NCBI GenBank assembly: GCA_964534325.1 | Contig: CAZHOR010000003.1 | Location: 16,664 to 80,663, forward strand | Direction: 5' to 3' | Length of the DNA: 64,000 bases | Origin: an uncultured archaeon | GTDB lineage: Archaea > Halobacteriota > Archaeoglobi > Archaeoglobales > Archaeoglobaceae | In this document: positions 1 to 64,000 of the stretch, in pieces | Layout: every line of letters begins with the position of its first letter | Position numbering within the stretch: the first letter of the stretch is position 1 | Program-made: the position numbers and the translations under genes | The notes under the pieces: model-generated | The model's database searches: none | What the model was told of the DNA's origin: nothing | Seen by the model: the letters and a program-made list of their open reading frames with translations, nothing else

Positions 1-240
1 GCTGTCACCAGCCGATTCGACCCCGCGAAGGACCTTGTCCTGATATCGGATGCGCCCATAGACAGTCTGGACCACTCTACGTACCTACCTAACTTAGGTG
101 GCAAGATGGGCATTGATGCCACTGTAAAGTGGGAGGAAGAAGGATTCCACAGGGAATGGCCCGACGTGGTGGAAATGGATGAAACTACCAGGAAAAAAGT
201 CGATGTAATGTGGAACGACCTCAAAAACCAGTTGTTCTAA
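1..240 (+). CDS. UbiD-family (prFMN-dependent) decarboxylase, C-terminal fragment; 5' end lies outside the window
   Basis: Frame 1 is open from base 1 to TAA at 238-240. The translation RFDPAKDLVLISDAPIDSLDHSTYLPNLGGKMGIDATVKWEEEGFHREWPD resembles the conserved C-terminal block of UbiD-type decarboxylases. It is absent from the ORF track because it has no start codon. Confidence 0.6.
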   Translation, partial: AVTSRFDPAKDLVLISDAPIDSLDHSTYLPNLGGKMGIDATVKWEEEGFHREWPDVVEMDETTRKKVDVMWNDLKNQLF

Positions 241-253
241 TTTTATTTGCTCT

Positions 254-562
254 TTAGAGCATGCAGATAATGTGGGGTATCATCTCATCACCTTGGGGAT
301 TGTACCCCCCTCTTGGCCCCTCAAAGTTATCTTCCCCTAATTCAAGATCAGTGATAAGGCTCACAATGAATGTCTTCCATCCTTCATTTTCCCCGCTCTC
401 ACTATGACCTGATACCTGATAAGCTCTCAACTTTTTCTCTTCCTTTCTATCATATCCAAAAGCATGGGGTTCTATAATTCGCTCCCCACCACCTCTGTAA
501 ACCATTCTCATTCTTCTCATCTCATCAATAGCCCGGCATATCAGCTCATCTTCTGAGGTCAT
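254..562 (-). CDS. Small hypothetical protein, possibly a WYL/SH3-like beta-barrel domain
   Basis: 102-aa ORF with the pattern MVYRGGGERIIEPHAFGY...KLRAYQVSGHSESGENEGWKTF, reminiscent of small WYL-like ligand-binding domains. The family assignment is tentative. Confidence 0.45.
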   Translation of the reverse strand: MTSEDELICRAIDEMRRMRMVYRGGGERIIEPHAFGYDRKEEKKLRAYQVSGHSESGENEGWKTFIVSLITDLELGEDNFEGPRGGYNPQGDEMIPHIICML

Positions 563-722
563 TCAATCAAATCTGGTTTTGACGTGGGATAAATGTAACT
601 CATGTCTATTCTATTCACTAACCCGTTTTGGTATGGTATAGAGTGTGATGTGAATGGTTTGTATGGTCATTTTGTGGTGAAAAACCTCAAAATATATTTA
701 CTTTAACCAATAGTTTGGTGTG

Positions 723-3134
723 ATGGCCGAGTATATCTCCCACCCTTTGATAAAGGATAAGTCCATTGAAAGGAGGTCTTATCAGGTTTCTGTTGCTGCC
801 ACGGCCTTAATGCGCAACACCCTTGTTGTGCTTCCCACGGGTTTGGGCAAGACCATTGTGGCAGCCTTCGTTATAGGCTCTCGTTTGCATAACGCTGGTG
901 GGAGAGCTGTTTTTCTGGCGCCGACCAAACCTCTTGTTGAGCAGCACGCCGTTTTTCTACGAAGGGTTTTGAATCTTGACCCGGAGGAGATAATCTCTTT
1001 GAGCGGGGAGACGCCACCTGAGAAGAGAGTTGAGATGTGGAACTCGGCTTCCATCATAGTCTCCACTCCCCAGGTCGTTGAAAACGATATCATAGCGGGA
1101 AGAATAGATCTTCAGGATGTGACCCACCTCACCATCGATGAGGCCCACAGGGCAGTGGGTAACTACGCCTACGTCTTCATAACCAGAAACTACTTCCAGC
1201 AGAGCGAAAACCCTCTTGTTCTGGCCATAACTGCGTCACCGGGTAGCGATGTGGAGAGGATACAGGAGGTAATGGAAAACCTGGGTATTGAAGATATTGA
1301 GATCAGAACAGATTTCGATGAGGACGTTAAGCCCTACGTCCAGGAAAAGGAGATACAGTGGATAAAGGTGGACATGCCTCCGGAGTTAAAGAAGGTTCGC
1401 CAGCTGTTCCAGGACGTCCTCAAGAGCAGGTACAAGAGGTTGAGGGATCTGGACATCGATCTGGACATTGAGAACGCGTCAAAAAAGGAGTTGCTTGCTA
1501 TACAGGAAACACTACAGGCTGAAGCTGTGGAGTCAGGGGACAGCAGGTACTATGAGGCGGTATCTATTGTGGCGGAAGTGATGAAGATAATGCATGCCGT
1601 GGAGCTTATAGAGACCCAGGGATTGGACTCCCTCAAACAGTACCTCAAGAAATTGATGTCGGAGGCCAGATCAAGGGGAAGCAGTAAGGCCGCCAGAAAG
1701 GTCGCACAGGACACCACATTCAGAACTGCTGTTATGAAGGCCAGCAGCTGTAAGGTTAATCATCCCAAATTGCAGAAGCTCAAAGAGTTCGTCAGTGAAG
1801 AGCTAAAAGAAAACCCGGACTCCAGGATCATAGTTTTCTCCAATTTCCGGGATACTGCTGAACTCCTTTCGAAAGAGCTGGAGAAAATGGAAGGGGTTTC
1901 GGTCTCCAAGTTCATTGGTCAGGCGAGAAGAGCGAACGAGAAGGGTATGGGCCAAAAACAGCAGATAGAGATACTGGACAGGTTCCGGGAAGGAGAGATC
2001 AATGTTCTGGTATCCACTTCAGTGGGCGAGGAGGGATTGGATATCCCTGCCACCGATCTGGTTATTTTCTTTGAAGCCATACCCTCTGAGATAAGGGCTA
2101 TACAGCGAAGAGGGAGAACCGGCAGGTCAAGGAAGGGGAAGATAATTGTGCTTTTGACCAAAGGGACCAGAGATGAGGGATACTACTGGTCCAGCTTCAG
2201 GAAGGAGAGATCAATGTTCTCCCAGCTATACCAGCTCCGTGACACTCTGGTAAGAAGAGTTCAGGCCAATCAATCACAATCTCAATCGCATTCTTTATCG
2301 CCGCATCAGAGAAACCTTCAGGACTTTTCTACGTCACAAGGAGCTCAACTGGATCAGCAGGGAGAGGTAGAGTTCTCCAGAACTCCTTCCATACAGGTTT
2401 ACGCTGATTCCAGAGAGGCTAAGTCTGGAGTGGTGAAAAAGCTGTTCGACATGGGTGTAGGGATAAACACTGGCAATCTTGAGGTAGCAGATTACGTGCT
2501 AAGTGACCGGGTTGCGGTGGAGAGGAAGTCAGTGGATGACTTTATTGAGAGCCTTATCAAGAAGGAGAAGCTATTTAACCAGCTCTTCAGACTGAAAAGG
2601 TCTTATTATAAACCCATCCTGTTGATCGAAGGCGATAATATTTACAAGAGGGCCGTGAATCCCAATGCCGTCAGAGGGGCTCTGGCGGCCATAACCATAG
2701 ATATGGGCATACCCATCCTGTTCACCAGATCGCCTGATGAAACTGCGGATATGCTGGCATCCATAGCTTCCAGAGAACAAAAATACAAGCATAGAGAAGC
2801 TTCACCGCACGCAGATAAATCCAAAAGATCTCTTCAGGAGCAGCAGGAGTATGTGGTGGCAGCCATATCGAACATAGGCCCGGTTATAGCCAAAAACCTT
2901 CTAGAGCACTTCGGAACAGTGGAAGCAATAGTCAACGCCAGTGAGGAAGAGCTGGTAAAAGTTTCCAACGTAGGTAAAAAGACAGCCGAAAGAATCAAGG
3001 AGCTATTGACCACACCCTACGAAGAAAGTGAAGGAGAATACAGCTATAATGAAGAATATGGTGGCTATGAAAGCCAAGGTAACCAATCCGAGAGCAAGTT
3101 GGAGAGCCAACCTCAAAACCAGTCCGAAAGTTAA
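723..3134 (+). CDS. hef: Hef (helicase-associated endonuclease for fork-structured DNA), XPF/ERCC4 family
   Basis: N-terminal SF2 helicase motifs (LPTGLGKT Walker A, DEAH as IDEAH, TASPG, QRRGRTGR). C-terminal ERCC4 nuclease domain (ADYVLSDRVAVERKSVDDF) followed by an HhH2 tail (GPVIAKNLLEHFG...VSNVGKKTAERI). The ATG at 723 follows GGTG; a GTG at 720 is also possible. Confidence 0.9.
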   Translation: MAEYISHPLIKDKSIERRSYQVSVAATALMRNTLVVLPTGLGKTIVAAFVIGSRLHNAGGRAVFLAPTKPLVEQHAVFLRRVLNLDPEEIISLSGETPPEKRVEMWNSASIIVSTPQVVENDIIAGRIDLQDVTHLTIDEAHRAVGNYAYVFITRNYFQQSENPLVLAITASPGSDVERIQEVMENLGIEDIEIRTDFDEDVKPYVQEKEIQWIKVDMPPELKKVRQLFQDVLKSRYKRLRDLDIDLDIENASKKELLAIQETLQAEAVESGDSRYYEAVSIVAEVMKIMHAVELIETQGLDSLKQYLKKLMSEARSRGSSKAARKVAQDTTFRTAVMKASSCKVNHPKLQKLKEFVSEELKENPDSRIIVFSNFRDTAELLSKELEKMEGVSVSKFIGQARRANEKGMGQKQQIEILDRFREGEINVLVSTSVGEEGLDIPATDLVIFFEAIPSEIRAIQRRGRTGRSRKGKIIVLLTKGTRDEGYYWSSFRKERSMFSQLYQLRDTLVRRVQANQSQSQSHSLSPHQRNLQDFSTSQGAQLDQQGEVEFSRTPSIQVYADSREAKSGVVKKLFDMGVGINTGNLEVADYVLSDRVAVERKSVDDFIESLIKKEKLFNQLFRLKRSYYKPILLIEGDNIYKRAVNPNAVRGALAAITIDMGIPILFTRSPDETADMLASIASREQKYKHREASPHADKSKRSLQEQQEYVVAAISNIGPVIAKNLLEHFGTVEAIVNASEEELVKVSNVGKKTAERIKELLTTPYEESEGEYSYNEEYGGYESQGNQSESKLESQPQNQSES

Positions 3135-3180
3135 CTGTAAACTAAATTGAGACTAATTGGGGCCTAATTAAGTAAATGTG

Positions 3181-3810
3181 CTAACCTATTCCAGCCATTT
3201 TTTCTTCCAATCCGGTGAAAACGAATTCGACTGCTATTGCTGCCAGGAATATCGCCATCAATCTGGCTATTATGTTGGAGCCGCTGCTGCCAAGGTATCG
3301 TATCACCAGGTGACTGTACATGTGGGTCAATCTGGCGATGCCATATACTGCGACTATGGATAGTATAACCACTCCTCTCATTATCAGATCGGTTGCCTCG
3401 TTTGCCAGCACTATTGTACCCGTGATGGCTCCCGGTCCAGTATAGAGTGGTATGGCGATGGGAAATATTGCCAGAGAATCTGCATCTGTCTCTGTAGCGT
3501 CACTACTGGTGTAAGTATCCCTCCTGCTTCCCAATAGTATGTCTATGGCTATAACGAATAGGAGTATCCCACCAGCAATCCTCAGGCTGTTGATGGAGAT
3601 ATTGAAGAACTCCAAAAATAATTTACCGGCCAGAGCAAATACTATCAGGATGGAACAACCTAATAAAACGGATTTTTTAGATACAGCCTCCCTGAATTCT
3701 GCACCAAATCTCTCCGTGAGAGCCAGAAATGATGGAATGTTTCCCGGAGGGTCCACAAGAACAAAAGTAGTGGTGAATGATGCAATGAAAAAGCTTATAT
3801 AGTGTTCCAT
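3181..3810 (-). CDS. MarC-family (UPF0056) integral membrane protein
   Basis: 209 aa with about 6 TM helices. The N-terminal motif FVLVDPPGNIPSFLALT is typical of the MarC family. Confidence 0.75.
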   Translation of the reverse strand: MEHYISFFIASFTTTFVLVDPPGNIPSFLALTERFGAEFREAVSKKSVLLGCSILIVFALAGKLFLEFFNISINSLRIAGGILLFVIAIDILLGSRRDTYTSSDATETDADSLAIFPIAIPLYTGPGAITGTIVLANEATDLIMRGVVILSIVAVYGIARLTHMYSHLVIRYLGSSGSNIIARLMAIFLAAIAVEFVFTGLEEKMAGIG

Positions 3811-3866
3811 GGCTTCCCTGTCCTCCCACCATCGATCTTATTCGACCTGCAACGACATTATATTAG

Positions 3867-4865
3867 CTATCCGGATTTGAACTTTTTGACCGCCTCACTT
3901 ACGTTGCTCAGCAGTTGGGCAGCTATTTCCTGGGTGGGAAAACTGAAGAGGCCGCAATCCGGACCCGTATAGGCCATCCTTTCTCCGAATATTCCGTATG
4001 CGTTCTGAAGCCTTTTGAGAATTACTTCTGGGCTCTCGATCTCGTTTATGGCATCGCTCATCAACTCAGTGTCCTGCCAGGCGTTGACCCCGTGGCGTTG
4101 ATTGTATTCGGCGAAGATGTTGTCGATATCGCTTCTGGCCACGCCTATTCTCAACTTCTTATCGAATGCGTCCAGATCCTCGATGTCTATAGCATCCATT
4201 ATCTCCGGCTCTTTGGCAGCTTCAACTCCCAGAACATTGACCACTTCGAGCTCCAGAAATGAAGTGTAGAATAAAGAGGAATGAAGGTGTATCTGGATAT
4301 CGCAATTGAGGTTGAAGTGTCTCAAGGCCCTCTCTAATTGCTCTTTGGTGGGCTGGATCTCCGGATTGGTTCCCAGACTCGGCTCATCTATACTGATAGC
4401 CTTTACATTGAGTCCAGAGTTTATGGCGTTCTTGGCGAACCTGAATAGGGAGAGGGAGATGTTCTCTATTATGTCGTCATAAATGACTCCGCCGAACTCC
4501 TTGTAGTACAGCTCGAAGGGACCTGTTATGCATACCCTGATGGGGCCATCGTATCTTATGTCCACCAGCGGCTTCAATTCGGGTATTACAGCAGCTCGAG
4601 GGGAGACCAGATAAGCGTCTTCCTGAAGTTCGGGGTTCTGTATAATGTCCGCGAACTGGTTGACCATTTCTTGGAACTGAGGATAGGTAGGGCACTCCAC
4701 CCCGGCTTTCGTCTTCATTAAAAAGGCTCTTTGAACCATTTCCTCATATTCTTTGGTGTTCACATTGTTTTCAACCCATTCCCTATCGATTCCGTGAGGA
4801 AGAGGGAAACTACCGATGTCATCGTACAACATATCAATCACACTCTTATCTTTACTCGTTCTCAC
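3867..4865 (-). CDS. Cobalamin-independent methionine synthase (MetE C-terminal domain)-like / UROD-MetE superfamily protein
   Basis: 332 aa. N-terminal DDIGSFPLP and C-terminal YTGPDCGL motifs resemble archaeal short MetE homologs. The usual HxC zinc motif reads IHLHS here, so the exact activity is uncertain. Confidence 0.5.
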   Translation of the reverse strand: MRTSKDKSVIDMLYDDIGSFPLPHGIDREWVENNVNTKEYEEMVQRAFLMKTKAGVECPTYPQFQEMVNQFADIIQNPELQEDAYLVSPRAAVIPELKPLVDIRYDGPIRVCITGPFELYYKEFGGVIYDDIIENISLSLFRFAKNAINSGLNVKAISIDEPSLGTNPEIQPTKEQLERALRHFNLNCDIQIHLHSSLFYTSFLELEVVNVLGVEAAKEPEIMDAIDIEDLDAFDKKLRIGVARSDIDNIFAEYNQRHGVNAWQDTELMSDAINEIESPEVILKRLQNAYGIFGERMAYTGPDCGLFSFPTQEIAAQLLSNVSEAVKKFKSG

Positions 4866-6126
4866 TCTTTAAATCCATTATCTGTGCCCAGGAGATCTTG
4901 GGGTCGATGGTGTTCTCATCCAGCTCCAGAGTCTCTTTGGCATTCCAAACGATCTCAAAGAACTCTTTTGCCTGCTTGGCGAGCTCTTCGTTCTCAGCCC
5001 AGTATCCTGACTCGTAGTTCTCCCATAATCCTGTCTGAGTGAAATTGGCCGTGGTGACCAGCACCTTGCTCTCATCTACGACCACCAGTTTGGCGTGGAT
5101 ATTATCGTTTATCCTCACGGTCCCGGGCTCGAACATCTCCAGAAATCTTCTCAGGGTAAAGAGCTGCTTCCTGTCGTCCACCACGTCTTCCACGTTCCTG
5201 AAGTTCCTTCTCTCGTAACTGGGCCAGGTAATGATCCTAACCTTAACACCCTCCGCGATAAGTGGTTTCAACTCTGCAGTAAGCCAGTCAGTATAATAGA
5301 TGTGTGGAGAGGCGATGAGGACTTCATTCTTCGCGTTCCTCAAAACCTCTCTTAGCTTGGAAACAATGTCTCCTCCCCACGGTGTGCCCATGAGGATCTT
5401 CATCTTTTTGTATTTCTCCTCTGATCTATGTGACATGATGAATAGGGCAATGAATGCCCCCACTATGAGGAAACCCCCAAGTATGTTGAGGGTCATGAAA
5501 TTAAGCATTTTCTCGAACTCCAACACTGCCACCACTTGATTCTTGGGATTGATAAAGTTCCAGGAGATCTCTTCTACACTGTTATAAGGGGTGTAGGATA
5601 TCTGGGAGTTGGAGCTAACAGATGTGATCTTATAGGCAGTGAAGAAGTCCTGAGGGAAATCGACCGACATCTGTATTTCATCCACAGGTAATCCTAAGGA
5701 GATGAAGTACTCCGGATACTCCACCGCATAGAACCTGTAGCTGTTCTCTCCTAATCTATCGGTCACTCCCCTAACTTCACCTTCTATGGTCACAGTGTAT
5801 TCCTCATAGGGCGAAAGGACTTTATCAATATTCAGGAACAACACTTTAGTCCCGTTCATGTCCCTGAAAGTGGATTCCACATAACCTGCAGGCTTATCAG
5901 TTACCTTAGGTTCTTCTACAAAGGTCCTCATGGGAATGCTCAAGGAAAGCTTGGAAGCGTTACCGGCAGTGTTCTTGAACTTCAAGGTAAAAGTATCTTT
6001 AACCTCGTCAGTAGAAATGAACTTATAATTGGCCTGTATACTAACTGTCGTATCCTGCGCACTGCAGGAGCCAGCCAGACCAAATAATATTATGAAGGAA
6101 ACCAGTATTAACCAGATTTTTTTCAC
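4852..6126 (-). CDS. Membrane-anchored protein with an extracytoplasmic N-terminal domain and a cytoplasmic single-HKD phospholipase D / Nuc-like domain
   Basis: Signal peptide MKKIWLILVSFIILFGLAGSCSA, then about 200 aa of beta-rich ectodomain. One TM helix (LNILGGFLIVGAFIALFIMS) is followed by basic residues. An HKD motif HAKLVVVDESKVLVTTANFT is encoded at 5044-5097. Confidence 0.7.
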   Translation of the reverse strand: MKKIWLILVSFIILFGLAGSCSAQDTTVSIQANYKFISTDEVKDTFTLKFKNTAGNASKLSLSIPMRTFVEEPKVTDKPAGYVESTFRDMNGTKVLFLNIDKVLSPYEEYTVTIEGEVRGVTDRLGENSYRFYAVEYPEYFISLGLPVDEIQMSVDFPQDFFTAYKITSVSSNSQISYTPYNSVEEISWNFINPKNQVVAVLEFEKMLNFMTLNILGGFLIVGAFIALFIMSHRSEEKYKKMKILMGTPWGGDIVSKLREVLRNAKNEVLIASPHIYYTDWLTAELKPLIAEGVKVRIITWPSYERRNFRNVEDVVDDRKQLFTLRRFLEMFEPGTVRINDNIHAKLVVVDESKVLVTTANFTQTGLWENYESGYWAENEELAKQAKEFFEIVWNAKETLELDENTIDPKISWAQIMDLKSENE

Positions 6127-6220
6127 GTAATAAAAACCTGATATGATGTTTAAAGGTTTTCCGCATAATTTTCAGCAAAACTTAAATTTGTGACCATTAA
6201 GGGATAAAAAGGTGATTACT

Positions 6221-6502
6221 ATGGCAGATGAGCAGACAATCTTTATAGGAAACAAACCGGTAATGAGCTACGTGCTAGCTGCAATGGCTCAGTTGAACGA
6301 AGGCGACGGGGAGATCGTAATAAAAGCAAGAGGCAGAGCAATTGGACGGGCTGTGGACGTTGCAGAAGTGATAAGGAACAGATTCATGCCCAACGTTGGA
6401 GTCAGAGATATCAAGGTAGACACAGAAGAACTACCATCGGAGCAGGGTAACACGGTAAACGTCTCTACCATCGAAATAGCACTGGAAAAACAGGCGAGTT
6501 AG
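6221..6502 (+). CDS. albA: Chromatin protein Alba (DNA/RNA-binding)
   Basis: [25 protein letters not shown]...[24 protein letters not shown] is the canonical Alba fold signature. AGGTGA lies upstream of the ATG at 6221. Confidence 0.9.
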
Positions 6503-6544
6503 AAGACAGAACCCAGAACCCGCAAACATTCAGCACATTCAGTA

Positions 6545-6575
6545 GTTGCCAGCAACATACCTGGCAACTTTTATT
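6545..6575 (+). terminator. Hairpin plus T-tract downstream of alba
   Basis: Perfect 8-bp stem gttgccag / ctggcaac with an 8-nt loop (6545-6568), followed by ttttatt. Confidence 0.4.
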
Positions 6576-6649
6576 CATTATTTAAAAACTTGGTTTGATC
6601 ATTTGTTCATTTCTTGGGGAAAGGTTAGCTCCATAAAAAGTTAGAAAAG

Positions 6650-7235
6650 TCAATAGCTTTTGTTGGGTCTTGTTTGTCGAAGGCATCCTTCTATGTCCTC
6701 TATTTCGCGGGAGTATCTTCTGCATACTTCCAGGGCGAGCTGTTTTGGGTCTTCGTATCCTATTTCCTTTAGTGATGCATAATCATCGCTTTCCACGTTC
6801 AGGCCAAAGTGGATTTTGGCTGAAACTGGAGATATTGTCACTGTGCTCACGGATAGTTTCTTTCCGTTCCAGAAGAGGTCGCATCCTTTTCTGGAGATCT
6901 CGCAGTGCTCATCGATAATCTCCTGCACCACACAGGCAAGAAATCTTTGTCTGGTGCACAAGAGTCTGAGGCTGACCTCATCGAAATGCTCAACAATGAA
7001 GTGAAGCATTTGTGGAGAGTATATTTTTTGTTGCAAGATTGTGTTCTGGGGGAGAGTATATTTTTTGTTGCAAGATTGTGTTCTGGGAGTCAACTTGTGC
7101 ATCATTCTTGATATTGCATGTTCCAACGAAGGAGATAATACTATCTTCCTTTACACCTGTTTCATAGTACGCCCACAACGATTTGATCTGAGAACCATCA
7201 TACCCCAACTCAGAATCGATAAACACCCAATCCAT
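6650..7235 (-). pseudogene. Conserved archaeal small protein (DUF366-like) split by a 37-bp tandem duplication
   Basis: ORFs 6990-7235 and 6650-7126 overlap. Both encode QNTILQQKIYSP from the two repeat copies in different frames. Deleting one 37-bp copy fuses them into a single 182-aa ORF (MDWVFIDSELGYDGSQIKSLWAYY...SPQMLHFIVEHFDEVSLRLLCTRQR...). Confidence 0.65.
7014..7087. repeat. Exact 37-bp tandem direct duplication (2 copies)
   Basis: ggagagtatattttttgttgcaagattgtgttctggg occurs at 7014-7050 and again at 7051-7087 with no mismatch. Confidence 0.97.
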
Positions 7236-7599
7236 CTACACTACGGCCAGAACAATAATATTTAAGTATTCTGATTTTTAATATTTATTCGGCACAAAAA
7301 TAAAGTAATTGTATTTCTAATATTAAACTCACATAATCTCCGGTATGGAGAATGAATGTCAATTGACGGTATTCAATATCTCTAACTACCGCACCTCTGA
7401 GCATGTCACCTCTGGAAGTCGTTAAATATTTTGAATTGGTAATTACTAACCTAACCATCATATTCGGCTTCCCATTCTGTCGTTAACTATTTAAATTGAG
7501 ATTGTTTTATTGAGTTACATCGACCGAAATGAGCCGTTCGGCTCCGGCAGATCAAAAGTTCGTGTAAGATAGATTGAAGAACAGATCAAGGTGATATTC

Positions 7600-7977
7600 A
7601 TGCTTTGGCAGGGAAGAAGTAATAGAACTCATACTGGAAAACTACTCAGGTCCGCGAGAAGGAAGAGAAAATTTGAGATGGGCGGAAAACAGGTAGAGAC
7701 GCTTATCGGGGAAAGAAAGTTAAAGCCGAGGAGGACAAAAGGCGGTAGGAATAAGCTCAAGCTCTTCAGAGAAAGCCACGCTAACGTATTCCTTCCTTCA
7801 GAAAATAAGATGGTAAAATCCGAAATAAAGAATGTGGTGGAGAACCTTGCTCACGTTCACTACTCCAGAAGAAATGTGGTGACCAGAGGAGCCTTAATCG
7901 AGACCGAGGCTGGAAAGGCGAGAGTGACCAGCAGACCCAGCCAGGATGGAGTAGTCAACGCCGTTCTGGAGCAATAA
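7600..7977 (+). CDS. rps8e: 30S ribosomal protein S8e
   Basis: MLWQGRSNRTHTGKLLRSARRKRKFEMGG is the canonical S8e N-terminus. AAGGTGAT lies 5-7 nt upstream of the ATG at 7600. Confidence 0.9.
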   Translation: MLWQGRSNRTHTGKLLRSARRKRKFEMGGKQVETLIGERKLKPRRTKGGRNKLKLFRESHANVFLPSENKMVKSEIKNVVENLAHVHYSRRNVVTRGALIETEAGKARVTSRPSQDGVVNAVLEQ

Positions 7978-8076
7978 TACTGCTCTTACCTTCTTTTAAT
8001 TCGCTCTTGTTTCCCTCGTTTTGTTCTAATATTTAGTTCTATTTATTTCTAAAATAAAAAATGGAGTAAGGTAATT

Positions 8077-9213
8077 TCAGGTAACTATCTCTTTCAGCCT
8101 GTCCTCTTTGAGGGCTTTTTCTATCTCCATCATGGACAGGTCCAGTGGGTCCTCAATGGTTCTGTTGTGCTTGAGGCTGAGGTTCCTCATTTCGGGGGAG
8201 GTGGGTCCGATGGCCGGGTCACCGGGGACCCTGGGGGAGACATCGAAGACAACGAACTCCAGCTTCCCCTGAGGGGAATATGCCATAGCACCTTGCAGTC
8301 CGAACATCCCTATCATACCCGGAGAGTACTCTTTCTGGGTGACTTCAATGAATCTTTCAGCCGAGTCGTAGGCCAGGTCCTGCTTGCTTTCTCTCATGGT
8401 AACTCCAAAATGACCGATCTCCTCGTTCTTTACTCCCACATCGATCTTGAGCTGGTCTCTGGCGGGGAGGTTCAGGAATCCCTGTAGATTTACCTGTCTT
8501 CTGTCCGAGAAGCCCACGAAGTCGAAGTCACCGAAAGAGTCCTTGAGGGCGTAGCTGTGGAAGTTGGCGTTGAACCTGGCTCCCAGCACGTATTCCTCGA
8601 TCCGTGCCTCTTTCAGGCCCTCCTCATTTATTATGTCCTGTTCAAGCAGTGCCTCGGCCTGCTGGTGATAGTCTTTGGGAGAGGAGGCGTAAAAGAATGC
8701 CCTCTCCAGTGGGTTGTCTGCCTGCTGGACTTTGACCACCACAAGCCTGTCGATCTCTTCCGGGGAGTTGAATTCCCGGGGGATTCTTATTCCCGCTTCT
8801 TTCATCAAATAATATTGACCCTTCTCATAGCTGCGCTCTTCAGCTCTGAGCATGAACCTGTTACCGTACACAGGAACCTTGAAATCGTTCTCTATCCCAT
8901 CATATCCCACATAGACCGCAAAGCTCCTGTTGGGAATGAATACAGTGTTTAAGTCGAGCAACTGCTCCTGCACTTCTTTATGGAGTAAGTCCTTAAACGA
9001 GTCGAGCTCAATTACTTCATCATACAGGTGAGAGTTATATTTGGTGTAAAGCTTGTCCCTGCCCTTCTGAACGATTATGGCCGTCTTGAAGCCCCACGCC
9101 TTGGCGGCGATGCCGGTCTCTTTCCCAGAATGAGAGCCGAATATACCAATAGTTACGTCGTTATAATCATTTGCCACTTCCTTCACTTCTTGAGTAGTTT
9201 TATTCATAAACAA
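8077..9213 (-). CDS. purP: 5-formaminoimidazole-4-carboxamide ribonucleotide (FAICAR) synthetase PurP
   Basis: 378 aa with an ATP-grasp type fold. IGIFGSHSGKETGIAAKAWGFKT and GMFGLQG motifs are typical of archaeal PurP. Confidence 0.85.
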   Translation of the reverse strand: MFMNKTTQEVKEVANDYNDVTIGIFGSHSGKETGIAAKAWGFKTAIIVQKGRDKLYTKYNSHLYDEVIELDSFKDLLHKEVQEQLLDLNTVFIPNRSFAVYVGYDGIENDFKVPVYGNRFMLRAEERSYEKGQYYLMKEAGIRIPREFNSPEEIDRLVVVKVQQADNPLERAFFYASSPKDYHQQAEALLEQDIINEEGLKEARIEEYVLGARFNANFHSYALKDSFGDFDFVGFSDRRQVNLQGFLNLPARDQLKIDVGVKNEEIGHFGVTMRESKQDLAYDSAERFIEVTQKEYSPGMIGMFGLQGAMAYSPQGKLEFVVFDVSPRVPGDPAIGPTSPEMRNLSLKHNRTIEDPLDLSMMEIEKALKEDRLKEIVT

Positions 9214-9362
9214 CCCTCCACCGGTCTGGACATCCAGTTGTTAGATATTTTTTGCCCTTTCACATAGACCACTTTTACAGTTGGAACAGTTGTACAGTTG
9301 GACTCGAGTCTCGAATCTGTGGTATTAAACTTAACCATAACCAAACCCATAATCAAGCGGGA

Positions 9363-10271
9363 TCAGTCTTCGAATATGGGATGGCCCAGCTTATCCTTGA
9401 TAACCAGATAAGCCATTTCAGGGGGTATATTACCTATTTCGGTTATGATCACGTCTATATAGTCGCGGGGAGTAATGTCGAAAGCGGGATTCTTTACAGT
9501 TAGCCCTGGAAGGTTCATGATCTCCGGTGGAGCAACTTCTGATTTATCTCTCTCTTCGATCTCTACCAGCTCACCCAGTAGTGTCTTGGGACTGAACTTA
9601 TACGTCTCTGCGGCTACCATGAAAGGCACTCTTGCCTCCTTGGCGGAAAGAGCGATCTGTGAAGTACCTATCTTGTTGATCAGGGCTCCGTTGGCGGCTA
9701 TGGTGTCCGCACCCACGATGACGTAATCCATGCTCTCAATATAGTATCTGACCGCAGAATCGACTATCAATGTGGTGGGTATCCCCTCATCAGTCAGCTC
9801 CTTGACCGTGATATGCCCCTGAAGACGGGGTCTGGACTCCGTAGCCATTACCTCTATATTCTTTCCGGACTGATGAGCCGATTTTATGACCGAGAGAGCA
9901 GCTGAGGAGTTGCAGTGGGTCATGATAAGAGATTTATCTTTTATTCTTCTGGAACCAATGTTCCCTATTCTCTCATGGGCAATATCTACCCATTCGATGA
10001 ACTTCTCAGCTCGGGAGACAAGGTTCTGCCTCTTTTTATCCTCCTGATCGCCATTGTAATTCATAACGTAATTAACTGCATTGTACAGGCTGACGGCAGT
10101 AGGTCTGGTATTTATCAGGGTTTCGGCAGCTTTTCTCATATCGGAGTCGAAATCGTCTCCTGTCCTATCAGCGAAATCCATTAGTGTTTTGGCCGCAAAC
10201 TTGGCAATTTTTGCCGCACCCCGAACTTCCATGTTCTTGATCTTTGCCGCTGCTTCTTCTACTTCCTTCAT
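9363..10271 (-). CDS. eIF-2B alpha/beta/delta family protein, likely ribose-1,5-bisphosphate isomerase
   Basis: 302 aa. MEVRGAAKIAKFAA, THCNSSAA, VIVGADTIAANGALINKIGT and PFMVAAETYKF are family signatures. Confidence 0.8.
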   Translation of the reverse strand: MKEVEEAAAKIKNMEVRGAAKIAKFAAKTLMDFADRTGDDFDSDMRKAAETLINTRPTAVSLYNAVNYVMNYNGDQEDKKRQNLVSRAEKFIEWVDIAHERIGNIGSRRIKDKSLIMTHCNSSAALSVIKSAHQSGKNIEVMATESRPRLQGHITVKELTDEGIPTTLIVDSAVRYYIESMDYVIVGADTIAANGALINKIGTSQIALSAKEARVPFMVAAETYKFSPKTLLGELVEIEERDKSEVAPPEIMNLPGLTVKNPAFDITPRDYIDVIITEIGNIPPEMAYLVIKDKLGHPIFED

Positions 10272-10390
10272 AGTTATCTCTCTTTGCTGTATCCATGCTT
10301 ATTATATCTTTTCCGGGTTACGGGGGTTAGGGTTGTGGGGTTAAATAGGATCGAAGTTGAGATCATGCACTGTTCACTCATAAAGAAAAT

Positions 10391-10400
10391 TTTTTATAAT
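10391..10400 (+). promoter_or_regulatory. TATA box for a probably leaderless radC-like transcript
   Basis: tttttataat is centred about 26 nt upstream of the ATG at 10422, and no SD-like sequence lies in between. Confidence 0.4.
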
Positions 10401-10421
10401 CAACTATTAGTTTTACAAAAG

Positions 10422-11372
10422 ATGAAATTTGTTATAAAGGATAGTGGTGGATTTGGACTTCAGGAGCGGGAGGAAATAATCGATTTTCTGGTGGAGAACA
10501 GAGCATATCCCGTATGCAGGAATGGTAAGGTCTTTTTCACCGGAAAAAAGAAAACACCTCTATTCAACCAGTATAAGGATCACATCATCCACAAACTGGA
10601 GCTCAATACAGAAGAGGACTGCAAAGAAGTAAGGGAGATAGTTAAAGAGGAAATAAATAAATCCAGAACTACTAGACCTATCAAGGATTGGGTGGAGGAT
10701 GAAAGGCCCAGGGAAATGCTGATAAAGTTCGGGCCTCAACAGCTCTCCTCAGCCAAATTGCTGGCAGTTATCCTCAGGGTAGGCAACGAGGGAGTGAGTG
10801 CAGAGGACCTTGCGAGGAATCTGTTGAACCATTTTGGCAGTCTGAGGGCGGTGGATGAAGCTTCGATCAACCAGCTATGCCAGATACAGGGAATCGGTAT
10901 GGCCAAAGCCGCCCAGATCAAGGCGGCAATAGAGACAGGTAAACGGATGATGAGAGAAGGAGCAGAGAAAAGAGACAAGGTCCGCAATGTGAGCGATGTG
11001 GTGGATTACGTGTTCGATTACTACTCTCCCTACCTCAAGGACGCCAAAAAAGAATTCTTTAACATAATATTGCTTGACAGCGGTAACAAGCCCATAAAGA
11101 ATCTGGAGCTGAGCAAGGGTGGTTTAGAGACCAACGTGGTTGACGTGAGAGAAGTGGTCAGAGAAAGCTCAAAGGAAGGGGCTGCATCCATAATCCTGGT
11201 GCACAACCATCCCAGTGGAGAGCCAGAACCGTCAGGCGAGGACATAAACGTCACCAAAAGAATCGTGGAAGCCTGCAACCTGGTGGGGGTCAGGGTTCTG
11301 GACCATATAATCCTGGGAAGGGATAGAGATAATTACACCAGCTTTCTGGAGAAAGGATTGCTGGGGAATTGA
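10422..11372 (+). CDS. radC: RadC-like JAB/MPN domain protein (UPF0758) with an about 90-aa N-terminal extension
   Basis: HhH region (LLAVILRVGNEGVSAEDLARNLLNHFGSLRAV...IQGIGMAKAAQIKAA) and JAMM motif HNHPSGEPEPSGEDINVTKR. The track ORF starts at 10284 but overlaps the divergent gene. ATG 10422 is preferred. Confidence 0.8.
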   Translation: MKFVIKDSGGFGLQEREEIIDFLVENRAYPVCRNGKVFFTGKKKTPLFNQYKDHIIHKLELNTEEDCKEVREIVKEEINKSRTTRPIKDWVEDERPREMLIKFGPQQLSSAKLLAVILRVGNEGVSAEDLARNLLNHFGSLRAVDEASINQLCQIQGIGMAKAAQIKAAIETGKRMMREGAEKRDKVRNVSDVVDYVFDYYSPYLKDAKKEFFNIILLDSGNKPIKNLELSKGGLETNVVDVREVVRESSKEGAASIILVHNHPSGEPEPSGEDINVTKRIVEACNLVGVRVLDHIILGRDRDNYTSFLEKGLLGN

Positions 11373-11386
11373 TCTTTACTTTTATT

Positions 11387-12229
11387 TCATTTCAAGGCTT
11401 TGGCGATGAGGTCGGCTACGCTGATCTCGCTCACATTCCTTTCGATCGTGTCGGTAGCGATGATCTCTGATACGCCGGCTGTATAGAGCCTGTTCAAGGC
11501 GTAGCTGGCGAAGACAGGATGGACACACCCCACCTTTATCTCCTGTGCTCCTTGCTCCAGAAGGATCTTGGTGGCCTCCACTATTGTCCCTCCAGTAGAG
11601 ATGATGTCGTCAATGAGAACCGCTCTCTTCCCCTTTACGTCCATGTTCTTGGTCTCCATGACAACATGCTCCGCATCGATCCTCTTCTTCTCCAGGTAAT
11701 CGAAATCACAGCCAGCACTTTGAGCAGCCAGCTTAACGCAATCGTAGGCACCAACATCGGGAGAGATCATGCAGATATCTACTCCCCTGAAATGCTCTCC
11801 CAGAACCGGCATGGCATCAACTTCCTCAATATTCTTGAACTGCTTCTTTGACTCTTCACTATGGACATTAACTGATAAAACCCTGTCAGTATAATCCTCG
11901 ATCATTCTGGCAACCACTTTAATGCTCAGAGCTTCTCCCTCCATGAATCTCCTGTCCTGTCGAGCGTAACCGAGATAGGGGACCACGGCCGTAACGTTTT
12001 TACCTTCAAGAGCCTCTAAAGCCAGCATGAGAAAAATGAGATCATCGTTGGAGTTAATGCTCTGAATCACCACAGCATCCTGGCTATTACATTCCACACG
12101 GGTATAAAGCTCTCCGTCAGGGAATTTCTTGTACCTCGACTGAGCAACCTTCGAATTTAATCTATCTGCAACCCTGCTAGCCAGTAAAGGAGATGCAGGA
12201 CCGGCAACAACCTCCATATTTTTCCCCAA
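11387..12229 (-). CDS. prs: Ribose-phosphate pyrophosphokinase (PRPP synthetase)
   Basis: FPDGELYTRV, YLGYARQDRRF and the PRPP-binding loop AVLIDDIISTGGT. Confidence 0.9.
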   Translation of the reverse strand: MGKNMEVVAGPASPLLASRVADRLNSKVAQSRYKKFPDGELYTRVECNSQDAVVIQSINSNDDLIFLMLALEALEGKNVTAVVPYLGYARQDRRFMEGEALSIKVVARMIEDYTDRVLSVNVHSEESKKQFKNIEEVDAMPVLGEHFRGVDICMISPDVGAYDCVKLAAQSAGCDFDYLEKKRIDAEHVVMETKNMDVKGKRAVLIDDIISTGGTIVEATKILLEQGAQEIKVGCVHPVFASYALNRLYTAGVSEIIATDTIERNVSEISVADLIAKALK

Positions 12230-12286
12230 GTGTTGAGGTAATTAAAACTTGTCTTTTAGATGAGGGTAACACCCATAACCCTCCAA

Positions 12287-12991
12287 TCAACTAAGTTTCC
12301 CCTCCTGTATCACTTCAGGACTTATGTTTCCCTCATGGAAAGCGCTGGCGATCAGGACACCCTCAAAACCCATATCGTTTAGCTCCACAATATCTTCCAT
12401 TCTCCTTACTCCACCACCAGCGTATAGGGGATTGTCAGATACCTCGACGGCTTCACCGAAAATACTCTGGTCCAGTGAGAGAGTACCCACTCTGGAGAGG
12501 GTCAATATTATGACACCCTCCAAGTCGAATGAGTTCAACCACCCCAGAGCATCTTTCCACTCAGGGAAGCTGTTTGAAGCATCCAGGAACTCGTCCTTTA
12601 TATCCAGGCTGACATAACGAACATTAGCTGAGTCCTCTTCAAGCTGGCGGAGATTGAAGGTCTCGCTCCCCACCACTCCATCAAATTGCATATCTTCAAG
12701 CTCAAGTTCAGCAGGCTCTTTAAATCCGCAATCCGCAATCAAATGCTCTACTTTGCCGGATATGCTGTTGAGTATATCTGTGTTATCTCCAGCCCCCATT
12801 ATCCGGTCCAGATCCGCTGCATAGACGTACCTGGGTTCGACCTGTTCTATGACCATTTGAGGGCTACTGGTATCCAGTAACCTGCTGGAGAGGTGCACCG
12901 GCCGATACTTTTCTCTTTCCCCCTTAACTGCCCTCACAACCTCTTTGTGGAGGAGATCGATAACGAAATATAACTTCATAAATCCAACCAC
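12287..12991 (-). CDS. HisA/HisF-family (beta/alpha)8 barrel protein, ProFAR-isomerase-related
   Basis: Start likely MKLYFVIDLL. C-terminal GGGVR...GFEGVLIASAFHEG phosphate-binding motifs. It resembles the methanogen HisA-related family of uncertain function. Confidence 0.65.
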   Translation of the reverse strand: MVGFMKLYFVIDLLHKEVVRAVKGEREKYRPVHLSSRLLDTSSPQMVIEQVEPRYVYAADLDRIMGAGDNTDILNSISGKVEHLIADCGFKEPAELELEDMQFDGVVGSETFNLRQLEEDSANVRYVSLDIKDEFLDASNSFPEWKDALGWLNSFDLEGVIILTLSRVGTLSLDQSIFGEAVEVSDNPLYAGGGVRRMEDIVELNDMGFEGVLIASAFHEGNISPEVIQEGKLS

Positions 12992-13037
12992 TACTCCTTT
13001 AACTCAAAATTTTTCCTATACTTAGTGATCGAAAGCA

Positions 13038-13451
13038 CTATCTTCTAAACAGAATAACAGCAATAAAACCTCCCATTAGACACAAAACAGCCGTGAAACC
13101 CGAAATAACTGGTATGAACCCCGGTACCTCTGAATAGGATATTCCTGCAAAGTCGCTGGCGTATTCAAGCACAGCTTCGATCTCCTCATCAGTCAGTTTC
13201 TCGTCATAGGAAGGCATTATCTGAACCCCGTTTTTTACAGTGTTCATGAGATCCTTTTTTGTTGTAGATTTCCAGAAAGAGGGGTCGGAAAAATTTGCAT
13301 TTCTTATACCCATCCCGTCTTCAGCATGACACCGTTCACAATTTTCTTCATAGAGCTGGGCTCCATTCTGTGCCGTGGCGGGTGTCGCGACAGTCAGAAC
13401 TAATAGAACCAGTAATCCCCCAAATATTAGTTTACCAATTCTGGACAACAT
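13038..13451 (-). CDS. Monoheme class-I c-type cytochrome with Sec signal peptide and PGF-CTERM anchor
   Basis: Signal peptide ...VATPATAQ. A single CERCH haem motif is encoded at 13326-13340. A distal Met context GVQIMPSYDEKLTDEEIEAVLEY is present. The C-terminus PGFIPVISGFTAVLCLMGGFIAVILFRR (13041-13124) has PGF, a TM helix and a basic tail. Confidence 0.8.
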   Translation of the reverse strand: MLSRIGKLIFGGLLVLLVLTVATPATAQNGAQLYEENCERCHAEDGMGIRNANFSDPSFWKSTTKKDLMNTVKNGVQIMPSYDEKLTDEEIEAVLEYASDFAGISYSEVPGFIPVISGFTAVLCLMGGFIAVILFRR

Positions 13452-13578
13452 TTGCTTTTACGTCTATGTGATTTTATTTGAAATTTTCTTTCCCTTCTCT
13501 TTTTTTCTGATGTAGGGAGTCGCTTACTTTCTGGGGACAGGAAACATCTTAATAAACCACATCTCCATCCCACCTCAC

Positions 13579-14865
13579 ATGATAATTGCCCGGGGTAAAT
13601 CAGATTCAAAACAAAAACTGGTGGGAAAGATTCTGGAAGCGAACGGTAAGTCTTCCTCGCGTTTTGGGAACATAATAAAGTCCAGTCCTGCTTTTATGGT
13701 GATAGAGGACCCCGGGGAAGCAGGTAGAGTTGACCACGATTTCTGGAATTTTTGTGGGGAGACATACGTCACCAGAATTGGTGATCTGGTCAGTATTGCA
13801 GCTGAGAGACTGAAGAGCTCTCCGTTTACCAGAAGGATTTCCATTCCGGCGTGGAAGCCGGAGGACCACCTGTGCGATAATCCACCTGCTCTGACGGAGA
13901 TCAGTTTTCTTCAGCTGGAGGGAAAGCTGCACGCTACAGCTTATATCAGGAGTCTGGATGCCCTCAACTACTATAACTTCAACTTCGACCTCATAAACCA
14001 CATCTTACAGCAGGTCGTGGAGGATACTGGACATGAGTTTGAGAAGGGAACTATGGCCATGCTTGTCGCCATACCGCACATATACGCCAGGGACTACGGT
14101 AGAGCACAAGAGATGAGCAGAAGCTCTGAAGAGGTCTTCGGGGTGACTGAATATGGTGCTCACCTGGTAGAGGACTACTTCTCCACGGCCTGGCACTCCT
14201 CCCTGGAGGCCATATACCATCAGGGGAAGAAGAAGGAAACGGAGTGGGGTGAGCTGTTTGAAGGTCAGGCGGAGAGCATGTTCATCCACAGATTGTTCGT
14301 GGAAGTCAAAGACCCTTATGAGATGCAGCTCCACGATAAGGCTCCATTCACCAGGAATTACGGCATCGATTACGCCCACGATTACGTTATTTGCGCCAAA
14401 TACATTGATTCAGAGGTCAGGGAGAACATACTGAAAGAAGAGGAGGCTTACACGTATGCGGAGAGAGCTCGTTACTGTCAGTATGACGAACAGCATATTG
14501 ATCAGCTCTACACTGTTATAAACAAGCTGAAGCTGGACAGGAACAGAAGGGACTGTTACGTGGGTGTCTCAAGGCAGTGGGACCTGGAGTCGGATGAGCC
14601 GCCCTGTCTCAGGGGATACCAGTTCTGCGGCGAAAACAACGATGAGCTCAGTGGTTTATTCTATATGCGGTCCAATGACGCATACGGGGCCATGCACGCC
14701 AACATGTTCGCATTCTCTACCCTCACCCAGTACGTGACCGAATTAATCGGGCTCAAAAGACATAGATACTACCATTTTGCCCTGGACGCTCACATATATT
14801 CCGAGTTCCTGGAGGCGGTAGAAGACCTCCTCAAACCCGAGACGCCCACCTACAGCAGCGGTTAG
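13579..14865 (+). CDS. Tandem-duplicated thymidylate synthase (ThyA)-like protein (fused pseudo-dimer)
   Basis: N-half: FTRRISIPAWKPED, NPPALTEISF (Ala codon 13888-13890 where the catalytic Cys is expected), IRSLDALNYYNFN, IPHIY. C-half: YTYAERARY, IDQLYTVINKL, RNRRDCYVGV, EPPCLRGYQF (Cys codon 14605-14607), MRSNDAYGAMHAN, LDAHIY. Confidence 0.7.
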   Translation: MIIARGKSDSKQKLVGKILEANGKSSSRFGNIIKSSPAFMVIEDPGEAGRVDHDFWNFCGETYVTRIGDLVSIAAERLKSSPFTRRISIPAWKPEDHLCDNPPALTEISFLQLEGKLHATAYIRSLDALNYYNFNFDLINHILQQVVEDTGHEFEKGTMAMLVAIPHIYARDYGRAQEMSRSSEEVFGVTEYGAHLVEDYFSTAWHSSLEAIYHQGKKKETEWGELFEGQAESMFIHRLFVEVKDPYEMQLHDKAPFTRNYGIDYAHDYVICAKYIDSEVRENILKEEEAYTYAERARYCQYDEQHIDQLYTVINKLKLDRNRRDCYVGVSRQWDLESDEPPCLRGYQFCGENNDELSGLFYMRSNDAYGAMHANMFAFSTLTQYVTELIGLKRHRYYHFALDAHIYSEFLEAVEDLLKPETPTYSSG

Positions 14866-15129
14866 AAAAGCTATTGTATATTCCATTTCGATGTCAATTT
14901 TTGAAGGCCTTTTTACTGAAGGCAGTAAAGCCAAAACCAGTATCAGCAAACCTACCGACCCGTAAATGAGTTGTAGGGGTGGTTGAGGGTGGTAACCTAT
15001 TATCAATATCTCTACTCCCACCCATCCAATGAGTACAGCCCCTACGATCAGGGCACTAGACCTCCCAAAACGCCACTCAATCCCTGAAAGAACATCAGCA
15101 ATACAAGGATATAGACAGTTAAGGGTCAT
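14743..15129 (-). CDS. Hypothetical small membrane protein (doubtful)
   Basis: 128-aa ORF with two plausible TM helices (SALIVGAVLIGWVGVEILIIGY, LQLIYGSVGLLILVLALLP). Its 3' 123 nt overlap the convergent thyA-like gene. Confidence 0.3.
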   Translation of the reverse strand: MTLNCLYPCIADVLSGIEWRFGRSSALIVGAVLIGWVGVEILIIGYHPQPPLQLIYGSVGLLILVLALLPSVKRPSKIDIEMEYTIAFLTAAVGGRLGFEEVFYRLQELGIYVSVQGKMVVSMSFEPD

Positions 15130-15435
15130 GGCCCATTTTTCGTCATACGCTCACTCCAATCTGTTTACCAGTATTAAATAGTTGCTCGCCTTTTTATCTT
15201 TTCCATGGTTCACTGTTATGGTTGAATGAGGTCTTGAATGAGTGTAAATACTATGGGACAACTCAAATTATTTATTAACGATTTTTATATTAGTGACATA
15301 GTTGTCATAAGTCCTTATGAGCTCTCAAAGCAATAGACCCCAACATTTTTGTAGATTTGTTCAGGGAATTCTCTTTTATCATAAGTATCTTTCAACAATT
15401 AAGTTTAAAAAGTCAGAGTATTTGTTTCAGTTTGA

Positions 15436-16338
15436 ATGTGTGGAATAGTTGGACTTCTTTATAAGAAGAGGAATCCCAGGATGGGAGAAATCATCATAGA
15501 TATGATGCAGCAGCTTCAGCATCGGGGTAAAGATGGTGCTGGAGTGGCTATTTATGGCGATACTCAATTCTCTGAAAATGAATATGTAATGAAACTGGAG
15601 ATAACCAAGTTCGGGAGAAGAAAGAAGGTTGAGGAGATGCTGCACTCCAGTTGTGAAGTTGAGGAGACCAAAGTGGTCAGGGAAGGTAAGAATTTTACCA
15701 TACTTGATCTGCGCATAAAGATCACGGAGTTCAAGGAATTGAGGAATCTTCTGCTTGAGCTTCAGACCATCGACGGCGTGTCGGTCCTGAGTGCCGGTAA
15801 ATTCGAGATGATGAAGGATTTGGGAACAGTCTCTCTGGTGGACAGCATATACGGGATATCCGGTAAGGGTGGGACTCACGGTATCGGGCACATCCGCTTT
15901 TCTACGGAAAGTGGGGTGGACAGGTATCATGCTCACCCCTTTCAGAGCTTCGTCTATCCCGACGTTACGGTTGTTCATAACGGGCAGATAACCAATTACT
16001 GGAAAATAAGGAATTCTCTGGAAGCAAAAGGACACACATTCACCACCGACAACGATACGGAATGCATTGTGCATTTCGTGGCTGATATGCTTCTTGAAGG
16101 CAACACCTTAGAGGAAGCGCTGGATAACTCCGTTAACAAGCTGGACGGACCTTTTTCGTTCTTGATATCCACAGCGAGCTCCATAGGGATTGCCAAGGAC
16201 AAATTGGGGCTGAGGCCTGCTCTGGTCGCTGAAGATAGTGATGTCTTTGCGGTAGCAAGTGAAGAGGTGGCTCTGGAGCCATTAGGTCTGGATACAGAAT
16301 ATCTTTCACCGGGGGAAATAAGAGTATTCGAGAGATAA
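15436..16338 (+). CDS. Archaeal glutamate synthase, class-II glutamine amidotransferase subunit/domain
   Basis: N-terminal nucleophile MCGIVG. RFSTES and HNGQITNY motifs. Confidence 0.85.
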   Translation: MCGIVGLLYKKRNPRMGEIIIDMMQQLQHRGKDGAGVAIYGDTQFSENEYVMKLEITKFGRRKKVEEMLHSSCEVEETKVVREGKNFTILDLRIKITEFKELRNLLLELQTIDGVSVLSAGKFEMMKDLGTVSLVDSIYGISGKGGTHGIGHIRFSTESGVDRYHAHPFQSFVYPDVTVVHNGQITNYWKIRNSLEAKGHTFTTDNDTECIVHFVADMLLEGNTLEEALDNSVNKLDGPFSFLISTASSIGIAKDKLGLRPALVAEDSDVFAVASEEVALEPLGLDTEYLSPGEIRVFER

Positions 16339-16339
16339 T

Positions 16340-17011
16340 ATGGAGCTTGATTGTCAGGGTTTAACGGTTCGAGAAATAAACAGGAGCGTTCGAAAAGCAG
16401 TTGAAGCTGGAGAAAAGGAATTGACCATCCTCAACCCGGGAGCAAAGCACTACTTGTGTGCAGGACTTGAAGAAGAGGTAGATATTAACTTGAAGGGGAG
16501 TGTAGGCTATTTTGCTGCCACCATGATCCACGGACCGCGAGTAGTTATCGAAAAGAATGCTGGCTGGTTTGCAGCCGATAACATGACCAGGGGATATGTA
16601 GATGTAAGAGGGAATTCCGGTGACGGTACCGGACAGGGAATATACGGTGGAACTATCGTAGTGAGAGGGAATGCCGGGGCCAGGACAGGAGAGATCATGA
16701 AAGATGGGACCATAATTATTGGCGGTAATTCCGAGTTCATGACCGGCCTCTACATGATGGGCGGCTCCATTATTGTTCTGGGTGATTTGGGGGAAATGGG
16801 TGGAGAATCCATTGTGAGAGGCACAATCTACGTGAGAGGAGACGTAAAAACCCTGGGAAAGAATGCCAGAATAACCGAAGTGGACCAGGACGACGAGCAG
16901 TGGCTGGAAAAAACCCTTTCACAAAACGATTTTCCCCCGGACACTTCAAAGTTCAGGAAAATAACTCCCGTGAGCAAGAGATTTTACTATGCTCCCACGG
17001 AGGAAGGATAG
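16340..17011 (+). CDS. Archaeal glutamate synthase, GXGXG-repeat (GltB C-terminal beta-helix) subunit/domain
   Basis: Repeated G-x-G motifs (RGNSGDGTGQGIYGGTIVVRGNAGARTGEIMKDGTIIIGGN...). Tightly coupled to the flanking genes. Confidence 0.85.
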   Translation: MELDCQGLTVREINRSVRKAVEAGEKELTILNPGAKHYLCAGLEEEVDINLKGSVGYFAATMIHGPRVVIEKNAGWFAADNMTRGYVDVRGNSGDGTGQGIYGGTIVVRGNAGARTGEIMKDGTIIIGGNSEFMTGLYMMGGSIIVLGDLGEMGGESIVRGTIYVRGDVKTLGKNARITEVDQDDEQWLEKTLSQNDFPPDTSKFRKITPVSKRFYYAPTEEG

Positions 17012-18445
17012 ATGTTCCAGATAGCTATAGACAGGGATCAGTGCGAGAAATGCCTCAGATGCGTCCGCTACTGCCCCACCGGAGCACTTGACAGAGAAGG
17101 GAAGAGGCCGGTAGTTAAGAACCAATCTGAATGTGTGGGTTGCGGTAATTGTGTTGACGTTTGTCCCGCAGAAGCCATCCAGGTCTCAGGAACATCTGAT
17201 ATGGAGGATAGAGGTATTTGGGGTAGAGCTGTTGTAAGGGATATCCGGAAGAAAGCTGAAGTGGGAACCTACATAGTGAGGGGCACGGGAGCTACTCGAC
17301 CTCTCCCCCACTTTGACGAGCTGGTTATTCTACCGGCTCAGACCTCCAGGCCCTCTATAGATAAGTACCGGGAGCCCTGCAACACTCAGGTAGTTCTGGG
17401 AGACCGATATGCAGAAAACCCCCTTGTCATCGACACGCCCATCATGGGGGCCGCCATGAGCTTTGGTGCGGTCAGCCTGGAGACCAAGGTGGCCATCGCC
17501 AAAGGAACCGCCATGTCGGGAACTGCCACCAACACCGGCGAAGGAGGCATGCATCCGGAGGAAAGAAAACACTCTAAACTCCTCATCGCCCAATATGCCA
17601 GCGGGAGGTTCGGAATATCTGCAAGAACTCTTAACACCGCTGATGCTGTAGAGATAAAGATAGGACAGGGAGCCAAGGCAGGAATGGGAGGCCACCTCCT
17701 GGGAGAAAAGGTTTCGGAAGAGATAGCCCGGATCAGAGGAATCCCTCCCGGAACCGACGCCCTCTCACCCTCCAGACATATGGACATTATCGGTCCAGAA
17801 GACCTTGCCATGAAAATAGAGCAGTTAAGGGAGATCACCGACTGGAAGATCCCCATTGCCGTGAAATATTCTGCGGGGAGAGTTACTGATGATGTGAAAA
17901 TAGCTGCAAAAGCCGGGGCGGATATAGTTGTGGTTGACGGCATGCAGGGTGGAACGGGAGCAACTCCCGATGTTGTCGCCGAGCATGCAGGAATACCCAC
18001 TGTTGGCGCCATCGTTCAGGCAGATGAGGCCTTAAGAGAGCTGAAATTGAGGAGCGAGGTCAGTCTGGTGGCAGCCGGAGGGATTAGAAGCGGTGCTGAT
18101 GTGGCCAAAGCTCTGGCCCTCGGTGCTGATGCTGTCCAGATGGGGACAGGAATGCTCATCGCACTGGGGTGTACGGTGTGCAGGCAGTGCTATCTGGGGA
18201 AGTGCCCCATGGGTATCGCCACCCAGGATGAGAAGCTCCGCAGGAGACTGAAACCCGATAAAGGCAGCATTAAGGTGCACAATTACATCAAGGCCATGAC
18301 AGAGGAACTCAAAATTCTTACTCAGCAGGCGGGCAAGACCGACGTGAGAAACCTGGAGCTGGAGGACTTGAGATCATTGAACATAAACATATCGGCAATA
18401 ACCGGAACCGACCTCATGGGATGGGATAAACCCTTCAGGTTTTAA
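17012..18445 (+). CDS. Archaeal glutamate synthase, FMN/Fe-S domain subunit with N-terminal 2x[4Fe-4S] ferredoxin
   Basis: CEKCLRCVRYCP and CVGCGNCVDVCP ferredoxin motifs, then a TIM-barrel region (IKIGQGAKAGMGGHLLG, VVDGMQGGTGA, GGIRSGADVAKALALGAD) and CxxCxxxxC for the 3Fe/4Fe cluster. Confidence 0.9.
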   Translation: MFQIAIDRDQCEKCLRCVRYCPTGALDREGKRPVVKNQSECVGCGNCVDVCPAEAIQVSGTSDMEDRGIWGRAVVRDIRKKAEVGTYIVRGTGATRPLPHFDELVILPAQTSRPSIDKYREPCNTQVVLGDRYAENPLVIDTPIMGAAMSFGAVSLETKVAIAKGTAMSGTATNTGEGGMHPEERKHSKLLIAQYASGRFGISARTLNTADAVEIKIGQGAKAGMGGHLLGEKVSEEIARIRGIPPGTDALSPSRHMDIIGPEDLAMKIEQLREITDWKIPIAVKYSAGRVTDDVKIAAKAGADIVVVDGMQGGTGATPDVVAEHAGIPTVGAIVQADEALRELKLRSEVSLVAAGGIRSGADVAKALALGADAVQMGTGMLIALGCTVCRQCYLGKCPMGIATQDEKLRRRLKPDKGSIKVHNYIKAMTEELKILTQQAGKTDVRNLELEDLRSLNINISAITGTDLMGWDKPFRF

Positions 18446-18523
18446 TCCTGTTCAGAGGAAAACAAGCCCATCGATTTTTAAAATAACCTAAAACTTTTTT
18501 ACTCAATAAATTAAATTCATCTT

Positions 18524-19945
18524 ATGGAAAACATGACCTCAATAACCGGCAAAGAAATGATGGTTGTGGACACCAATTGCGAGTATTACGGCCTCTCAAG
18601 ACTCCAGTTAATGGAGAATGCAGGAAGAGGGCTGGCAGAAGAAATAATTAAACGCTTTGATAGTGGCAAGGTCACTATCTATGCGGGCTTGGGCAATAAT
18701 GGGGGAGATGCGTTTGTTGCCGCCCGCTTCCTCCACAATTTCGATGTTAAAGTGATGGTTCTTGGGAAAGTATCTGACATTAAATCGGATATTGCCAGAA
18801 GAAATGCGGACATATTGAAGAAATGTGGAGTCCCCATTACTGAGATCAGGGATTCTACAATGCTCCAGCAGGACGATTCTGATATCATTGTCGATGCCAT
18901 GCTGGGAACGGGGGTGAGAGGAAAGCTTAGAGAGCCTTATGCTACTGCTGTGGATCTGATAAATTCCAGTAACGGGTATGTAGTGTCCGTTGATGTCCCC
19001 ACCGGTCTCGACACTGATACGGGAGATTATTACAACTTGATAAGATCCGATCTAACTGTCACCTTTCATAAAATGAAATCCGGTCTTAGGAATGCTGGAG
19101 AAGTGGTGGTGAAGAGCATTGGGATACCTTCATTCATGGAGAAGTTGACAGGTCCCGGAGACGTAAAAAGAACTTATCACCGTTTTTCCGGTGGGCACAA
19201 AGGCACCCATGGCAAGATCCTGGTCATTGGAGGGGGGCCTTATAGTGGTGCTCCCGCATTGACTGCTATGGCAGCCTATGCAGCAGGAGCCGATCTGGTG
19301 AATATTGTGGTGCCGGAAACGGTTTATGACATAGTAGCTTCATTTTCTCCTAACCTGATCGTAAGAAAGGTTAAAGGAGAAGAAATTTCTGTAGAACATA
19401 TAGAGCAGCTCAAAGAAGTGATGAAGAAATTCCACGTAGTGGTCATGGGTATGGGCAGTGAGAATATAGGGGAGTTCTCACAAGAGTTCCTCAAATACAC
19501 TAATAAGGCGGTACTGGATGCTGGAGCCCTGATAACACAAGTTCCGGAGGGTTGTGAGTGTATTATGACCCCACACTCTACGGAGTTCACGAATACCTTT
19601 GGATACAAGTTTGAGGGTGAAAAAGATGTAAAAAAAGCTGCCCAGAGCTCTGGAGCCACCATATTGCTTAAATCCGTTGAGGACGTTATCTCGGATGGGG
19701 AGAAGGTCAAAGTAAATAGAGCGGGAAATGCGGGCATGACCGTGGGGGGGACCGGCGACCTCCTCGCGGGAGTTGCCGGAGCGTTTCTCTCACTCGATGA
19801 ACCGTTCTGGAGCGCCTCAAGCGCTGCATATATAAATGGAAGAGCTGGAGATATACTAATGGAAAAGGTGGGATATAATTATACTGCGATGGACATGCTT
19901 TCCGGTATTTCAATGGCTATTAAGGAGTCGATGGACTTTGAATAG
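18524..19945 (+). CDS. nnr: Bifunctional NAD(P)H-hydrate repair enzyme (epimerase + ADP-dependent dehydratase)
   Basis: YjeF-N domain (GLGNNGGDAFVAARFL, VDAMLGTG) and YjeF-C/carbohydrate kinase domain (HKGTHGKILVIGGG, GNAGMTVGGTGDLLAG). Confidence 0.85.
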   Translation: MENMTSITGKEMMVVDTNCEYYGLSRLQLMENAGRGLAEEIIKRFDSGKVTIYAGLGNNGGDAFVAARFLHNFDVKVMVLGKVSDIKSDIARRNADILKKCGVPITEIRDSTMLQQDDSDIIVDAMLGTGVRGKLREPYATAVDLINSSNGYVVSVDVPTGLDTDTGDYYNLIRSDLTVTFHKMKSGLRNAGEVVVKSIGIPSFMEKLTGPGDVKRTYHRFSGGHKGTHGKILVIGGGPYSGAPALTAMAAYAAGADLVNIVVPETVYDIVASFSPNLIVRKVKGEEISVEHIEQLKEVMKKFHVVVMGMGSENIGEFSQEFLKYTNKAVLDAGALITQVPEGCECIMTPHSTEFTNTFGYKFEGEKDVKKAAQSSGATILLKSVEDVISDGEKVKVNRAGNAGMTVGGTGDLLAGVAGAFLSLDEPFWSASSAAYINGRAGDILMEKVGYNYTAMDMLSGISMAIKESMDFE

Positions 19946-20822
19946 TTCAATTAAACCCCAAAATAACTCAAACTCGGATTCAAGGCTAAGATTTGGCTGT
20001 AGAGCTGTTCTCATTGCGTTGGTTATCCTGGCAACTGTTAAAGTAGGGGGAGCTGCTGTGGTTCACGGCACCGTTTACTCTTGGGAGACCTTGGAGCCAT
20101 TACCCAAAACAGAGATCATTGTCAATACTACGCCTGAACAGCACATGATCTCTGAAGACGGTACCTACGAAATAAACCTCTCCACAGGCACTTACAGTCT
20201 GGAGGCAGTCTATTACCGGCAAGGTAGCGTAGAATTATATGCCCAGAAAAATATAACCATTGAAAGGGGAGGGGACTATAAAATAGACCTCATTCTATTC
20301 CCACCGCTCTCTGATATAAGTCCTGAAGAGCCGGAAGACCTCAATTTCTCCGTAGACGAGGATAACCAAACCGTTGGGGCTGGTGGGGATGGCACTGAGG
20401 GGGACAGTGGAGAGACTAATGTTTTTGATCTCCTGTTACCTGTTATTTTGGTAATCCTTCTTGTTGGGGGTTCTTCTGCATATATCGTTGTGAGGAAAAA
20501 GCGGTTTGGACCCGCAGAAGAAGATTCAAGTGAAAGAAAAAGTGAAAGTGAGCCATACACCGTCAAGGAGCCGGAGGACTCTAAGGAACCATTAGAGGAA
20601 CCTGCCGAATTTGAGGAGCTTCCTGAGGATCTCCAAGAGGCATTATCCATTATAAGGAAAGAGGGCGGTAGGATAACCCAGAAGAACTTGAGAAAGAAGA
20701 TGGGCTACTCGGAAGCCAAGATGAGTCTGGTCATAGCCGACCTGGAGAGGAGGAATATCGTGGAGAAGGTTAAGAAAGGTAGAGGAAATATTATCTTCTT
20801 AAAGGACTCGGAAAACCTGTGA
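19938..20822 (+). CDS. Membrane-associated protein: carboxypeptidase-regulatory-like ectodomain, TM helix, acidic linker, C-terminal winged HTH
   Basis: Signal anchor, VHGTVYSWETLEPLPKTEIIVNT...GTYSLEAVY beta-sandwich, TM LLLPVILVILLVGGSSAYIVV, and C-terminal RKEGGRITQKNLRKKMGYSEAKMSLVIADLERRNIVEKVKKGRGNIIFL. Confidence 0.6.
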   Translation: MNSSIKPQNNSNSDSRLRFGCRAVLIALVILATVKVGGAAVVHGTVYSWETLEPLPKTEIIVNTTPEQHMISEDGTYEINLSTGTYSLEAVYYRQGSVELYAQKNITIERGGDYKIDLILFPPLSDISPEEPEDLNFSVDEDNQTVGAGGDGTEGDSGETNVFDLLLPVILVILLVGGSSAYIVVRKKRFGPAEEDSSERKSESEPYTVKEPEDSKEPLEEPAEFEELPEDLQEALSIIRKEGGRITQKNLRKKMGYSEAKMSLVIADLERRNIVEKVKKGRGNIIFLKDSENL

Positions 20823-21020
20823 TGGCAATTTACGGGTATCAAGAAGTTTAAAAACATTTTATTAGTATCAACCACTTAAGCGCTTTTATTTAAAGTTTAG
20901 AACCCACATCATCAAAATTTTGTACTTTAATAATGATCATCTATCTTGCCCACAACTATCTTATAAATTCAAAAACTTAATATACTCTTATGATGATTGT
21001 TATTGTAAGGATGTGTTAAT

Positions 21021-21386
21021 ATGGTGGTCAAAATACTGGTGGTTGACGACTCCCAATTCATGAGAAAACTATTGAGACGAATTCTGGAATCCAACTCGGG
21101 CTACACTATTGTCGGAGAAGCCGAAAATGGTGTCGAGGCAGTACAAAAAGCATCGGAGCTCAAACCGGATGTTATTATGATGGATATTGTTATGCCGGTG
21201 AAGGATGGGATCGCAGCCACAGCTGAAATAAAAGGCTCAAATTCTGGGTTCAAAGTAGTGATGTGCACTTCTGTAGGACAGGAAGAAAAGATGAAGCAAG
21301 CAATCAAGGCAGGGGCCGATGGCTACATCACCAAACCGTTCCAGGGTCCAAAGGTTGTTGAAGCGATTCAGGGCGTCATTGGTTGA
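21021..21386 (+). CDS. cheY: Chemotaxis response regulator CheY
   Basis: 121-aa receiver: KILVVDDSQFMR, PDVIMMDIVMP (phospho-Asp), TSVGQ, KAGADGYITKPF. Confidence 0.9.
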   Translation: MVVKILVVDDSQFMRKLLRRILESNSGYTIVGEAENGVEAVQKASELKPDVIMMDIVMPVKDGIAATAEIKGSNSGFKVVMCTSVGQEEKMKQAIKAGADGYITKPFQGPKVVEAIQGVIG

Positions 21387-21407
21387 TCACACGTTTAAGG
21401 GGGCTTT

Positions 21408-22442
21408 ATCATTATCAGGACTTTAGTGGTTGACGACTCCAAGTTCATGCGGACTATTATATCGGACATCCTCAATTCAGACCCTGAGATTGAGGTTATT
21501 GGGGAAGCCGAAGATGGGAACAGGGCCATTGAGCTAACGAACTTATTGAAACCCGATGTAGTCACCATGGATGTGGAAATGCCCAAAATGGACGGTATAA
21601 CCGCCCTTAAAGAAATAACCAGATCAATAAACCACCCTGTCGTAGTGATGCTCAGTGCAAAAACCCAGGATGGCGCGGATGCAACTCTGGAAGCACTTGA
21701 GCGGGGAGCGGTCGATTTCATTCCCAAACCTTCAGGAACTATCTCCCCCGATTTGAGAAGGGATGGAATAGAGATAATTGAGAAGGTGAAAACTGCGGTC
21801 AAAGCTAACTTGCCCCCTTCGGCAGAGATAAAACCCGTTAAAGAAAGAGTTAAGCCTCTGGAGAAGTTGCTGGTGATAGGAGCGTCAACTGGCGGCCCCC
21901 CCATGGTGGAAAAAATATTATCCAAACTTCCATTATCTGCAAAATTCAGGATTGTTGTCGTCCAGCACATGCCCAAGGAGTTCACTCTAAGGTTCTCCAA
22001 TAGATTGGACTCCATCTCCGAATACTCTGTTAAGGAGGCGGAAGATGGTGATAAGGTTGAGCCCGGTTGTGCTCTGGTTGCCCCCGGAGATTATCACTTG
22101 ATTCTGGAAAAAGGCAATAACGGAATTTTTGTTAGGCTGAACCAAGACGCCCCCATAAACAACGTTCGCCCTTCTGTGGAGCCGACTCTGATATCTGCCT
22201 CCAGAGTTGATGGAGCGAATACCATTGCGGTTATACTTACCGGAATGGGAAAAGATGGCCAGGTGGGAGTTCAATTCGTCAAAAAATCGGGCGGAAAAGT
22301 TATTGCTCAGAACAAAGAAAGTTCAGTAGTTTTTGGAATGCCTAAAAGGGCCATAGAAACAGGATGTGTGGATGTAGTGGCCGATATTTCGGGTATTGTT
22401 GATAACATCATCAAAATCGCGGGTGATGGTAATGGACGATGA
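21408..22442 (+). CDS. cheB: Protein-glutamate methylesterase CheB (start codon uncertain)
   Basis: Receiver domain plus methylesterase domain (LVIGASTGGP, VVVQHMP, GMGKDG). The first canonical start is GTG 21426. That start would delete receiver strand beta-1, whereas the open frame upstream reads IIIRTLVVDDS after an AAGGGGG SD-like box. Confidence 0.85.
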   Translation: MIIRTLVVDDSKFMRTIISDILNSDPEIEVIGEAEDGNRAIELTNLLKPDVVTMDVEMPKMDGITALKEITRSINHPVVVMLSAKTQDGADATLEALERGAVDFIPKPSGTISPDLRRDGIEIIEKVKTAVKANLPPSAEIKPVKERVKPLEKLLVIGASTGGPPMVEKILSKLPLSAKFRIVVVQHMPKEFTLRFSNRLDSISEYSVKEAEDGDKVEPGCALVAPGDYHLILEKGNNGIFVRLNQDAPINNVRPSVEPTLISASRVDGANTIAVILTGMGKDGQVGVQFVKKSGGKVIAQNKESSVVFGMPKRAIETGCVDVVADISGIVDNIIKIAGDGNGR

Positions 22443-24543
22443 ATACATCGAAGTTTTTGTAGAAGAAAGCAAAAGTCTGCTCACGGACCTGAACAATCTG
22501 CTTCTGGAGCTGGAAGAAGAACCCCATAATGTGGATGTAATGACCTCTATTTTCCGCAATGCCCACACCTTGAAAGGAAACAGTGCTGCAATGGGATTTG
22601 AAAACCTGTCCGAGACAGCCCACGCCATCGAAGACCTTCTGGATGCTCTTAGACAGGGTAAAACCAAAATGGACAACCAGATAATGAACCTCATCTTTGA
22701 AGGAGTTGACATGATAGAATTGCTTCTGGGTGAGATCGTGGAATCGGGAACGACCAGCACTCAACCCAGTGAACTCATCAACAGGATAAGAGGAAGGTTA
22801 GAAGGTCAGGATGAAGAGCGGGAAGAGCAGGGAGAGCAGGCGGGTTATGACTCAACTCATCAAGAACCTCATACTTCTCATACTCCTCAAAATTCAAAGG
22901 ACCACTATGAACCCGCTGGTTCCGCATCTGGAAGTCATGAAGTTGAAGTCTCTGAGCAAGAAGCCGATGATTATGGCCCGCAGGAGAGGGTCAGGTTAAA
23001 GGTGAAGGTAAATCCTGATTCCCAGATGAAGGGAATAGATGCCATGCTCATTATCAAGAATATTGAAGAAGTCGCGGAAATGGTCAGCGCAAATCCGTCT
23101 GTCAACCACATAGAAGATGGGGATTTTGAAGACTGGTTCGAAGTCGTTCTGAGGGGGAGTGTGGAAACAGTCCAGCAAATGGTGGGCAAAATTCCTCAGA
23201 TCAAGGAATACAAACTGGATGTACAGGAGCAGTCCCAAGAAGAGAGCGACAAAGAGAACTTTGAGGAAACAGAATATACAGAAAGAACAGAAAAAGGATC
23301 AGAAGAACCACAGGCCCGGCAAGAACAGAAGCCGTCCACAGCCGCAGCCACTGAAACGGCCACATCTACTACCGCGAATGCGAATGCCAGGGCAAAGATG
23401 AAGTCGCAGGATATTCAGTCCATACGCATCGGTATCCACAAGCTAGATGAATTGATGAACATGGTCGAAGAACTGGTGGTCAGGAAGCTGAAGCTGGAGA
23501 ACTCTCTTTCTCAAGAGGCTAAGAAGAGCGTAGGAGATGAATTCTCCACTTTTGAGAGGATCCTCAGCAGGCTGCAGGATACTGTAATGGATTTGAGGCT
23601 GATACCTCTCAAGTACGTGGTCGATCGCTTACCCCGTGTGGTCAGAGACCTGTCCAAGTCCTTAGGAAAGGAGATCGATTTTGAGATTGAGGGCAAGGAA
23701 GTGACCGTGGATAGAACCGTTCTGGATAAGATACAGGACCCTCTGATACACATAGTGAGGAACTCTGTGGACCACGGAATTGAGACTCCAGAGGTTAGGG
23801 AACAGGCCGGGAAGGATAGAGCAGGCAAACTGACTTTATCTGCCTCTAAACTTAAAGACCACGTGCTTATAGAGATAAAAGACGATGGAAAAGGTCTTGA
23901 CCCGGACAAGATAAAGCAAAAAGCCATTGATAACGGCTTGATCTCTAAAGAAGAGGCAGAGGAGTTGTCCCATAGTGAAGTCTATAATCTCATTCTTATG
24001 CCCGGTTTCAGCACGGCTGAGCAGGTAACCGATGTATCTGGGAGAGGAGTGGGAACCGATATAATCCAGAACACGGTCAAATCACTGGGCGGCTCGGTCG
24101 AAGTTGACTCTCAAAAAGGAAAGGGAACCACTTTCAGGCTTCGATTGCCCCTCTCCATGGCGATCAGTCAGATATTGCTGGTCAAAGTTAAGGATGAGAA
24201 ATACGGGATACCCATAAAAGATATCCTCAAAGTTGAGCCAGTTGATAAGTGTGAAATAAGGTATGCTGGCGGCAATGACCAGCTGGTAATGGAAGATAAC
24301 ATAATACCCATAATACATCTTAAAAGAGCTTTAGGAGTTGATTACAACTCCAACAGCGAAAAAATGATCGTTATTGTCTCATCTGTTGACAAGAAGTTCG
24401 CATTAGCATGTGACTCTGTTTTGGACCAGAAAGAGGTAGTAGTGAAGTCTCTGGGCATGCTCAAAAGTGTAGAGGGCATTTCGGGGATCTCCATTTTGGG
24501 TGAAGGAGAAGTAGTGCCCATACTCGATATAAACTCGCTTTAG
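22432..24543 (+). CDS. cheA: Chemotaxis histidine kinase CheA
   Basis: Hpt domain (FRNAHTLKGNSAAMG), acidic linker, dimerisation and HATPase domains (HIVRNSVDHGIE, DDGKGLD, GRGVGTD, GKGTTF), C-terminal CheW-like domain. ATG 22432 overlaps the cheB stop. Confidence 0.9.
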   Translation: MDDEYIEVFVEESKSLLTDLNNLLLELEEEPHNVDVMTSIFRNAHTLKGNSAAMGFENLSETAHAIEDLLDALRQGKTKMDNQIMNLIFEGVDMIELLLGEIVESGTTSTQPSELINRIRGRLEGQDEEREEQGEQAGYDSTHQEPHTSHTPQNSKDHYEPAGSASGSHEVEVSEQEADDYGPQERVRLKVKVNPDSQMKGIDAMLIIKNIEEVAEMVSANPSVNHIEDGDFEDWFEVVLRGSVETVQQMVGKIPQIKEYKLDVQEQSQEESDKENFEETEYTERTEKGSEEPQARQEQKPSTAAATETATSTTANANARAKMKSQDIQSIRIGIHKLDELMNMVEELVVRKLKLENSLSQEAKKSVGDEFSTFERILSRLQDTVMDLRLIPLKYVVDRLPRVVRDLSKSLGKEIDFEIEGKEVTVDRTVLDKIQDPLIHIVRNSVDHGIETPEVREQAGKDRAGKLTLSASKLKDHVLIEIKDDGKGLDPDKIKQKAIDNGLISKEEAEELSHSEVYNLILMPGFSTAEQVTDVSGRGVGTDIIQNTVKSLGGSVEVDSQKGKGTTFRLRLPLSMAISQILLVKVKDEKYGIPIKDILKVEPVDKCEIRYAGGNDQLVMEDNIIPIIHLKRALGVDYNSNSEKMIVIVSSVDKKFALACDSVLDQKEVVVKSLGMLKSVEGISGISILGEGEVVPILDINSL

Positions 24544-24556
24544 GAGGTGAATTTAG

Positions 24557-25147
24557 GTGAGAGTTGATCTTAACAAATTAAATGAATTGAATCGGATGGC
24601 AAAGAAAGGAGCCACAAATGTGGCCCACAACTTGACCCAGATGCTGGGGATAGATGTGGAGATGAGCGTTACCAGAATAGAGTTCGTCAGCCTTCCCGAC
24701 ATCCCTGAGACCATCGGCGACCAGGAAGTGGTGGGAGTGTATCTGACGTTCAACGGAACCCCATCAGGATATCTGCTCGCTTTATTTCCCACCAGTAGTG
24801 CAAAGAAGGTTGTCAGTCTCCTTTTAGAAGGGATCGAAGAGAACGAATCTGACAGCTTTTCGGATATGGATATCTCTGCCATAAGCGAAGTGGGGAACAT
24901 AATAACCAGCTCTTTCATAGACGGATGGGCTGATTTCCTTAAAACAGAAATCAATATCTCTACCCCACAGACAGTACACGATATCGGGTCGGCAGTGATA
25001 GACCCATTGCTCATTCAAGTTGCTCAGGACTACGATAACGCTTTCCTGTTCAACAGCTTGATACACACTAAGAATAACGATATTAGTTGCGAATTATTTG
25101 TAATTCCGGAGATTACCAGGCTCATGGAAGCAGTTGAAAACATATGA
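24557..25147 (+). CDS. cheC: CheY-P phosphatase CheC
   Basis: 196 aa. ELNRMAKKGATNVAHNLTQMLG and DISAISEVGNIITSSF repeat motifs of the CheC/FliY family. GTG start after AGGAGGTGA. Confidence 0.8.
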   Translation: MRVDLNKLNELNRMAKKGATNVAHNLTQMLGIDVEMSVTRIEFVSLPDIPETIGDQEVVGVYLTFNGTPSGYLLALFPTSSAKKVVSLLLEGIEENESDSFSDMDISAISEVGNIITSSFIDGWADFLKTEINISTPQTVHDIGSAVIDPLLIQVAQDYDNAFLFNSLIHTKNNDISCELFVIPEITRLMEAVENI

Positions 25148-25608
25148 ATTCGATCAGAGTTAGGATGGGGGACTACTTGGTGTCCAACAGTAAAAAAATT
25201 CTGATTACTACTGTAGGCTCTTGCGTAGCCATAGGGCTGTCAGACGGGAATGGCATTGGAGGGTTGGCCCACATAATGCTGCCGGAGTATGACGGAAAGA
25301 CCGAGCTGATCGGGAAATATGCGGACACAGCGATCCCCGCTATGGTGGAAGAGATGAGGCAGTACAGCTCCGATGATAACGGCTTTAAGGCCAAAATAGC
25401 GGGAGGAGCCCAGATGTTCAGCTTCCCCTCTCCAACCACGTCCATAGGCCAGAGGAATGTCCAGAAGGTAAAGGAAGTGCTGGAAGAGATGGGCATTACG
25501 GTCGAAGGAAAAGATGTAGGTAAAAACCACGGGAGAACTGTTGAGTTCTACATAGCAGAGGGCAAAATGCTGATCAAACAATCGAACAAAGTGATCCTGG
25601 AATTATGA
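25144..25608 (+). CDS. cheD: Chemoreceptor glutamine deamidase CheD
   Basis: TTVGSCVAIGL, GGLAHIMLP, AKIAGGAQMF, IGQRNV motifs. ATGA overlap with cheC. Confidence 0.85.
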   Translation: MNSIRVRMGDYLVSNSKKILITTVGSCVAIGLSDGNGIGGLAHIMLPEYDGKTELIGKYADTAIPAMVEEMRQYSSDDNGFKAKIAGGAQMFSFPSPTTSIGQRNVQKVKEVLEEMGITVEGKDVGKNHGRTVEFYIAEGKMLIKQSNKVILEL

Positions 25609-26345
25609 CCATGGCCCTCCTAAGTTATGTTAAGTCGGATCTGGGGCTCAGAGCCTATAAAGACAGTTACCTCATGCGTAGACTGCGGGCCAGAATGGTG
25701 AGGAAGGGCATCGAGACTGAGGAGGATTATCTGAGCGTTCTTAAGAGAGATAAGAAGGAATTGAAGGCCCTTAAGGATTCTTTAAGTATTAATGTCACCA
25801 ATTTTTTCCGCAATCCTGAGGTGTGGGATAGGCTTAAGGAGCTGTTGAGGGATAAGAAAGAGCTCAAAGTATGGAGTGCAGCGTGTGCCGATGGTAGGGA
25901 ACCTTATTCTCTGGCAATAATCTCCTACCAGACCGGAGTGGAAATGAACATCATCGCTACGGACATAAACACAGATGCTCTCCAGAAAGGGAAGGACGGA
26001 ACTTTCTCCAATATCGAGGAAGACCTCTACTATCTGAAAAATGTTCACAGGTATTTCAGGTTCGTGGACGGCAAGTATGTTGTAAAACCCTTCTTGAAGA
26101 ATAATATAAAGTTCGTCACCCACGATATAATAAATAGCCCTCCACCCGCAAAAGATTTTGATCTGGTCTTATGCAGAAATTTTTTGATCTATATAGAGCC
26201 GGAGAACAAGTCGATTGTATCCGAACACCTTGCGGAATCAATGAAGAAAGGAGCATTACTTGTTCTGGGGAAAACTGAGACCTTACCTATAGAGAAGAAA
26301 TTTGAGGCAGTCGATAGAGTAAATAAAATATTCAGGAGGATATAA
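25605..26345 (+). CDS. cheR: Chemotaxis protein methyltransferase CheR
   Basis: TNFFRNPEVW, LKVWSAACADGREPYSLAI, FDLVLCRNFLIYIE SAM-MTase motifs. Confidence 0.85.
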   Translation: MTMALLSYVKSDLGLRAYKDSYLMRRLRARMVRKGIETEEDYLSVLKRDKKELKALKDSLSINVTNFFRNPEVWDRLKELLRDKKELKVWSAACADGREPYSLAIISYQTGVEMNIIATDINTDALQKGKDGTFSNIEEDLYYLKNVHRYFRFVDGKYVVKPFLKNNIKFVTHDIINSPPPAKDFDLVLCRNFLIYIEPENKSIVSEHLAESMKKGALLVLGKTETLPIEKKFEAVDRVNKIFRRI

Positions 26346-26821
26346 TGGAATTCGACAGGCAGTATCGAATATTCATAATCTCCTTCGCATTGGGGATGGG
26401 TTTCTTCGTGTTCGGGGAAGCAATAACAGGGTACTTGCTGACATCAGGAGGCATTCAGGACCTCTTCTGGGGCCTGGGAATAAATACTGCATGGTATATG
26501 GTATTCTTCCTCTTATCTCTATTCTTTCTGGGGGGTCTGAAGTTCATAGATGTCCACCTCATCCAGGCCCATCTGGCTTTACTGGTAATGATAGCCATTT
26601 ATGGTGTATTCCTCACCTTAGACAACCTCTCCTTCTACCTTAACTCCCAATGCCTGTTCTGCATCCTTCCATTTCCTATACCCTATTACATCGGATTCCT
26701 CAAGACCAGGCATCTTGCGGTGATGATCCCGGTCATCGTGTTCTTGATAAGGGACTTGATGCTGGAGAAAGAAAAGCTCGTTCAGCTCCAGCTGATGGAT
26801 AAAATAACCTCACTTCGATAA
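26345..26821 (+). CDS. Hypothetical polytopic membrane protein, translationally coupled to cheR
   Basis: 158 aa with about 4-5 TM helices. Its ATG overlaps the cheR TAA by 1 nt (TAATG). No recognisable family. Confidence 0.55.
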   Translation: MEFDRQYRIFIISFALGMGFFVFGEAITGYLLTSGGIQDLFWGLGINTAWYMVFFLLSLFFLGGLKFIDVHLIQAHLALLVMIAIYGVFLTLDNLSFYLNSQCLFCILPFPIPYYIGFLKTRHLAVMIPVIVFLIRDLMLEKEKLVQLQLMDKITSLR

Positions 26822-26833
26822 CGATAAATAACT

Positions 26834-27739
26834 TCACTCTGATAATGCTTCGCTGGCCAGATTCTTTCCTCTGGTGGTTAACATAACTTCTTTTCTCTTC
26901 CTGACTTCTTTGAGAACGCCCAGTTCAATTAATCGGTCATAAACTTCTTCTACTTTGTCCACATCCATACCGATGAATCCTGCTATCTCAAAGGGGGACA
27001 CTCCAGTGTAGAGGGACATTATTATCTGTTTTTCTGATTCGGAGAGGTTTATATCTGCTGTGACCTTATCGAAGCTCCCGAAGATGAAGTTGTTGAGGAT
27101 ATTGAGTATCCCTTCTTTTCCATGGACATAACATTCCACGGAGAATTCTTGCTCATTTTCCATTTCAGAGAACTGGATGTCCAGAACTTTTTTTGTCTCC
27201 TGATTTATTTCTCTATCCTCTTTCTTCACCAGCTGTATCTTGTCCAGATCGACTCTGATGAATTTCTTGCTTTCTGTGACCATTCTGAGCTTGTTCTTCT
27301 TTATAGCTATCTGCGCTTTTTCCCATTTGATGTTCTGCTGGATTACCCCACCTTTTTTAACAGGATACTTGACGAAGACGATTTTTTTGTTTAAAAGGAC
27401 TTCAAGGAGCTTTTCTTTCAGGTTCTCGAATTCTTTCTTATTATTGAGGGTTATCAGACTCGAATTCCTCTCCTTTTCAGAGCCGTAATGCTTTATTAAA
27501 ATGTAGTAGGGCATGGATTTGACTTCGTTACTTATGTCAAAACGTCCACCAACATCATAAATGGTCTTGAGAGGTATCTTCTTTTTTCTATCCTTGCCGA
27601 TCATCCAGATATTTTTGGTGGAGAGGATGATGCGACATGGGACCCATTTAGCGTCCCTGAATCTTTTATCATTGGATGAGATGGGTGAGATGAACTTACC
27701 GACATTATCGGTAATTTTCGATTCAGTCATTACAATCAT
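26834..27739 (-). CDS. cheF: Archaeal taxis adaptor CheF (DUF439-like), paralog 1
   Basis: 301 aa. Shares its overall layout and a C-terminal HTH-like tail (LSESEKQIIMSLYTGVSPFEIAGFIGMDVDKVEEVYDRLIELGVLK) with the ORF at 35527-36384. It sits between the che and arl genes, as cheF does in Halobacterium. Confidence 0.7.
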   Translation of the reverse strand: MIVMTESKITDNVGKFISPISSNDKRFRDAKWVPCRIILSTKNIWMIGKDRKKKIPLKTIYDVGGRFDISNEVKSMPYYILIKHYGSEKERNSSLITLNNKKEFENLKEKLLEVLLNKKIVFVKYPVKKGGVIQQNIKWEKAQIAIKKNKLRMVTESKKFIRVDLDKIQLVKKEDREINQETKKVLDIQFSEMENEQEFSVECYVHGKEGILNILNNFIFGSFDKVTADINLSESEKQIIMSLYTGVSPFEIAGFIGMDVDKVEEVYDRLIELGVLKEVRKRKEVMLTTRGKNLASEALSE

Positions 27740-27748
27740 TATGAAAAT

Positions 27749-28930
27749 TTATTTCTTAAACCTTTCGATTTTCTTAGCAGCCTGAAATGCCATGTTCCTC
27801 ACTCTGTCACTGGTCTCTTCCTGAGCTTGCTCCAGGACGTGCTTGACGGACCTGTCCCCTGCTTCCCCCAGGATCCAGCAGATCAATAGCCTTACCTCCT
27901 CATCTTCATGGTTAATTTTGTCAGCAAGCTCGCCAACTGATCCTATCTTCACTAATGACGTTGCAGCGAGCCGTCTCTCTTCGGGGGTTCCGGTCTGCAG
28001 GATCTTTGTCAGTATATTAACTCCTCTGGAATCTTCAAGCTGTCCCAAGAGCCACATGGCATTCCTTTTGATGGATTTGTTCTCTGTCTTCTCCAGTACT
28101 TCGATAACAACGTATGCGGTTTCTGAGTAGTACTCCAGACCCTCACTAACCTTTTTTCTCACTTCTTCACTTTTTTCCGGAGGAGTTCGGGACATTATTT
28201 CTAACAGAGAGTGAACGGTGGCAACCCTTACCTGGGTTTGATTATCCTTTAAACCCTTCAACAGGGGTTTTAATGCCTTCTCCCCATCCTTACCCAGTAA
28301 AATAGCCGTAAGCTCTCTTACCCGGGGGTCCTGGTCCCGGAGACATACCTTGATCTTATCTACGTGTTTTTGGGAAATATTAAGGTCGTTTAAGGACTCC
28401 AGTGCAGCTCTCTTCACTTTTATATTGCCGTCCTTAAGCAAGGTCAGCAGTGGTTCGATAGCCCTGTCATCCCCTATCATGCCCAGAGCAGTTGCTGCAG
28501 CGCTCCGCACCTTGGGTGAAGTGTCTTCCAGCGCCTCTATTAAGGCATCAACACCCCTCACCTCACCTATTCTGCCCAGGGCGATAGCAGCGTTCATCCT
28601 GAGGCTTTTATCTTCACTCTTCACCATCTTCAGCAAGTAGTCCACAATTACCCAGGAAGCACCTTCTATCTTTTCTCCCTCGATCTTCTCCAGGAGATTC
28701 CGCAGGGCCACCTCATCAGACCATGCGATTGCTTTTGCAGCAGAGCTTTTAAGCGTCTCGTTCTTTCCGTTGATGACCACATCTACAAGTACCTTTAAAG
28801 CCTCTTTTCCTCCCAGCTCCCCCATTAGCTCCAGGGCTCTGGCTCTTACTTTCTCGTTATTCGATTTGTGGAACACTTTTATTACGGAAGAAACATCTCC
28901 TCGCTTCTCTAGCTCATAAAGACTGGTCAT
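27749..28930 (-). CDS. HEAT (PBS-lyase type) repeat protein, taxis/archaellum-associated
   Basis: 393 aa of tandem approx. 31-aa repeats (VRxxAAxALGxIGDxRAxxxL). Confidence 0.8.
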   Translation of the reverse strand: MTSLYELEKRGDVSSVIKVFHKSNNEKVRARALELMGELGGKEALKVLVDVVINGKNETLKSSAAKAIAWSDEVALRNLLEKIEGEKIEGASWVIVDYLLKMVKSEDKSLRMNAAIALGRIGEVRGVDALIEALEDTSPKVRSAAATALGMIGDDRAIEPLLTLLKDGNIKVKRAALESLNDLNISQKHVDKIKVCLRDQDPRVRELTAILLGKDGEKALKPLLKGLKDNQTQVRVATVHSLLEIMSRTPPEKSEEVRKKVSEGLEYYSETAYVVIEVLEKTENKSIKRNAMWLLGQLEDSRGVNILTKILQTGTPEERRLAATSLVKIGSVGELADKINHEDEEVRLLICWILGEAGDRSVKHVLEQAQEETSDRVRNMAFQAAKKIERFKK

Positions 28931-28982
28931 GATAATAATAATATTATGCTTATACTATTTATAAGTTAAGCATTTCACACCA

Positions 28983-30668
28983 TCAAATGCTAATGAACGA
29001 CCCCATCCCAACTTCAACCGCATAAGCGCACATGGTGGATATCCACATCATGTTCACAAAATGAAAATAGGCGTTCACCTGGTGACCGCCATCAACTATC
29101 TTTATCATTATAGCAGACAGCATGGCGTGTATCAGAAGTATGAGTACCATCAAAAAGCTCACTTCTCCTATATTATACTGGGTCAGAGTTATAACGGAGG
29201 AGACCGAGAGATCTGTTTCCAGCGAGATGGCGCTCATGGACTGGGCCATCATGTTGACAACCATAATTCCTACATAGAGGGAGAAGGATAAGCTGGCGGT
29301 GATACCGTAAAGGACACCGGTGAGCGTTGTCGAGGTCTGATTTCGGTAGGTTCTGAGAGAGTATATCTTCTCCACGTTCTTGGCGATTATCTTCCCCAGC
29401 TTATCGGGAACACCTCCTTTGAGCCTTGAATCGTAGTACATGGTGGAGAACTTGTGTATCAAGAACGATTCGGCTCCTTTGATGAACATCTCCCAGGACT
29501 TTTCTTGACTTATCCTCAAGTTAAGTCTCTTGTAGAGGTTTCTTACCAGATTTGTTAATTCTCCGAAGTCCTTATGCTGGAGTGTTCTCAGTGCGTGCGT
29601 TGTTGTGGTTTGCTTGGCCGACTCCGCAGCCCCAAGAGACCTGATGAAACTGGGGAACTGCTTATCCCGCCCCTTTATCTCCGACTCTACTCTTCTGGAT
29701 ATGATTCCCGGTAAAAGGAGTGGGGTGAGAGGGATGGTGAACCTCATGATAAGCGGGAGCTGGTTTATGAAGGTGAAAGCTATTTTAAAATAAGATAACA
29801 TGATTATTACGGATAGGACCATCACAGCTCCGATGGAGATAATGATTCCTTTTTCGATCTTTTTCTCCGAACTCGTTTTGGCGTCAAATTTCCCCCATAG
29901 GGGGTCATTGGGGATTCGGGAGTACATGGCGTAGAGAAAAGCAACCTCTACTATAGCGAAAAGGAATACAGTCGAAACCACCAGTATGGTAGGGGACATC
30001 CCGGTGATAGCGGGTAGGATAATGGCGAAAACTACAGCGAATGCAATAGATAGTATCATTGACAGGAACAGCTCTTTAAATATGTCCACATCCTTTAGAG
30101 CGTTGACGTACATTGTCTCGAATTCCGACATTATGACCGACTGCTCTCCCACCAGAAAGTCCTCTAATTCTTGACCTGCATCTACGTTGTACGCAAATCT
30201 CTCCAGAAAATCACTGAATATTTTGCTGGGGCATCTCGCGGCCTGGAACTTGCAGGCTTCAGGCAGACTCATCCCCCAGTCATGTACCAGCTTGTTGATC
30301 AATTTGGCCTGCCTGCTCAATTCTTGATATTCTTTTTTCTCTCCAATGATCCTGAATAGACCCTTTCTCTCCATGTCCGCAGTTGAAAGAGTACCGGCAT
30401 GGGTTATGAACAGATGAAGATTCTGGTTTATCTCCACCCTTTTTTTGTCCACCACAACTTTAGGATAGATCAATGCTACCAGTAAACCGAATAAAGGTAA
30501 TGTGAGGAATATGAATGAGAAACTACCCAGTAACCTTCCCACAAAAATGTATAGTATTAATCCGGCTACTAAGAAGGCCAGAGCCAATGGCAAAGCAAAT
30601 CTGATAAAATATTCCTGGGCGTCCAAGCCCAACATCCTGAAAGCGTTATCAAACTGATTCGAGCTCAT
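28983..30668 (-). CDS. arlJ: Archaellum membrane platform protein ArlJ (FlaJ)
   Basis: 561 aa polytopic, TadC/GspF-like duplicated architecture, directly downstream of arlI. Confidence 0.85.
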   Translation of the reverse strand: MSSNQFDNAFRMLGLDAQEYFIRFALPLALAFLVAGLILYIFVGRLLGSFSFIFLTLPLFGLLVALIYPKVVVDKKRVEINQNLHLFITHAGTLSTADMERKGLFRIIGEKKEYQELSRQAKLINKLVHDWGMSLPEACKFQAARCPSKIFSDFLERFAYNVDAGQELEDFLVGEQSVIMSEFETMYVNALKDVDIFKELFLSMILSIAFAVVFAIILPAITGMSPTILVVSTVFLFAIVEVAFLYAMYSRIPNDPLWGKFDAKTSSEKKIEKGIIISIGAVMVLSVIIMLSYFKIAFTFINQLPLIMRFTIPLTPLLLPGIISRRVESEIKGRDKQFPSFIRSLGAAESAKQTTTTHALRTLQHKDFGELTNLVRNLYKRLNLRISQEKSWEMFIKGAESFLIHKFSTMYYDSRLKGGVPDKLGKIIAKNVEKIYSLRTYRNQTSTTLTGVLYGITASLSFSLYVGIMVVNMMAQSMSAISLETDLSVSSVITLTQYNIGEVSFLMVLILLIHAMLSAIMIKIVDGGHQVNAYFHFVNMMWISTMCAYAVEVGMGSFISI

Positions 30669-30679
30669 CTTTTCTGATT

Positions 30680-32320
30680 CTAATGAACGCTAAAAGGCAA
30701 TCCATCGATCCCGTTTAATCTATATGCTTTCAACAACTCATTCACTTCGTGGTAGTCGAAGATCTTCTCCTGCACCATTCTCTCAATGATCTTGCTCCTC
30801 ATCTCCAGATCATTGTAGATCTGCTTCCTGTCAGAGTAACCCAATTTGACGGCGATCTTATCCTCCAGGATGTAGGAGTTGGCAAACCCCCTGAAAGATA
30901 TCTCGTCGTTGGCAAAATCGTACTCGAAAGTCTCTCTGGTAATAATACCGTCAGCTTGTTTAGAATAACCCTCAACTTCCTGAACGCTGGTAACCCTTCT
31001 TACTCCCTTTCCTTTGATGAAATTCTGAAAGAGAGCTATGTCCAGATTCCCTACGAATGGGGTGGGCACGTTTATGGGGTCACTGGTTATCCTCTGAACC
31101 AGCGCTTCCATGGTTCCTGCGTGGAAGGTGAATATGACAGGGTGGCCGGTCTGCATGGCCTGGAAGGCGATCCTACCTTCTTCACCTCTAACCTCACCAA
31201 CAATGATGTAGTTGGGCCTGCTCCTCAAGGCAGCTTTCAATAAGCCGAACATATCAACTCCACCTCTCCCGCCTTCACCCTCTCTGGTACACATCTGCTG
31301 CCATGCGTTATGAGGGGGTAAAACTTCGGGAGTATCTTCAACGGTGTAGATCTTTGAGTCGTGATGGATGAAGCTGAGAGCAGCATTCAGTGTGGTGGTT
31401 TTACCACTGGCTGTTTCACCGCTGACAATGAAGCTGACGTCGTTCTCCAGACATAACCACAGATAAGCGGCGAGGGTGGGTGACATGGAACCGAACTTGA
31501 CCAGCTGAGTAAAGGATAGGGGGACCTCTTTGAACTTCCTGATGGTAAGGGAAGAACCCCTGTTGGATACGTCGTCACTGTAAACCAGATTAAGCCTTGA
31601 GCCATCGGGGAGTTTGGCATCAACGATGGGGTGAGCATCTGTTACCGGCTTACCTATTCTCTCTCCCAGAGCCTTAAGATATCTCTCGTATTCCTGTTCA
31701 TTATCCCATTTCACGTTGGTCCTGACCATGTCGAAGATCTTGTGAGTTCCGTAGGTGATCTCCCGATTTATTACATGGATATCCTCAAAATATTTATCCC
31801 TGATCATCGGTTCCAGGGGACCCAAGCCGATAATATCTCTATTTAGCCTGTACCTCAGCTTATTGTAAGTGTCTTCCGTGACCTCTATCTTTTTACCGCC
31901 AAATCTGCTTAGTAACCCCTTCTTTTCGTTATCGGGATTCCTTCTTATTGATACTATTTTGGAGAGTATTTCTTCAATTATATCTGTGAATCCCTCGTCA
32001 CTCTCGGGGGTCTCTTCCTCTATGGACCTTTCCAGAACGATTTCTCTAATGGTCCTGTATTTATTGTACTCTTCTTCGTTAAGAGTAGGTTCGACGCCGT
32101 AATATTTGGTCTCTTGAGCCATACCTCCCCATATGTGCGCGAAGAGCATCTCTCCAATAGGATAGATCAAATTGGGTCTCTCCGCCTTATCATCACTGCT
32201 TGGCTCTTCCTTGAACTCAGGATATTTTCCGGTGATCCTTTTAAAGCTTACAAGGTGGTCCTTTAGGTGTGGAAACCTGTAAGCAAGGTTTTTTAACTCG
32301 GGATCAAGTTTGGTTGCCAT
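30680..32320 (-). CDS. arlI: Archaellum assembly/motor ATPase ArlI (FlaI)
   Basis: Type II/IV secretion ATPase motifs: Walker A SGETASGKTTTLNA, Walker B/Asp box, His box GHPVIFTFHA. Confidence 0.95.
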   Translation of the reverse strand: MATKLDPELKNLAYRFPHLKDHLVSFKRITGKYPEFKEEPSSDDKAERPNLIYPIGEMLFAHIWGGMAQETKYYGVEPTLNEEEYNKYRTIREIVLERSIEEETPESDEGFTDIIEEILSKIVSIRRNPDNEKKGLLSRFGGKKIEVTEDTYNKLRYRLNRDIIGLGPLEPMIRDKYFEDIHVINREITYGTHKIFDMVRTNVKWDNEQEYERYLKALGERIGKPVTDAHPIVDAKLPDGSRLNLVYSDDVSNRGSSLTIRKFKEVPLSFTQLVKFGSMSPTLAAYLWLCLENDVSFIVSGETASGKTTTLNAALSFIHHDSKIYTVEDTPEVLPPHNAWQQMCTREGEGGRGGVDMFGLLKAALRSRPNYIIVGEVRGEEGRIAFQAMQTGHPVIFTFHAGTMEALVQRITSDPINVPTPFVGNLDIALFQNFIKGKGVRRVTSVQEVEGYSKQADGIITRETFEYDFANDEISFRGFANSYILEDKIAVKLGYSDRKQIYNDLEMRSKIIERMVQEKIFDYHEVNELLKAYRLNGIDGLPFSVH

Positions 32321-32334
32321 AAATCACCCCCTAC

Positions 32335-33051
32335 TTAGACCACCGACCTGGATTCAATAACAATACCGACGCCGGGCCTTACGGAGAATCCTATTTTATC
32401 ACCTAACTTGTCTCCTCCCCCAGCGTGTCTGTTAACGTTGATTGAACGCCTTATCTCCGATCCAACTTCAATCATCTCAATATAAAAATAAACATCTGCA
32501 ACTGATCTGAAGGGGTTTATAACATCCTCGGACACATTGGAAGGGTCAACTGTGATTATAATGGTTTTACCTCTTCCTATCATGTCCCTGAAAAAGGAGA
32601 TAATGGAGAGAGCCGCACCTCTACCCTCGTCTTTGGTTATCATCTCTTCGAAAGTGGCATCATTCCTCAATATGGCATCAAATGTATCGATTATGATAAC
32701 ATCTGCTTTCCAGATGGCTTTTGATTCCTTCATCCTGTTCAATAGCTCTCTTTTACCCTTGAATTTACCCAGATCTGCATGCAAAAACAACATTTTCTCC
32801 TGAAGGAGCATGGACTCTATTTTGGTGTAGCCCAGCGCATGCATCTGGCCCAAGAATCTGTTCACTCTGAGCTCGGTGGAGATATAGGTAACGGTATGTT
32901 CTGCCATACAAAGGCCATAGGAGAACCTCTGAGTGAGTGCACTCTTTCCGCCTCCGTAGTTGCTTTCCAGGAGGACTATGCAACCTTCGGGCAGTCCTCC
33001 TCCCAGCTTTTCTTTAACTCTGTCAGTATTTTCTAAATCAATGGAATACAT
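32335..33051 (-). CDS. arlH: Archaellum KaiC/RecA-like protein ArlH (FlaH)
   Basis: GGGLPEGCIVLLESNYGGGKSALTQRF Walker A. Size and position between arlG and arlI fit. Confidence 0.85.
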   Translation of the reverse strand: MYSIDLENTDRVKEKLGGGLPEGCIVLLESNYGGGKSALTQRFSYGLCMAEHTVTYISTELRVNRFLGQMHALGYTKIESMLLQEKMLFLHADLGKFKGKRELLNRMKESKAIWKADVIIIDTFDAILRNDATFEEMITKDEGRGAALSIISFFRDMIGRGKTIIITVDPSNVSEDVINPFRSVADVYFYIEMIEVGSEIRRSINVNRHAGGGDKLGDKIGFSVRPGVGIVIESRSVV

Positions 33052-33198
33052 ATCATCACCTGCTGTTACCTACGTGAACATAAGGGAGTACCTATATCAT
33101 AATAATAGTTATAATTTAAAAAAGGTTTTCTAATTTGTCCTCATGGCAAATAAGCCGTATGGGGATTTATTTATTAATTTAATATATATTGATAAATA

Positions 33199-33636
33199 TT
33201 ATATTCGGAACTTCATCTCATCCCACTCGTTACCTTTTACATAGATCCGGATGGTGTGGGAGCCCGAAGGAAGGGAAGTGTTTATAGTCAATTTGGCAAC
33301 ATCAGAAGGCAATAACTCGTTATCTCCATCCAGAGATGATACAGAATAGTTTGTGAAGTATGTGCCATTGATCAGAACATCAAACAACTTCTTATCCGGA
33401 GCCAATGAGCTATCTCCAGTGTTCTTAACGTAAATTATGAGCGGGTCATTGGCAATATTGTCCGGGTCATTTATTATGGTTATATCATCCTTGATATTCT
33501 CTACCAGCGATCTGCTTCTTTGATTGAAGACGTCAGAGGTCTCCTGTATAGAGGTTATCATTACCCCCGCGATCATGGAGGAGATTACCAGTGCTGCAAT
33601 GAAGAATATTATTTCTGATACGGGTGTAGATGCCAT
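33199..33636 (-). CDS. arlG: Archaellum stator-associated protein ArlG (FlaG)
   Basis: 145 aa. N-terminal archaellin-like hydrophobic helix (SEIIFFIAALVISSMIAGVMITS) plus a beta-rich domain. Synteny supports the call. Confidence 0.7.
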   Translation of the reverse strand: MASTPVSEIIFFIAALVISSMIAGVMITSIQETSDVFNQRSRSLVENIKDDITIINDPDNIANDPLIIYVKNTGDSSLAPDKKLFDVLINGTYFTNYSVSSLDGDNELLPSDVAKLTINTSLPSGSHTIRIYVKGNEWDEMKFRI

Positions 33637-34059
33637 TTAACCACTCCAGTAGTCTGACGCTCCATTATCTGCCACCAATTTTACTCGAGATGGGTTTAGC
33701 GATGAGTTCACTTCGATGGTAAGGGTTTCATCTGGAATCCAGATGTTAACGTCCTCACCCTGAACTGTGGTGGAAGTGATATTATCGGTGTACAGGTTCC
33801 CGTCCAACAATACCTCTATTTTGTCCGTCTGGATGACCGTGCTTCCGTCGTTGGTGGCATTGATAGTTACAGTTCCTGAATTGAAACTGACGTTATCCAC
33901 ATTTAAAAAGGTATGAATTTGATCGTATTCTATTTTTCCCTTCTCGATATCTGCTTTTCGCAACAGCTCGTAGTTCGAGCTAAGGGTGCTGAAAACCATT
34001 GACGCAGTGACAGCCATGGCTATTAACAGGATTGCGCTAGCAATTGCTCCCGAAGGCAT
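33637..34059 (-). CDS. arlF: Archaellum stator-associated protein ArlF (FlaF)
   Basis: 140 aa. N-terminal hydrophobic helix (AIASAILLIAMAVTASMVFSTL) plus a beta-sandwich-like domain. Synteny supports the call. Confidence 0.7.
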   Translation of the reverse strand: MPSGAIASAILLIAMAVTASMVFSTLSSNYELLRKADIEKGKIEYDQIHTFLNVDNVSFNSGTVTINATNDGSTVIQTDKIEVLLDGNLYTDNITSTTVQGEDVNIWIPDETLTIEVNSSLNPSRVKLVADNGASDYWSG

Positions 34060-35371
34060 GTTCTGTGATCACGTCGTTAACGTCTTTTTCCAGCTCTTCC
34101 ACATCCTTAACCAATCTCTCAACCTCTTCAAGATTGAGGTCGTGGCCACTGAGTTTGGAGATGAAGATAAGTGATTTGAAGTGGTCTCTCAGAGTAGGGG
34201 TCTCCGGTTCATTGATTACGTGTCCTTCTCTTAAAACATAACCTCTGGAATAGTTGATAAGCAAGTCTTTAACGTTCTTGCTTATCCATCCGATATCCAC
34301 GTAAAAGTCCAGTATATCGGCCATTCTCTTTATTCCGAAAGTGTTGACCAGGTAATCCATCCACTTCAATGCGATGACATCTGAGATGAGGTCTTTGGGA
34401 ATGTCTTTCAGGTAGGGGGAGGAAGAAGATTTGGGAAGCTTTCCAGCATGAGTTCTTGTCTTGTACACGGCTTCCTGCACATTCTCACTGGTCTCTGATG
34501 GACGTACGTGACCCTCTATCTCCGCACGAGATTCGTCTTCGGCTTCATCTCCAGACCATTCATCGACCAGGTCGGGCTCTTCAAAATCGATCTCTTCAGC
34601 CTTCTTTTCTTTGCTCTCACGGCTCTCTTGACCTCCTGTTTCTTCTTCCTTCAGCCTCTCGAACATGTCCTCCGGAGCTTCTCCCGATGAGGATTCAGAA
34701 CCCTCTTCTGCTCCCTTAACAGCTGTATCGGTTTCAACGGGCTCTGGTTCACTTTCCATCTCTGGCTCGGTGTCATCAACATCTTCGAAGAAGCTCTCTG
34801 CATCCTTCGAAGTGAGGTCTTCTGGGACATCTTCCTGTTTGCTCTCCTTATTTACTGATGAGAATATCCCTAAACCTTCGCCTCCTCCGTATCCCGTTTC
34901 TGTAGCGAAGGGATTAATTCCTTCGGTGACCATCTCATAGATGCCCAGTAGCTTTCTGATATTCTCTTCCATTTCGTTGATCTTATTCCCCATCTCTTCG
35001 TTCTCAGCCCTTATAGTGTTCAGCTTTGAGGAGACTTGACCTACTTCATTCTCTACATCTTTTACTCTTGTTTCCATCTCCGCCATTTTACCTGAAGAGC
35101 TCTCGTCATCGTCTAATTCGTCATCAAGAGCATCTCCCAATTCATCACCGAATTCTTCGTCTTCTTCGAACTCCTCTTCTTCATCAAATTCTTCATCTTC
35201 AAAATTGGACTCGTCTTCCATTTCAAACTCTTCCTCTTCTCTTTTCTTTGGCTTACTCTTCTTTTTACTCTTCTTGCTGGCCTTGCCGCTTTTGCTGGAA
35301 GGGCTTTTATGACTTTTAGTTTGATCAGAACTTGACAATTTTTTCAGAGTATTTTTTAACATCCTCTTCAC
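34037..35371 (-). CDS. arlCDE: Archaellum accessory protein, ArlC-ArlD/E fusion with a charged low-complexity N-terminus
   Basis: FlaC-like coiled coil (MAEMETRVKDVENEVGQVSSKLNTIRAENEEMGNKINEMEENIRKLLGIYEMVTEGINPF). FlaD/E-like C-terminal domain (YLKDIPKDLISDVIALKWMDYLVNTFGIKRMADILDFYVDIGWIS). A poly-K then poly-E/D tract lies at the N-terminus. Confidence 0.75.
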   Translation of the reverse strand: MKRMLKNTLKKLSSSDQTKSHKSPSSKSGKASKKSKKKSKPKKREEEEFEMEDESNFEDEEFDEEEEFEEDEEFGDELGDALDDELDDDESSSGKMAEMETRVKDVENEVGQVSSKLNTIRAENEEMGNKINEMEENIRKLLGIYEMVTEGINPFATETGYGGGEGLGIFSSVNKESKQEDVPEDLTSKDAESFFEDVDDTEPEMESEPEPVETDTAVKGAEEGSESSSGEAPEDMFERLKEEETGGQESRESKEKKAEEIDFEEPDLVDEWSGDEAEDESRAEIEGHVRPSETSENVQEAVYKTRTHAGKLPKSSSSPYLKDIPKDLISDVIALKWMDYLVNTFGIKRMADILDFYVDIGWISKNVKDLLINYSRGYVLREGHVINEPETPTLRDHFKSLIFISKLSGHDLNLEEVERLVKDVEELEKDVNDVITEHAFGSNC

Positions 35372-35526
35372 TCTCCCCTAATAATGAGATAATCGATTAT
35401 GAACCTTTTAACTATTTTCTTATTATAATGATAACAATCATGGAAATGTTATTTAATCTTTATGAAATGACAACTATGAGAATCAGTAAAATTTAAGAAT
35501 TTTATAGTATATATTAACAGTTAATT

Positions 35527-36384
35527 ATGGAAAAAGTCATCGCCGATTTTATAGCTAAATCGACCACACCCGACGGTCAGACCCAGGGAAAAAAGATGGA
35601 GGATTTTGAAAAATCACGGGTGATCTTAGGGAAAAAAACCCTGGTAATAGCTACTAAAAATGAAAAGAACGTCATCGGCATTCCCCAAATATTTGATGTT
35701 AAAAAAACTGAGGTCTCGGAAGAGCTCAAAGAATTGATGGAAGACTCCCTCAAAATCGGATTTATAAAAGATGAGAAGCCCAGTATAACTGTAATTAAGG
35801 CTGATACCGAAAAATTGAATAAATTCGCCTTCCTTTTAATGAGGATCCTGCTAAAGGGTAAACAGGTTATTTACAAGCACCCGGCGATAAAGGGTGGTGT
35901 TCTGCTTAGAAAAGAATGGAATAACGGTATATTGAATGTGGCGAAAGGATCGGTCTTGCTGGATAAACAACCAATCAATTTAGGCTCTGTAAGGGATATA
36001 AGGGTAGAGTACAGGACTATAGGTTCAAAACAGGTAGATGTACTTAACATTAAATCAACAGAAGAAGGAGAATCTATTACCTCATATATTCATGTTCCTG
36101 ATAAGAGAACTATGAATCTCTTGAAGAGATATATCGCATTCGAATATGGAGGGATACTCAAGGCATTGAACAAGATAAAGCTGTCACAATCCGAAAAGCA
36201 GATAATTCAGGCACTGTATTCCGGTTTGCCTGTGGATGACCTGCCAGCCGTCATGAACATGGAAGCATCAGACGTGCAGAGAATGGTCAACAATCTGGAA
36301 TCGAAAGAGTTATTAAAGAACGGAAAATTGACTGCACTGGGTGAAGTAGCTGTGAACAGGTACATGGAGGAGGCTAACGTATGA
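35527..36384 (+). CDS. cheF: Archaeal taxis adaptor CheF (DUF439-like), paralog 2
   Basis: 285 aa, collinear with the 26834-27739 product. The tail LSQSEKQIIQALYSGLPVDDLPAVMNMEASDVQRMVNNLESKELLK is shared. Confidence 0.7.
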   Translation: MEKVIADFIAKSTTPDGQTQGKKMEDFEKSRVILGKKTLVIATKNEKNVIGIPQIFDVKKTEVSEELKELMEDSLKIGFIKDEKPSITVIKADTEKLNKFAFLLMRILLKGKQVIYKHPAIKGGVLLRKEWNNGILNVAKGSVLLDKQPINLGSVRDIRVEYRTIGSKQVDVLNIKSTEEGESITSYIHVPDKRTMNLLKRYIAFEYGGILKALNKIKLSQSEKQIIQALYSGLPVDDLPAVMNMEASDVQRMVNNLESKELLKNGKLTALGEVAVNRYMEEANV

Positions 36385-36700
36385 TCAACTTCTCTCCTTG
36401 CCTGAAGTTCTTTGGGGTTGTCTCCAGTACCCACTCTCCTTTAGCTCTTTTGACCTGGAATGGCTTCATAACGAACTCTTCCTCCACCCTGAATTCTTCA
36501 TCCAGAAAAACCGCATGGAATGTGAAGAATACAAAAAAGGAGTGCAGGTACTGTGACCTTGAATCAAGTTTGAGTAGAAGACCCTTATTATCCGGAATAC
36601 CTCGTCTGAACATCAAGCCCAGATATCTTCGGAAGTCTTCCAGCTTCTCCACCTCACAGATGAATGTGCCGTCTTCTTTAAAAGCCTGCATACTCCACAC
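36374..36700 (-). CDS. DUF192-family small protein
   Basis: 108 aa. RRYLGLMFRRGIPDNKGLLLKL ... HAVFLDEEFRV resembles the DUF192 (COG1430) pattern. Confidence 0.55.
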   Translation of the reverse strand: MWSMQAFKEDGTFICEVEKLEDFRRYLGLMFRRGIPDNKGLLLKLDSRSQYLHSFFVFFTFHAVFLDEEFRVEEEFVMKPFQVKRAKGEWVLETTPKNFRQGEKLIIR

Positions 36701-36735
36701 TCCTTCTCTTACATTAAAAACCTTTGGGGGATGAC

Positions 36736-37071
36736 ATGGTATCCGAAGACGATCTTCAGTCCCTTTTCGACTTTTACAGTGTAAAGATCATTTCTATGGC
36801 CATGCAGAAACCCATAACAGTCCAGGAGGTCAGTGAAGAGCTTGAAATTCCTCCCGCAACCTGTTACCGGAAGGTGAACGAGCTGGTGGAGAAAGGTGTT
36901 CTTGCTGAAGTGCAGAAAGTCCTGGTGGAGAAACAGAAGAGGCGTTCAGCCTACATATCTCTGATCAAGGAAGTAAAGATGGAGATCACGTCTGAAGGTA
37001 TAAAGCTGGACTGGAAGTACTACGAGAAGCCTGTGGAGATGTGGGAAAGCATTAAAAAATATAACTTGTGA
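36736..37071 (+). CDS. Small winged-HTH transcription regulator upstream of the archaellin genes
   Basis: MVSEDDLQSLFDFYSVKIISMAMQKPITVQEVSEELEIPPATCYRKVNELVEKGVL is an ArsR/TrmB-like wHTH. Confidence 0.6.
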   Translation: MVSEDDLQSLFDFYSVKIISMAMQKPITVQEVSEELEIPPATCYRKVNELVEKGVLAEVQKVLVEKQKRRSAYISLIKEVKMEITSEGIKLDWKYYEKPVEMWESIKKYNL

Positions 37072-37151
37072 TGCGATTAATTATCGGTATATTTTGTTAA
37101 TTTTAATTTTGACCGGTTATTGAATTTATCTACCAATTTTTGGGGGGATAA

Positions 37152-37167
37152 GAAAAAAATTTATTAA
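37152..37167 (+). promoter_or_regulatory. BRE/TATA promoter of archaellin gene 1
   Basis: A-rich BRE followed by tttattaa at 37160-37167, 42 nt upstream of ATG 37202. The same motif and spacing occur at copy 2. GGTGA SD lies at 37190-37194. Confidence 0.5.
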
Positions 37168-37201
37168 TGATAATAATCATGAGTATTATGGTGAGTGAAA
37201 T

Positions 37202-37810
37202 ATGGTAAGAAAACCAGTAAGTAAAGACGAGAAAGGTCAGGTAGGTATTGGCACATTGATTGTCTTCATTGCTATGGTGCTGGTAGCTGCTATAGCAGCA
37301 GCCGTACTGATTAATACTGCGGGATTGTTGCAGCAGAGGGCGACTACTACTGGCCAGGAGGCTACTTCTCAGACGTCAACTGGGTTGCAGGTAATTGGTG
37401 CGAGTGGAACTGTTGATAGTGATGCTAAGACTGTGACTGAGGTTAATTTTACTGTAAAGCTTAGAGCGGGTAGTCAGGATATCAATATGAATAATACGGT
37501 GTTGTCGTATTCTGATGATGTTACTGCTGCAGAACTGTTGCGCTATACTTCCGCTAATGCAGAAAACTATACTACGTCAGTCATTCAGGATGAGGATGAG
37601 TCGCACCCCGTATTCAATGCCAAGGGAGATACCTTTAAAGTGACAGTCAACCTTACAGGAGTCCGTAATGGTACTGCAGATGCAGCGGATGGTTTGCCTG
37701 AGGGTGATCAGGCTACTATCAGGTTATTGCCGGCCACTGGTTCATCAACTATGTATACTATCAATGTACCTGAATCTCTGAGCGGAATGAGCAAAGTGGA
37801 CCTGTCCTGA
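37202..37810 (+). CDS. arlB: Archaellin ArlB (FlaB), copy 1
   Basis: Class III signal peptide [13 protein letters not shown] followed by [28 protein letters not shown]. Several N-x-S/T sequons are present. Confidence 0.9.
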
Positions 37811-37820
37811 TCTGAGAAGG

Positions 37821-37848
37821 AGGGATCAAAATCCCTAATCTATTTTTT
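37821..37848 (+). terminator. Hairpin plus T-tract after archaellin copy 1
   Basis: agggat-caaa-atccct (37821-37836), then tttttt at 37843-37848. Confidence 0.45.
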
Positions 37849-37992
37849 AATCATGTTTTATTGGCTGTAAATTGACTTGCTACTTGATCAATAGTTACTT
37901 TATTGAAGAATTGTTATCTGAATCAAAATTTTATAGCTTAATAAAATAAATTTCTCCCGGTCTTGATCTTATTATCATTGTTGATAAAGCAG

Positions 37993-38008
37993 GAAAAAGT
38001 TTTATTAA
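37993..38008 (+). promoter_or_regulatory. BRE/TATA promoter of archaellin gene 2
   Basis: tttattaa at 38001-38008, 42 nt upstream of ATG 38043. The leader is identical to copy 1 from 38020 on. Confidence 0.5.
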
Positions 38009-38042
38009 ATATTATGAGTATGAGTATTATGGTGAGTGAAAT

Positions 38043-38666
38043 ATGGTAAGAAAACCAGTAAGTAAAGACGAGAAAGGTCAGGTAGGTATTGGCACATTGA
38101 TTGTCTTCATTGCTATGGTGCTGGTAGCTGCTATAGCAGCAGCCGTACTGATTAATACTGCGGGATTGTTGCAGCAGAGGGCGACTACTACTGGCCAGGA
38201 GGCTACTTCTCAGACGTCAACTGGGTTGCAGGTAATTGGTGCGAGTGGAACTGTTGATAGTGATGCTAAGACTGTGACTGAGGTTAATTTTACTGTAAAG
38301 CTTAGAGCGGGTAGTCAGGATATCAATATGAATAATACGGTGTTGTCGTATTCTGATGATAAAACTGCTGCAGAACTGTTACGCTATACTTCCGCTAATG
38401 CAGAAAACTATACTACTACGGATGTCCAGGATGAGGATGGTTCCCATCCCATATTCAATGCTAAAGGAGATACCTTTAAAGTGACGGTCAACCTTACACA
38501 AGTTCGCGGTGATGTCAACAATGACGGTAACGTAACCGCAGCGGATGGTTTGCCTGAGGGTGATCAGGCTACTATCAGGTTATTGCCGGCCACTGGTTCA
38601 TCAACTATGTATACTATCAATGTACCTGAATCTCTGAGCGGAATGAGCAAAGTGGACCTGTCCTGA
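38043..38666 (+). CDS. arlB: Archaellin ArlB (FlaB), copy 2
   Basis: The first 105 aa match copy 1 and the last approx. 47 aa are identical to it. The central region diverges and contains [13 protein letters not shown]. Confidence 0.9.
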
Positions 38667-38676
38667 TCTGAGAAGG

Positions 38677-38706
38677 AGGGATCAAAATCCCTAATCTCTA
38701 TTTTTT
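38677..38706 (+). terminator. Hairpin plus T-tract after archaellin copy 2
   Basis: The same agggatcaaaatccct hairpin (38677-38692), then tttttt at 38701-38706. Confidence 0.45.
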
Positions 38707-38749
38707 AATTTTATATTTTCTTTTTGGATTTGCCTTTATAGGGGCAAGT

Positions 38750-38974
38750 ATGCTGGTTATAGGGGTGGTATTGAAGGCCCAGGTAGTGAGCTTGAGAAAG
38801 GACATGCTGTCCCTGCTGGCAGGATTCATTCTGGCTTCGCTGGCTGGAGTTGCAGTGCTCATGGCATCAGCGTTCAACCTGATCGTGTCCCCTACAGTGG
38901 TTATGCCTTTGATAATGAGCATCTTGACTATGGGCTTTCTGTTCATAGCCCACTCGTTTAGCGTAAAGGCCTAA
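38750..38974 (+). CDS. Small hydrophobic protein upstream of the prepilin peptidase
   Basis: 74 aa with 2-3 TM segments. It ends 1 nt before the ATG at 38976. Preferred over the antisense ORF at 38698-38946. Confidence 0.4.
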   Translation: MLVIGVVLKAQVVSLRKDMLSLLAGFILASLAGVAVLMASAFNLIVSPTVVMPLIMSILTMGFLFIAHSFSVKA

Positions 38975-38975
38975 G

Positions 38976-39698
38976 ATGATACCCTATTATCATTTTTTTA
39001 AAGTAATCGTGGCTCTTCCCTTCTTGATCTACGCATGCAAGGTCGATTTGAGGGAGAGGAGAGTTCCCAATAAATTGTGGAGGTACATGCTGGCCGTTTT
39101 CATCCCCATTGTCGTTATTGAATTCTTTTTAACTCAGTTCAACATTTTTATGGCTTTGATCCAGTTCTCACTGATTTTTGTGCTGGCTTATGCCTTACAT
39201 TACACTGGTTTATGGGGTGGAGCTGACGCAAAGGCATTGATTCTTCTTGCAGTAGCATTTCCAGTATATCCTCAGCTGTGGTTCATGCCAGCTCTAAATA
39301 AGGGATTCGGAATACTCGCTTTCTCTACCCTATCGAATGCGGTCATATTCTCTCCTGCAGTAGTCCTATATGTTTTCTTGAAGAATTTGCGGCAGGGTAT
39401 AAAGGGAGGGAAACTATTGCATTACTTTACGGGGTACAGAGTTGATGCCGACCGCATCCCACCATTCCACAATCTGCTGGAGTACGTTAATGACGGGAAA
39501 TTAAAGAAAGTGAATAGAGGTATCGAGCCAGACAATAAAATGCTGGCAGACCTGAAGAAAGCAAGAGAGAAAGGAATAGTCGATAAGATCTGGGTCACAC
39601 CCGGCCTACCCTTCCTGGTATTCATAACTGCAGGATTTATGATCTCCGTTCTCGTAGGTGATATTCTTCTGGAAGTAATAATGAAGCTGTTATCATAG
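38976..39698 (+). CDS. arlK: Preflagellin/prepilin (class III signal) peptidase ArlK/PibD family
   Basis: Polytopic A24-type aspartyl peptidase. Catalytic contexts are KVDLRERRVPN and GLWGGADAKAL. Confidence 0.8.
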   Translation: MIPYYHFFKVIVALPFLIYACKVDLRERRVPNKLWRYMLAVFIPIVVIEFFLTQFNIFMALIQFSLIFVLAYALHYTGLWGGADAKALILLAVAFPVYPQLWFMPALNKGFGILAFSTLSNAVIFSPAVVLYVFLKNLRQGIKGGKLLHYFTGYRVDADRIPPFHNLLEYVNDGKLKKVNRGIEPDNKMLADLKKAREKGIVDKIWVTPGLPFLVFITAGFMISVLVGDILLEVIMKLLS

Positions 39699-39758
39699 CT
39701 TGCTAGCTTTTTATAGCGATATATTATTCAAAGAACTACTGTTATTCAAACTGCTGGT

Positions 39759-40145
39759 TCATCTGGCTACGGCATCATTTATCCCGTCTATAATATCCTT
39801 TTCTTTATACGGTTTCGTGATGTACATATCTGCTCCTGCCTTCATAACGCTCTCTTTGTATTTCTCCTGAGCAGCCGCAGTCAGAACAATTATCTTCACT
39901 TCAGGATTCAATTTTTTTATCTCTTCCGTTGCAGAAATACCGCTCATGGCTACTTCGGCCATATCTCCCTCTTCAGGCATTCTGAGGTCCATCAGAATAA
40001 CTTCGGGATCCAGCTTTTTGAACTGATTAATAGCTTCTACTTTGTCCCCTGCTTCTCCTACTACTTCGTAATCGTTTTTTTCCAGCATGGACCTGAGCAG
40101 CATTCGAACATACTTATTATCATCTACAATGAGGACCTTCGCCAT
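39759..40145 (-). CDS. Stand-alone response-regulator receiver protein
   Basis: MAKVLIVDDNKYVR, EVILMDLRMP, IIVLTAAA, KAGADMYITKPY. An approx. 10-aa insertion (EEGDMAEVAMSG) follows the phospho-acceptor Asp region. Confidence 0.85.
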   Translation of the reverse strand: MAKVLIVDDNKYVRMLLRSMLEKNDYEVVGEAGDKVEAINQFKKLDPEVILMDLRMPEEGDMAEVAMSGISATEEIKKLNPEVKIIVLTAAAQEKYKESVMKAGADMYITKPYKEKDIIDGINDAVAR

Positions 40146-40484
40146 TTTAATCCCTTCTCTCTACTTTATGTTTGATCTTTCTATCTCCAGACTTGAAATG
40201 CGATTTCATCGGATCGCCCCTCAACCTCTACCTGGCAACTTAATGGAGAATGTTATATGCGTTATATGCGGTTTATGTTCTATTGAGAGATTCAGCTTAA
40301 TTTGCCCGCCAGTATTACTTAAGTATTATTATCTGAGAGGATAATAAGTCCGATAGTATAAAAACGTAATGGAACTTGAGCCTATTTGATAATTTCAGCC
40401 TACCATGTGGAAGAGTATGGCAACATATTGGTCATTATAGATAAAGTATTTAAGATAACTCGATGATTGATCTGTGGTGAAATA

Positions 40485-40700
40485 ATGAACCCCAGAAGAA
40501 TGATCACTGGATTGGCATTTCTGGTAGTGGCCTTACTTGTCTTTTATTTTGTGCCAGCATTCTCTATAACTTCAAATGGGGTCACAGAAGTGTTTTACGT
40601 GAACATAGCAGCGGGAGTAGCTCTTCTGGTAGTGGGATTATTCTTCCTGGTAACAGGGATAACAAGCAGGAAAGTGACCATAGAGTTTGATGAACCGTAG
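40485..40700 (+). CDS. Small two-TM hypothetical protein
   Basis: MNPRRMITGLAFLVVALLVFYF... with GGTGA 5 nt upstream of ATG 40485. Confidence 0.35.
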   Translation: MNPRRMITGLAFLVVALLVFYFVPAFSITSNGVTEVFYVNIAAGVALLVVGLFFLVTGITSRKVTIEFDEP

Positions 40701-40851
40701 TACAACTATAATAGATAACAGCTCAAAACATTTCAGAAAAATCTTCATGATTTTGACAATCTCATTGGAGATCTTTCAGGACACATGGGAGGAGCTTTAA
40801 GAGTATATAAGCATCGGAAAGCTTTAATTAAAATAAGAACAAAAGTTCAAT

Positions 40852-40920
40852 GTTGGGGTAAAGGGGCTTAATCTTATCCCAGGGTATAAAACCCTTGTTC
40901 TCAAGCTCCCGGACCCCAAC
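40852..40920. other. 69-nt GC-rich compound hairpin in an otherwise AT-rich 430-nt non-coding gap
   Basis: The outer stem is gttggggt / accccaac (8 bp). The second stem is ggggctt / aagctcc (7 bp including one G-U). The apical hairpin is aggg-tataaaa-ccct. Confidence 0.3.
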
Positions 40921-41128
40921 ACATTATCGTATTATAGCTATCAATATCTCTCCATTTGGGGGGTTTCAATGCCTTTCTCCTTTTCTTCTGAATCCATAAT
41001 CTTCTTCAAATAGTCAGAATTGTTCTGGAAGATTTTTTAACTGGAATTAATCATGTTACCAACATTAACTTTGTCAAGACCTTTGATAGCGTGAAATATA
41101 TAATGAAATAGTTACTATCATCTATAGC

Positions 41129-41598
41129 ATGAGCAAAAACAATAAGATCTCTATTAAAGAGACAGAAAGGCTTGCAATAAAATATGTGAATAAGGAAAGG
41201 TTAAACAGGGGAAAAATAAGCTGAAATTCAATAAGGCACTGTATAAAGCTTCTAAAGAGTGCTCGAAAGTTCATGCAGAGCAAAAGAAATTTAAGGGCAA
41301 CGAACTTAGAGATAGGGTTAAAAAAATGGGTTACAATTCTTCAACTGTTGAAGAGAATTGCACGTCGATTCCACTCGACAGTGATCCGGAAGAGCTGGCT
41401 AAGAAACTGGTGGAAAGCTGGATGAAAGGTCGCGTTCATAGAGCTAACATTCTGAACAATTCTTTTAAGGATACAGGCATCGGAATCTGGATAAATAGAG
41501 ACACAGCATACTCCTCGCAGGTGTTTGGGAAGGGAACAGCAAAAAAGAGCAAATGGTACAACTTTGCTGGCTTGAAAGCAAAAATGGGTCTCACTTAA
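41129..41598 (+). pseudogene. CAP/SCP (YkwD-like) domain protein interrupted by a frameshift in an A-run
   Basis: ATG 41129 reads MSKNNKISIKETERLAIKYVNKERLNRGKIS then stops. The next frame continues KLKFNKALYKASKECSKVHAEQ...VESWMKGRVHRANILNNSFKDTGIGIW...SSQVFG (CAP signature). One extra A in the A5 run at 41212-41216 would restore a single approx. 157-aa ORF. Confidence 0.6.
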
Positions 41599-41711
41599 TC
41601 GCTTTGAGAGACCCCTCTATGTATTCCAAGAGGTATAACTTTGCTCATCAATCCCTGCAGACTGGTTCTAGCAAAATCTGGGACATCGTAACTAATTTAT
41701 GTAGTGATTTC

Positions 41712-42170
41712 ATGTCGGAAGTTGTGCACGTGATGGATTCTGGCGCTGTATTCAGGAGAAAGAGATACGAGAACATGGTTACGGTTCCAGAGGTAGTGGA
41801 AGAAGTCAAGGACGAGGACTCCCAACTTTTTCTGTCGCTCATGGATATTAAGGTTGAAGAACCATCTGAAGAAGCAATATCGAAGGTGAAAGAAGTTGCC
41901 GCCCAGAGTGGGGACATCCATAAGTTATCCCATACTGACATCAAATTGATCGCCAAAGCTTTGGAGTTAAAAGGAAGTGTACTGGTCACTGATGATTACT
42001 CCATCCAGAATGTGGCCGGCCTGTTGAACATAAAAGTGGACAATGTACTACAGCCTGCTATATCCAGGACCTTCAAGTGGGTTAGAGTGTGTAAGGGATG
42101 CAGGAGAACTACCGAGCACGAGATATGTCCCGTATGCGGGAGCGAAACTTCTGTAAAGAAACAAAAATAA
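41712..42170 (+). CDS. nob1: Endoribonuclease Nob1 (PIN domain plus C-terminal zinc ribbon)
   Basis: VHVMDSGAVF and VLVTDDYSIQNVA are PIN acidic motifs. CKGCRRTTEHEICPVCGSE is a zinc ribbon. The N-terminal extension in the track (from 41553) overlaps the CAP pseudogene and is not conserved-looking. Confidence 0.75.
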   Translation: MSEVVHVMDSGAVFRRKRYENMVTVPEVVEEVKDEDSQLFLSLMDIKVEEPSEEAISKVKEVAAQSGDIHKLSHTDIKLIAKALELKGSVLVTDDYSIQNVAGLLNIKVDNVLQPAISRTFKWVRVCKGCRRTTEHEICPVCGSETSVKKQK

Positions 42171-42183
42171 AAATGGAGTGTAT

Positions 42184-43233
42184 TTATTCGTTCTTGGTGG
42201 ATTTGGCTTTCCCTCTTCTCTCCGAGACTTTCCTTATTGAAGGCGTAATGATCGGTTTCTCTTTTAAAAGGCCCTCTGGTCTGTAGATCAGTATCAGGAT
42301 CAGCAGGAGTCCGAAGATCATGTATTCTACCCATTGCATCCCTACGGGTAACCAGCCGAACACCTCGTACTTGTAGGTCTCCAGCATGAACCTTATGATC
42401 ACAAAGGTGGAAACACCAGCAACGACACCCTTGGTGTTGCCCTTACCTCCTAGGAGTATCATGAAGATGGGGAAGAATGTCCACTCGATCTTGTTGAAGG
42501 ACTTGCCCATTATAGTCGATAGCTGTAGGGAAAGGAGTACACCTGCTACTGCGGCGATCGCTGAACCGAGCGCGACAGTTTTAATTCTTATCTTCATTAT
42601 GTCCTTTCCGTAGGCGGATACAACGTTCTCATTCTCTCTCATCGCTTTGAGAAGCCTTCCATAGGGTGACTGGAGCATCCTGTTGACGATGTAGTAAATG
42701 ATAACTGCAACGATGGAAATCACTATGGCGTAGCCGAGTATATTGAGCTCACCGGGAAGGAATTTGAGAACGTTGGGGGTCGAGACACCATAGTAGCCAC
42801 CTACTAAGGCAGGATGGTTTTTGCTGGCGATCCATGCCACCTCACTGATGGCCAGGAGCGTCAAAGCCAAATAAAGCTCTGAAAGCCTTGCGCTGGGCAA
42901 AATGGAAACAGCCCCTACCGCAGCGCCCAGAACTAGAGCCAAGGCAATGGCAGCCAGGAAAAAGGCCAGGCCAACCCAGGGATTCTGGGCAATCATGTCA
43001 TTCATAATGCCTTTTACCTGGCCACTTGCCATTGCGATGTCACCACCCACTCCGAAGTAGGCCATCATTAACCTGTTCATTATTCCCCCTACGGCTACAG
43101 CTCCCGCCAGAACGGCGAGGTTCCTGCCGAACTGGGGGATGCCACCGTAGCCGAACTCTATGTTCAGGCTGAGACCCACTATAAGGTATATGCCTATCCA
43201 GATCAGTATGCTCAGGACGAAGATGAACTCCAT
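42184..43233 (-). CDS. livM: Branched-chain amino acid ABC transporter permease (LivM type)
   Basis: 349 aa polytopic. GYGGIPQFG and LLGGKGNTKG are motifs of the LivH/LivM permease family. Confidence 0.85.
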   Translation of the reverse strand: MEFIFVLSILIWIGIYLIVGLSLNIEFGYGGIPQFGRNLAVLAGAVAVGGIMNRLMMAYFGVGGDIAMASGQVKGIMNDMIAQNPWVGLAFFLAAIALALVLGAAVGAVSILPSARLSELYLALTLLAISEVAWIASKNHPALVGGYYGVSTPNVLKFLPGELNILGYAIVISIVAVIIYYIVNRMLQSPYGRLLKAMRENENVVSAYGKDIMKIRIKTVALGSAIAAVAGVLLSLQLSTIMGKSFNKIEWTFFPIFMILLGGKGNTKGVVAGVSTFVIIRFMLETYKYEVFGWLPVGMQWVEYMIFGLLLILILIYRPEGLLKEKPIITPSIRKVSERRGKAKSTKNE

Positions 43234-44132
43234 TTGAACAACCTCCTCCAGTTAATTGACAGAATTCCTTTGGGAGCCAGGAACAGCACCGCTATAAGCA
43301 CGATCAATGAGACTAACCTGCTGTAAACGAGGACGTCCGGTCCAACTATTTTGGAGAGCTGGAAGGTTACGAAGGACTCGGAAATTCCAATGATGTATCC
43401 TCCGATTACTGCTCCAAATATTGTTCCCAGTCCACCAACTATGCTTGCGGCGATCACTGAAACTATTATCACGTCACCTACAAAAGGGTATATCTGCTGC
43501 TTGAAGGGCAGTAAGGCCCCGGCAACACAGGCAAAGCCTCCCGAAAGTGCCCATGAAACCAATCTGGTGGTCTCCACATTCACCCCCATCACCTGAGCGA
43601 GAGAAGGGTTCTCCATGGAGGCCCTCATGGCGACCCCAAATTTGGTCTTGAACAGGAGAACGTAAAGAGCAGAAAGCATTAAAACTATAACGATAACGGA
43701 AATTACAAAGACCCCCTGAAAGCTCCAGATAGGGAAATCATGAGGGGTGAAGATGAAGTTCTTGGCCGATTTCCTGGTTATGTTCTCCAATAAATCTGAA
43801 AATGCTCCTGCACCACCGTACAAAACAAGGTCTATACCAAGAGTGGAGATCATTAAGGTTATGATCCCTGCACCTCTGGAGATCAGGGGCTTTATAATTG
43901 CCAGATAAACCGCTAACCCCAGTATTCCCCCCAAGACAAAGACTAATGGGAGTGACATGTACGGATGGATATCTAAAACCCTGAAAAACGCAAGCGTCAT
44001 GTAACTGCCTACAACAGCGAAGGTACCTTGTGCCAGGTTGGGTACTCCGGTAGTGATGTATGTCATGGTCAGTCCAATGCTTATCAACACGATCAAGTTC
44101 GAGTATATTACTGCACCCTCTAATACAGCCAT
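43212..44132 (-). CDS. livH: Branched-chain amino acid ABC transporter permease (LivH type)
   Basis: 306 aa polytopic. GVPNLAQGTFAVVGSY and GGLGTIFGAVIGG motifs. Confidence 0.85.
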   Translation of the reverse strand: MAVLEGAVIYSNLIVLISIGLTMTYITTGVPNLAQGTFAVVGSYMTLAFFRVLDIHPYMSLPLVFVLGGILGLAVYLAIIKPLISRGAGIITLMISTLGIDLVLYGGAGAFSDLLENITRKSAKNFIFTPHDFPIWSFQGVFVISVIVIVLMLSALYVLLFKTKFGVAMRASMENPSLAQVMGVNVETTRLVSWALSGGFACVAGALLPFKQQIYPFVGDVIIVSVIAASIVGGLGTIFGAVIGGYIIGISESFVTFQLSKIVGPDVLVYSRLVSLIVLIAVLFLAPKGILSINWRRLFKWSSSSS

Positions 44133-44184
44133 GGTACCATCTCAAACCAAAAGTTTTTAAAAAGTTTAGGTTACGCTTTGACAC

Positions 44185-45447
44185 ATGGTAGGTAAAAAAT
44201 TATTGTTGTTGGTAACTGTTGTACTGGCAGCATCCCTAATGGCCTGTGCAGAGGGCCCGAGTGAGGAAGAGGGTACAACAGAGATTCCAATAGGCGCTCT
44301 GGTGGATCTATCTGGACCTTTAACCACGTATGGTAAGGATATTGAGACCACTACAACAATAGCTAAAGAAGAGATCAATGAATACTTTGAATCCCAGGAC
44401 ATGCCTTACAGGGTTAAAACATATACCGAAGATACCAAAGTAGATCCCACTGTATGCCTGCAAAAAATCCAGGCCCTCTACGGTAGGGACGTAAGGATGA
44501 TCGTTGGTCCTATGGGCAGTGGAGAACTGAGTAATGTAGCCAGTTACGTAGATGACAACAAGATACTGTTGGTCTCTCCGTCTTCGACTGCTGCACCGGA
44601 GATGATCGGTCTGAATCAGCCTGAAGATAAGAAGTACATTTTCAGGTTTGTAGCTACAGATGCTTTCCAGACCAGAGCCATTGCAGAGGTTGCCAAGGAC
44701 CAGGGTGTGAAAGCGGTGGTGATCACCCACATCGGAAACGACTGGGGTAAGGGACTTGACGAGTTCGGGACCCAGAGGTTTGAGGATGCTGGGATCGAAG
44801 TTGCTGGACATGTGGAGTACCCTGATCCTCCGCCTTCCGACTTCACCCCATACGTATCTACTATAGAAGATGATGTCGATGAGTTGCTGGATGAATACGA
44901 GCCAAACGAAATCGCTGTAGTGACATTCAGTTACGAAGAAGTGGGTACAATGCTTGCTCAGACCGACAGCAACTCAGTGCTAATGGACCTCATTTGGATA
45001 GGTTGTGATGGTACAGCGAAGAGTTCTAAGGTAACAGAAGACGTTCCAGACAAGGCCAACAAGGTAGGGCTCTTCAGCACCGTTTCTGAGATGAAAGGAA
45101 GAGCTTATGATGACCTTAACCAGACATATTACGAGAGGACCGGGGACTCACCAAAGGCATACGGTCTAAATGCCTACGATGGAGAATGGGTTCTGGCTCT
45201 GGCAGCCGCCCAGGTCCACCAGGAAACAGGTAGCTTCGACATCGACGAAATCTCCGAGACCATACCTGAAGTAGCTGAGAAGTACAGTGAAGGAGAATAC
45301 GGAGTGTATCCGGTCAGTGGCGCAGTTAAGCTGAACGAGTGGAATGATAGAGTTGTACCTCAGTTTGAGGTTTACAAAGTACAGGGTAGCAAGTGGATAG
45401 ACACTGGAACATGGTTCAATGAAAACGAAACAGTCGTCTGGGAGTGA
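44185..45447 (+). CDS. ABC transporter substrate-binding lipoprotein (Leu/Ile/Val-binding family)
   Basis: Lipobox-like LAASLMAC, then a type-I periplasmic binding fold (IGALVDLSGPLTTYG, IVGPMGSGE). Confidence 0.85.
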   Translation: MVGKKLLLLVTVVLAASLMACAEGPSEEEGTTEIPIGALVDLSGPLTTYGKDIETTTTIAKEEINEYFESQDMPYRVKTYTEDTKVDPTVCLQKIQALYGRDVRMIVGPMGSGELSNVASYVDDNKILLVSPSSTAAPEMIGLNQPEDKKYIFRFVATDAFQTRAIAEVAKDQGVKAVVITHIGNDWGKGLDEFGTQRFEDAGIEVAGHVEYPDPPPSDFTPYVSTIEDDVDELLDEYEPNEIAVVTFSYEEVGTMLAQTDSNSVLMDLIWIGCDGTAKSSKVTEDVPDKANKVGLFSTVSEMKGRAYDDLNQTYYERTGDSPKAYGLNAYDGEWVLALAAAQVHQETGSFDIDEISETIPEVAEKYSEGEYGVYPVSGAVKLNEWNDRVVPQFEVYKVQGSKWIDTGTWFNENETVVWE

Positions 45448-46207
45448 ACCCCTTCTAAAAACCCAAAATCTTTTCAAATTTTTTGATGGATTAAAGGCAC
45501 TGGATGGAGTAGATATTGGAGTTAAAGAAGGAGACATAACCCTTGTAATTGGGCCCAATGGAAGCGGTAAGACCACACTTATCAACTGTATCTCTGGTTT
45601 TTACCCTTCCAGTGGGGGCCATGTTTATTTTAATGGTGAAGATATCACCAATAAACCGCCACACTCCGTTTTTGAGAGCGGTATAGTCAGGACTTTTCAG
45701 ATACCACAACCCCTTAAGCTCCTTACTGTTCTGGAAAACCTGCTTATAACCGATTACAACCCGGGAGAAGGAATCCTCAAGAGCATGGGGAGGTCCTGGG
45801 AGTCTGTAGAGGAAGAGACGGTTGAAAAAGCTTTTGAGGTGCTGGAGTTTCTGGAGATAGATCATCTGTGGGATACCTTAGCGTCCCAGCTCAGTGGTGG
45901 ACAGCTCAAGCTGGTGGAAGTAGGGAGAGCGATGATGACTGATGCCAGGCTTGTGATCATGGACGAGCCCGTAGCCGGAGTCAATCCCTTACTGGCCAAA
46001 ACAATCCTGAACCGTATAACAGACCTCAAAAAGAGGGGCTACTCATTTCTCATAGTGGAGCACAGACTCGACCTGGTGCTTCCATACGTGGATTACATTT
46101 ACGTCATGGCCAAGGGCAAGGTTTTTGCCCAGGGCGTGGAAGAAGAGATAATGCAGAACAAAGAAGTTATCGAGGTGTATCTTGGTGATATACACGAAGA
46201 GCCTTAG
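45419..46207 (+). CDS. livG: Branched-chain amino acid ABC transporter ATP-binding protein (LivG type)
   Basis: Walker [10 protein letters not shown], signature LSGGQLK, Walker B LVIMDEP. Confidence 0.9.
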
Positions 46208-46895
46208 TGCCGGATACGGAGAAGTTAACGTTTTATTCGATATAGACTCTCAGATAGAGAAGAACAAGATAACTGCTATAGTGGGACCCAATGGTAGTGG
46301 AAAGAGCACTTATCTAAAATCGTTATTCGGTCTCACCACTATCTATTCTGGCAGGGTGTTCTACAAGGATGAGGATATAACGCGCGCACCTGCACATGAC
46401 AGGACTAAAATGGGGATCGCTTACCTTCCTCAGGTGGACAACATATTCAACAATCTGACGGTCAAGGAAAATCTGGTAATTGCCGGCTACACACTGCCAG
46501 AAGACGAGTTCGAGGAGAGAAAAGAGGTTTCGTTGAACACCTTCCCCGAATTAAAGGATTTCATGGACCGGAAAGCCGGCACACTGAGTGGAGGAGAAAG
46601 ACAGTTCCTGGCAACGGCCACAGCCCTTATAAGAAAGGCAGAAGTGGTTATGATGGACGAGCCTTCAGCTGCACTATCTCCCAAATTTGCGGAGATGATG
46701 TTTGACAAGGTAGTCGAATTAAGGGATGAGTTCAAACTTACTATAGCACTTGTAGAGCAGAACGTGGAAAAGGCCTTAGGGATAAGTGAGAACGCATACC
46801 TACTTATCAGCGGTAGGGTGGCCTTTGAAGGTAAATCGCAGGACCTATTAGAGCACGAGAAGTTCGAGAAGCTCTGCATGGGCCTCTTACAGTAA
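46182..46895 (+). CDS. livF: Branched-chain amino acid ABC transporter ATP-binding protein (LivF type)
   Basis: Walker [10 protein letters not shown], signature LSGGERQ, Walker B VVMMDEP. TTG/GTG start. Confidence 0.9.
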
Positions 46896-46909
46896 GGATC
46901 ACTTTTTGG

Positions 46910-46978
46910 TTTTGTGTTATTTTGTGTTAATCACCAAATTTTCCGGAGTTAATTTGTCTTTGACCTTTGTCTTTGACC
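46910..46978. repeat. Two pairs of short tandem direct repeats (iterons) upstream of the actin-like gene
   Basis: ttttgtgtta occurs twice (46910-46919, 46920-46929). tttgtctttgacc occurs twice (46953-46965, 46966-46978). All four share a TTTGT core. Confidence 0.8.
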
Positions 46979-47066
46979 TCTCTACTGGTTGGTTTAGTGT
47001 GATTCATGGGTAATTGACCATATCTTGCTTGCATGTATTTTCATTTTTGAAAGACATAAGAAAACA

Positions 47067-47076
47067 TTTTAATATT
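47067..47076 (+). promoter_or_regulatory. TATA box for a probably leaderless actin-like gene transcript
   Basis: ttttaatatt is centred about 27 nt upstream of ATG 47098, with no SD. Confidence 0.4.
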
Positions 47077-47097
47077 TTGAGCATTACCATTATAATC

Positions 47098-48174
47098 ATG
47101 AAATCGGTTGGATTGGATATCGGTACGAACTATACCAAAGCCACTATGGATGGTAAAGAAGTGATCTCATTTCCCAGCATAGTGGTCTATGGTGAAGAGA
47201 AGGACTGGAGTCTCACGGGTGAGAGCAAGGATATATACGTCGGTGAAGAGGCCCTGGCAATGGTCCAGAGCCTGGAAAACGTAGAAGCGATGAGGCCATT
47301 GCACGAAGGGCGTATAATGAATCAGTCATATATGGAACTGGCCAAACAGGCTTTAAAGATGATGGATGTTCAGCCTGACGTGATCGCAACTGGGATGCCC
47401 GTTAAATCATCAAAAAGTGAAAGAGAAGAGCTTGCCAAGGACATAAAGAAGGAATTGAATGCAGATGCCCTGATCTATCCCGAACCTGCTGGGACTCTGG
47501 CTCAGATGAACACTCAGACGGGCGTGTGCGTGGACATGGGATTTGGAACGACTGACATTGCAGTGCTCAATCAAATGGAATACGTCAGGGGAGATACTCT
47601 TCTTCTGGGGGTTGACTGGCTGTACAACAATCTGGAAGTTCTCATAAGGAAGAATTACGGGATCAATATCACTCCCGAAGAGATAACCAAGCTGTTGACC
47701 ACACCCAACTACGAGCTGGGTAGGATTAGAAGCGGTAAGACCATCAAAATATCCCACAAAGACGTCTCCGCTGAATACAACAAGCTGCTCAAGAACTGGC
47801 TGGACAGGATCGTGAGCAGGACCAAATTGATCGTTGAAGGGCTATCTACTGATATTGTAGACCAGATCGTTCTCACTGGCGGTGGTTCACTGCTTCCCGG
47901 CGTTTATGAAGAGTTCAAGAGCAATTTTGAGAGCATAGCCAATGTGGTCAAACCTGACAATCCAGTCTCCAGCAATGCCAGAGGATATTACCACCTCACG
48001 GAAAAGCTCTACAAGGCAAAAGCATCCTCCCAGAAAGTGAAGGAGTCAGTAGAGGAAACCAAACAGAAGGGCAAAGAAAAAGAGTCGGAAGAAGAGACCA
48101 AACAGAAGGGCAAGGGCAAGAAGAAAGAATCAAAAGAATCAAAGAAGAAGGAAGAAGTAGAGGTCAAGACTTGA
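47098..48174 (+). CDS. Actin-fold ATPase, ParM/Alp (archaeal actin-like) family, with a K/E-rich repeat tail
   Basis: Phosphate-1 GLDIGTNYTK, IYPEPAGT, phosphate-2 VCVDMGFGTTDIAV and adenosine motif IVLTGGGSLLPG. The C-terminal EETKQKGK repeats are lysine/glutamate rich. Confidence 0.75.
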   Translation: MKSVGLDIGTNYTKATMDGKEVISFPSIVVYGEEKDWSLTGESKDIYVGEEALAMVQSLENVEAMRPLHEGRIMNQSYMELAKQALKMMDVQPDVIATGMPVKSSKSEREELAKDIKKELNADALIYPEPAGTLAQMNTQTGVCVDMGFGTTDIAVLNQMEYVRGDTLLLGVDWLYNNLEVLIRKNYGINITPEEITKLLTTPNYELGRIRSGKTIKISHKDVSAEYNKLLKNWLDRIVSRTKLIVEGLSTDIVDQIVLTGGGSLLPGVYEEFKSNFESIANVVKPDNPVSSNARGYYHLTEKLYKAKASSQKVKESVEETKQKGKEKESEEETKQKGKGKKKESKESKKKEEVEVKT

Positions 48175-48195
48175 GTAGAAGCTGAATTCGGTTAA

Positions 48196-48804
48196 ATGAA
48201 AGTCACAGTTGACGTCCCGCCGGAAATTGAGAAGTTCCTTCTCAAGAAGTGCGAGAAGACCAAAACTGAGCCATCTGAACTAATAAAGTTACTGCTGGAG
48301 TGGTATTTCCTCAAGTTCAGGAAATCAAGAGGAGAAGGCAGTAGCAGCAGTAGCAGCAGTAGCGGGTTCCTCAAGATCGCCAACGAGTGCGCCATGGAAC
48401 GAGTGAAGAACTGTCGCTACAGTGATGGCAAAAATTGCGCCAGAGAAGTCTTTAACGACATAATGGCCGAGAAAGACCCGGAGCCCATTGTGCCATACAA
48501 ATGTTTGTTCTGCAACCATTTTATTGACCGGAGGGAGTCCAAAACAAAGCCAAAGACAAGAATAAAAGATTATACAGGTCAGAAAGAGGAAGATGCAGTT
48601 GACCAGACATACGAGGTCGCCAGAATAGCTGCCAAAATGGTGGTGGAGATGTACAGCGACAAGCTAAGCAATAACAGTAACAGTAGCAGTAATAGTAACA
48701 ATAGCAGTAGCAGTAATCCCGAAAAAGATTCGAACGAAATGGATGAGGTCGATCAAGAAGCGATAACCAAAAACAAAGTGGAAAATCTCCTGGAGAAATG
48801 GTAA
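48196..48804 (+). CDS. Ribbon-helix-helix (CopG/Arc-like) N-terminal domain protein with Cys-rich middle and acidic C-terminal peptide; candidate ParR-like adaptor
   Basis: MKVTVDVPPEIEKFLLKKCEKTKTEPSELIKLLLEWYF fits a beta-strand/helix/turn/helix RHH pattern. Poly-Ser (48340-48363) and Asn/Ser (48667-48717) linkers are present. Six Cys lie in CAMERVKNCRYSDGKNC...KCLFCNHF. The C-terminus is ...VENLLEKW. Confidence 0.5.
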   Translation: MKVTVDVPPEIEKFLLKKCEKTKTEPSELIKLLLEWYFLKFRKSRGEGSSSSSSSSGFLKIANECAMERVKNCRYSDGKNCAREVFNDIMAEKDPEPIVPYKCLFCNHFIDRRESKTKPKTRIKDYTGQKEEDAVDQTYEVARIAAKMVVEMYSDKLSNNSNSSSNSNNSSSSNPEKDSNEMDEVDQEAITKNKVENLLEKW

Positions 48805-48849
48805 AGATCGAAAAGTGTTAATAAAGATTTAGCTATTATTAATCCTTAT

Positions 48850-50103
48850 TTATTTACTCAGTTTTCTGGGGTCGGTTATCTCTCCATAGATGGCTGTTGC
48901 TGCCGCTGTTGCAGGTGAAACCAGATATATTTCACCTTGCGGGCTTCCCTGTCTGCCCACGAAATTCCTGTTAGAAGTTGATATGCTGACTTCGTTGGCA
49001 GCTATCAATCCGAAACTGCCTCCCATACACGGACCGCAGGAGGGATATTCCACTACGGCACCCAGCTCCACCAGAGAATCTACGATCCCCTCTTTTAACA
49101 GCTTCATGTACTCTGTTTTGGATGCAGGGATCACTATCAACCTGACATTGCGGGCGATACCTTCCCCTTGGAGCATGTCGGCAGCTATTTTTATGTCCTC
49201 GTATCTTCCGTTGGTGCAGGAGCCGATGAAAACCTGATTTACTCTGGTCCCTTCCACTTCCTGGACATCCACCACGTTATCTACGCTGTGGGGTTTTGCC
49301 ACCTGAGGAGGCATGTCTTTAACGTTCAGATCAACTCTCGTGTAAGCGGCATCTTCATCCGTTTTGAGATCGAACGGCTCCATGTTCAGGTAGTCGAATG
49401 TGGTCTTGTCGGGCTCGATAATCCCTGCTTTTCCGCCCATCTCGATGGCCATGTTGGACATGGTCAGCCTCTGACTCATGCTCATGTCCCTTAAAGCTTT
49501 ACCGGCATACTCACAGGCAGCATAATTGGCTCCGTTGCTTCCCATCATTCCGATCAATTTGAGAATGACGTCTTTACTGTAAACGTGCCTGTCAAGCGTC
49601 CCTTCGACCTCAAATCTGATGGTGTGGGGAACCTTGAACCATAACTTACCGGTGGCGAAAACAAAGCCCATGTCAGTGGAGCCTATACCGGTTGCAAAAG
49701 CTCCCAGAGCCCCATACATGCACGTGTGGCTGTCGGCACCCACCACCAGGTCTCCGGGTTTTACATGACTTTTTTCTACCATAATCTGGTGAGCAATACC
49801 CTCATTTATGTCGTAGTTAAGAATATTTTGCTCTTCAGCGAATTCTCTCAACTGTTTCTGGTTTTCTGCTGAATTGATGCTGTCTGCAGGTGCCTGATGG
49901 TCAAAGGCCATGATTATCTTTGAGGAGTCCCATACCCTGCCGTCTCCAGCGATTTCTCTGAAGGCTTTGATGGCAAGTGGCGCTGTGATGTCGTGAACCA
50001 TGGCCTTATCGATGTTCGCCAGTACATAATCGCCTGTTTTGACGTCTTCTCCAGTGGCTGAGGAGAATATTTTCTCTGAGATGGTTTTTGGATTAGAGGT
50101 CAT
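48850..50103 (-). CDS. Aconitase-family dehydratase large subunit (3-isopropylmalate dehydratase LeuC or homoaconitase HacA)
   Basis: [29 protein letters not shown] and PSCGPCMG are Fe-S ligand motifs. Start taken at MTSNPKT. Confidence 0.85.
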
Positions 50104-50211
50104 GCAATATCCCCACATAATATTGCATTATTTATCTTTTGCTGGAGTGATAGGTGCTGGAGTGGTGGGTTGTCAGCAAATTATTTATCAGTCCAAGATT
50201 TGGTTCCTATA

Positions 50212-51540
50212 ATGGACACGTTAATGGGAATGACCAGGAAAGGTGTACCTCCTGAATGGTTAAAAAAAGTCTCTGAGTATGAGGGTATTGGTTTAGGCAC
50301 ACTCACCAGCCTCATTTCCAGAGGCGAAGTTACAGTATTTAGAAATAATCTCAGGAATGATGATCTTGGTTTTGAGCCCAGAGCTGTGGGTAAAATGGTG
50401 TCCACCAAGGTTAATGCCAATATAGGCACTTCTGCTGATTATGTTAATGTTGAAGAGGAAGTTGAAAAGGCCAAAGTGGCTGAAAGATATGGTGCTGACG
50501 CCGTTATGGATCTATCCACCGGCGGCGATATAGATGCTATTAGAAAGGAGATAATAAGCTCGGTCAACATTCCGATAGGTACGGTTCCCATTTATCAGGC
50601 TGCCAGAGAGGCAGACGTTGTGGTGGATATGGATGAAGATGATTTCTTCAAGGTGGTGGAGAAGCACGCCAGGGATGGAGTTGACTTCATGACCATCCAC
50701 TCCGGGGTCAACTGGACCAGCATCGAACGCCTCAAGAAAAGTCAGAGACTGCTTGGGGTGGTAAGCAGGGGTGGAGCCATAACAGTTGGATGGATGCTCC
50801 ACAACGAGAAGGAAAATCCCTATTACAAGGATTTTGATTATCTACTGGAGCTTTTGAAGGAGTATGATGTGGCCATCAGCCTGGGAGATGCCTTTAGACC
50901 GGGCTGTATCCACGATGCCGGGGACAGGGTCAAGTTCACCGAATTCGTTCTGCTGGGAGAGTTAGCTCAGAAGTGCAGAAATGAAGGAGTGCAGTGCATC
51001 ATTGAAGGCCCGGGCCACGTCCCCCTTGACGAGATCGAGACTTCAGTAAGGGCAATGAAATCCCTCTCAGGAAACGCGCCCATCTACCTTCTCGGTCCTA
51101 TCGTAACCGACATCGCACCGGGTTACGACCACATCACCTCTGCTATTGGAGCGGCTATAGCAGGTATGCATGGAGCCGATTTCATTTGCTACGTAACCCC
51201 CTCAGAGCATCTGGCTCTCCCCACCGTAGAGGACGTGAAAGAAGGTGTCATCACATCCAAAATAGCCGCACACGCCACCGATCTGGTCAAGGACGGCCAA
51301 AAAGAAAGGGCAAGAAAATTGGATTACTCCATATCCCTAGCCAGAAAGAACCTTGACTGGGAATCCCAGTTCAAGCAGGCTCTAGACCCAGAAAAAGCGA
51401 AAAGTATATGGGAGAAAAGGAGATCCGGAAGTGAGACATGCTCCATATGTGGCGACCTGTGCGCCATAAAGCTGGTAAAAGAAGCCTTTGGAGACGAAAA
51501 AGATAAAGATAAGGACCATAGTGAGACGATTTGTTATTAA
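50212..51540 (+). CDS. thiC: Phosphomethylpyrimidine synthase ThiC
   Basis: VNANIGTS, DAVMDLSTGG, MTIHSG, SRGG, EGPGHVPL and the C-terminal CSICGDLCA cluster motif. The start is uncertain (TTG 50170 or ATG 50212/50227). Confidence 0.9.
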   Translation: MDTLMGMTRKGVPPEWLKKVSEYEGIGLGTLTSLISRGEVTVFRNNLRNDDLGFEPRAVGKMVSTKVNANIGTSADYVNVEEEVEKAKVAERYGADAVMDLSTGGDIDAIRKEIISSVNIPIGTVPIYQAAREADVVVDMDEDDFFKVVEKHARDGVDFMTIHSGVNWTSIERLKKSQRLLGVVSRGGAITVGWMLHNEKENPYYKDFDYLLELLKEYDVAISLGDAFRPGCIHDAGDRVKFTEFVLLGELAQKCRNEGVQCIIEGPGHVPLDEIETSVRAMKSLSGNAPIYLLGPIVTDIAPGYDHITSAIGAAIAGMHGADFICYVTPSEHLALPTVEDVKEGVITSKIAAHATDLVKDGQKERARKLDYSISLARKNLDWESQFKQALDPEKAKSIWEKRRSGSETCSICGDLCAIKLVKEAFGDEKDKDKDHSETICY

Positions 51541-53173
<1,633 letters not shown>

Positions 53174-53177
<4 letters not shown>

Positions 53178-54328
53178 TGAGCTATGATGTTCAGGAAGGC
53201 GCTCACTCGGTGGCTGAAGGAGTTGCATTGTGCAGACCACAGATAATACCATCCAATCCCATTATACCTCAGACCCACATCATGGAAAAGTTGGCGTCTC
53301 TTGTCACTGAAGGGAAGCTGGATGCGGATTACATAAATGTGGAATCACAACCATCTGCCCTATCTCTGATGGCAGGTGCTACTGCCTGCGGAGTCCGATC
53401 GTTTACGGCCACTTCATCTCAGGGATTGGCGATAATGCATGAATCACTGCATTCGGTAGCCGGAATGCGCCTGCCTACTCTCATGGTAGTTACGAATAGG
53501 GCTTTGAGCTCTCCCACAAATATCTGGAACGATCATTCGGACTCCATGTCCCAGAGAGATACTTCCTGGATGCAATTTTATGCCGAAACAGTTCAGGAAG
53601 CTTTAGATCTGGTTATTCAGGGCTACAAGATAGCCGAGAGCAGGGATGTCATGCTTCCTGCTATGGTATGCATGGATGGTTATCTGCTCACTCACTCTTA
53701 CGAACCCGTGGATATTCCTAAACAATCAGAGGTTGATGATTTTCTCCCCCCACTCGATTTGGAGTATAAGCTTGATACAGAGAACCCGTTAACTCTGGGC
53801 CCGTTTGCCACCCCGGATGAATATATGGAGTTCAAGTACGGGCAAAAAGAGGCTATGGATAAGGCGAAGGAGAGCATTAAGAGTGTCAATAGGGAATTCG
53901 GGGACAAATTCGGCAGAAGTTACGGAGATGGAATGGTCGAGTGTTACGGTAAGGATTATGACTACGCTCTCATCGCCGCAGGCTCAGTATGCGGGACTGT
54001 TCGGGATGTAGTTGAGGATAGATGCGGATTGATCAGGATACGCTCCTACAGACCCTTCCCCTACCATGAGTTGAAGGAAGCGGTGAAGGGCTTCAATGCT
54101 GTGGGGGTTTTAGACAGGTCTTTCAGCTACGGATTCAACGGTCCACTTTACTCTGAAGTAAGGTCCACTGTGAATGTCCCTGTTAAAGGGTTCATCGCCG
54201 GTCTCGGTGGCAGAAGTATTAGAGTAGAGGACATTGAGCAAATGGTATCCGGGCTGGAGAATTATGATCCGACAGGTGATGAAGACGGTGATGGTGTGGA
54301 GTGGATAAACCTCAAGAGTGAGGAGTGA
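53174..54328 (+). CDS. 2-oxoacid:ferredoxin oxidoreductase alpha subunit
   Basis: IPQTHIMEKLA, FTATSSQGLAIMHESL, RLPTLMVVTNRAL, IRIRSYRPFP, GLGGRSI. Confidence 0.85.
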
Positions 54329-54332
54329 TCAA

Positions 54333-55208
54333 ATGACGGCCGGTTTGCCCCCAGAAGAGTTTTTTGTTTCAGGTCATTCAGCTTGTGCCGGTTGCGGAGA
54401 AGCTCTGGCAGTTAGAGTGGCTATGAAGGCTCTTGGGAAAGATACAATAGTATGTTTACCTACAGGGTGTCTGGAATTCTTCTCCACTCTTTATGGTAGC
54501 TCTGCATGGGAGGTGCCGGTGATAAACCTCTCGGATAACGCTCCGGCGGTGGCCAGCGGCGTGGAGATGGCCTTAAAAAGACTTGGCAAGGACAGTAAAG
54601 TAGTGGTCTTTGCAGGGGACGGGATAACTGCTGATCTGGAGTTGAGCTCGTTATCCGGGATGCTGGAAAGAGGCCACAAGATCATATACATTTGCCTGGA
54701 TAATGAAGCTTATATGGGTACCGGAGCCCAAAAAAGTGGTGGAACACCCTTCGCTGCCCATACATCAACTTCTCCATATGGAGAATCAAGCGGTAATCAA
54801 TTTTATAAGAAAGATTTACCCTCCATCGTTGGCGCCCACAACATCCCATATATCGCCACAGCATCTGTAGCTTACCCCACCGACCTTTACAACAAGGTGT
54901 TGAAAGCTTCACAGCACCAGCCATCTTATATTCAGGTGCACACCCCCTGTCCTACCGGATGGGGCTTCGATAGCTCCAAAACAGTTGAAATAGCCAAACT
55001 TGCTCTGGAAACCTGTATGTGGGTCAACTATGAGATCGTTGATGGCGATTTAAGGGCAACACCAGTTACTAAGAGACCTGTAGAGGATTATATTCAGCTG
55101 CAAGGAAGGTTCAAGCATCTGTTCAAAGGTGATGAGGGGAAAGAGCTTATCGAAAAATTGCAATCAATAGCGGATGAAAATGCACGCCGATATGGTTTGA
55201 CGGAGTAA
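54333..55208 (+). CDS. 2-oxoacid:ferredoxin oxidoreductase beta (TPP-binding) subunit
   Basis: GHSACAGCGE, PTGC, FAGDGITADLELSSLSG, CLDNEAYMGTGAQKSGGTP, HTPCPTGWGF, QGRFKHL. SD GAGGAGTGA precedes ATG 54333. Confidence 0.85.
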   Translation: MTAGLPPEEFFVSGHSACAGCGEALAVRVAMKALGKDTIVCLPTGCLEFFSTLYGSSAWEVPVINLSDNAPAVASGVEMALKRLGKDSKVVVFAGDGITADLELSSLSGMLERGHKIIYICLDNEAYMGTGAQKSGGTPFAAHTSTSPYGESSGNQFYKKDLPSIVGAHNIPYIATASVAYPTDLYNKVLKASQHQPSYIQVHTPCPTGWGFDSSKTVEIAKLALETCMWVNYEIVDGDLRATPVTKRPVEDYIQLQGRFKHLFKGDEGKELIEKLQSIADENARRYGLTE

Positions 55209-55228
55209 TCGACATCGAATCCCTAAAA

Positions 55229-56354
55229 GTGTCAAAAATACCGTCATGGACCATAATCTACTGGCTGACAGTTATTGTGTTTATCCTGTCCAGGAACGCA
55301 CACATACAGGCGTCACCTCTGGAAGCTGATGAACTGGGGATCTGGAGCCTATCGTTCGGTGGAGCACACTATATTATTGCTTTGCTGATAGGTTTGATCA
55401 TGGGTAGACTTCTTGCCGGCTGAATCCAGAGATTTCCTCAAGAGAGCGGCAAGGCCAGAATGGTTCAACAAGATAGCTATTGTCTGTCCGGGTACCAAGC
55501 TTGGTCTGAAGGGAGTAGAAGCAGCAGGAGAAGCTTTCGGTCTAATAATTGCCGGTATCTGTGCTACAGTTGCGGCATACCTGCTGATGTGGCCACTCGC
55601 TTACATTGTTTGTAGAAAAGTCTTCAATATGACCAGAGAGTGGGCAGCATGTCTATCTTCAGGTATATCCATTTGTGGTGTTTCAGCTACCATCGCTACA
55701 GGTGGCTCCATAAGAGCAAGACCGATTGTACCGGTCATGATCTCGTCAATCATCGTGATCTTCGCTTTAGTGGAGCTGATAGTACTGCCCTTCTTGCTGA
55801 CCAGCATACCGTTATGGGTTGACGATTCCATGGCTACCGGTTCAAGCCTGGGATTGACGGTGAAGACAGATGGTGCTGACGCTGCTGCTGGTGCTATACT
55901 GGACGAGCAAATGAGGACCATATGGGAAACAAAGTACGGCATAACCTTACCAGAGGGCTGGATTACAGTATCTGCGGTGATGACCAAGATATGGATCGAC
56001 ATGTTCATAGGTATCTGGGCATTCGTCTTAGCAGTGCTATAGGTCTACCACATTGAGCGAAGTCCTGGCGAGAAAGTAGAGAAGATGCAGATCTGGTGGA
56101 GGTTCCCCAAATTCTTCATCGGCTACTTCGTAGGAATGTTCGCCATCTGGGGCTTAGGACTGGGAGGCATATTATCCTTAAAGGAACTCGAGTTCGGTAT
56201 AGACCCCATATAAGGACCAATGAGGAAACTGTTCTTCATGCTGACATTCACCAGCATTGGACTGGTAACTGACTTCAGAGAGCTGAAACAAGAAGCGAAT
56301 TTCAAAGAAGATCAAAGATATACTTTTGGAGAACAACATTCGCTCCCTAGTTGA
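55229..56354 (+). pseudogene. YeiH/UPF0324-family membrane transporter, disrupted (one frameshift, two in-frame stops)
   Basis: Three collinear pieces. The first, 55229-55423, changes frame near 55410. The second, 55413-56042, carries the family motif SSGISICGVSATIATG and ends at TAG 56040-56042. The third continues in the same frame through TAA 56211-56213 to TGA 56352-56354. Confidence 0.7.
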
Positions 56355-56763
56355 GCCATCCAAAAGGAGGATGAGTGATATCTTCTCCCTTTTAGAGGAA
56401 CCAGTGATAGTTTTCCCGATAGTTTTCCAGCGAAAGGATGCTTATGCGACTTTCACTCAGAACAATCTAAGGTTTCCCCAGCCAGAAAAAATGATCGTTG
56501 ACCTCTATTTTTATATCACCCGCTTAGATTTTCCTTATCCACCGGATGAATATGGTAGAGTACTTTACTACATCCTAAAGAACAAAAATTTAAACTTCGA
56601 TAGACTAAAAAGATACGCATCGAGAAGAGGGCTAAATGAAGAGTTCGCTAACCTTCTTTCAAAGATGAAGGATAAATACCCAGAGTTGAAAATTCCAAGG
56701 CTAAAAAAAGCATCTGAAATTGAAGATACTTTAAATGAAATTGTGGAGGGAGCTTTGCTTTGA
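56326..56763 (+). CDS. Hypothetical protein upstream of and overlapping an AbiEii-like fragment; possible truncated AbiEi-type antitoxin
   Basis: 145-aa ORF (TTG start; first ATG at 56371) with a 4-nt overlap with the next ORF. No N-terminal wHTH is recognisable. Confidence 0.35.
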   Translation: MENNIRSLVEPSKRRMSDIFSLLEEPVIVFPIVFQRKDAYATFTQNNLRFPQPEKMIVDLYFYITRLDFPYPPDEYGRVLYYILKNKNLNFDRLKRYASRRGLNEEFANLLSKMKDKYPELKIPRLKKASEIEDTLNEIVEGALL

Positions 56764-57089
56764 GAGGTTTTGTCGAAAGATTTAATGACAAACTATGTGG
56801 CAATCCTGAATATTTCCGTAAAGAAACAATACAAGAACATATCGAAACCTCTGCATTGAACGAAACAAACCTCATCAAAGCCATTCACGTTCTTGAATAC
56901 CTTGGCCAGCTTCGTGAAGAAGGTCTAGACCCTTTATTCAAGGGTGGGTCATCTGTACAACTACTTTTACCAACTGGATGGCAAAGACTGAGTATAGACC
57001 TCGATTTGGCCATAGAAACCTCTAAAGAAAACTTTGAAGAAGTATTGAGAAATATTCATGAAAAATTTGGAAAAGAATACTATGCCTAG
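56760..57089 (+). pseudogene. Nucleotidyltransferase AbiEii/AbiGii-type toxin, N-terminal fragment only
   Basis: LFKGGSSVQLLLPTGWQRLSIDLDLA matches the FKGGTA...R.S.D.D NTase core of DUF1814/AbiEii. The ORF stops after 109 aa at tandem TAG TAA, whereas family members are more than 230 aa. Confidence 0.55.
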
Positions 57090-57367
57090 TAAGTCGATAC
57101 TCGGGTGCGAAATCATCGTGTGCCAGTTAAGACCAATTTCAGGAGGGTTGTGGAGAATATTGAGGATATTTGAGTAACCGATACGGAAGTTATAGTATAT
57201 AGTATTAATGACCACGATCTTACCAGAGCACCAAAATTCAGGTTTCTATGTTTTGTGGAATCATGCGGTATTGCGTGTCCATGTTGATAATGGTTAACTC
57301 TTTTCAACCAACGAAAGCTTAGTTGTGGGGCAAATCTTTAATATAGGATGTTGTTTGACTGTTGACA

Positions 57368-58231
57368 ATGAAAATATCACCCAAATGTCCAGCGTGCCTG
57401 TTGCACAGAACATACACTGAATCCAGGATGGTCACTGATGATGAAAGTAAAATAAGGAAAGCGGTCGGTGACTCACTGGAAGTTTTGAACAGAAGGTATC
57501 CTAAGCGGGAAGTCAATGCTGTTATTGCTACAGAAATGCATCGCAGGGTTTACGATATTCTGGGGGTGGATGACCCCTATAAAGAGGTCAAGGACAAGTC
57601 GAATGAGATCGTCATGAATTTCCTGCCGAGTATAAGGGACTATATCGAGAGTCAGGATGATGGGTTCAGGTCTGCTGCCATAGCGTCCATTATCGGAAAT
57701 ACTTTTGACTATGGTGTCATGGGACACGATGTCGCTGAAGATGATTTCATGAGCTTCTTTTCACAACAGTATGCGAAAGGCTTAACTATTGATGACATGG
57801 ATAAAATTAAAAAGTTCTGTAGTGGTAATGTAGTTTACCTTACAGATAATTGCGGAGAGATTATTGTGGACTCTCTTTTCCTGGAGAAAATAAAGGAATT
57901 GTCCCACGACCTGACTGTAGTGGTGAGAGGGAAGCCTATATTGAGCGATGCCACAATAGAGGACGCCAGACTGGCAGGCATAGACAAATTAGGTGATAGT
58001 CTGCTTACCAATGGTGAGGGGGCTATAGGTATAATTGAGGATGAGTTGCCTCCGCAGACAATGGAAAAAATAAATAATGCAGACGTCATAATTGCTAAAG
58101 GTATGGCAAATTACGAATGTCTATCCGATTCAACACTTCCCGTTGCATTTTTATTGACTGCGAAGTGTGAGCCTGTTGCCGATTCTTTAGGCGTTTCGGT
58201 TGGTGATATGGTTGCAAAATTTGAGAATTGA
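57368..58231 (+). CDS. DUF89 (ARMT1-like) damage-control phosphatase family protein
   Basis: N-terminal KCPACLLHR, DPYKEVK, LTDNCGEIIVD and AKGMANYE motifs of the archaeal DUF89 family. Confidence 0.8.
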   Translation: MKISPKCPACLLHRTYTESRMVTDDESKIRKAVGDSLEVLNRRYPKREVNAVIATEMHRRVYDILGVDDPYKEVKDKSNEIVMNFLPSIRDYIESQDDGFRSAAIASIIGNTFDYGVMGHDVAEDDFMSFFSQQYAKGLTIDDMDKIKKFCSGNVVYLTDNCGEIIVDSLFLEKIKELSHDLTVVVRGKPILSDATIEDARLAGIDKLGDSLLTNGEGAIGIIEDELPPQTMEKINNADVIIAKGMANYECLSDSTLPVAFLLTAKCEPVADSLGVSVGDMVAKFEN

Positions 58232-58817
58232 TAATACTGAAGATTTGAGAGAAAGGACTCTCGTAGAGACTTTCGGTGCGCTGGATGGAAGCTACGGCCC
58301 CAACTATGAATGCAAGTATTATCCCTGCCATTTCGAAGGCCAGGATTGCTCCTTCTGTTTCTGCCCCTTCTACCCCTGCTTGAATTACGAGCTGGGAGGA
58401 GAGCTGAAACAATCGGGTGACAAGTATATATGGGATTGCACTAACTGCTGGTGGATCCATGAAGAGGATAATGTAGAGGAGATCATTGTCTCCTTGAGCA
58501 GGTTCTCCAGACAAAAACTGATAGAAGAGGACTGGAAATTTTACAGCGCCACCATTCAAGAGCTTTATTATGGGGAAGAGCTGGGAGAAAATATTAATGG
58601 AGCATACAACTTGATACCAGCGATGTTCAATGATAAGGAATGGGAAAACGTTGATGGTACTGAACTTCTTTGCGTCGAGCTCGGCGACTTTATAATAGAA
58701 GACGTGACAAGAATCGAAGATATTGAGGAAGCCTCATCTGGAATAATAATCCCATCAAAAGAAGGTAACAAGCTTTACGGGATTATTGACGGACAGCCCA
58801 CTGCCTGCGACCTTTAA
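58200..58817 (+). CDS. Cysteine-rich small domain (zf-like, CxxC-rich) protein with C-terminal extension
   Basis: YECKYYPCHFEGQDCSFCFCPFYPCLNYELGGEL...WDCTNCWWIH. Non-ATG start (TTG 58200 / GTG 58203), overlapping the DUF89 gene. Confidence 0.55.
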   Translation: MVIWLQNLRIDNTEDLRERTLVETFGALDGSYGPNYECKYYPCHFEGQDCSFCFCPFYPCLNYELGGELKQSGDKYIWDCTNCWWIHEEDNVEEIIVSLSRFSRQKLIEEDWKFYSATIQELYYGEELGENINGAYNLIPAMFNDKEWENVDGTELLCVELGDFIIEDVTRIEDIEEASSGIIIPSKEGNKLYGIIDGQPTACDL

Positions 58818-58837
58818 TTCCCATAAATACCTATCGA

Positions 58838-59317
58838 TCATAACCATCTATCTTGTTCTGTTGCGGACTCGAGTTTCAACAGCTCTTTTTTTATGTCAAC
58901 ACCTGAGCTGAAACCCCCTAATCCACTGGACCCCACAACTCGGTGACAGGGGATGATTACTGGAATGGGGTTCCTCTTCATTGCCTGACCAATAGCTCTC
59001 GGCGCACTGTCCAGTTTGGATGCCAGTTCTCCGTAGGTTACTGTTTCTCCATAATGTATGTCCCGGACCTCATTTAGCACCTTTCTCACAAAATCAGTGG
59101 TCCTCAATTCGACGCAATACTCTTTAAACTCGGTTTTATACCCCTGAAAATAATCTTTGATGTCTTCCTTTAATTCTTTTGCTTCTTTGCTCTCTAACCT
59201 ATCTTTACAGGATAAGCTGCTGAACTCTGCTCCAGTGACAACTCCATCCTGCAAATAGGCATTAAAGAATAATCTATCCTTGAAGGAGAGGTCGAGGCAA
59301 AAGCTATCCGATATCAC
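58838..59317 (-). CDS. ogt: Methylated-DNA--protein-cysteine methyltransferase (Ogt/MGMT)
   Basis: Active site IIPCHRVVGSSG and the preceding TYGELA / PRAIGQAMKRNP helix-turn-wing. Confidence 0.85.
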   Translation of the reverse strand: MISDSFCLDLSFKDRLFFNAYLQDGVVTGAEFSSLSCKDRLESKEAKELKEDIKDYFQGYKTEFKEYCVELRTTDFVRKVLNEVRDIHYGETVTYGELASKLDSAPRAIGQAMKRNPIPVIIPCHRVVGSSGLGGFSSGVDIKKELLKLESATEQDRWL

Positions 59318-59819
59318 TACCCGAAACTTCCTTGATCCTTTCTACTCCACCTACCTCTACAATGGTTCTGGCCACCGATTGGGGAACCAGTTCTTCCCAG
59401 TGATTTCCTTCCAGGATCCTCTTCCTTATCTCAGTACCCTGGTACTCTCCCCTGTTCCGCAGGTCCGTTCTTCTTACTTCGTATCCCGCTTCATTGAACA
59501 ATCTTCTCACCAGAGGATTGTTGGAGTAGACCACATCAATTGGGGGTGTCATGGAACGAACATGAGGCACCCACAAGCTGTTGCGGTAAATATCCTCTAA
59601 CGGTATCACGTAAGCCTTTTTGGATGTCTTTATCTCCTCTAAAGCTTTGGAGACCATCAACATTCTCTCTCCAGCTGTAAAAGGGTTGCTGATGGAGTGG
59701 CTCTCCTGAGCACTTCCTATACCTATAACCAGTTCATCCACTTCTTCCAGTATCTCCAGTATCACGTCGTGGTGCCCCATGTGATATGGCTGAAATCTAC
59801 CGATGAAGAAACCCCTCAT
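59304..59819 (-). CDS. nadM: Nicotinamide-nucleotide adenylyltransferase (archaeal type)
   Basis: MRGFFIGRFQPYHMGHHDVI (HxGH), ...NPFTAGER..., 171 aa. Confidence 0.9.
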   Translation of the reverse strand: MRGFFIGRFQPYHMGHHDVILEILEEVDELVIGIGSAQESHSISNPFTAGERMLMVSKALEEIKTSKKAYVIPLEDIYRNSLWVPHVRSMTPPIDVVYSNNPLVRRLFNEAGYEVRRTDLRNRGEYQGTEIRKRILEGNHWEELVPQSVARTIVEVGGVERIKEVSGSDIG

Positions 59820-59848
59820 TTTCTCTGTTTCTCTAATGATTTTTTATC

Positions 59849-61390
59849 TTAGCTCAAAGTCTTGGTGCTTTCTTTTCCTACCACTCTGTAGAGCTCATCC
59901 CGCAGTTTCTTACCATTCTTTTTCTCCCACTCTTCTATAGGAACCCCGTATTCTGCCTGTATCTTATCTCTGTAGATCTCGGGGATGACGTTGAAAGCAC
60001 AGAAGGGAATTACTTTGCCATCGGGTGTGGCGTAGTGTATCTCACAGCGCTTAACTCTCTCCAGATCGTAGTTGTAGAGGTCCTGGAAGTGCATCATACC
60101 GATGAACTGGGATCTCATGTGGAACTTGCCCAGGGTGGTGTAATCATGTCTGACGAGAACATCGAAAAGTATTTTGCTAATATCGAATTCTCCCGGAGCC
60201 TTATCAAAGTAAACGAATCTTCTGAGGTCGATGATGTCCTTGAATGCTCTGAACCTTTTCAGTCTGCTCCTGTTTATTGCTTCGGATTTCTCTTCCAGGT
60301 GCTCAAATAACCCCTCAACATCGAGAAATCTGGTGATGGGAATTAATCTACCTTCCTCTTTGAAAGCATAAGTAGCCATACCGCAGGCAAAGTGAGTGGT
60401 TAGCTCGTACTGATGGACTCCGGTCTGCGCCTCCACGAAATGGGATATGGGTGTTACACTGGGAACCGGATAGAAGTCGCTTTTGGCTAATTCTCCTTCT
60501 GTTTGCTCCTCTATTCTCTTTATAGCTCCCGGTATAGTGATCCTGTACGTCTCTCGTTCTCTTCTCGAAAGTCTTCCCACCAGGCTGACCGGCTGAAAAT
60601 TAACTCCTCTAACGATATCTATGTTCCGGGAAGCGTAGTTTATTATGTCCCCCAGTTGATGGTCGTTTATGGTTTTCAGGATGGTGGGAACGAATACCAC
60701 ACCCAGATTAGCTCTTCTGCAGTTATCCAGGATCTGCTGGACCTCATTGTAGTTCTTGGGATTTGTCTTCTCGTCCACACCATCGAAGGAGAGGTAAACC
60801 GTGTTCACACCGGCTTCTCTCAATCTTAGAGCTAACTCGGGCTCCATAGCCATTCTTATTCCGTTGGTGTTGAGCTGTATGTGTTCTATTCCTTCTTCCC
60901 TGATGACCTTTACAATATCTATAAGGTCGTCCCTTAAGGTGGGCTCTCCACCTGTGAGCTGAACAGCGTTCGTTCCAATTGGTTTGGTATCTCTGGCAGC
61001 CCTGACCATCTCTCTGATCTGCTCAATAGAGGGTTCATAGACATACCCTCTAGCCTGAGCATAAAAAAAGCAGTACCAGCAAGCCAGATCACACCTATTG
61101 GTAAGCACAATATTCAGCAGAGCGGTCTGGCTTTTATGTCTGCTGCACAAACCACAGGAGTAGGGACAATCTGTTTCATTGACGTGAGGAGTCGAGATTC
61201 CTGGTCCATCGTGAGCAAAACTTGCCGCTCTCTTGAACATCTCGGCATCGCCCCAGTAGACGTCCTTGAATTCTCCATGCTCTTTGCAAGCCTTTTTCAT
61301 CATTATTTTACCGTTTTCTTCGAACACTTCAGCGGAAATTTTTTTGAGGCATTCAGGACAAAGTGATACAGTTTTATATGGCAATTTCAT
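59849..61390 (-). CDS. tes: Radical-SAM protein of the tetraether lipid synthase (Tes, MJ0619-like) family
   Basis: N-terminal Cys4 ribbon (CPECL...CKEHG), auxiliary CPYSCGLC, radical-SAM CDLACWYC and QLTGGEPTLR. The 513-aa length and layout fit the Tes family. Confidence 0.7.
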   Translation of the reverse strand: MKLPYKTVSLCPECLKKISAEVFEENGKIMMKKACKEHGEFKDVYWGDAEMFKRAASFAHDGPGISTPHVNETDCPYSCGLCSRHKSQTALLNIVLTNRCDLACWYCFFYAQARGYVYEPSIEQIREMVRAARDTKPIGTNAVQLTGGEPTLRDDLIDIVKVIREEGIEHIQLNTNGIRMAMEPELALRLREAGVNTVYLSFDGVDEKTNPKNYNEVQQILDNCRRANLGVVFVPTILKTINDHQLGDIINYASRNIDIVRGVNFQPVSLVGRLSRRERETYRITIPGAIKRIEEQTEGELAKSDFYPVPSVTPISHFVEAQTGVHQYELTTHFACGMATYAFKEEGRLIPITRFLDVEGLFEHLEEKSEAINRSRLKRFRAFKDIIDLRRFVYFDKAPGEFDISKILFDVLVRHDYTTLGKFHMRSQFIGMMHFQDLYNYDLERVKRCEIHYATPDGKVIPFCAFNVIPEIYRDKIQAEYGVPIEEWEKKNGKKLRDELYRVVGKESTKTLS

Positions 61391-61597
61391 CGGTAAACCC
61401 CCAGCATGCGTATTTTATGCTTATAGTCGCAAAATTCCATGCCATTAATTTAATTAGAAATTATAAGGGTATATCAAAATTTCGCATCATACACTTAATT
61501 CATAACGACATAACTGGAGGTAAAGACAATGTAAGGCCAATAGATATCACTTTTTTGATTCGAAAGAGATATATTGCAGACAAAAATGTGACAAATA

Positions 61598-62173
61598 ATG
61601 CCATTTGAATTTCATAATCCCAATTATATGACAACACTTTATATTATACTCACTGCTATCTGGCTTCTCCTTCCTTCATATACTCCTAACAACTTTGCAG
61701 TAGTCTTTGGAGGAGGGAAACCCATTGATCTGGGCAGGAACTTTATTGACGGAGGAAGGTTACTGGGCGATGGTAAGACCATCAGAGGATTCGTGGCAGG
61801 AGGTTTCGGAGGGCTGCTGGTAGCTCACCTCCAGCTCCTGTTGGAGAATCTTTCTGGTCTCAATATCTACTCTTCTCTTGTTTACACATCTTTTTTAGGA
61901 ATAGTGGTTGGATTGTCCTTCGGTGCGCTAATAGGCGATATGATGGGTAGTTTTTTTAAAAGGAGATTTAGAGTTGAAAGAGGAGGAGTGCTACCTCTAG
62001 TGGACCAGCTGGATTTTCTGGTCATTGCACTGGTTGCGGCAAGTCTTTCGCCTGATTTTTCTACAGTGTTCACTATCCCCGTAATAATCGCAGCACTTAT
62101 TATAACCCCTTTCCTTCATGTATTGACCAACTTCATAGCCTATAAACTGGGTCTAAAAGAGGTGCCGTGGTAG
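61598..62173 (+). CDS. carS: CDP-archaeol synthase CarS
   Basis: 191 aa with 5 TM helices. PNNFAVVFGGGKPIDLG and GDGKTIRGFVAG are motifs of the CarS (DUF46) family. Confidence 0.8.
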   Translation: MPFEFHNPNYMTTLYIILTAIWLLLPSYTPNNFAVVFGGGKPIDLGRNFIDGGRLLGDGKTIRGFVAGGFGGLLVAHLQLLLENLSGLNIYSSLVYTSFLGIVVGLSFGALIGDMMGSFFKRRFRVERGGVLPLVDQLDFLVIALVAASLSPDFSTVFTIPVIIAALIITPFLHVLTNFIAYKLGLKEVPW

Positions 62174-62175
62174 GT

Positions 62176-62706
62176 ATGCAAACTCTAATAGAAATGTTGA
62201 AGAGGACTGGAGCAATAAGATTTGGGGATTTTACTCTTTCTTCAGGCAAAAAGAGCAACCTCTACGTTGATATAAAGATCGCCTCCACTTATCCGGAAGT
62301 ACTTTCAAAAATAAACGAACTGGTAATAAATAAACTGGAGAAAAAAGCAATTAAATACCACAAAATAGCTTGCGTTGAGCTGGGAGGAGTGCCGCTTGCG
62401 GTTTCTCTATCCATAGGTACAGGAAAACCTTATGCCATATTCAGAAAGGAGAAAAAGGGATACGGTACTGGTGGGGACGTTATAGGCAATATCGATGAAG
62501 ATGAAAAGGTTATTATAATCGAGGACGTGACAACTACTGGCGGTTCAGCCCAATCGGCTGTAAACCGGGTAGAAAAGTTGAAGGGAAATGTGGAAGCAGT
62601 GATTACTGTGGTGGACAGAGAAGAAGGAGCTAAAGAATTGTTCGCAAAACGGAGTGTTGAGTTCATTCCGTTATTGACAAAGAAGGACTTATTCGAGGAG
62701 ATTTGA
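62176..62706 (+). CDS. pyrE: Orotate phosphoribosyltransferase
   Basis: FGDFTLSSGKKSNLYVD and the PRPP loop VIIIEDVTTTGGS. Confidence 0.9.
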   Translation: MQTLIEMLKRTGAIRFGDFTLSSGKKSNLYVDIKIASTYPEVLSKINELVINKLEKKAIKYHKIACVELGGVPLAVSLSIGTGKPYAIFRKEKKGYGTGGDVIGNIDEDEKVIIIEDVTTTGGSAQSAVNRVEKLKGNVEAVITVVDREEGAKELFAKRSVEFIPLLTKKDLFEEI

Positions 62707-62711
62707 GTGGA

Positions 62712-63266
62712 ATGGTAAAGATATACGTTGTCTATAATTACGGGCAGTACAACCACCTGATACACAGGACCTTAAGGGATTTAGGAGTAGAGACCAGGCT
62801 GGTTGAAAATACCACACCAGTTGAGGAGCTTAAAGACCTTGACGGGCTGGTTCTGGGGGGAGGACCCACTCTGGAACGAACGGGTAACTGCGATCAATAT
62901 CTCAAGGAGCTGGAGGTTCCCATACTTGGTGTTTGCCTGGGACATCAGCTCATGGCCAAAGTATTTGGTGGTGAAGTGGGGGAAGGTGGCCTGGGTGGTT
63001 ACGCTGAGGTAAAAGTGAGGATCGTGGAACACGATAATATTTTTGAAGGACTCCCCCCAGAAATAAAGGTGTGGGCCAGTCATGCGGATGAGGTGAGAGA
63101 AATACCTCCGGACTTCAAGTTGCTTGCAGAATCAGATATTTGCAAGATAGAGGCCATGCGACATGTGAGTAAGAATATCTACGGTATCCAGTGGCATCCC
63201 GAGGTCTTCCATACTGAAAAAGGAATGGAATTTTACCATAATTTTGTAAAAATATGTAAAAAATAA
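62712..63266 (+). CDS. guaAA: GMP synthase, glutamine amidotransferase subunit A
   Basis: Class-I GATase: GVCLGHQLM (Cys nucleophile), GIQWHPEV. Confidence 0.9.
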   Translation: MVKIYVVYNYGQYNHLIHRTLRDLGVETRLVENTTPVEELKDLDGLVLGGGPTLERTGNCDQYLKELEVPILGVCLGHQLMAKVFGGEVGEGGLGGYAEVKVRIVEHDNIFEGLPPEIKVWASHADEVREIPPDFKLLAESDICKIEAMRHVSKNIYGIQWHPEVFHTEKGMEFYHNFVKICKK

Positions 63267-63338
63267 TGGTTACAGAATAATTTGTGGATTTAGCGAATTC
63301 GCGGAAATTTTTTTATGTTCTCATGACTAATAAAAACC

Positions 63339-64000
63339 ATGAAGACTGTTATACTTGCAGGTGGTACCGGTACCAGACTGTGGCCTCTCAGCAGAGAAGC
63401 TTACCCTAAACAGTTCATAAAACTGTTCAACGGTCACTCTCTTTTTGAAAAAACGGTTCAAAGAGCATCGGTTTTCTCCAAACCAGAGGACATCTATATC
63501 GTAACCAATGAAAGTCACAAATTCAGTGTTGTGGACGCATTATCCGATGTGAACATTAACGTCCCGGATAAGAACATACTTCTGGAGCCTGCATCCAGGA
63601 ACACATTGCCAGCGATCTATCTGGCAGTCAAAGAGATAGGGGATGAGGATGAAGAGATCGCCGTATTGCCCTCAGACCACCATCTGGTTCTGGATGAGAA
63701 GTACATAAATGGTTTTGAGGCCGCTCAGTCCCTCTGCAAGAATTACTTGGTGACCTTTGGTATCAAGCCTACCAGACCTCACACCGGTTACGGGTACATA
63801 AAACCGGGGAAGGAGCTGAAGGGTGGTTATGAGGTGGAGCAGTTCGTGGAGAAACCGGATGAGAAGACCGCTGAAGAGTATTTGGGTAAAGGATACCTGT
63901 GGAACAGCGGAATGTTCATGTTCAAAGCCGGTCTGTTCATGAAGGAATGTGAGAAACACCAGCCTGAGCTGGCAAAGGCTTTTGAGACCGAAAGGCCTTA
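63339..64000 (+). CDS. Mannose-1-phosphate guanylyltransferase (3' end outside window)
   Basis: ATG 63339; MKTVILAGGTGTRLWPLSREAYPKQF, LPSDH, GYGYI, EKPD, YLWNSGMF. It is open to the window end, so it is absent from the ORF track. Confidence 0.85.
   Translation, partial: MKTVILAGGTGTRLWPLSREAYPKQFIKLFNGHSLFEKTVQRASVFSKPEDIYIVTNESHKFSVVDALSDVNINVPDKNILLEPASRNTLPAIYLAVKEIGDEDEEIAVLPSDHHLVLDEKYINGFEAAQSLCKNYLVTFGIKPTRPHTGYGYIKPGKELKGGYEVEQFVEKPDEKTAEEYLGKGYLWNSGMFMFKAGLFMKECEKHQPELAKAFETERP

Follow-up and report, generated by a model that had tools for sequence, protein, structure and literature searches.

Thymidylate synthase ThyA, a major drug target, is the textbook obligate homodimer: R126 and R127 (E. 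coli numbering) cross the dimer interface and bind the dUMP phosphate in the active site of the partner. Engineered ThyA heterodimers tend to re-assort. The enzyme has been reported to use one site at a time, that is, to show half-the-sites reactivity (PMC5981203). In the heterodimer of wild-type and R126E-R127E E. coli ThyA (Maley et al. 1995, as cited in PMC5981203), which was used to study half-the-sites reactivity, only one site works, and it is the mutant protomer that contains it. Archaeal thymidylate synthases have been described as poorly characterised experimentally (PMC9931769; PMC9012536). A tandem arrangement has been described for thymidine kinase 1, of which Trypanosoma brucei and Giardia possess duplicated and fused pseudodimers with one active part (PMC9190010). 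In the full-text literature that we searched, which included Archaeoglobus and MJ0757, we found neither an earlier description of a tandem, fused or pseudodimeric ThyA nor an assayed enzyme of this kind, and the tandem kinase is the nearest concept there. Here we describe an archaeal protein made of two consecutive ThyA-like halves, which is probably a single-chain, pseudo-heterodimeric thymidylate synthase of the ThyA family with one active site.

The window that we analysed is a stretch of 64,000 nucleotides from an uncultured archaeon. Positions 13579–14865 of its plus strand, on which all parts of the protein given below are located, hold an uninterrupted frame of 428 codons plus a stop, the product of which is 100% identical to a database protein (P0001). 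A TATA-like TTAATAAA at 13549–13556 on the same strand, 23 nt 5′ of the ATG, is a possible archaeal promoter, in which case the leader would be short or absent. Archaeal single-domain relatives, as found by exhaustive HMMER search, are 210–235 aa long, so the product is about twice the usual size, as had been stated in the preliminary description. The N-half (residues 1–179; 13579–14115), recognised by Pfam, hhalign, AlphaFold2 and Foldseek, is a degenerate ThyA fold without the nucleophilic cysteine. It is followed by a linker (residues 180–192; 14116–14154), SRSSEEVFGVTEY, in which E185 and G188 are conserved and which contains no frameshift or stop. The C-half (residues 193–428; 14155–14862), recognised by Pfam and TIGR03283, is a complete methanogen-type ThyA-like catalytic domain.

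The presence of two ThyA-like halves, each expected to match the Thymidylat_synt profile, had been proposed in the preliminary description and was confirmed. The whole protein scored 100.8 bits with PF00303, and both halves separately exceeded the gathering score of that profile (24.3), residues 1–195 alone with 35.5 bits (E 7.8e-9) and residues 196–428 alone with 68.6 bits (E 6.1e-19). When profiles of the two halves, made from 28 family members, were aligned to each other by hhalign, the probability was 97.6% and E was 4.4e-12, and the 176 aligned columns took in almost all of each half. In this alignment the C-half is longer by about 45 residues, which fall into two insertions; in the MAFFT as in the hhalign alignment, some 45 residues of the lobe preceding the YxxR motif are missing from the N-half. 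By BLASTP the halves matched each other only weakly, with E 0.009 and 25% identity across 84 residues, so the duplication is old. The best NCBIfam model was TIGR03283, the methanogen-type thymidylate synthase, of which the C-half covers positions 9–196 of 201 and the N-half matches the second half only. The whole protein, with 134 bits, and the C-half alone, with 96.9 bits, nonetheless stayed below the curated cut-off of 174.55, and for the whole protein this counts against our preferred reading.

Structure prediction gave the same picture. The full-length AlphaFold2 model (pLDDT 93.7, pTM 0.93) has an identical order of strands and helices in both halves, and the N-half modelled alone was also predicted with high confidence (pLDDT 90.9). 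In a Foldseek search, the isolated N-half model matched ThyA-superfamily structures with TM-scores, normalised to the query, of 0.66–0.80, the highest (0.80) being to 9iqu and many ThyA chains scoring about 0.7. More generally, Foldseek assigned a probability of 1.00 to many chains of ThyA, dCMP hydroxymethylase and MilA. By sequence, too, the N-half alone matches a solved Enterococcus ThyA (E 3e-8). With a PF00303 score above the cut-off and a ThyA fold, the protein is a member of the ThyA superfamily. The two halves are likely to pack against each other as the subunits of a ThyA dimer do, judging from homology, the high pTM and a small rise in confidence for the loop carrying the N-half arginine pair (residues 81–90), the pLDDT of which was 80 when the N-half was modelled alone and 90 in the full-length prediction. 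We take this rise only as a weak hint of dimer-like packing.

We mapped the active-site residues by a MAFFT alignment of all halves with 11 single-domain archaeal ThyAs and E. coli ThyA, the reference sequence of which was confirmed to be identical to PDB 1aob. As can be seen from this alignment, the C-half contains YTYAERAR (14449–14472), with Y291, Y293 and R296 invariant and Y293 aligned to E. coli Y94. The stretch E340-P-P-C343 (14596–14607), part of the motif EPPCLRGYQF, places the catalytic cysteine, equivalent to C146, after an acidic residue equivalent to L143. Further along are R364-S365-N-D367 and N375 (14668–14703), equivalent to R166, S167, D169 and N177, and H405-I-Y407 (14791–14799; DAHIY), equivalent to H207 and Y209, all of them invariant. 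The other C-half motifs are RNRRD and MRSNDAYGAMHAN. In the N-half, Y63 aligns with Y94, the invariant R85-R86 (13831–13836; FTRRISIPAW) with R126/R127, and Ala104 (13888–13890; NPPALTEISF) occupies the position of the catalytic cysteine. The N-half equivalents of R166, S167 and D169 are found in R124-S125-L-D127 (13948–13959; IRSLDAL), with the arginine and the serine invariant in a site that has no cysteine; N135 is equivalent to N177, and the invariant H167-I-Y169 (14077–14085; PHIY) to H207 and Y209. The motifs and coordinates quoted in the preliminary description, including Cys343 at 14605–14607 and Ala104 at 13888–13890, are all correct, and its account of an N-half that keeps the arginine pair, RSxD and HIY with alanine for cysteine holds after mapping to the E. 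coli residues. Its claim that the C-half keeps the full catalytic set stands for the motifs but not for the arginine pair that was read in RNRRD. The residues equivalent to R126/R127 are R324-D325 (14548–14553), not R323/R324, and the register of hhalign agrees with that of MAFFT; as the second residue of the pair is D325, the C-half is without a full Arg-Arg pair, and the pair directed towards the N-half pocket is broken.

The nucleophilic cysteine in a PC motif is thus present in the C-half only, and the residues that bind the dUMP phosphate in ThyA are present as R364/S365 from the C-half and R85/R86 from the N-half, all invariant. R85/R86 are expected to reach physically into the C-half site, as their equivalents reach into the partner's site in the ThyA dimer. 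The asymmetry is conserved. In the 107 relatives (410–457 aa) of our word-indexed search set, the C-half cysteine is present without exception. At the equivalent N-half position we found alanine in 100, serine in 4, threonine in 2 and cysteine in none of 106 relatives, one N-terminally truncated sequence being left out of this count. Cys99 was considered as a substitute nucleophile of the N-half and was ruled out, as it is not conserved. R85 and R86 do not vary in the 28-sequence alignment or in any of 22 additional sequences, while the C-half pair reads RD in 102 relatives, RN in 2, RT in 1 and RR in only 2 of the 107. An arginine pair that is kept in the direction from N-half to C-half and broken in the reverse direction, together with a cysteine confined to the C-half, is what would be expected if only the C-half site works. 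This pattern suggests that the protein is a covalent pseudo-dimer with one half serving as the arginine donor, as had been put forward from the single sequence. The 28-sequence alignment further showed that all catalytic residues of the C-half are invariant, as are R124, S125, H167, Y169 and Y63 of the N-half in addition to R85 and R86; position 127 holds Asp in 24 of the 28, and position 135 holds Asn or Asp in every one. N-halves share a mean pairwise identity of 46%, against 65% among C-halves, and are the less similar in 325 of 325 pairs, indicating that the N-half evolves faster.

We then surveyed the distribution of the fused form, as the preliminary description had suggested. It is present in 67 species-representative genomes of the Archaeoglobi type (labelled Archaeoglobi, Archaeoglobales, Archaeoglobaceae, Geoglobus, Ferroglobus or simply 'uncultured archaeon'), and the complete isolate genomes of Archaeoglobus sulfaticallidus, A. 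veneficus and Geoglobus acetivorans also carry it. When 1.84 billion cluster representatives were searched exhaustively with HMMER, only four of them fell below E 1e-30, beyond which the scores fell sharply to single-domain proteins of 210–235 aa. A sister group of 440–490 aa occurs in Syntropharchaeia, Syntrophoarchaeum, Alkanophagales and one MAG labelled Methanocellales; in these proteins, Ser, Ala or Thr replaces the N-half cysteine and the C-half arginine pair is mostly intact (RR, RQ or RK). A very divergent tandem protein of the same polarity (P0234) was found in an Aenigmarchaeota MAG. In a neighbour-joining tree, one clade (bootstrap 96) unites the C-halves of the Archaeoglobi type, of the relative P0106 and of the Syntropharchaeia type, and another (bootstrap 73) unites the corresponding N-halves, which points to one fusion before these lineages split; the tree, a simple distance tree, does not settle the sister relation of the N- and C-halves or the place of the Aenigmarchaeota protein.

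The gene neighbourhood had been used to propose a C1 transfer other than dTMP synthesis, since the gene lies near those for a HisA-related barrel and a PRPP synthetase. Both neighbours are real: the HisA/HisF-related gene (TIGR00734) is at 12287–12991 and the PRPP synthetase gene at 11387–12229, on the opposite strand, with a gene for a c-type cytochrome standing between them and the fused thyA. However, when seven contexts were compared, this arrangement recurred only in a relative with 85% identity and was absent from the other six, and no neighbour was conserved. Nitroreductase and HD-domain genes are found in A. sulfaticallidus, split glutamate synthase genes, as in the window, in A. veneficus, and unrelated genes in A. 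neptunius, P0106 and P0107. In Geoglobus, genes for a uracil permease and a uracil phosphoribosyltransferase adjoin the fused thyA. Because the neighbours are not conserved, the context gives no support for a role outside nucleotide metabolism, and we rejected it as a basis for deducing a pterin-biosynthetic role.

The requirements for the substrate were compared with the specificity rules for N177 and D169 that have been summarised for the ThyA superfamily (PMC13326640). N375, D367, H405 and Y407 are invariant and match the uracil/ribose signature. By these rules, Asn at position 375 and Asp at position 367 point to dUMP rather than dCMP as the substrate, and away from the flavin-dependent 5-hydroxylases (PMC13326640). 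A motif scan of the 64-kb window, and tblastn of it with three queries, namely the ThyA of E. coli, a single-domain ThyA from archaea and the ThyX of T. maritima, found no second ThyA or ThyX outside 13579–14865. A. fulgidus has been grouped with methanogens as a carrier of a ThyA-type thymidylate synthase (PMC5654409). Taken together with the results for the window, this makes a housekeeping thymidylate synthase the simplest reading, and conversion of dUMP to dTMP is the most likely role of the fused protein in Archaeoglobi. Its C1 donor is probably of the methanopterin type.

We propose that a short methanogen-type ThyA underwent an ancient duplication and fusion, which would have placed the two subunits of the dimer head to tail in one chain. 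The C-half would have kept the catalytic set, namely C343, the phosphate and ribose ligands R364, S365, H405 and Y407, and D367 and N375. The N-half would have lost the nucleophile (now Ala104) and the residues before YxxR, retaining its fold and R85-R86, by which the C-half's lone active site would be completed. The reciprocal pair, directed towards a dead N-half pocket, would have decayed to R324-D325, the outcome being a hard-wired one-site enzyme.

Several observations sit uneasily with this scheme and have to be weighed against it. The invariance of R124, S125, H167, Y169 and Y63 is more than a structural partner seems to need, and could mean that the N-half pocket is alive, binding dUMP, dTMP or some other nucleotide and serving regulation or cooperativity without catalysis, in which case the 'idle' subunit of half-the-sites ThyA would have been made permanent. 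The retention of D127 and N135 agrees with this, as does the state of the Syntropharchaeia-type proteins, where the N-half often has Ser at the cysteine position and the mostly intact C-half arginine pair means that all phosphate ligands of the N-half pocket are present. Nevertheless, 102 of the 107 Archaeoglobi sequences have Asp in place of the incoming second arginine, which should disfavour phosphate binding, and the faster evolution of the N-half and the deletion of the lobe before YxxR also speak against a live pocket. The invariant residues could instead serve structural contacts; as a speculation, R124 may form a salt bridge with D325, which in Archaeoglobi may plug the N-half pocket by this pairing. 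A nucleotide-binding pocket in the N-half is, to our mind, a good deal less probable than a dead one. We are as doubtful of its extension, an obligate one-site ThyA whose degenerate N-half binds a nucleotide and communicates with the C-half. If this were true, the much-discussed half-the-sites behaviour of homodimeric ThyA, which is under debate, would have been fixed as a catalytic and a regulatory subunit in one chain, and the Syntropharchaeia (Arg-Arg, Ser at the cysteine position) and Archaeoglobi (Arg-Asp) forms would be successive stages of decay.

A different objection concerns the reaction itself. A bulky hydrophobic residue at the L143 position is said to exclude water and favour methylation, and an acidic one has been linked to hydroxymethylases (PMC13326640). 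The fused protein has E340 at this position, three residues before the cysteine, and Glu or Asp is found there in 105 of the 107 relatives. The protein could accordingly be a dUMP hydroxymethylase or another C5-modifying enzyme of the superfamily, possibly pterin-linked as first proposed; scores under the NCBIfam equivalog cut-offs and, in the window, the nearby HisA/HisF-related and PRPP synthetase genes would fit. The acidic residue is, however, common to most single-domain archaeal ThyAs, which makes it a question for the whole archaeal clade and not for the fusion, and the signatures of dCMP and 5-hydroxy enzymes are absent, N375 being Asn and D367 Asp. The HisA-like context is restricted to one close relative, the Geoglobus gene stands beside genes of uracil uptake and salvage, and the host organisms need a source of dTMP, A. 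fulgidus being counted among the ThyA-type carriers. We therefore consider an activity other than thymidylate synthesis improbable. As to the long frame itself, apart from its unusual length nothing suggests that two adjacent thyA-like genes were merged by a sequencing or assembly error. The frame is unbroken, E185 and G188 of the linker are conserved, and the architecture is shared by 107 relatives and 67 species genomes, including complete isolate genomes. This distribution across independent assemblies refutes such an artefact and leaves it next to no likelihood. The pseudo-heterodimer with a single working site hence remains our preferred reading.

Compared with the methanogen-type ThyA (TIGR03283/PF00303), the fused protein has the same YTY-x-R, (S/T)RR, PPC, RS-x-D, N and H-x-Y motifs in its C-half, but is twice as long, with two domains per chain, of which the N-domain lacks the cysteine and the lobe before YxxR and the C-domain lacks the second arginine of the donated pair. 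With canonical ThyA (E. coli, L. casei, human) it shares the fold and the catalytic residues of the C-half, and it appears to obey the same rule that the arginine pair of the partner completes the site. Canonical ThyA, however, consists of identical separate chains, either site of which can react, whereas in the fused form the asymmetry is written in the sequence and covalently fixed; much of the folate-binding elaboration seen in the bacterial and eukaryotic enzymes is also missing from it. The fused protein may be seen as a natural counterpart of the engineered one-site heterodimers, where likewise one protomer gives the arginine pair and the other provides the pocket and the nucleophile, and the natural change to R324-D325 resembles the charge reversal R126E/R127E. 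Those heterodimers are laboratory products of separate, re-assorting chains, in contrast to the fused form, which is natural and conserved in at least two archaeal classes. The tandem thymidine kinase 1 is similar in being a normally oligomeric enzyme of dTMP supply turned into a fused pseudodimer, but is eukaryotic and of unrelated fold and chemistry, and its active sites are not shared in the manner of ThyA.

In databases the fused proteins are named simply 'thymidylate synthase', an automated annotation that hides the two-domain architecture. The interest of the fused ThyA is real but will stay moderate until its enzymology is done. A natural, thermostable and linked one-site ThyA would offer a clean test of whether the second subunit is only an arginine donor and scaffold or also allosteric. 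The synthesis of dTMP in methanopterin-using archaea is biochemically unsettled, so that any tractable member of the family would be useful. For the family as a whole, the sequences make a well-supported case that a homodimeric enzyme has evolved into a fused catalytic/pseudoenzyme pair, a passage from homodimer to pseudo-heterodimer of which intermediate stages appear to be visible in related lineages.

Glu340 of the tandem ThyA (codon at 14596-14598) occupies the position of Leu143 in the E. coli enzyme. An acidic residue is found here in 105 of the 107 family members, and is also common to most single-domain archaeal ThyAs. According to published rules, an acidic residue at this position is a feature associated with hydroxymethylases (PMC13326640).

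Tandem ThyAs from Syntropharchaeia, Alkanophagales and Syntrophoarchaeum (database proteins P0108, P0107 and P0264-P0279) form a sister clade. Most of them have an intact Arg pair in the C-half (equivalent to E. coli R126/R127), and Ser is often present at the Cys position of the N-half. In this clade the shared fusion is seen in a less decayed state. The polarity of the window protein, with the catalytic Cys in the C-half only, is also seen in a highly divergent tandem ThyA of 414-427 aa (P0234 and P0257; Aenigmarchaeota MAG, RLJ01209.1), possibly the product of a separate fusion, where the N-half position is Val (KPNVFIEF) and the C-half reads EIPCPRY. We also noted a second type of ThyA fusion, of 440-500 aa and absent from the window, in P0121, P0131, P0148 and P0157 (P0130 is partial). 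Its domains are MtrA-like (PF04208), Thymidylat_synt and PterinBD-DUF4346 (PF14251); a ThyA-like domain is here joined in one polypeptide to methanopterin-related domains.

A TATA-like TTAATAAA (13549-13556, + strand) lies 23 nt upstream of the ATG of thyA in the window, which suggests that the transcript may be leaderless or have a short leader. Between thyA and the HisA-like gene sits a gene for a 137-aa mono-haem c-type cytochrome (13038-13451, - strand; PF13442), which has a CERCH motif and ends in a hydrophobic tail; the gene recurs in the 85%-identical relative that shares this neighbourhood. The 3′ end of thyA is overlapped over 123 nt by a hydrophobic ORF of 128 aa (14743-15129, - strand), for which a family search returned no match, and both its start position and its status as a gene are uncertain.

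Upstream of the cytochrome c gene, 8077-12991 (- strand) holds nucleotide and ribose-phosphate genes. They encode a PurP-like formate-dependent FAICAR synthetase (family score under the cut-off), a ribose 1,5-bisphosphate isomerase (TIGR00511), a PRPP synthetase and a HisA/HisF-related protein, whose TIGR00734 score of 177.5 bits is below the cut-off of 179.85. A RadC-like ORF with UPF0758_N and RadC JAB domains (10284-11372, + strand), read from a TTG start, exceeds its 317-aa counterpart in the related contig L008 by about 45 codons; its true start probably lies further downstream.

After thyA, the window carries split archaeal glutamate synthase genes, for the amidotransferase, GXGXG and FMN/Fe-S subunits (15436-18445, + strand). 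Split glutamate synthase genes also follow thyA in A. veneficus (contig L003, 7346-10804), in a gene order different from that of the window. Among the contexts compared, these genes are the only thyA neighbourhood that the window has in common with more than close relatives. In Geoglobus acetivorans (contig L006, 2749-4732), the tandem thyA is preceded, in divergent orientation, by genes for a uracil/xanthine permease and uracil phosphoribosyltransferase, which link it, in that genome, to pyrimidine salvage.

Follow-up and report, generated by a model that had tools for sequence, protein, structure and literature searches.

Two genes lie on the plus strand, surrounded by housekeeping genes, in the window, by which is meant the whole 64-kb stretch of archaeal DNA that was analysed (Table 1). 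The first encodes an actin-fold ATPase, and the second encodes a small protein that is referred to below as the partner. The original prediction had read the locus as a chromosomal ParMRC-like module, with iterons, a leaderless actin-like ATPase and a ribbon-helix-helix (RHH) adaptor candidate, and all of the sequence features that it named are present in the DNA. Its housekeeping setting is equally real: profiling of six flanking genes identified an ABC transporter (a binding protein and two ATPases), an aconitase-family LeuC/HacA and ThiC, and the order liv-actin-partner-leuC-thiC is preserved in relatives down to 74% identity.

Table 1. Features of the locus (coordinates are those of the window)
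Feature	Coordinates	Strand	Remarks
Tandem duplication, TTTTGTGTTA x2	46910..46929	.	Perfect; in a T-rich stretch immediately past the stop codon that ends the upstream ABC-ATPase gene
Tandem duplication, TTTGTCTTTGACC x2	46953..46978	.	Perfect
Conserved promoter block, from BRE/TATA (GAAAAC-ATTTTAATATT) to ATG	47060..47097	+	From spacer alignment; possible operator
ATPase ORF (actin-fold)	47098-48174	+	358 aa; ATG at 47098
Disordered actin tail, acidic then polybasic	48010..48171	+	pLDDT <50 from residue 313
Partner (adaptor candidate) gene	48196-48804	+	202 aa; without Pfam family; directly 3' of the actin gene
RHH-like N-terminal domain, aa 1-42	48196..48321	+	Strand KVTVDV, helix A, P26-S27 turn, helix B
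Central Cys domain, aa 66-113	48391..48534	+	Invariant C73, C81, C103, C106 and S76-D77-G78; putative metal-binding
Conserved helix, aa 134-157	48595..48666	+	Invariant A142, A146, V149, Y153, L157
Amphipathic C-terminal peptide, AITKNKVENLLEKW	48760..48801	+	After an acidic linker; invariant terminal Trp; proposed actin-docking helix

The claim that no mobile-element genes lie nearby was supported both by the flanking genes and by virus and plasmid searches. IMG/VR yielded no relatives, the plasmid search with the partner gave no match, and the same search with the actin gave bacterial matches only (25-28% identical). Carriage on a plasmid, a prophage or another low-copy replicon, as is characteristic of ParMRC systems, was not found, the flanks being housekeeping and syntenic. 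A PADLOC scan for defence systems gave no match. A virus, plasmid or defence origin found no support in these searches. The actin did match phrog_691 in PHROG, labelled "partition protein" (3e-31). Since the phage tblastn matches of the actin are MreB-like proteins (21-30% identity), and since ORF207 of phage 0305phi8-36 bears both of the labels "mreB-like rod determination protein" and "partition protein", the phrog_691 label was treated as non-diagnostic. We read the locus as an operon of two genes that sits on the chromosome, is inherited vertically and is typical of the class Archaeoglobi. In 24 loci, a 277-aa gene for a distant Mer/LLM-like oxidoreductase follows the partner on its 3' side; it is probably just a syntenic neighbour and no third member of the module.

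The nucleotide-binding motifs of the actin fold are complete, as had been claimed. The phosphate-1 (DIGTNYTK), phosphate-2 (D146-x-GFGTTD153, which reads DMGFGTTD in the window and DIGFGTTD in most relatives) and adenosine (TGGGS) motifs are all intact, and the ATP-binding motifs are invariant in an alignment of 120 sequences. The best Pfam match is MreB_Mbl (79.9 bits for a cut-off of 27, 2e-22); ALP_N is also matched (53.7 bits for a cut-off of 26.3, 3.5e-14), and MreB-like_C, at 25.9 bits, falls just under its cut-off of 27.8, which several members of the family pass. With the AF2 model of the actin (pLDDT 85, pTM 0.79), the top 50 Foldseek matches in the PDB are all polymerising actins (E 1e-20 to 1e-17) of the MreB/Mbl, MamK, actin, Ta0583 and pCBH ParM families, with MreB at the head of the list. 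Sequence-profile searches return the same filament-actin families, with MamK as the best PDB sequence match. The ATPase falls, therefore, among the filament-forming actins rather than the sugar kinases or Hsp70. Ta0583 of Thermoplasma, for which we know of no partner gene, shares with the Archaeoglobi actin the Pfam pair of ALP_N and the archaeal MreB-like_C; however, its sequence match is weak (E 4e-6), and the window actin does not quite reach the MreB-like_C cut-off.

The assignment of the ATPase to the ParM family is not supported: the NCBIfam ParM model PRK13917 gives 50.8 bits against a cut-off of 417, MreB models score higher, and identity to plasmid ParM/StbA proteins is 25-27%. A closed beta-barrel domain is said to distinguish ParMs (PMC12270681). 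Curated MreB cut-offs are not reached either (PRK13927, 77.6 vs. 293; TIGR00904, 61.3 vs. 365.75), and identity to bacterial MreB is about 22-28%. The Salactin models also stay below their cut-offs (PF25229, 18.0 vs. 27.1 bits; NF053533, 20.3 vs. 400), the match being confined to the C-terminal 50 residues, and Volactin (PF25216) does not match the window actin and gives family members 26-28 bits against a cut-off of 35. The family is about equally distant from MreB, MamK, ParM/Alp and Ta0583, although the nearest HMMs and structures are those of MreB and MamK, not of ParM. We take it to be a family of its own, with members that are not orthologs of MreB, ParM, salactin or volactin. It appears to be restricted to Archaeoglobi: among the matches listed, the named homologs are from this class, except for one MAG binned as Methanomethylicota. 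Distant relatives at 25% identity occur in Njordarchaeota, Nitrososphaerota and Clostridia, and no comparable partner is evident from the ORF translations beside them.

The actin ends in a disordered tail that is first acidic and then polybasic (KKGKKK), and a tail of this acidic-then-basic kind is found in every related locus with a complete actin gene, including those that have no partner. The EETKQKGK duplication reported in this tail is real and specific to the window lineage. The polybasic stretch could indicate association with the membrane rather than with DNA.

The partner is found only in Archaeoglobi. A partner profile searched against 1.84 billion representative proteins retrieved only 11 at E<=0.001, essentially the same family and fragments, and neither the full-length nor the N-terminal profile found anything in the PDB by sequence. 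The poly-Ser/Asn linkers, the 6-Cys region (C19, C66, C73, C81, C103 and C106) and the ...KVENLLEKW end that had been described are all present, the poly-Ser and poly-Asn/Ser inserts being lineage-specific and made of tandem DNA repeats. Conservation is concentrated in four blocks, of which the first two are the RHH region and the Cys domain, the third is a helix and the fourth is the C-terminal ..LLExW peptide.

The N-terminus of the partner is probably an RHH domain, although each line of evidence is weak when taken singly. In the AF2 model of the partner (mean pLDDT 53), residues 1-8 are non-helical and are followed by helices at 9-22 and 26-43. Superposition of the N-terminal model on CopG and on Arc gives 1.1-1.3 A for 37-42 alignment columns, with Foldseek E values above 1. 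Using hhalign, the N-terminus was matched to CopG, the sequence of which was verified, with 84.6% probability (E 6.9e-6), and to Arc only marginally. The Pfam matches of the family to RHH_1, RHH_5, RHH_9, NikA-like and RepB are sub-threshold; 21 members were scanned, and the RHH matches came from 1 to 4 of them, with E values of 0.009-0.08. The RHH fold of the original prediction can be called probable, with all of its Pfam matches under their thresholds. In the CopG alignment, K/R2 and T/S4, which are conserved among the partners, correspond to R4 and T6 of the CopG strand, and S27 corresponds to S29 at the start of helix B; R4, T6 and S29 contact DNA in CopG-DNA structures. Membership of the ParR family is not supported: hhalign gave the partner a probability of only 0.06% against R1 ParR.

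The four-Cys domain probably binds metal; it has a weak NCBIfam match to a CxxC zinc-binding family (E 0.025), and its AF2 confidence is low (pLDDT ~62-66). The amphipathic C-terminal peptide was found in 44 of 44 translated partners and is the best-conserved part of an otherwise variable C-terminal region. In 41 partner sequences, the terminal Trp, W202, is invariant and L198 is at least 90% conserved, and AF2 predicts a helix at 192-201. By analogy with other actin partners, this peptide may dock on the actin.

In 46 of the 57 informative Archaeoglobi loci, the actin gene is followed directly by the partner gene in the same orientation, and the two genes overlap by 4 nt (ATGA) in about half of the linked loci. 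The pair has consecutive accessions in A. veneficus (AEA47068/AEA47067) and A. profundus (ADB58677/ADB58676), and the partner is also present in Ferroglobus placidus. Up to three actin paralogs exist per genome, and where paralog pairs 1 and 2 come from the same MAGs, each actin retains its own partner; the module has therefore been duplicated as a unit. The partner has been lost in three actin clades, and the actin can therefore function without a partner in cis. Of the co-occurrence that had been expected between the ATPase, the RHH gene and the repeats, the linkage and co-duplication of the two genes were confirmed, but the repeats turned out not to be conserved.

The two repeat pairs do exist, and they are non-random tandem duplications. 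Shuffling the 202-nt spacer 5000 times with its dinucleotides preserved, a procedure that leaves replication slippage out of account, produced a single perfect tandem duplication with a unit of at least 10 nt in 0.34% of cases and two in no case; the whole window has four such duplications, two of them in this spacer. The role of a centromere (parC) that had been proposed for them is, however, not supported, and three observations speak against it. Firstly, in a spacer alignment, the repeat units of the window are not found upstream in two close relatives, L001 and L002, whose actins are 96% and 95% identical to that of the window; secondly, tandem repeats of any kind occur in only 10 of 59 upstream regions, where they are mutually unrelated, and the remaining 49 have none, and in a further locus, L005, the upstream spacer measures only 42 nt; thirdly, the window holds no extra copies of TTTGTCTTTGACC beyond chance expectation. 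Neither the close-relative alignment nor the 59 upstream regions revealed a conserved repeat array near the operon of the kind that parC forms beside ParMRC operons. The TTTTGTGTTA duplication is probably a slippage product in a terminator-proximal, T-rich spacer rather than a conserved binding array, and both repeat pairs are probably recent slippage duplications.

What is conserved in the spacer is the promoter, and the block from BRE/TATA to ATG is the sole part to be so. The TATA box reported about 27 nt before the actin ATG was found, its BRE/TATA element lying at 47060-47076 with its centre ~27 nt before the ATG, and essentially all of the related loci compared have a TATA-like element equally far from the ATG. 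This distance fits a leaderless mRNA. L001 and L002 share the block with the window letter for letter, and L003 and L005 depart from it only slightly, whereas the remaining spacer has diverged. No operator motif common to the partner-bearing promoters is evident beyond BRE/TATA.

The reading that we favour, with moderate confidence, is that of a conserved chromosomal operon for a filament-type actin and its cognate adaptor, built on the logic of ParM-ParR and crenactin-arcadin-2. The first gene would provide a filament-type actin-fold ATPase with its disordered, acidic-then-polybasic tail, and the second a partner composed of an RHH domain, a four-Cys domain, an acidic flexible linker and a Trp-ended amphipathic helix. 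The RHH domain should dimerise and probably binds DNA. The C-terminal helix would dock on an actin protomer or on the filament end, as in ParM-ParR and crenactin-arcadin-2, and this docking would either regulate polymerisation or couple the filament to a cargo held by the RHH domain, most likely a DNA site. The site bound may include the conserved promoter of the operon itself, which would result in autoregulation. A more specific proposal, that this machine moves or positions DNA (the chromosome or a specific site) in Archaeoglobi via a polymerising actin of a new family and a new RHH/four-Cys/Trp-helix class of adaptor, is put forward only tentatively, as a possibility that we would not call probable. 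Up to three paralogs per genome would be unusual for a dedicated chromosome-segregation device, and this counts against the adaptor model.

Another explanation, somewhat unlikely in our judgement, is that of a cytoskeleton for shape, division or the envelope, in which filaments are tethered or organised by the partner at the membrane or somewhere else that is not DNA, the RHH domain is used for dimerisation or autoregulation alone, and the polybasic tail of the actin binds anionic lipids. There is a precedent in Anabaena, where the chromosomal ParMR (CorMR) controls cell shape and the ParR homolog has lost DNA binding (bioRxiv 10.1101/2025.06.27.661541). Such a role would agree with a chromosomal, vertically inherited and class-wide system, with the several paralogs, with the retention of the polybasic tail on every actin, even a partner-less one, and with MreB and MamK as the nearest structural and HMM neighbours. 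However, the partner begins at the RHH strand and lacks the amphipathic N-terminal helix of CorR, no membrane-binding element is evident in it, and K/R2 and T/S4 are conserved at positions aligned with CopG residues that read DNA. Moreover, a guidance of wall synthesis of the MreB type is unlikely because Archaeoglobi are irregular cocci without peptidoglycan. The bacterial chromosomal ParMR systems (Anabaena CorMR; Desulfitobacterium and Clostridium cParMR) do resemble the Archaeoglobi pair in that a chromosome-encoded actin is followed downstream by the gene for an RHH adaptor (the RHH fold being probable in Archaeoglobi); in these systems, the adaptor cannot do without its C-terminal peptide, and the task need not be the segregation of plasmids (bioRxiv 10.1101/2025.06.27.661541; PMC12270681). 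They are, however, bacterial and recognisably derived from ParM/ParR, and no sequence relationship to the Archaeoglobi pair has been shown.

It is unlikely that the partner is chiefly a regulator of polymerisation that sequesters or caps the actin, as arcadin-2 does with crenactin, and a transcriptional autorepressor, without any cargo. Arcadin-2 reportedly acts on crenactin via its C-terminal peptide, and the crenactin-arcadin-2 system of the Thermoproteales is similar to the present one in that an archaeal chromosomal actin has a neighbouring gene whose product acts via a C-terminal peptide, as is proposed here. However, crenactin belongs to a different actin family, close to eukaryotic actin, and to Crenarchaeota rather than Archaeoglobi, whilst arcadin-2 has neither an RHH nor a Cys domain, and no sequence similarity to it was found. 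The confinement of upstream conservation to the promoter block and the three clades without a partner also favour a regulator, and Cb-cParR behaves as a depolymerisation factor (PMC12270681). The RHH and Cys-domain architecture nevertheless exceeds the needs of a simple sequestering peptide, although computation cannot separate the regulator from the adaptor model.

A full ParMRC system, in which the 46910-46978 repeats are parC, are bound by the RHH protein and belong to a system that segregates the chromosome or a formerly integrated element, is very doubtful. The order of repeats, actin and RHH gene does match the R1-type order of parC-parM-parR, the repeats are statistically non-random, and L001 and L002 carry short tandem repeats upstream, though of different sequence. 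Yet the repeat units of the window are missing from these two loci despite an N-terminal strand of the partner that is identical to that of the window in L001 and differs only by K2R in L002, and the 42-nt spacer and the repeat-free majority of upstream regions speak against parC as well. In addition, each repeat has just two copies, both pairs lie in T-rich sequence past the stop that closes the upstream operon, a place in which one would expect an archaeal terminator, four further tandem DNA repeats lie within the coding sequence of the two genes, as slippage would leave them, and no mobile-element signature was seen in IMG/VR or in the flanking genes. The likeness to ParMRC (R1 ParM/ParR/parC; pSK41; AlfAB; Alp7AR) is one of layout: an actin-fold ATPase gene followed by a small adaptor gene in a tight operon with a possibly autoregulated promoter, and an adaptor with an RHH-type N-terminus (probable here), a flexible acidic region and an amphipathic C-terminal peptide. 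The differences are the archaeal host, the chromosomal operon with vertical inheritance across a class, the failure to find a conserved iteron array, an actin far under the ParM cut-off and bearing a polybasic tail, and a partner with an extra four-Cys domain and no detectable homology to R1 ParR. In its logic, the layout corresponds to ParM-ParR and crenactin-arcadin-2.

Most improbable is a bona fide MreB merely adjoined by an unrelated small regulator or antitoxin-like RHH gene, which has in its favour the database name, the best Pfam match and the head of the Foldseek list and has against it the distance from the curated MreB cut-offs, the low identity to bacterial MreB, the absence of an adjacent toxin-like gene, the failure to recognise mreC, mreD or rodZ among the ORFs translated for 43000-53000 (read without individual profiling) or these or wall-synthesis genes in two related loci with Pfam annotation, and the conserved C-terminal peptide, 4-nt overlaps and co-duplication, which argue for functional coupling.

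Other actin homologs encoded on euryarchaeal chromosomes are salactin (in Halobacterium) and volactin (in Haloferax). The authors of the salactin study proposed DNA partitioning for this protein, which has a long, charged, disordered tail, found no adaptor or attachment site, reported homologs across Methanotecta, including Archaeoglobi, and named MamK as the closest family. MamK is likewise the best PDB sequence match of the Archaeoglobi actin. However, the window actin is under the Salactin cut-offs and without a Volactin match, its charged tail is C-terminal whereas that of salactin is N-terminal, and salactin has no known adaptor and poor synteny.

The system is, in our verdict, a new archaeal, chromosomal variant of the actin-plus-adaptor kind. 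To our knowledge, chromosome segregation in euryarchaea is largely unknown, and we know of no partners for archaeal actins other than crenactin. The locus provides a concrete, testable actin-partner pair that is conserved across a whole class, and the cultured species A. veneficus and A. profundus carry it (with the partner also in Ferroglobus placidus); these thermophile proteins should suit biochemistry and structural work. The analysis also corrects a widespread annotation, since the database name of the Archaeoglobi actin, "rod shape-determining protein (MreB)", is applied to coccoid archaea without peptidoglycan. If the RHH fold of the partner, which is probable, is accepted, the logic of an actin with an RHH adaptor exists beyond bacteria and plasmids, and in archaea it could stem from ancient transfer or from convergence. 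Finally, if the pair were indeed a machine that moves DNA, Archaea would gain their first ParMR-type (type II-like) segregation system and euryarchaeal actins their first identified adaptor, and the pair would hint at the attachment site proposed for salactin-like filaments.

The best-supported reading of the locus is that the actin-like protein and the product of the gene downstream of it, the partner, form a two-component system resembling ParM and ParR, the actin and adaptor that segregate plasmids. The sequence features described in the original prediction are present. The actin gene starts at an ATG at 47098, 47099 being out of frame, and its product had been assigned to the filament-forming actins rather than to the sugar kinases or Hsp70. 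The AlphaFold2 model (120 homologs; pLDDT 85, pTM 0.79) is confident except for the tail past residue 313, and its top 50 Foldseek matches in the PDB are polymerising actins only (MreB/Mbl, MamK, actin, Ta0583, and pCBH ParM; E from 1e-20 to 1e-17). A profile made from 20 sequences of the family found, among PDB sequences, MamK (9e-12), MreB (3e-11), Bacillus ParM (5e-9), Ta0583 (4e-6), and actin (~4e-6). The assignment therefore stands. The predicted nucleotide-binding motifs (phosphate-1, phosphate-2, and adenosine) were also found and are invariant in the aligned homologs.

Among the matches listed, the actin homologs are 49-96% identical, and those with names all come from Archaeoglobi (including Archaeoglobus veneficus, A. 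profundus, A. sulfaticallidus, A. neptunius, and Geoglobus), except for one MAG binned as Methanomethylicota. Outside this group, identity drops to around 25%. In Pfam, MreB_Mbl (2e-22) and ALP_N (3.5e-14) match above their cut-offs and the Ta0583-type MreB-like_C domain falls just under its own; in NCBIfam, the matches to MreB, ParM, MamK, PRTRC-D, and salactin are all far under the curated cut-offs. It is best regarded as a separate actin family specific to Archaeoglobi, and every complete member has a disordered C-terminal tail that is acidic and then polybasic (...KKGKKK). In public databases the family is annotated as "rod shape-determining protein (MreB)", and it misses the cut-offs of the curated MreB models by a wide margin. 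The top PHROG match is phrog_691 (3e-31), a "partition protein" by its label, and ORF207 of phage 0305phi8-36, found by tblastn against phages, is labelled both mreB-like and "partition protein". These MreB and partition names are annotation labels and not functional evidence.

The actin was predicted to be tied to the gene that follows it, and a survey of one genome per GTDB species, which gave 58 Archaeoglobi actin loci, bears this out. The partner lies directly downstream on the same strand in 46 of the 57 loci with a downstream region present, and the actin stop overlaps the partner start (ATGA) in about half of these 46; the accessions are consecutive in A. veneficus (AEA47068/AEA47067) and A. 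profundus (ADB58677/ADB58676). In the window, the two ORFs share a reading frame and are separated only by a TGA, six sense codons, and a TAA, which is probably a coincidence because the 4-nt overlaps of related loci put the two genes in different frames. Each of the three MAGs nearest to the window has three paralogs of the actin (around 95%, 74%, and 59% identical to the window protein). The first two are each accompanied by a partner of their own and form sister clades in a neighbour-joining tree, so actin and partner were duplicated together; the third lacks a partner. Paralog 2 has KaiC-like ATPase and type IV pilus-type genes next to it. The loci that lack a partner make up three clades, a distribution implying secondary loss. 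In one of these clades, a Cys-rich ORF of 65-73 aa (FRRPAC..GCCFKCVSGLCPFGYD..DCFP) adjoins the actin gene; this ORF is without a Pfam match, does not detectably resemble the partner, and could be a replacement partner or a mere syntenic neighbour.

The partner (202 aa) has 41 homologs in a word-indexed search, the named ones all Archaeoglobi (with the GTDB phylum label Halobacteriota counted in), and searching 1.84 billion representative proteins exhaustively with a profile gave only 11 matches at E<=0.001. No Pfam or PDB sequence match was found. Its alignment consists of four conserved blocks joined by variable linkers; the poly-Ser and poly-Asn/Ser stretches were inserted in the window's lineage only. 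The acidic amphipathic C-terminal peptide of the original prediction is conserved among the homologs, and its hydrophobic residues at 195, 198, 199, and 202 have the i, i+3, i+4, i+7 spacing expected of an amphipathic helix. The model of the whole partner is poor (AF2, pLDDT 53), and the fold of the Cys domain cannot be read from it. An unrelated 510-aa protein, P0175, contains five tandem copies of a motif (ECGYSDGAKIGKAFL.E.EK) resembling the partner's invariant C-x-YSDG-x2-C segment, a hint that such a motif may be an independent small structural unit.

The proposal that the first 40 or so residues form an RHH fold is supported by three independent lines of evidence, each weak alone. Firstly, scanning 21 members gave sub-threshold Pfam matches to RHH_1, RHH_5, RHH_9, NikA-like, and RepB-RCR_reg. 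Secondly, hhalign aligned the N-terminal profile to CopG (CopG sequence confirmed against PDB entry 1b01) at 84.6% probability (E 6.9e-6), with the strand, helix A, the turn, and helix B in register. Thirdly, the AF2 model has no helix in residues 1-8 and then helices at 9-22 and 26-43; Foldseek superposes its N-terminal region on CopG-DNA (1ea4; 1.3 A over 37 columns) and Arc (1bdv; 1.1 A over 42 columns) and returns mostly RHH proteins (VapB, YiiF, CdbA, and Reg576), every E-value, including those of CopG and Arc, being above 1. In the CopG alignment, K/R2 and T/S4 pair with R4 and T6 of the strand, and S27 pairs with S29, all of them DNA-contacting positions in CopG. This correspondence favours retained DNA binding by the partner.

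Coordinates of the features of the locus, in the window unless a related locus (L number) is named
Feature	Position	Description
Tandem duplication TTTTGTGTTA x2	46910-46929	Perfect; spacer between ABC-ATPase and actin genes
Tandem duplication TTTGTCTTTGACC x2	46953-46978	Perfect; spacer between ABC-ATPase and actin genes
BRE/TATA element	47060-47076	TATA box centred ~27 nt upstream of actin ATG
Actin and partner ORFs	47098-48804	Shared reading frame
Tandem duplication hot spot	46910-48717	Two spacer, four coding
Tandem duplication GGAGAGTATATTTTTTGTTGCAAGATTGTGTTCTGGG x2	7014-7087	Perfect, 37-nt unit; longest in window
Partner block 1	residues 1-42	Invariant E12, L15, C19, P26, W36, Y37, F38
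Partner Cys block		Invariant C73, S76-D77-G78, C81, C103, C106
Partner helix block		Invariant A142, A146, V149, Y153, L157
Partner C-terminal peptide		Consensus KVKKLLExW; acidic linker before; terminal Trp invariant
Flanking genes		Solute-binding protein, two ABC ATPases, LeuC/HacA (aconitase-family, opposite strand), ThiC
Paralog loci, CAZQTT		L001/L006/L018
Paralog loci, JAWODI		L002/L004/L057
Paralog loci, JBKHKH		L003/L017/L024
Small Cys-rich ORF	L010:7101-7301 (-); L009:6744-6965 (-); L013:6416-6613 (+); L016:7210-7422 (+)	
~277-aa gene (example)	L008:7513-8346 (+)	

The two pairs of tandem repeats upstream of the actin gene had been proposed as a centromere. They lie in the 202-nt spacer after the stop of the ABC-ATPase gene at 46895. 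In 5000 dinucleotide-preserving shuffles of this spacer, which do not model replication slippage, one perfect duplication of a unit of at least 10 nt arose in 0.34% and two never did; the 64-kb window has four such duplications, two of them here. The repeats are therefore not an artefact of composition. However, the comparison with relatives speaks against a centromere. Both duplications are missing from the spacers of L001 and L002, loci with actins 96% and 95% identical to that of the window and with partners whose N-terminal strand is identical (L001) or differs by K2R alone (L002). These relatives have upstream repeats of their own (TTTCAGT x4 in L002, unrelated to those of the window; AAGTCCT x2.4 in L001), the entire spacer of another locus, L005, is 42 nt, and a tandem repeat of any kind occurs in 10 of 59 upstream regions with no sequence in common. 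Neither unit has extra copies in the window beyond chance expectation. The repeats sit in a T-rich stretch right behind the upstream operon, where archaeal oligo-T terminators are expected. Our conclusion is that slippage produced them recently and that they are no conserved centromere; a role confined to the window's lineage is formally possible. Four further tandem DNA repeats in the coding sequence of the same 2-kb locus yield the predicted EETKQKGK duplication of the actin tail and the Ser and Asn/Ser inserts of the partner, making it a hot spot of short duplications, all lineage-specific.

The only spacer segment conserved between the window, L001, and L002 is a block of around 40 nt from the BRE/TATA element to the ATG, which is an obvious candidate operator. 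The predicted TATA box has a counterpart at the same distance from the ATG in practically all related loci, as would suit a leaderless or near-leaderless mRNA.

The genomic context of the pair is chromosomal, as predicted from its housekeeping neighbours. The order liv-actin-partner-leuC-thiC is preserved down to 74% protein identity, and ordinary cellular genes surround the pair in two related loci inspected closely. In other clades, the pair lies upstream of a gene of around 277 aa, which comes after the partner, in the same orientation, in 24 loci spread over several clades and is absent from the window; it is very distantly like Mer/LLM-class F420 oxidoreductases (NCBIfam Mer 2.5e-8, far under cut-off; no Pfam match) and is probably no more than a stable neighbour on the chromosome. 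Searches of IMG/VR turned up no relatives of the actin or the partner, and neither has a PADLOC match; against plasmids, the partner has no match and the matches of the actin, at 25-28% identity, are all bacterial MreB and ParM/StbA.

In the proposed ParM-ParR-like system, the actin would polymerise and the partner would be its cognate dimeric RHH protein, with a C-terminal amphipathic helix that would dock on the actin. The analysis shows the actin fold, the gene linkage, the duplication of the pair, and the pattern of conservation, and from these polymerisation, docking, DNA binding, and cargo are inferred. ParR docks on ParM, and arcadin-2 on crenactin, through a C-terminal helix; the window system would work like both. 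The partner has no detectable homology to R1 ParR (comparison sequence confirmed as a ParR-family protein), and the actin falls short of the curated thresholds for ParM, MreB, salactin, and volactin. Two readings of what the system does are plausible. It may move DNA, as ParMRC does, a reading in which the partner's RHH domain would bind that DNA. It may instead arrange filaments for another purpose, as in CorMR, the chromosomal ParMR pair of Anabaena (bioRxiv 10.1101/2025.06.27.661541), a reading kept alive by the polybasic tail of the actin and by the presence of several paralogs.

The salactin paper reports homologs in Archaeoglobi and an affinity to MamK (PMC10746226), which leaves room for a distant relationship of this family to salactin. 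The literature searched gave no account of an archaeal actin with an RHH adaptor, nor of the Archaeoglobi pair, and the partner's architecture (RHH, four-Cys domain, and Trp-terminated peptide) is without a described counterpart. The "MreB" annotation of the Archaeoglobi actin family is corrected, and the pair, whose functional steps we infer, is a candidate, open to testing, for a system by which Euryarchaeota handle DNA with actin.
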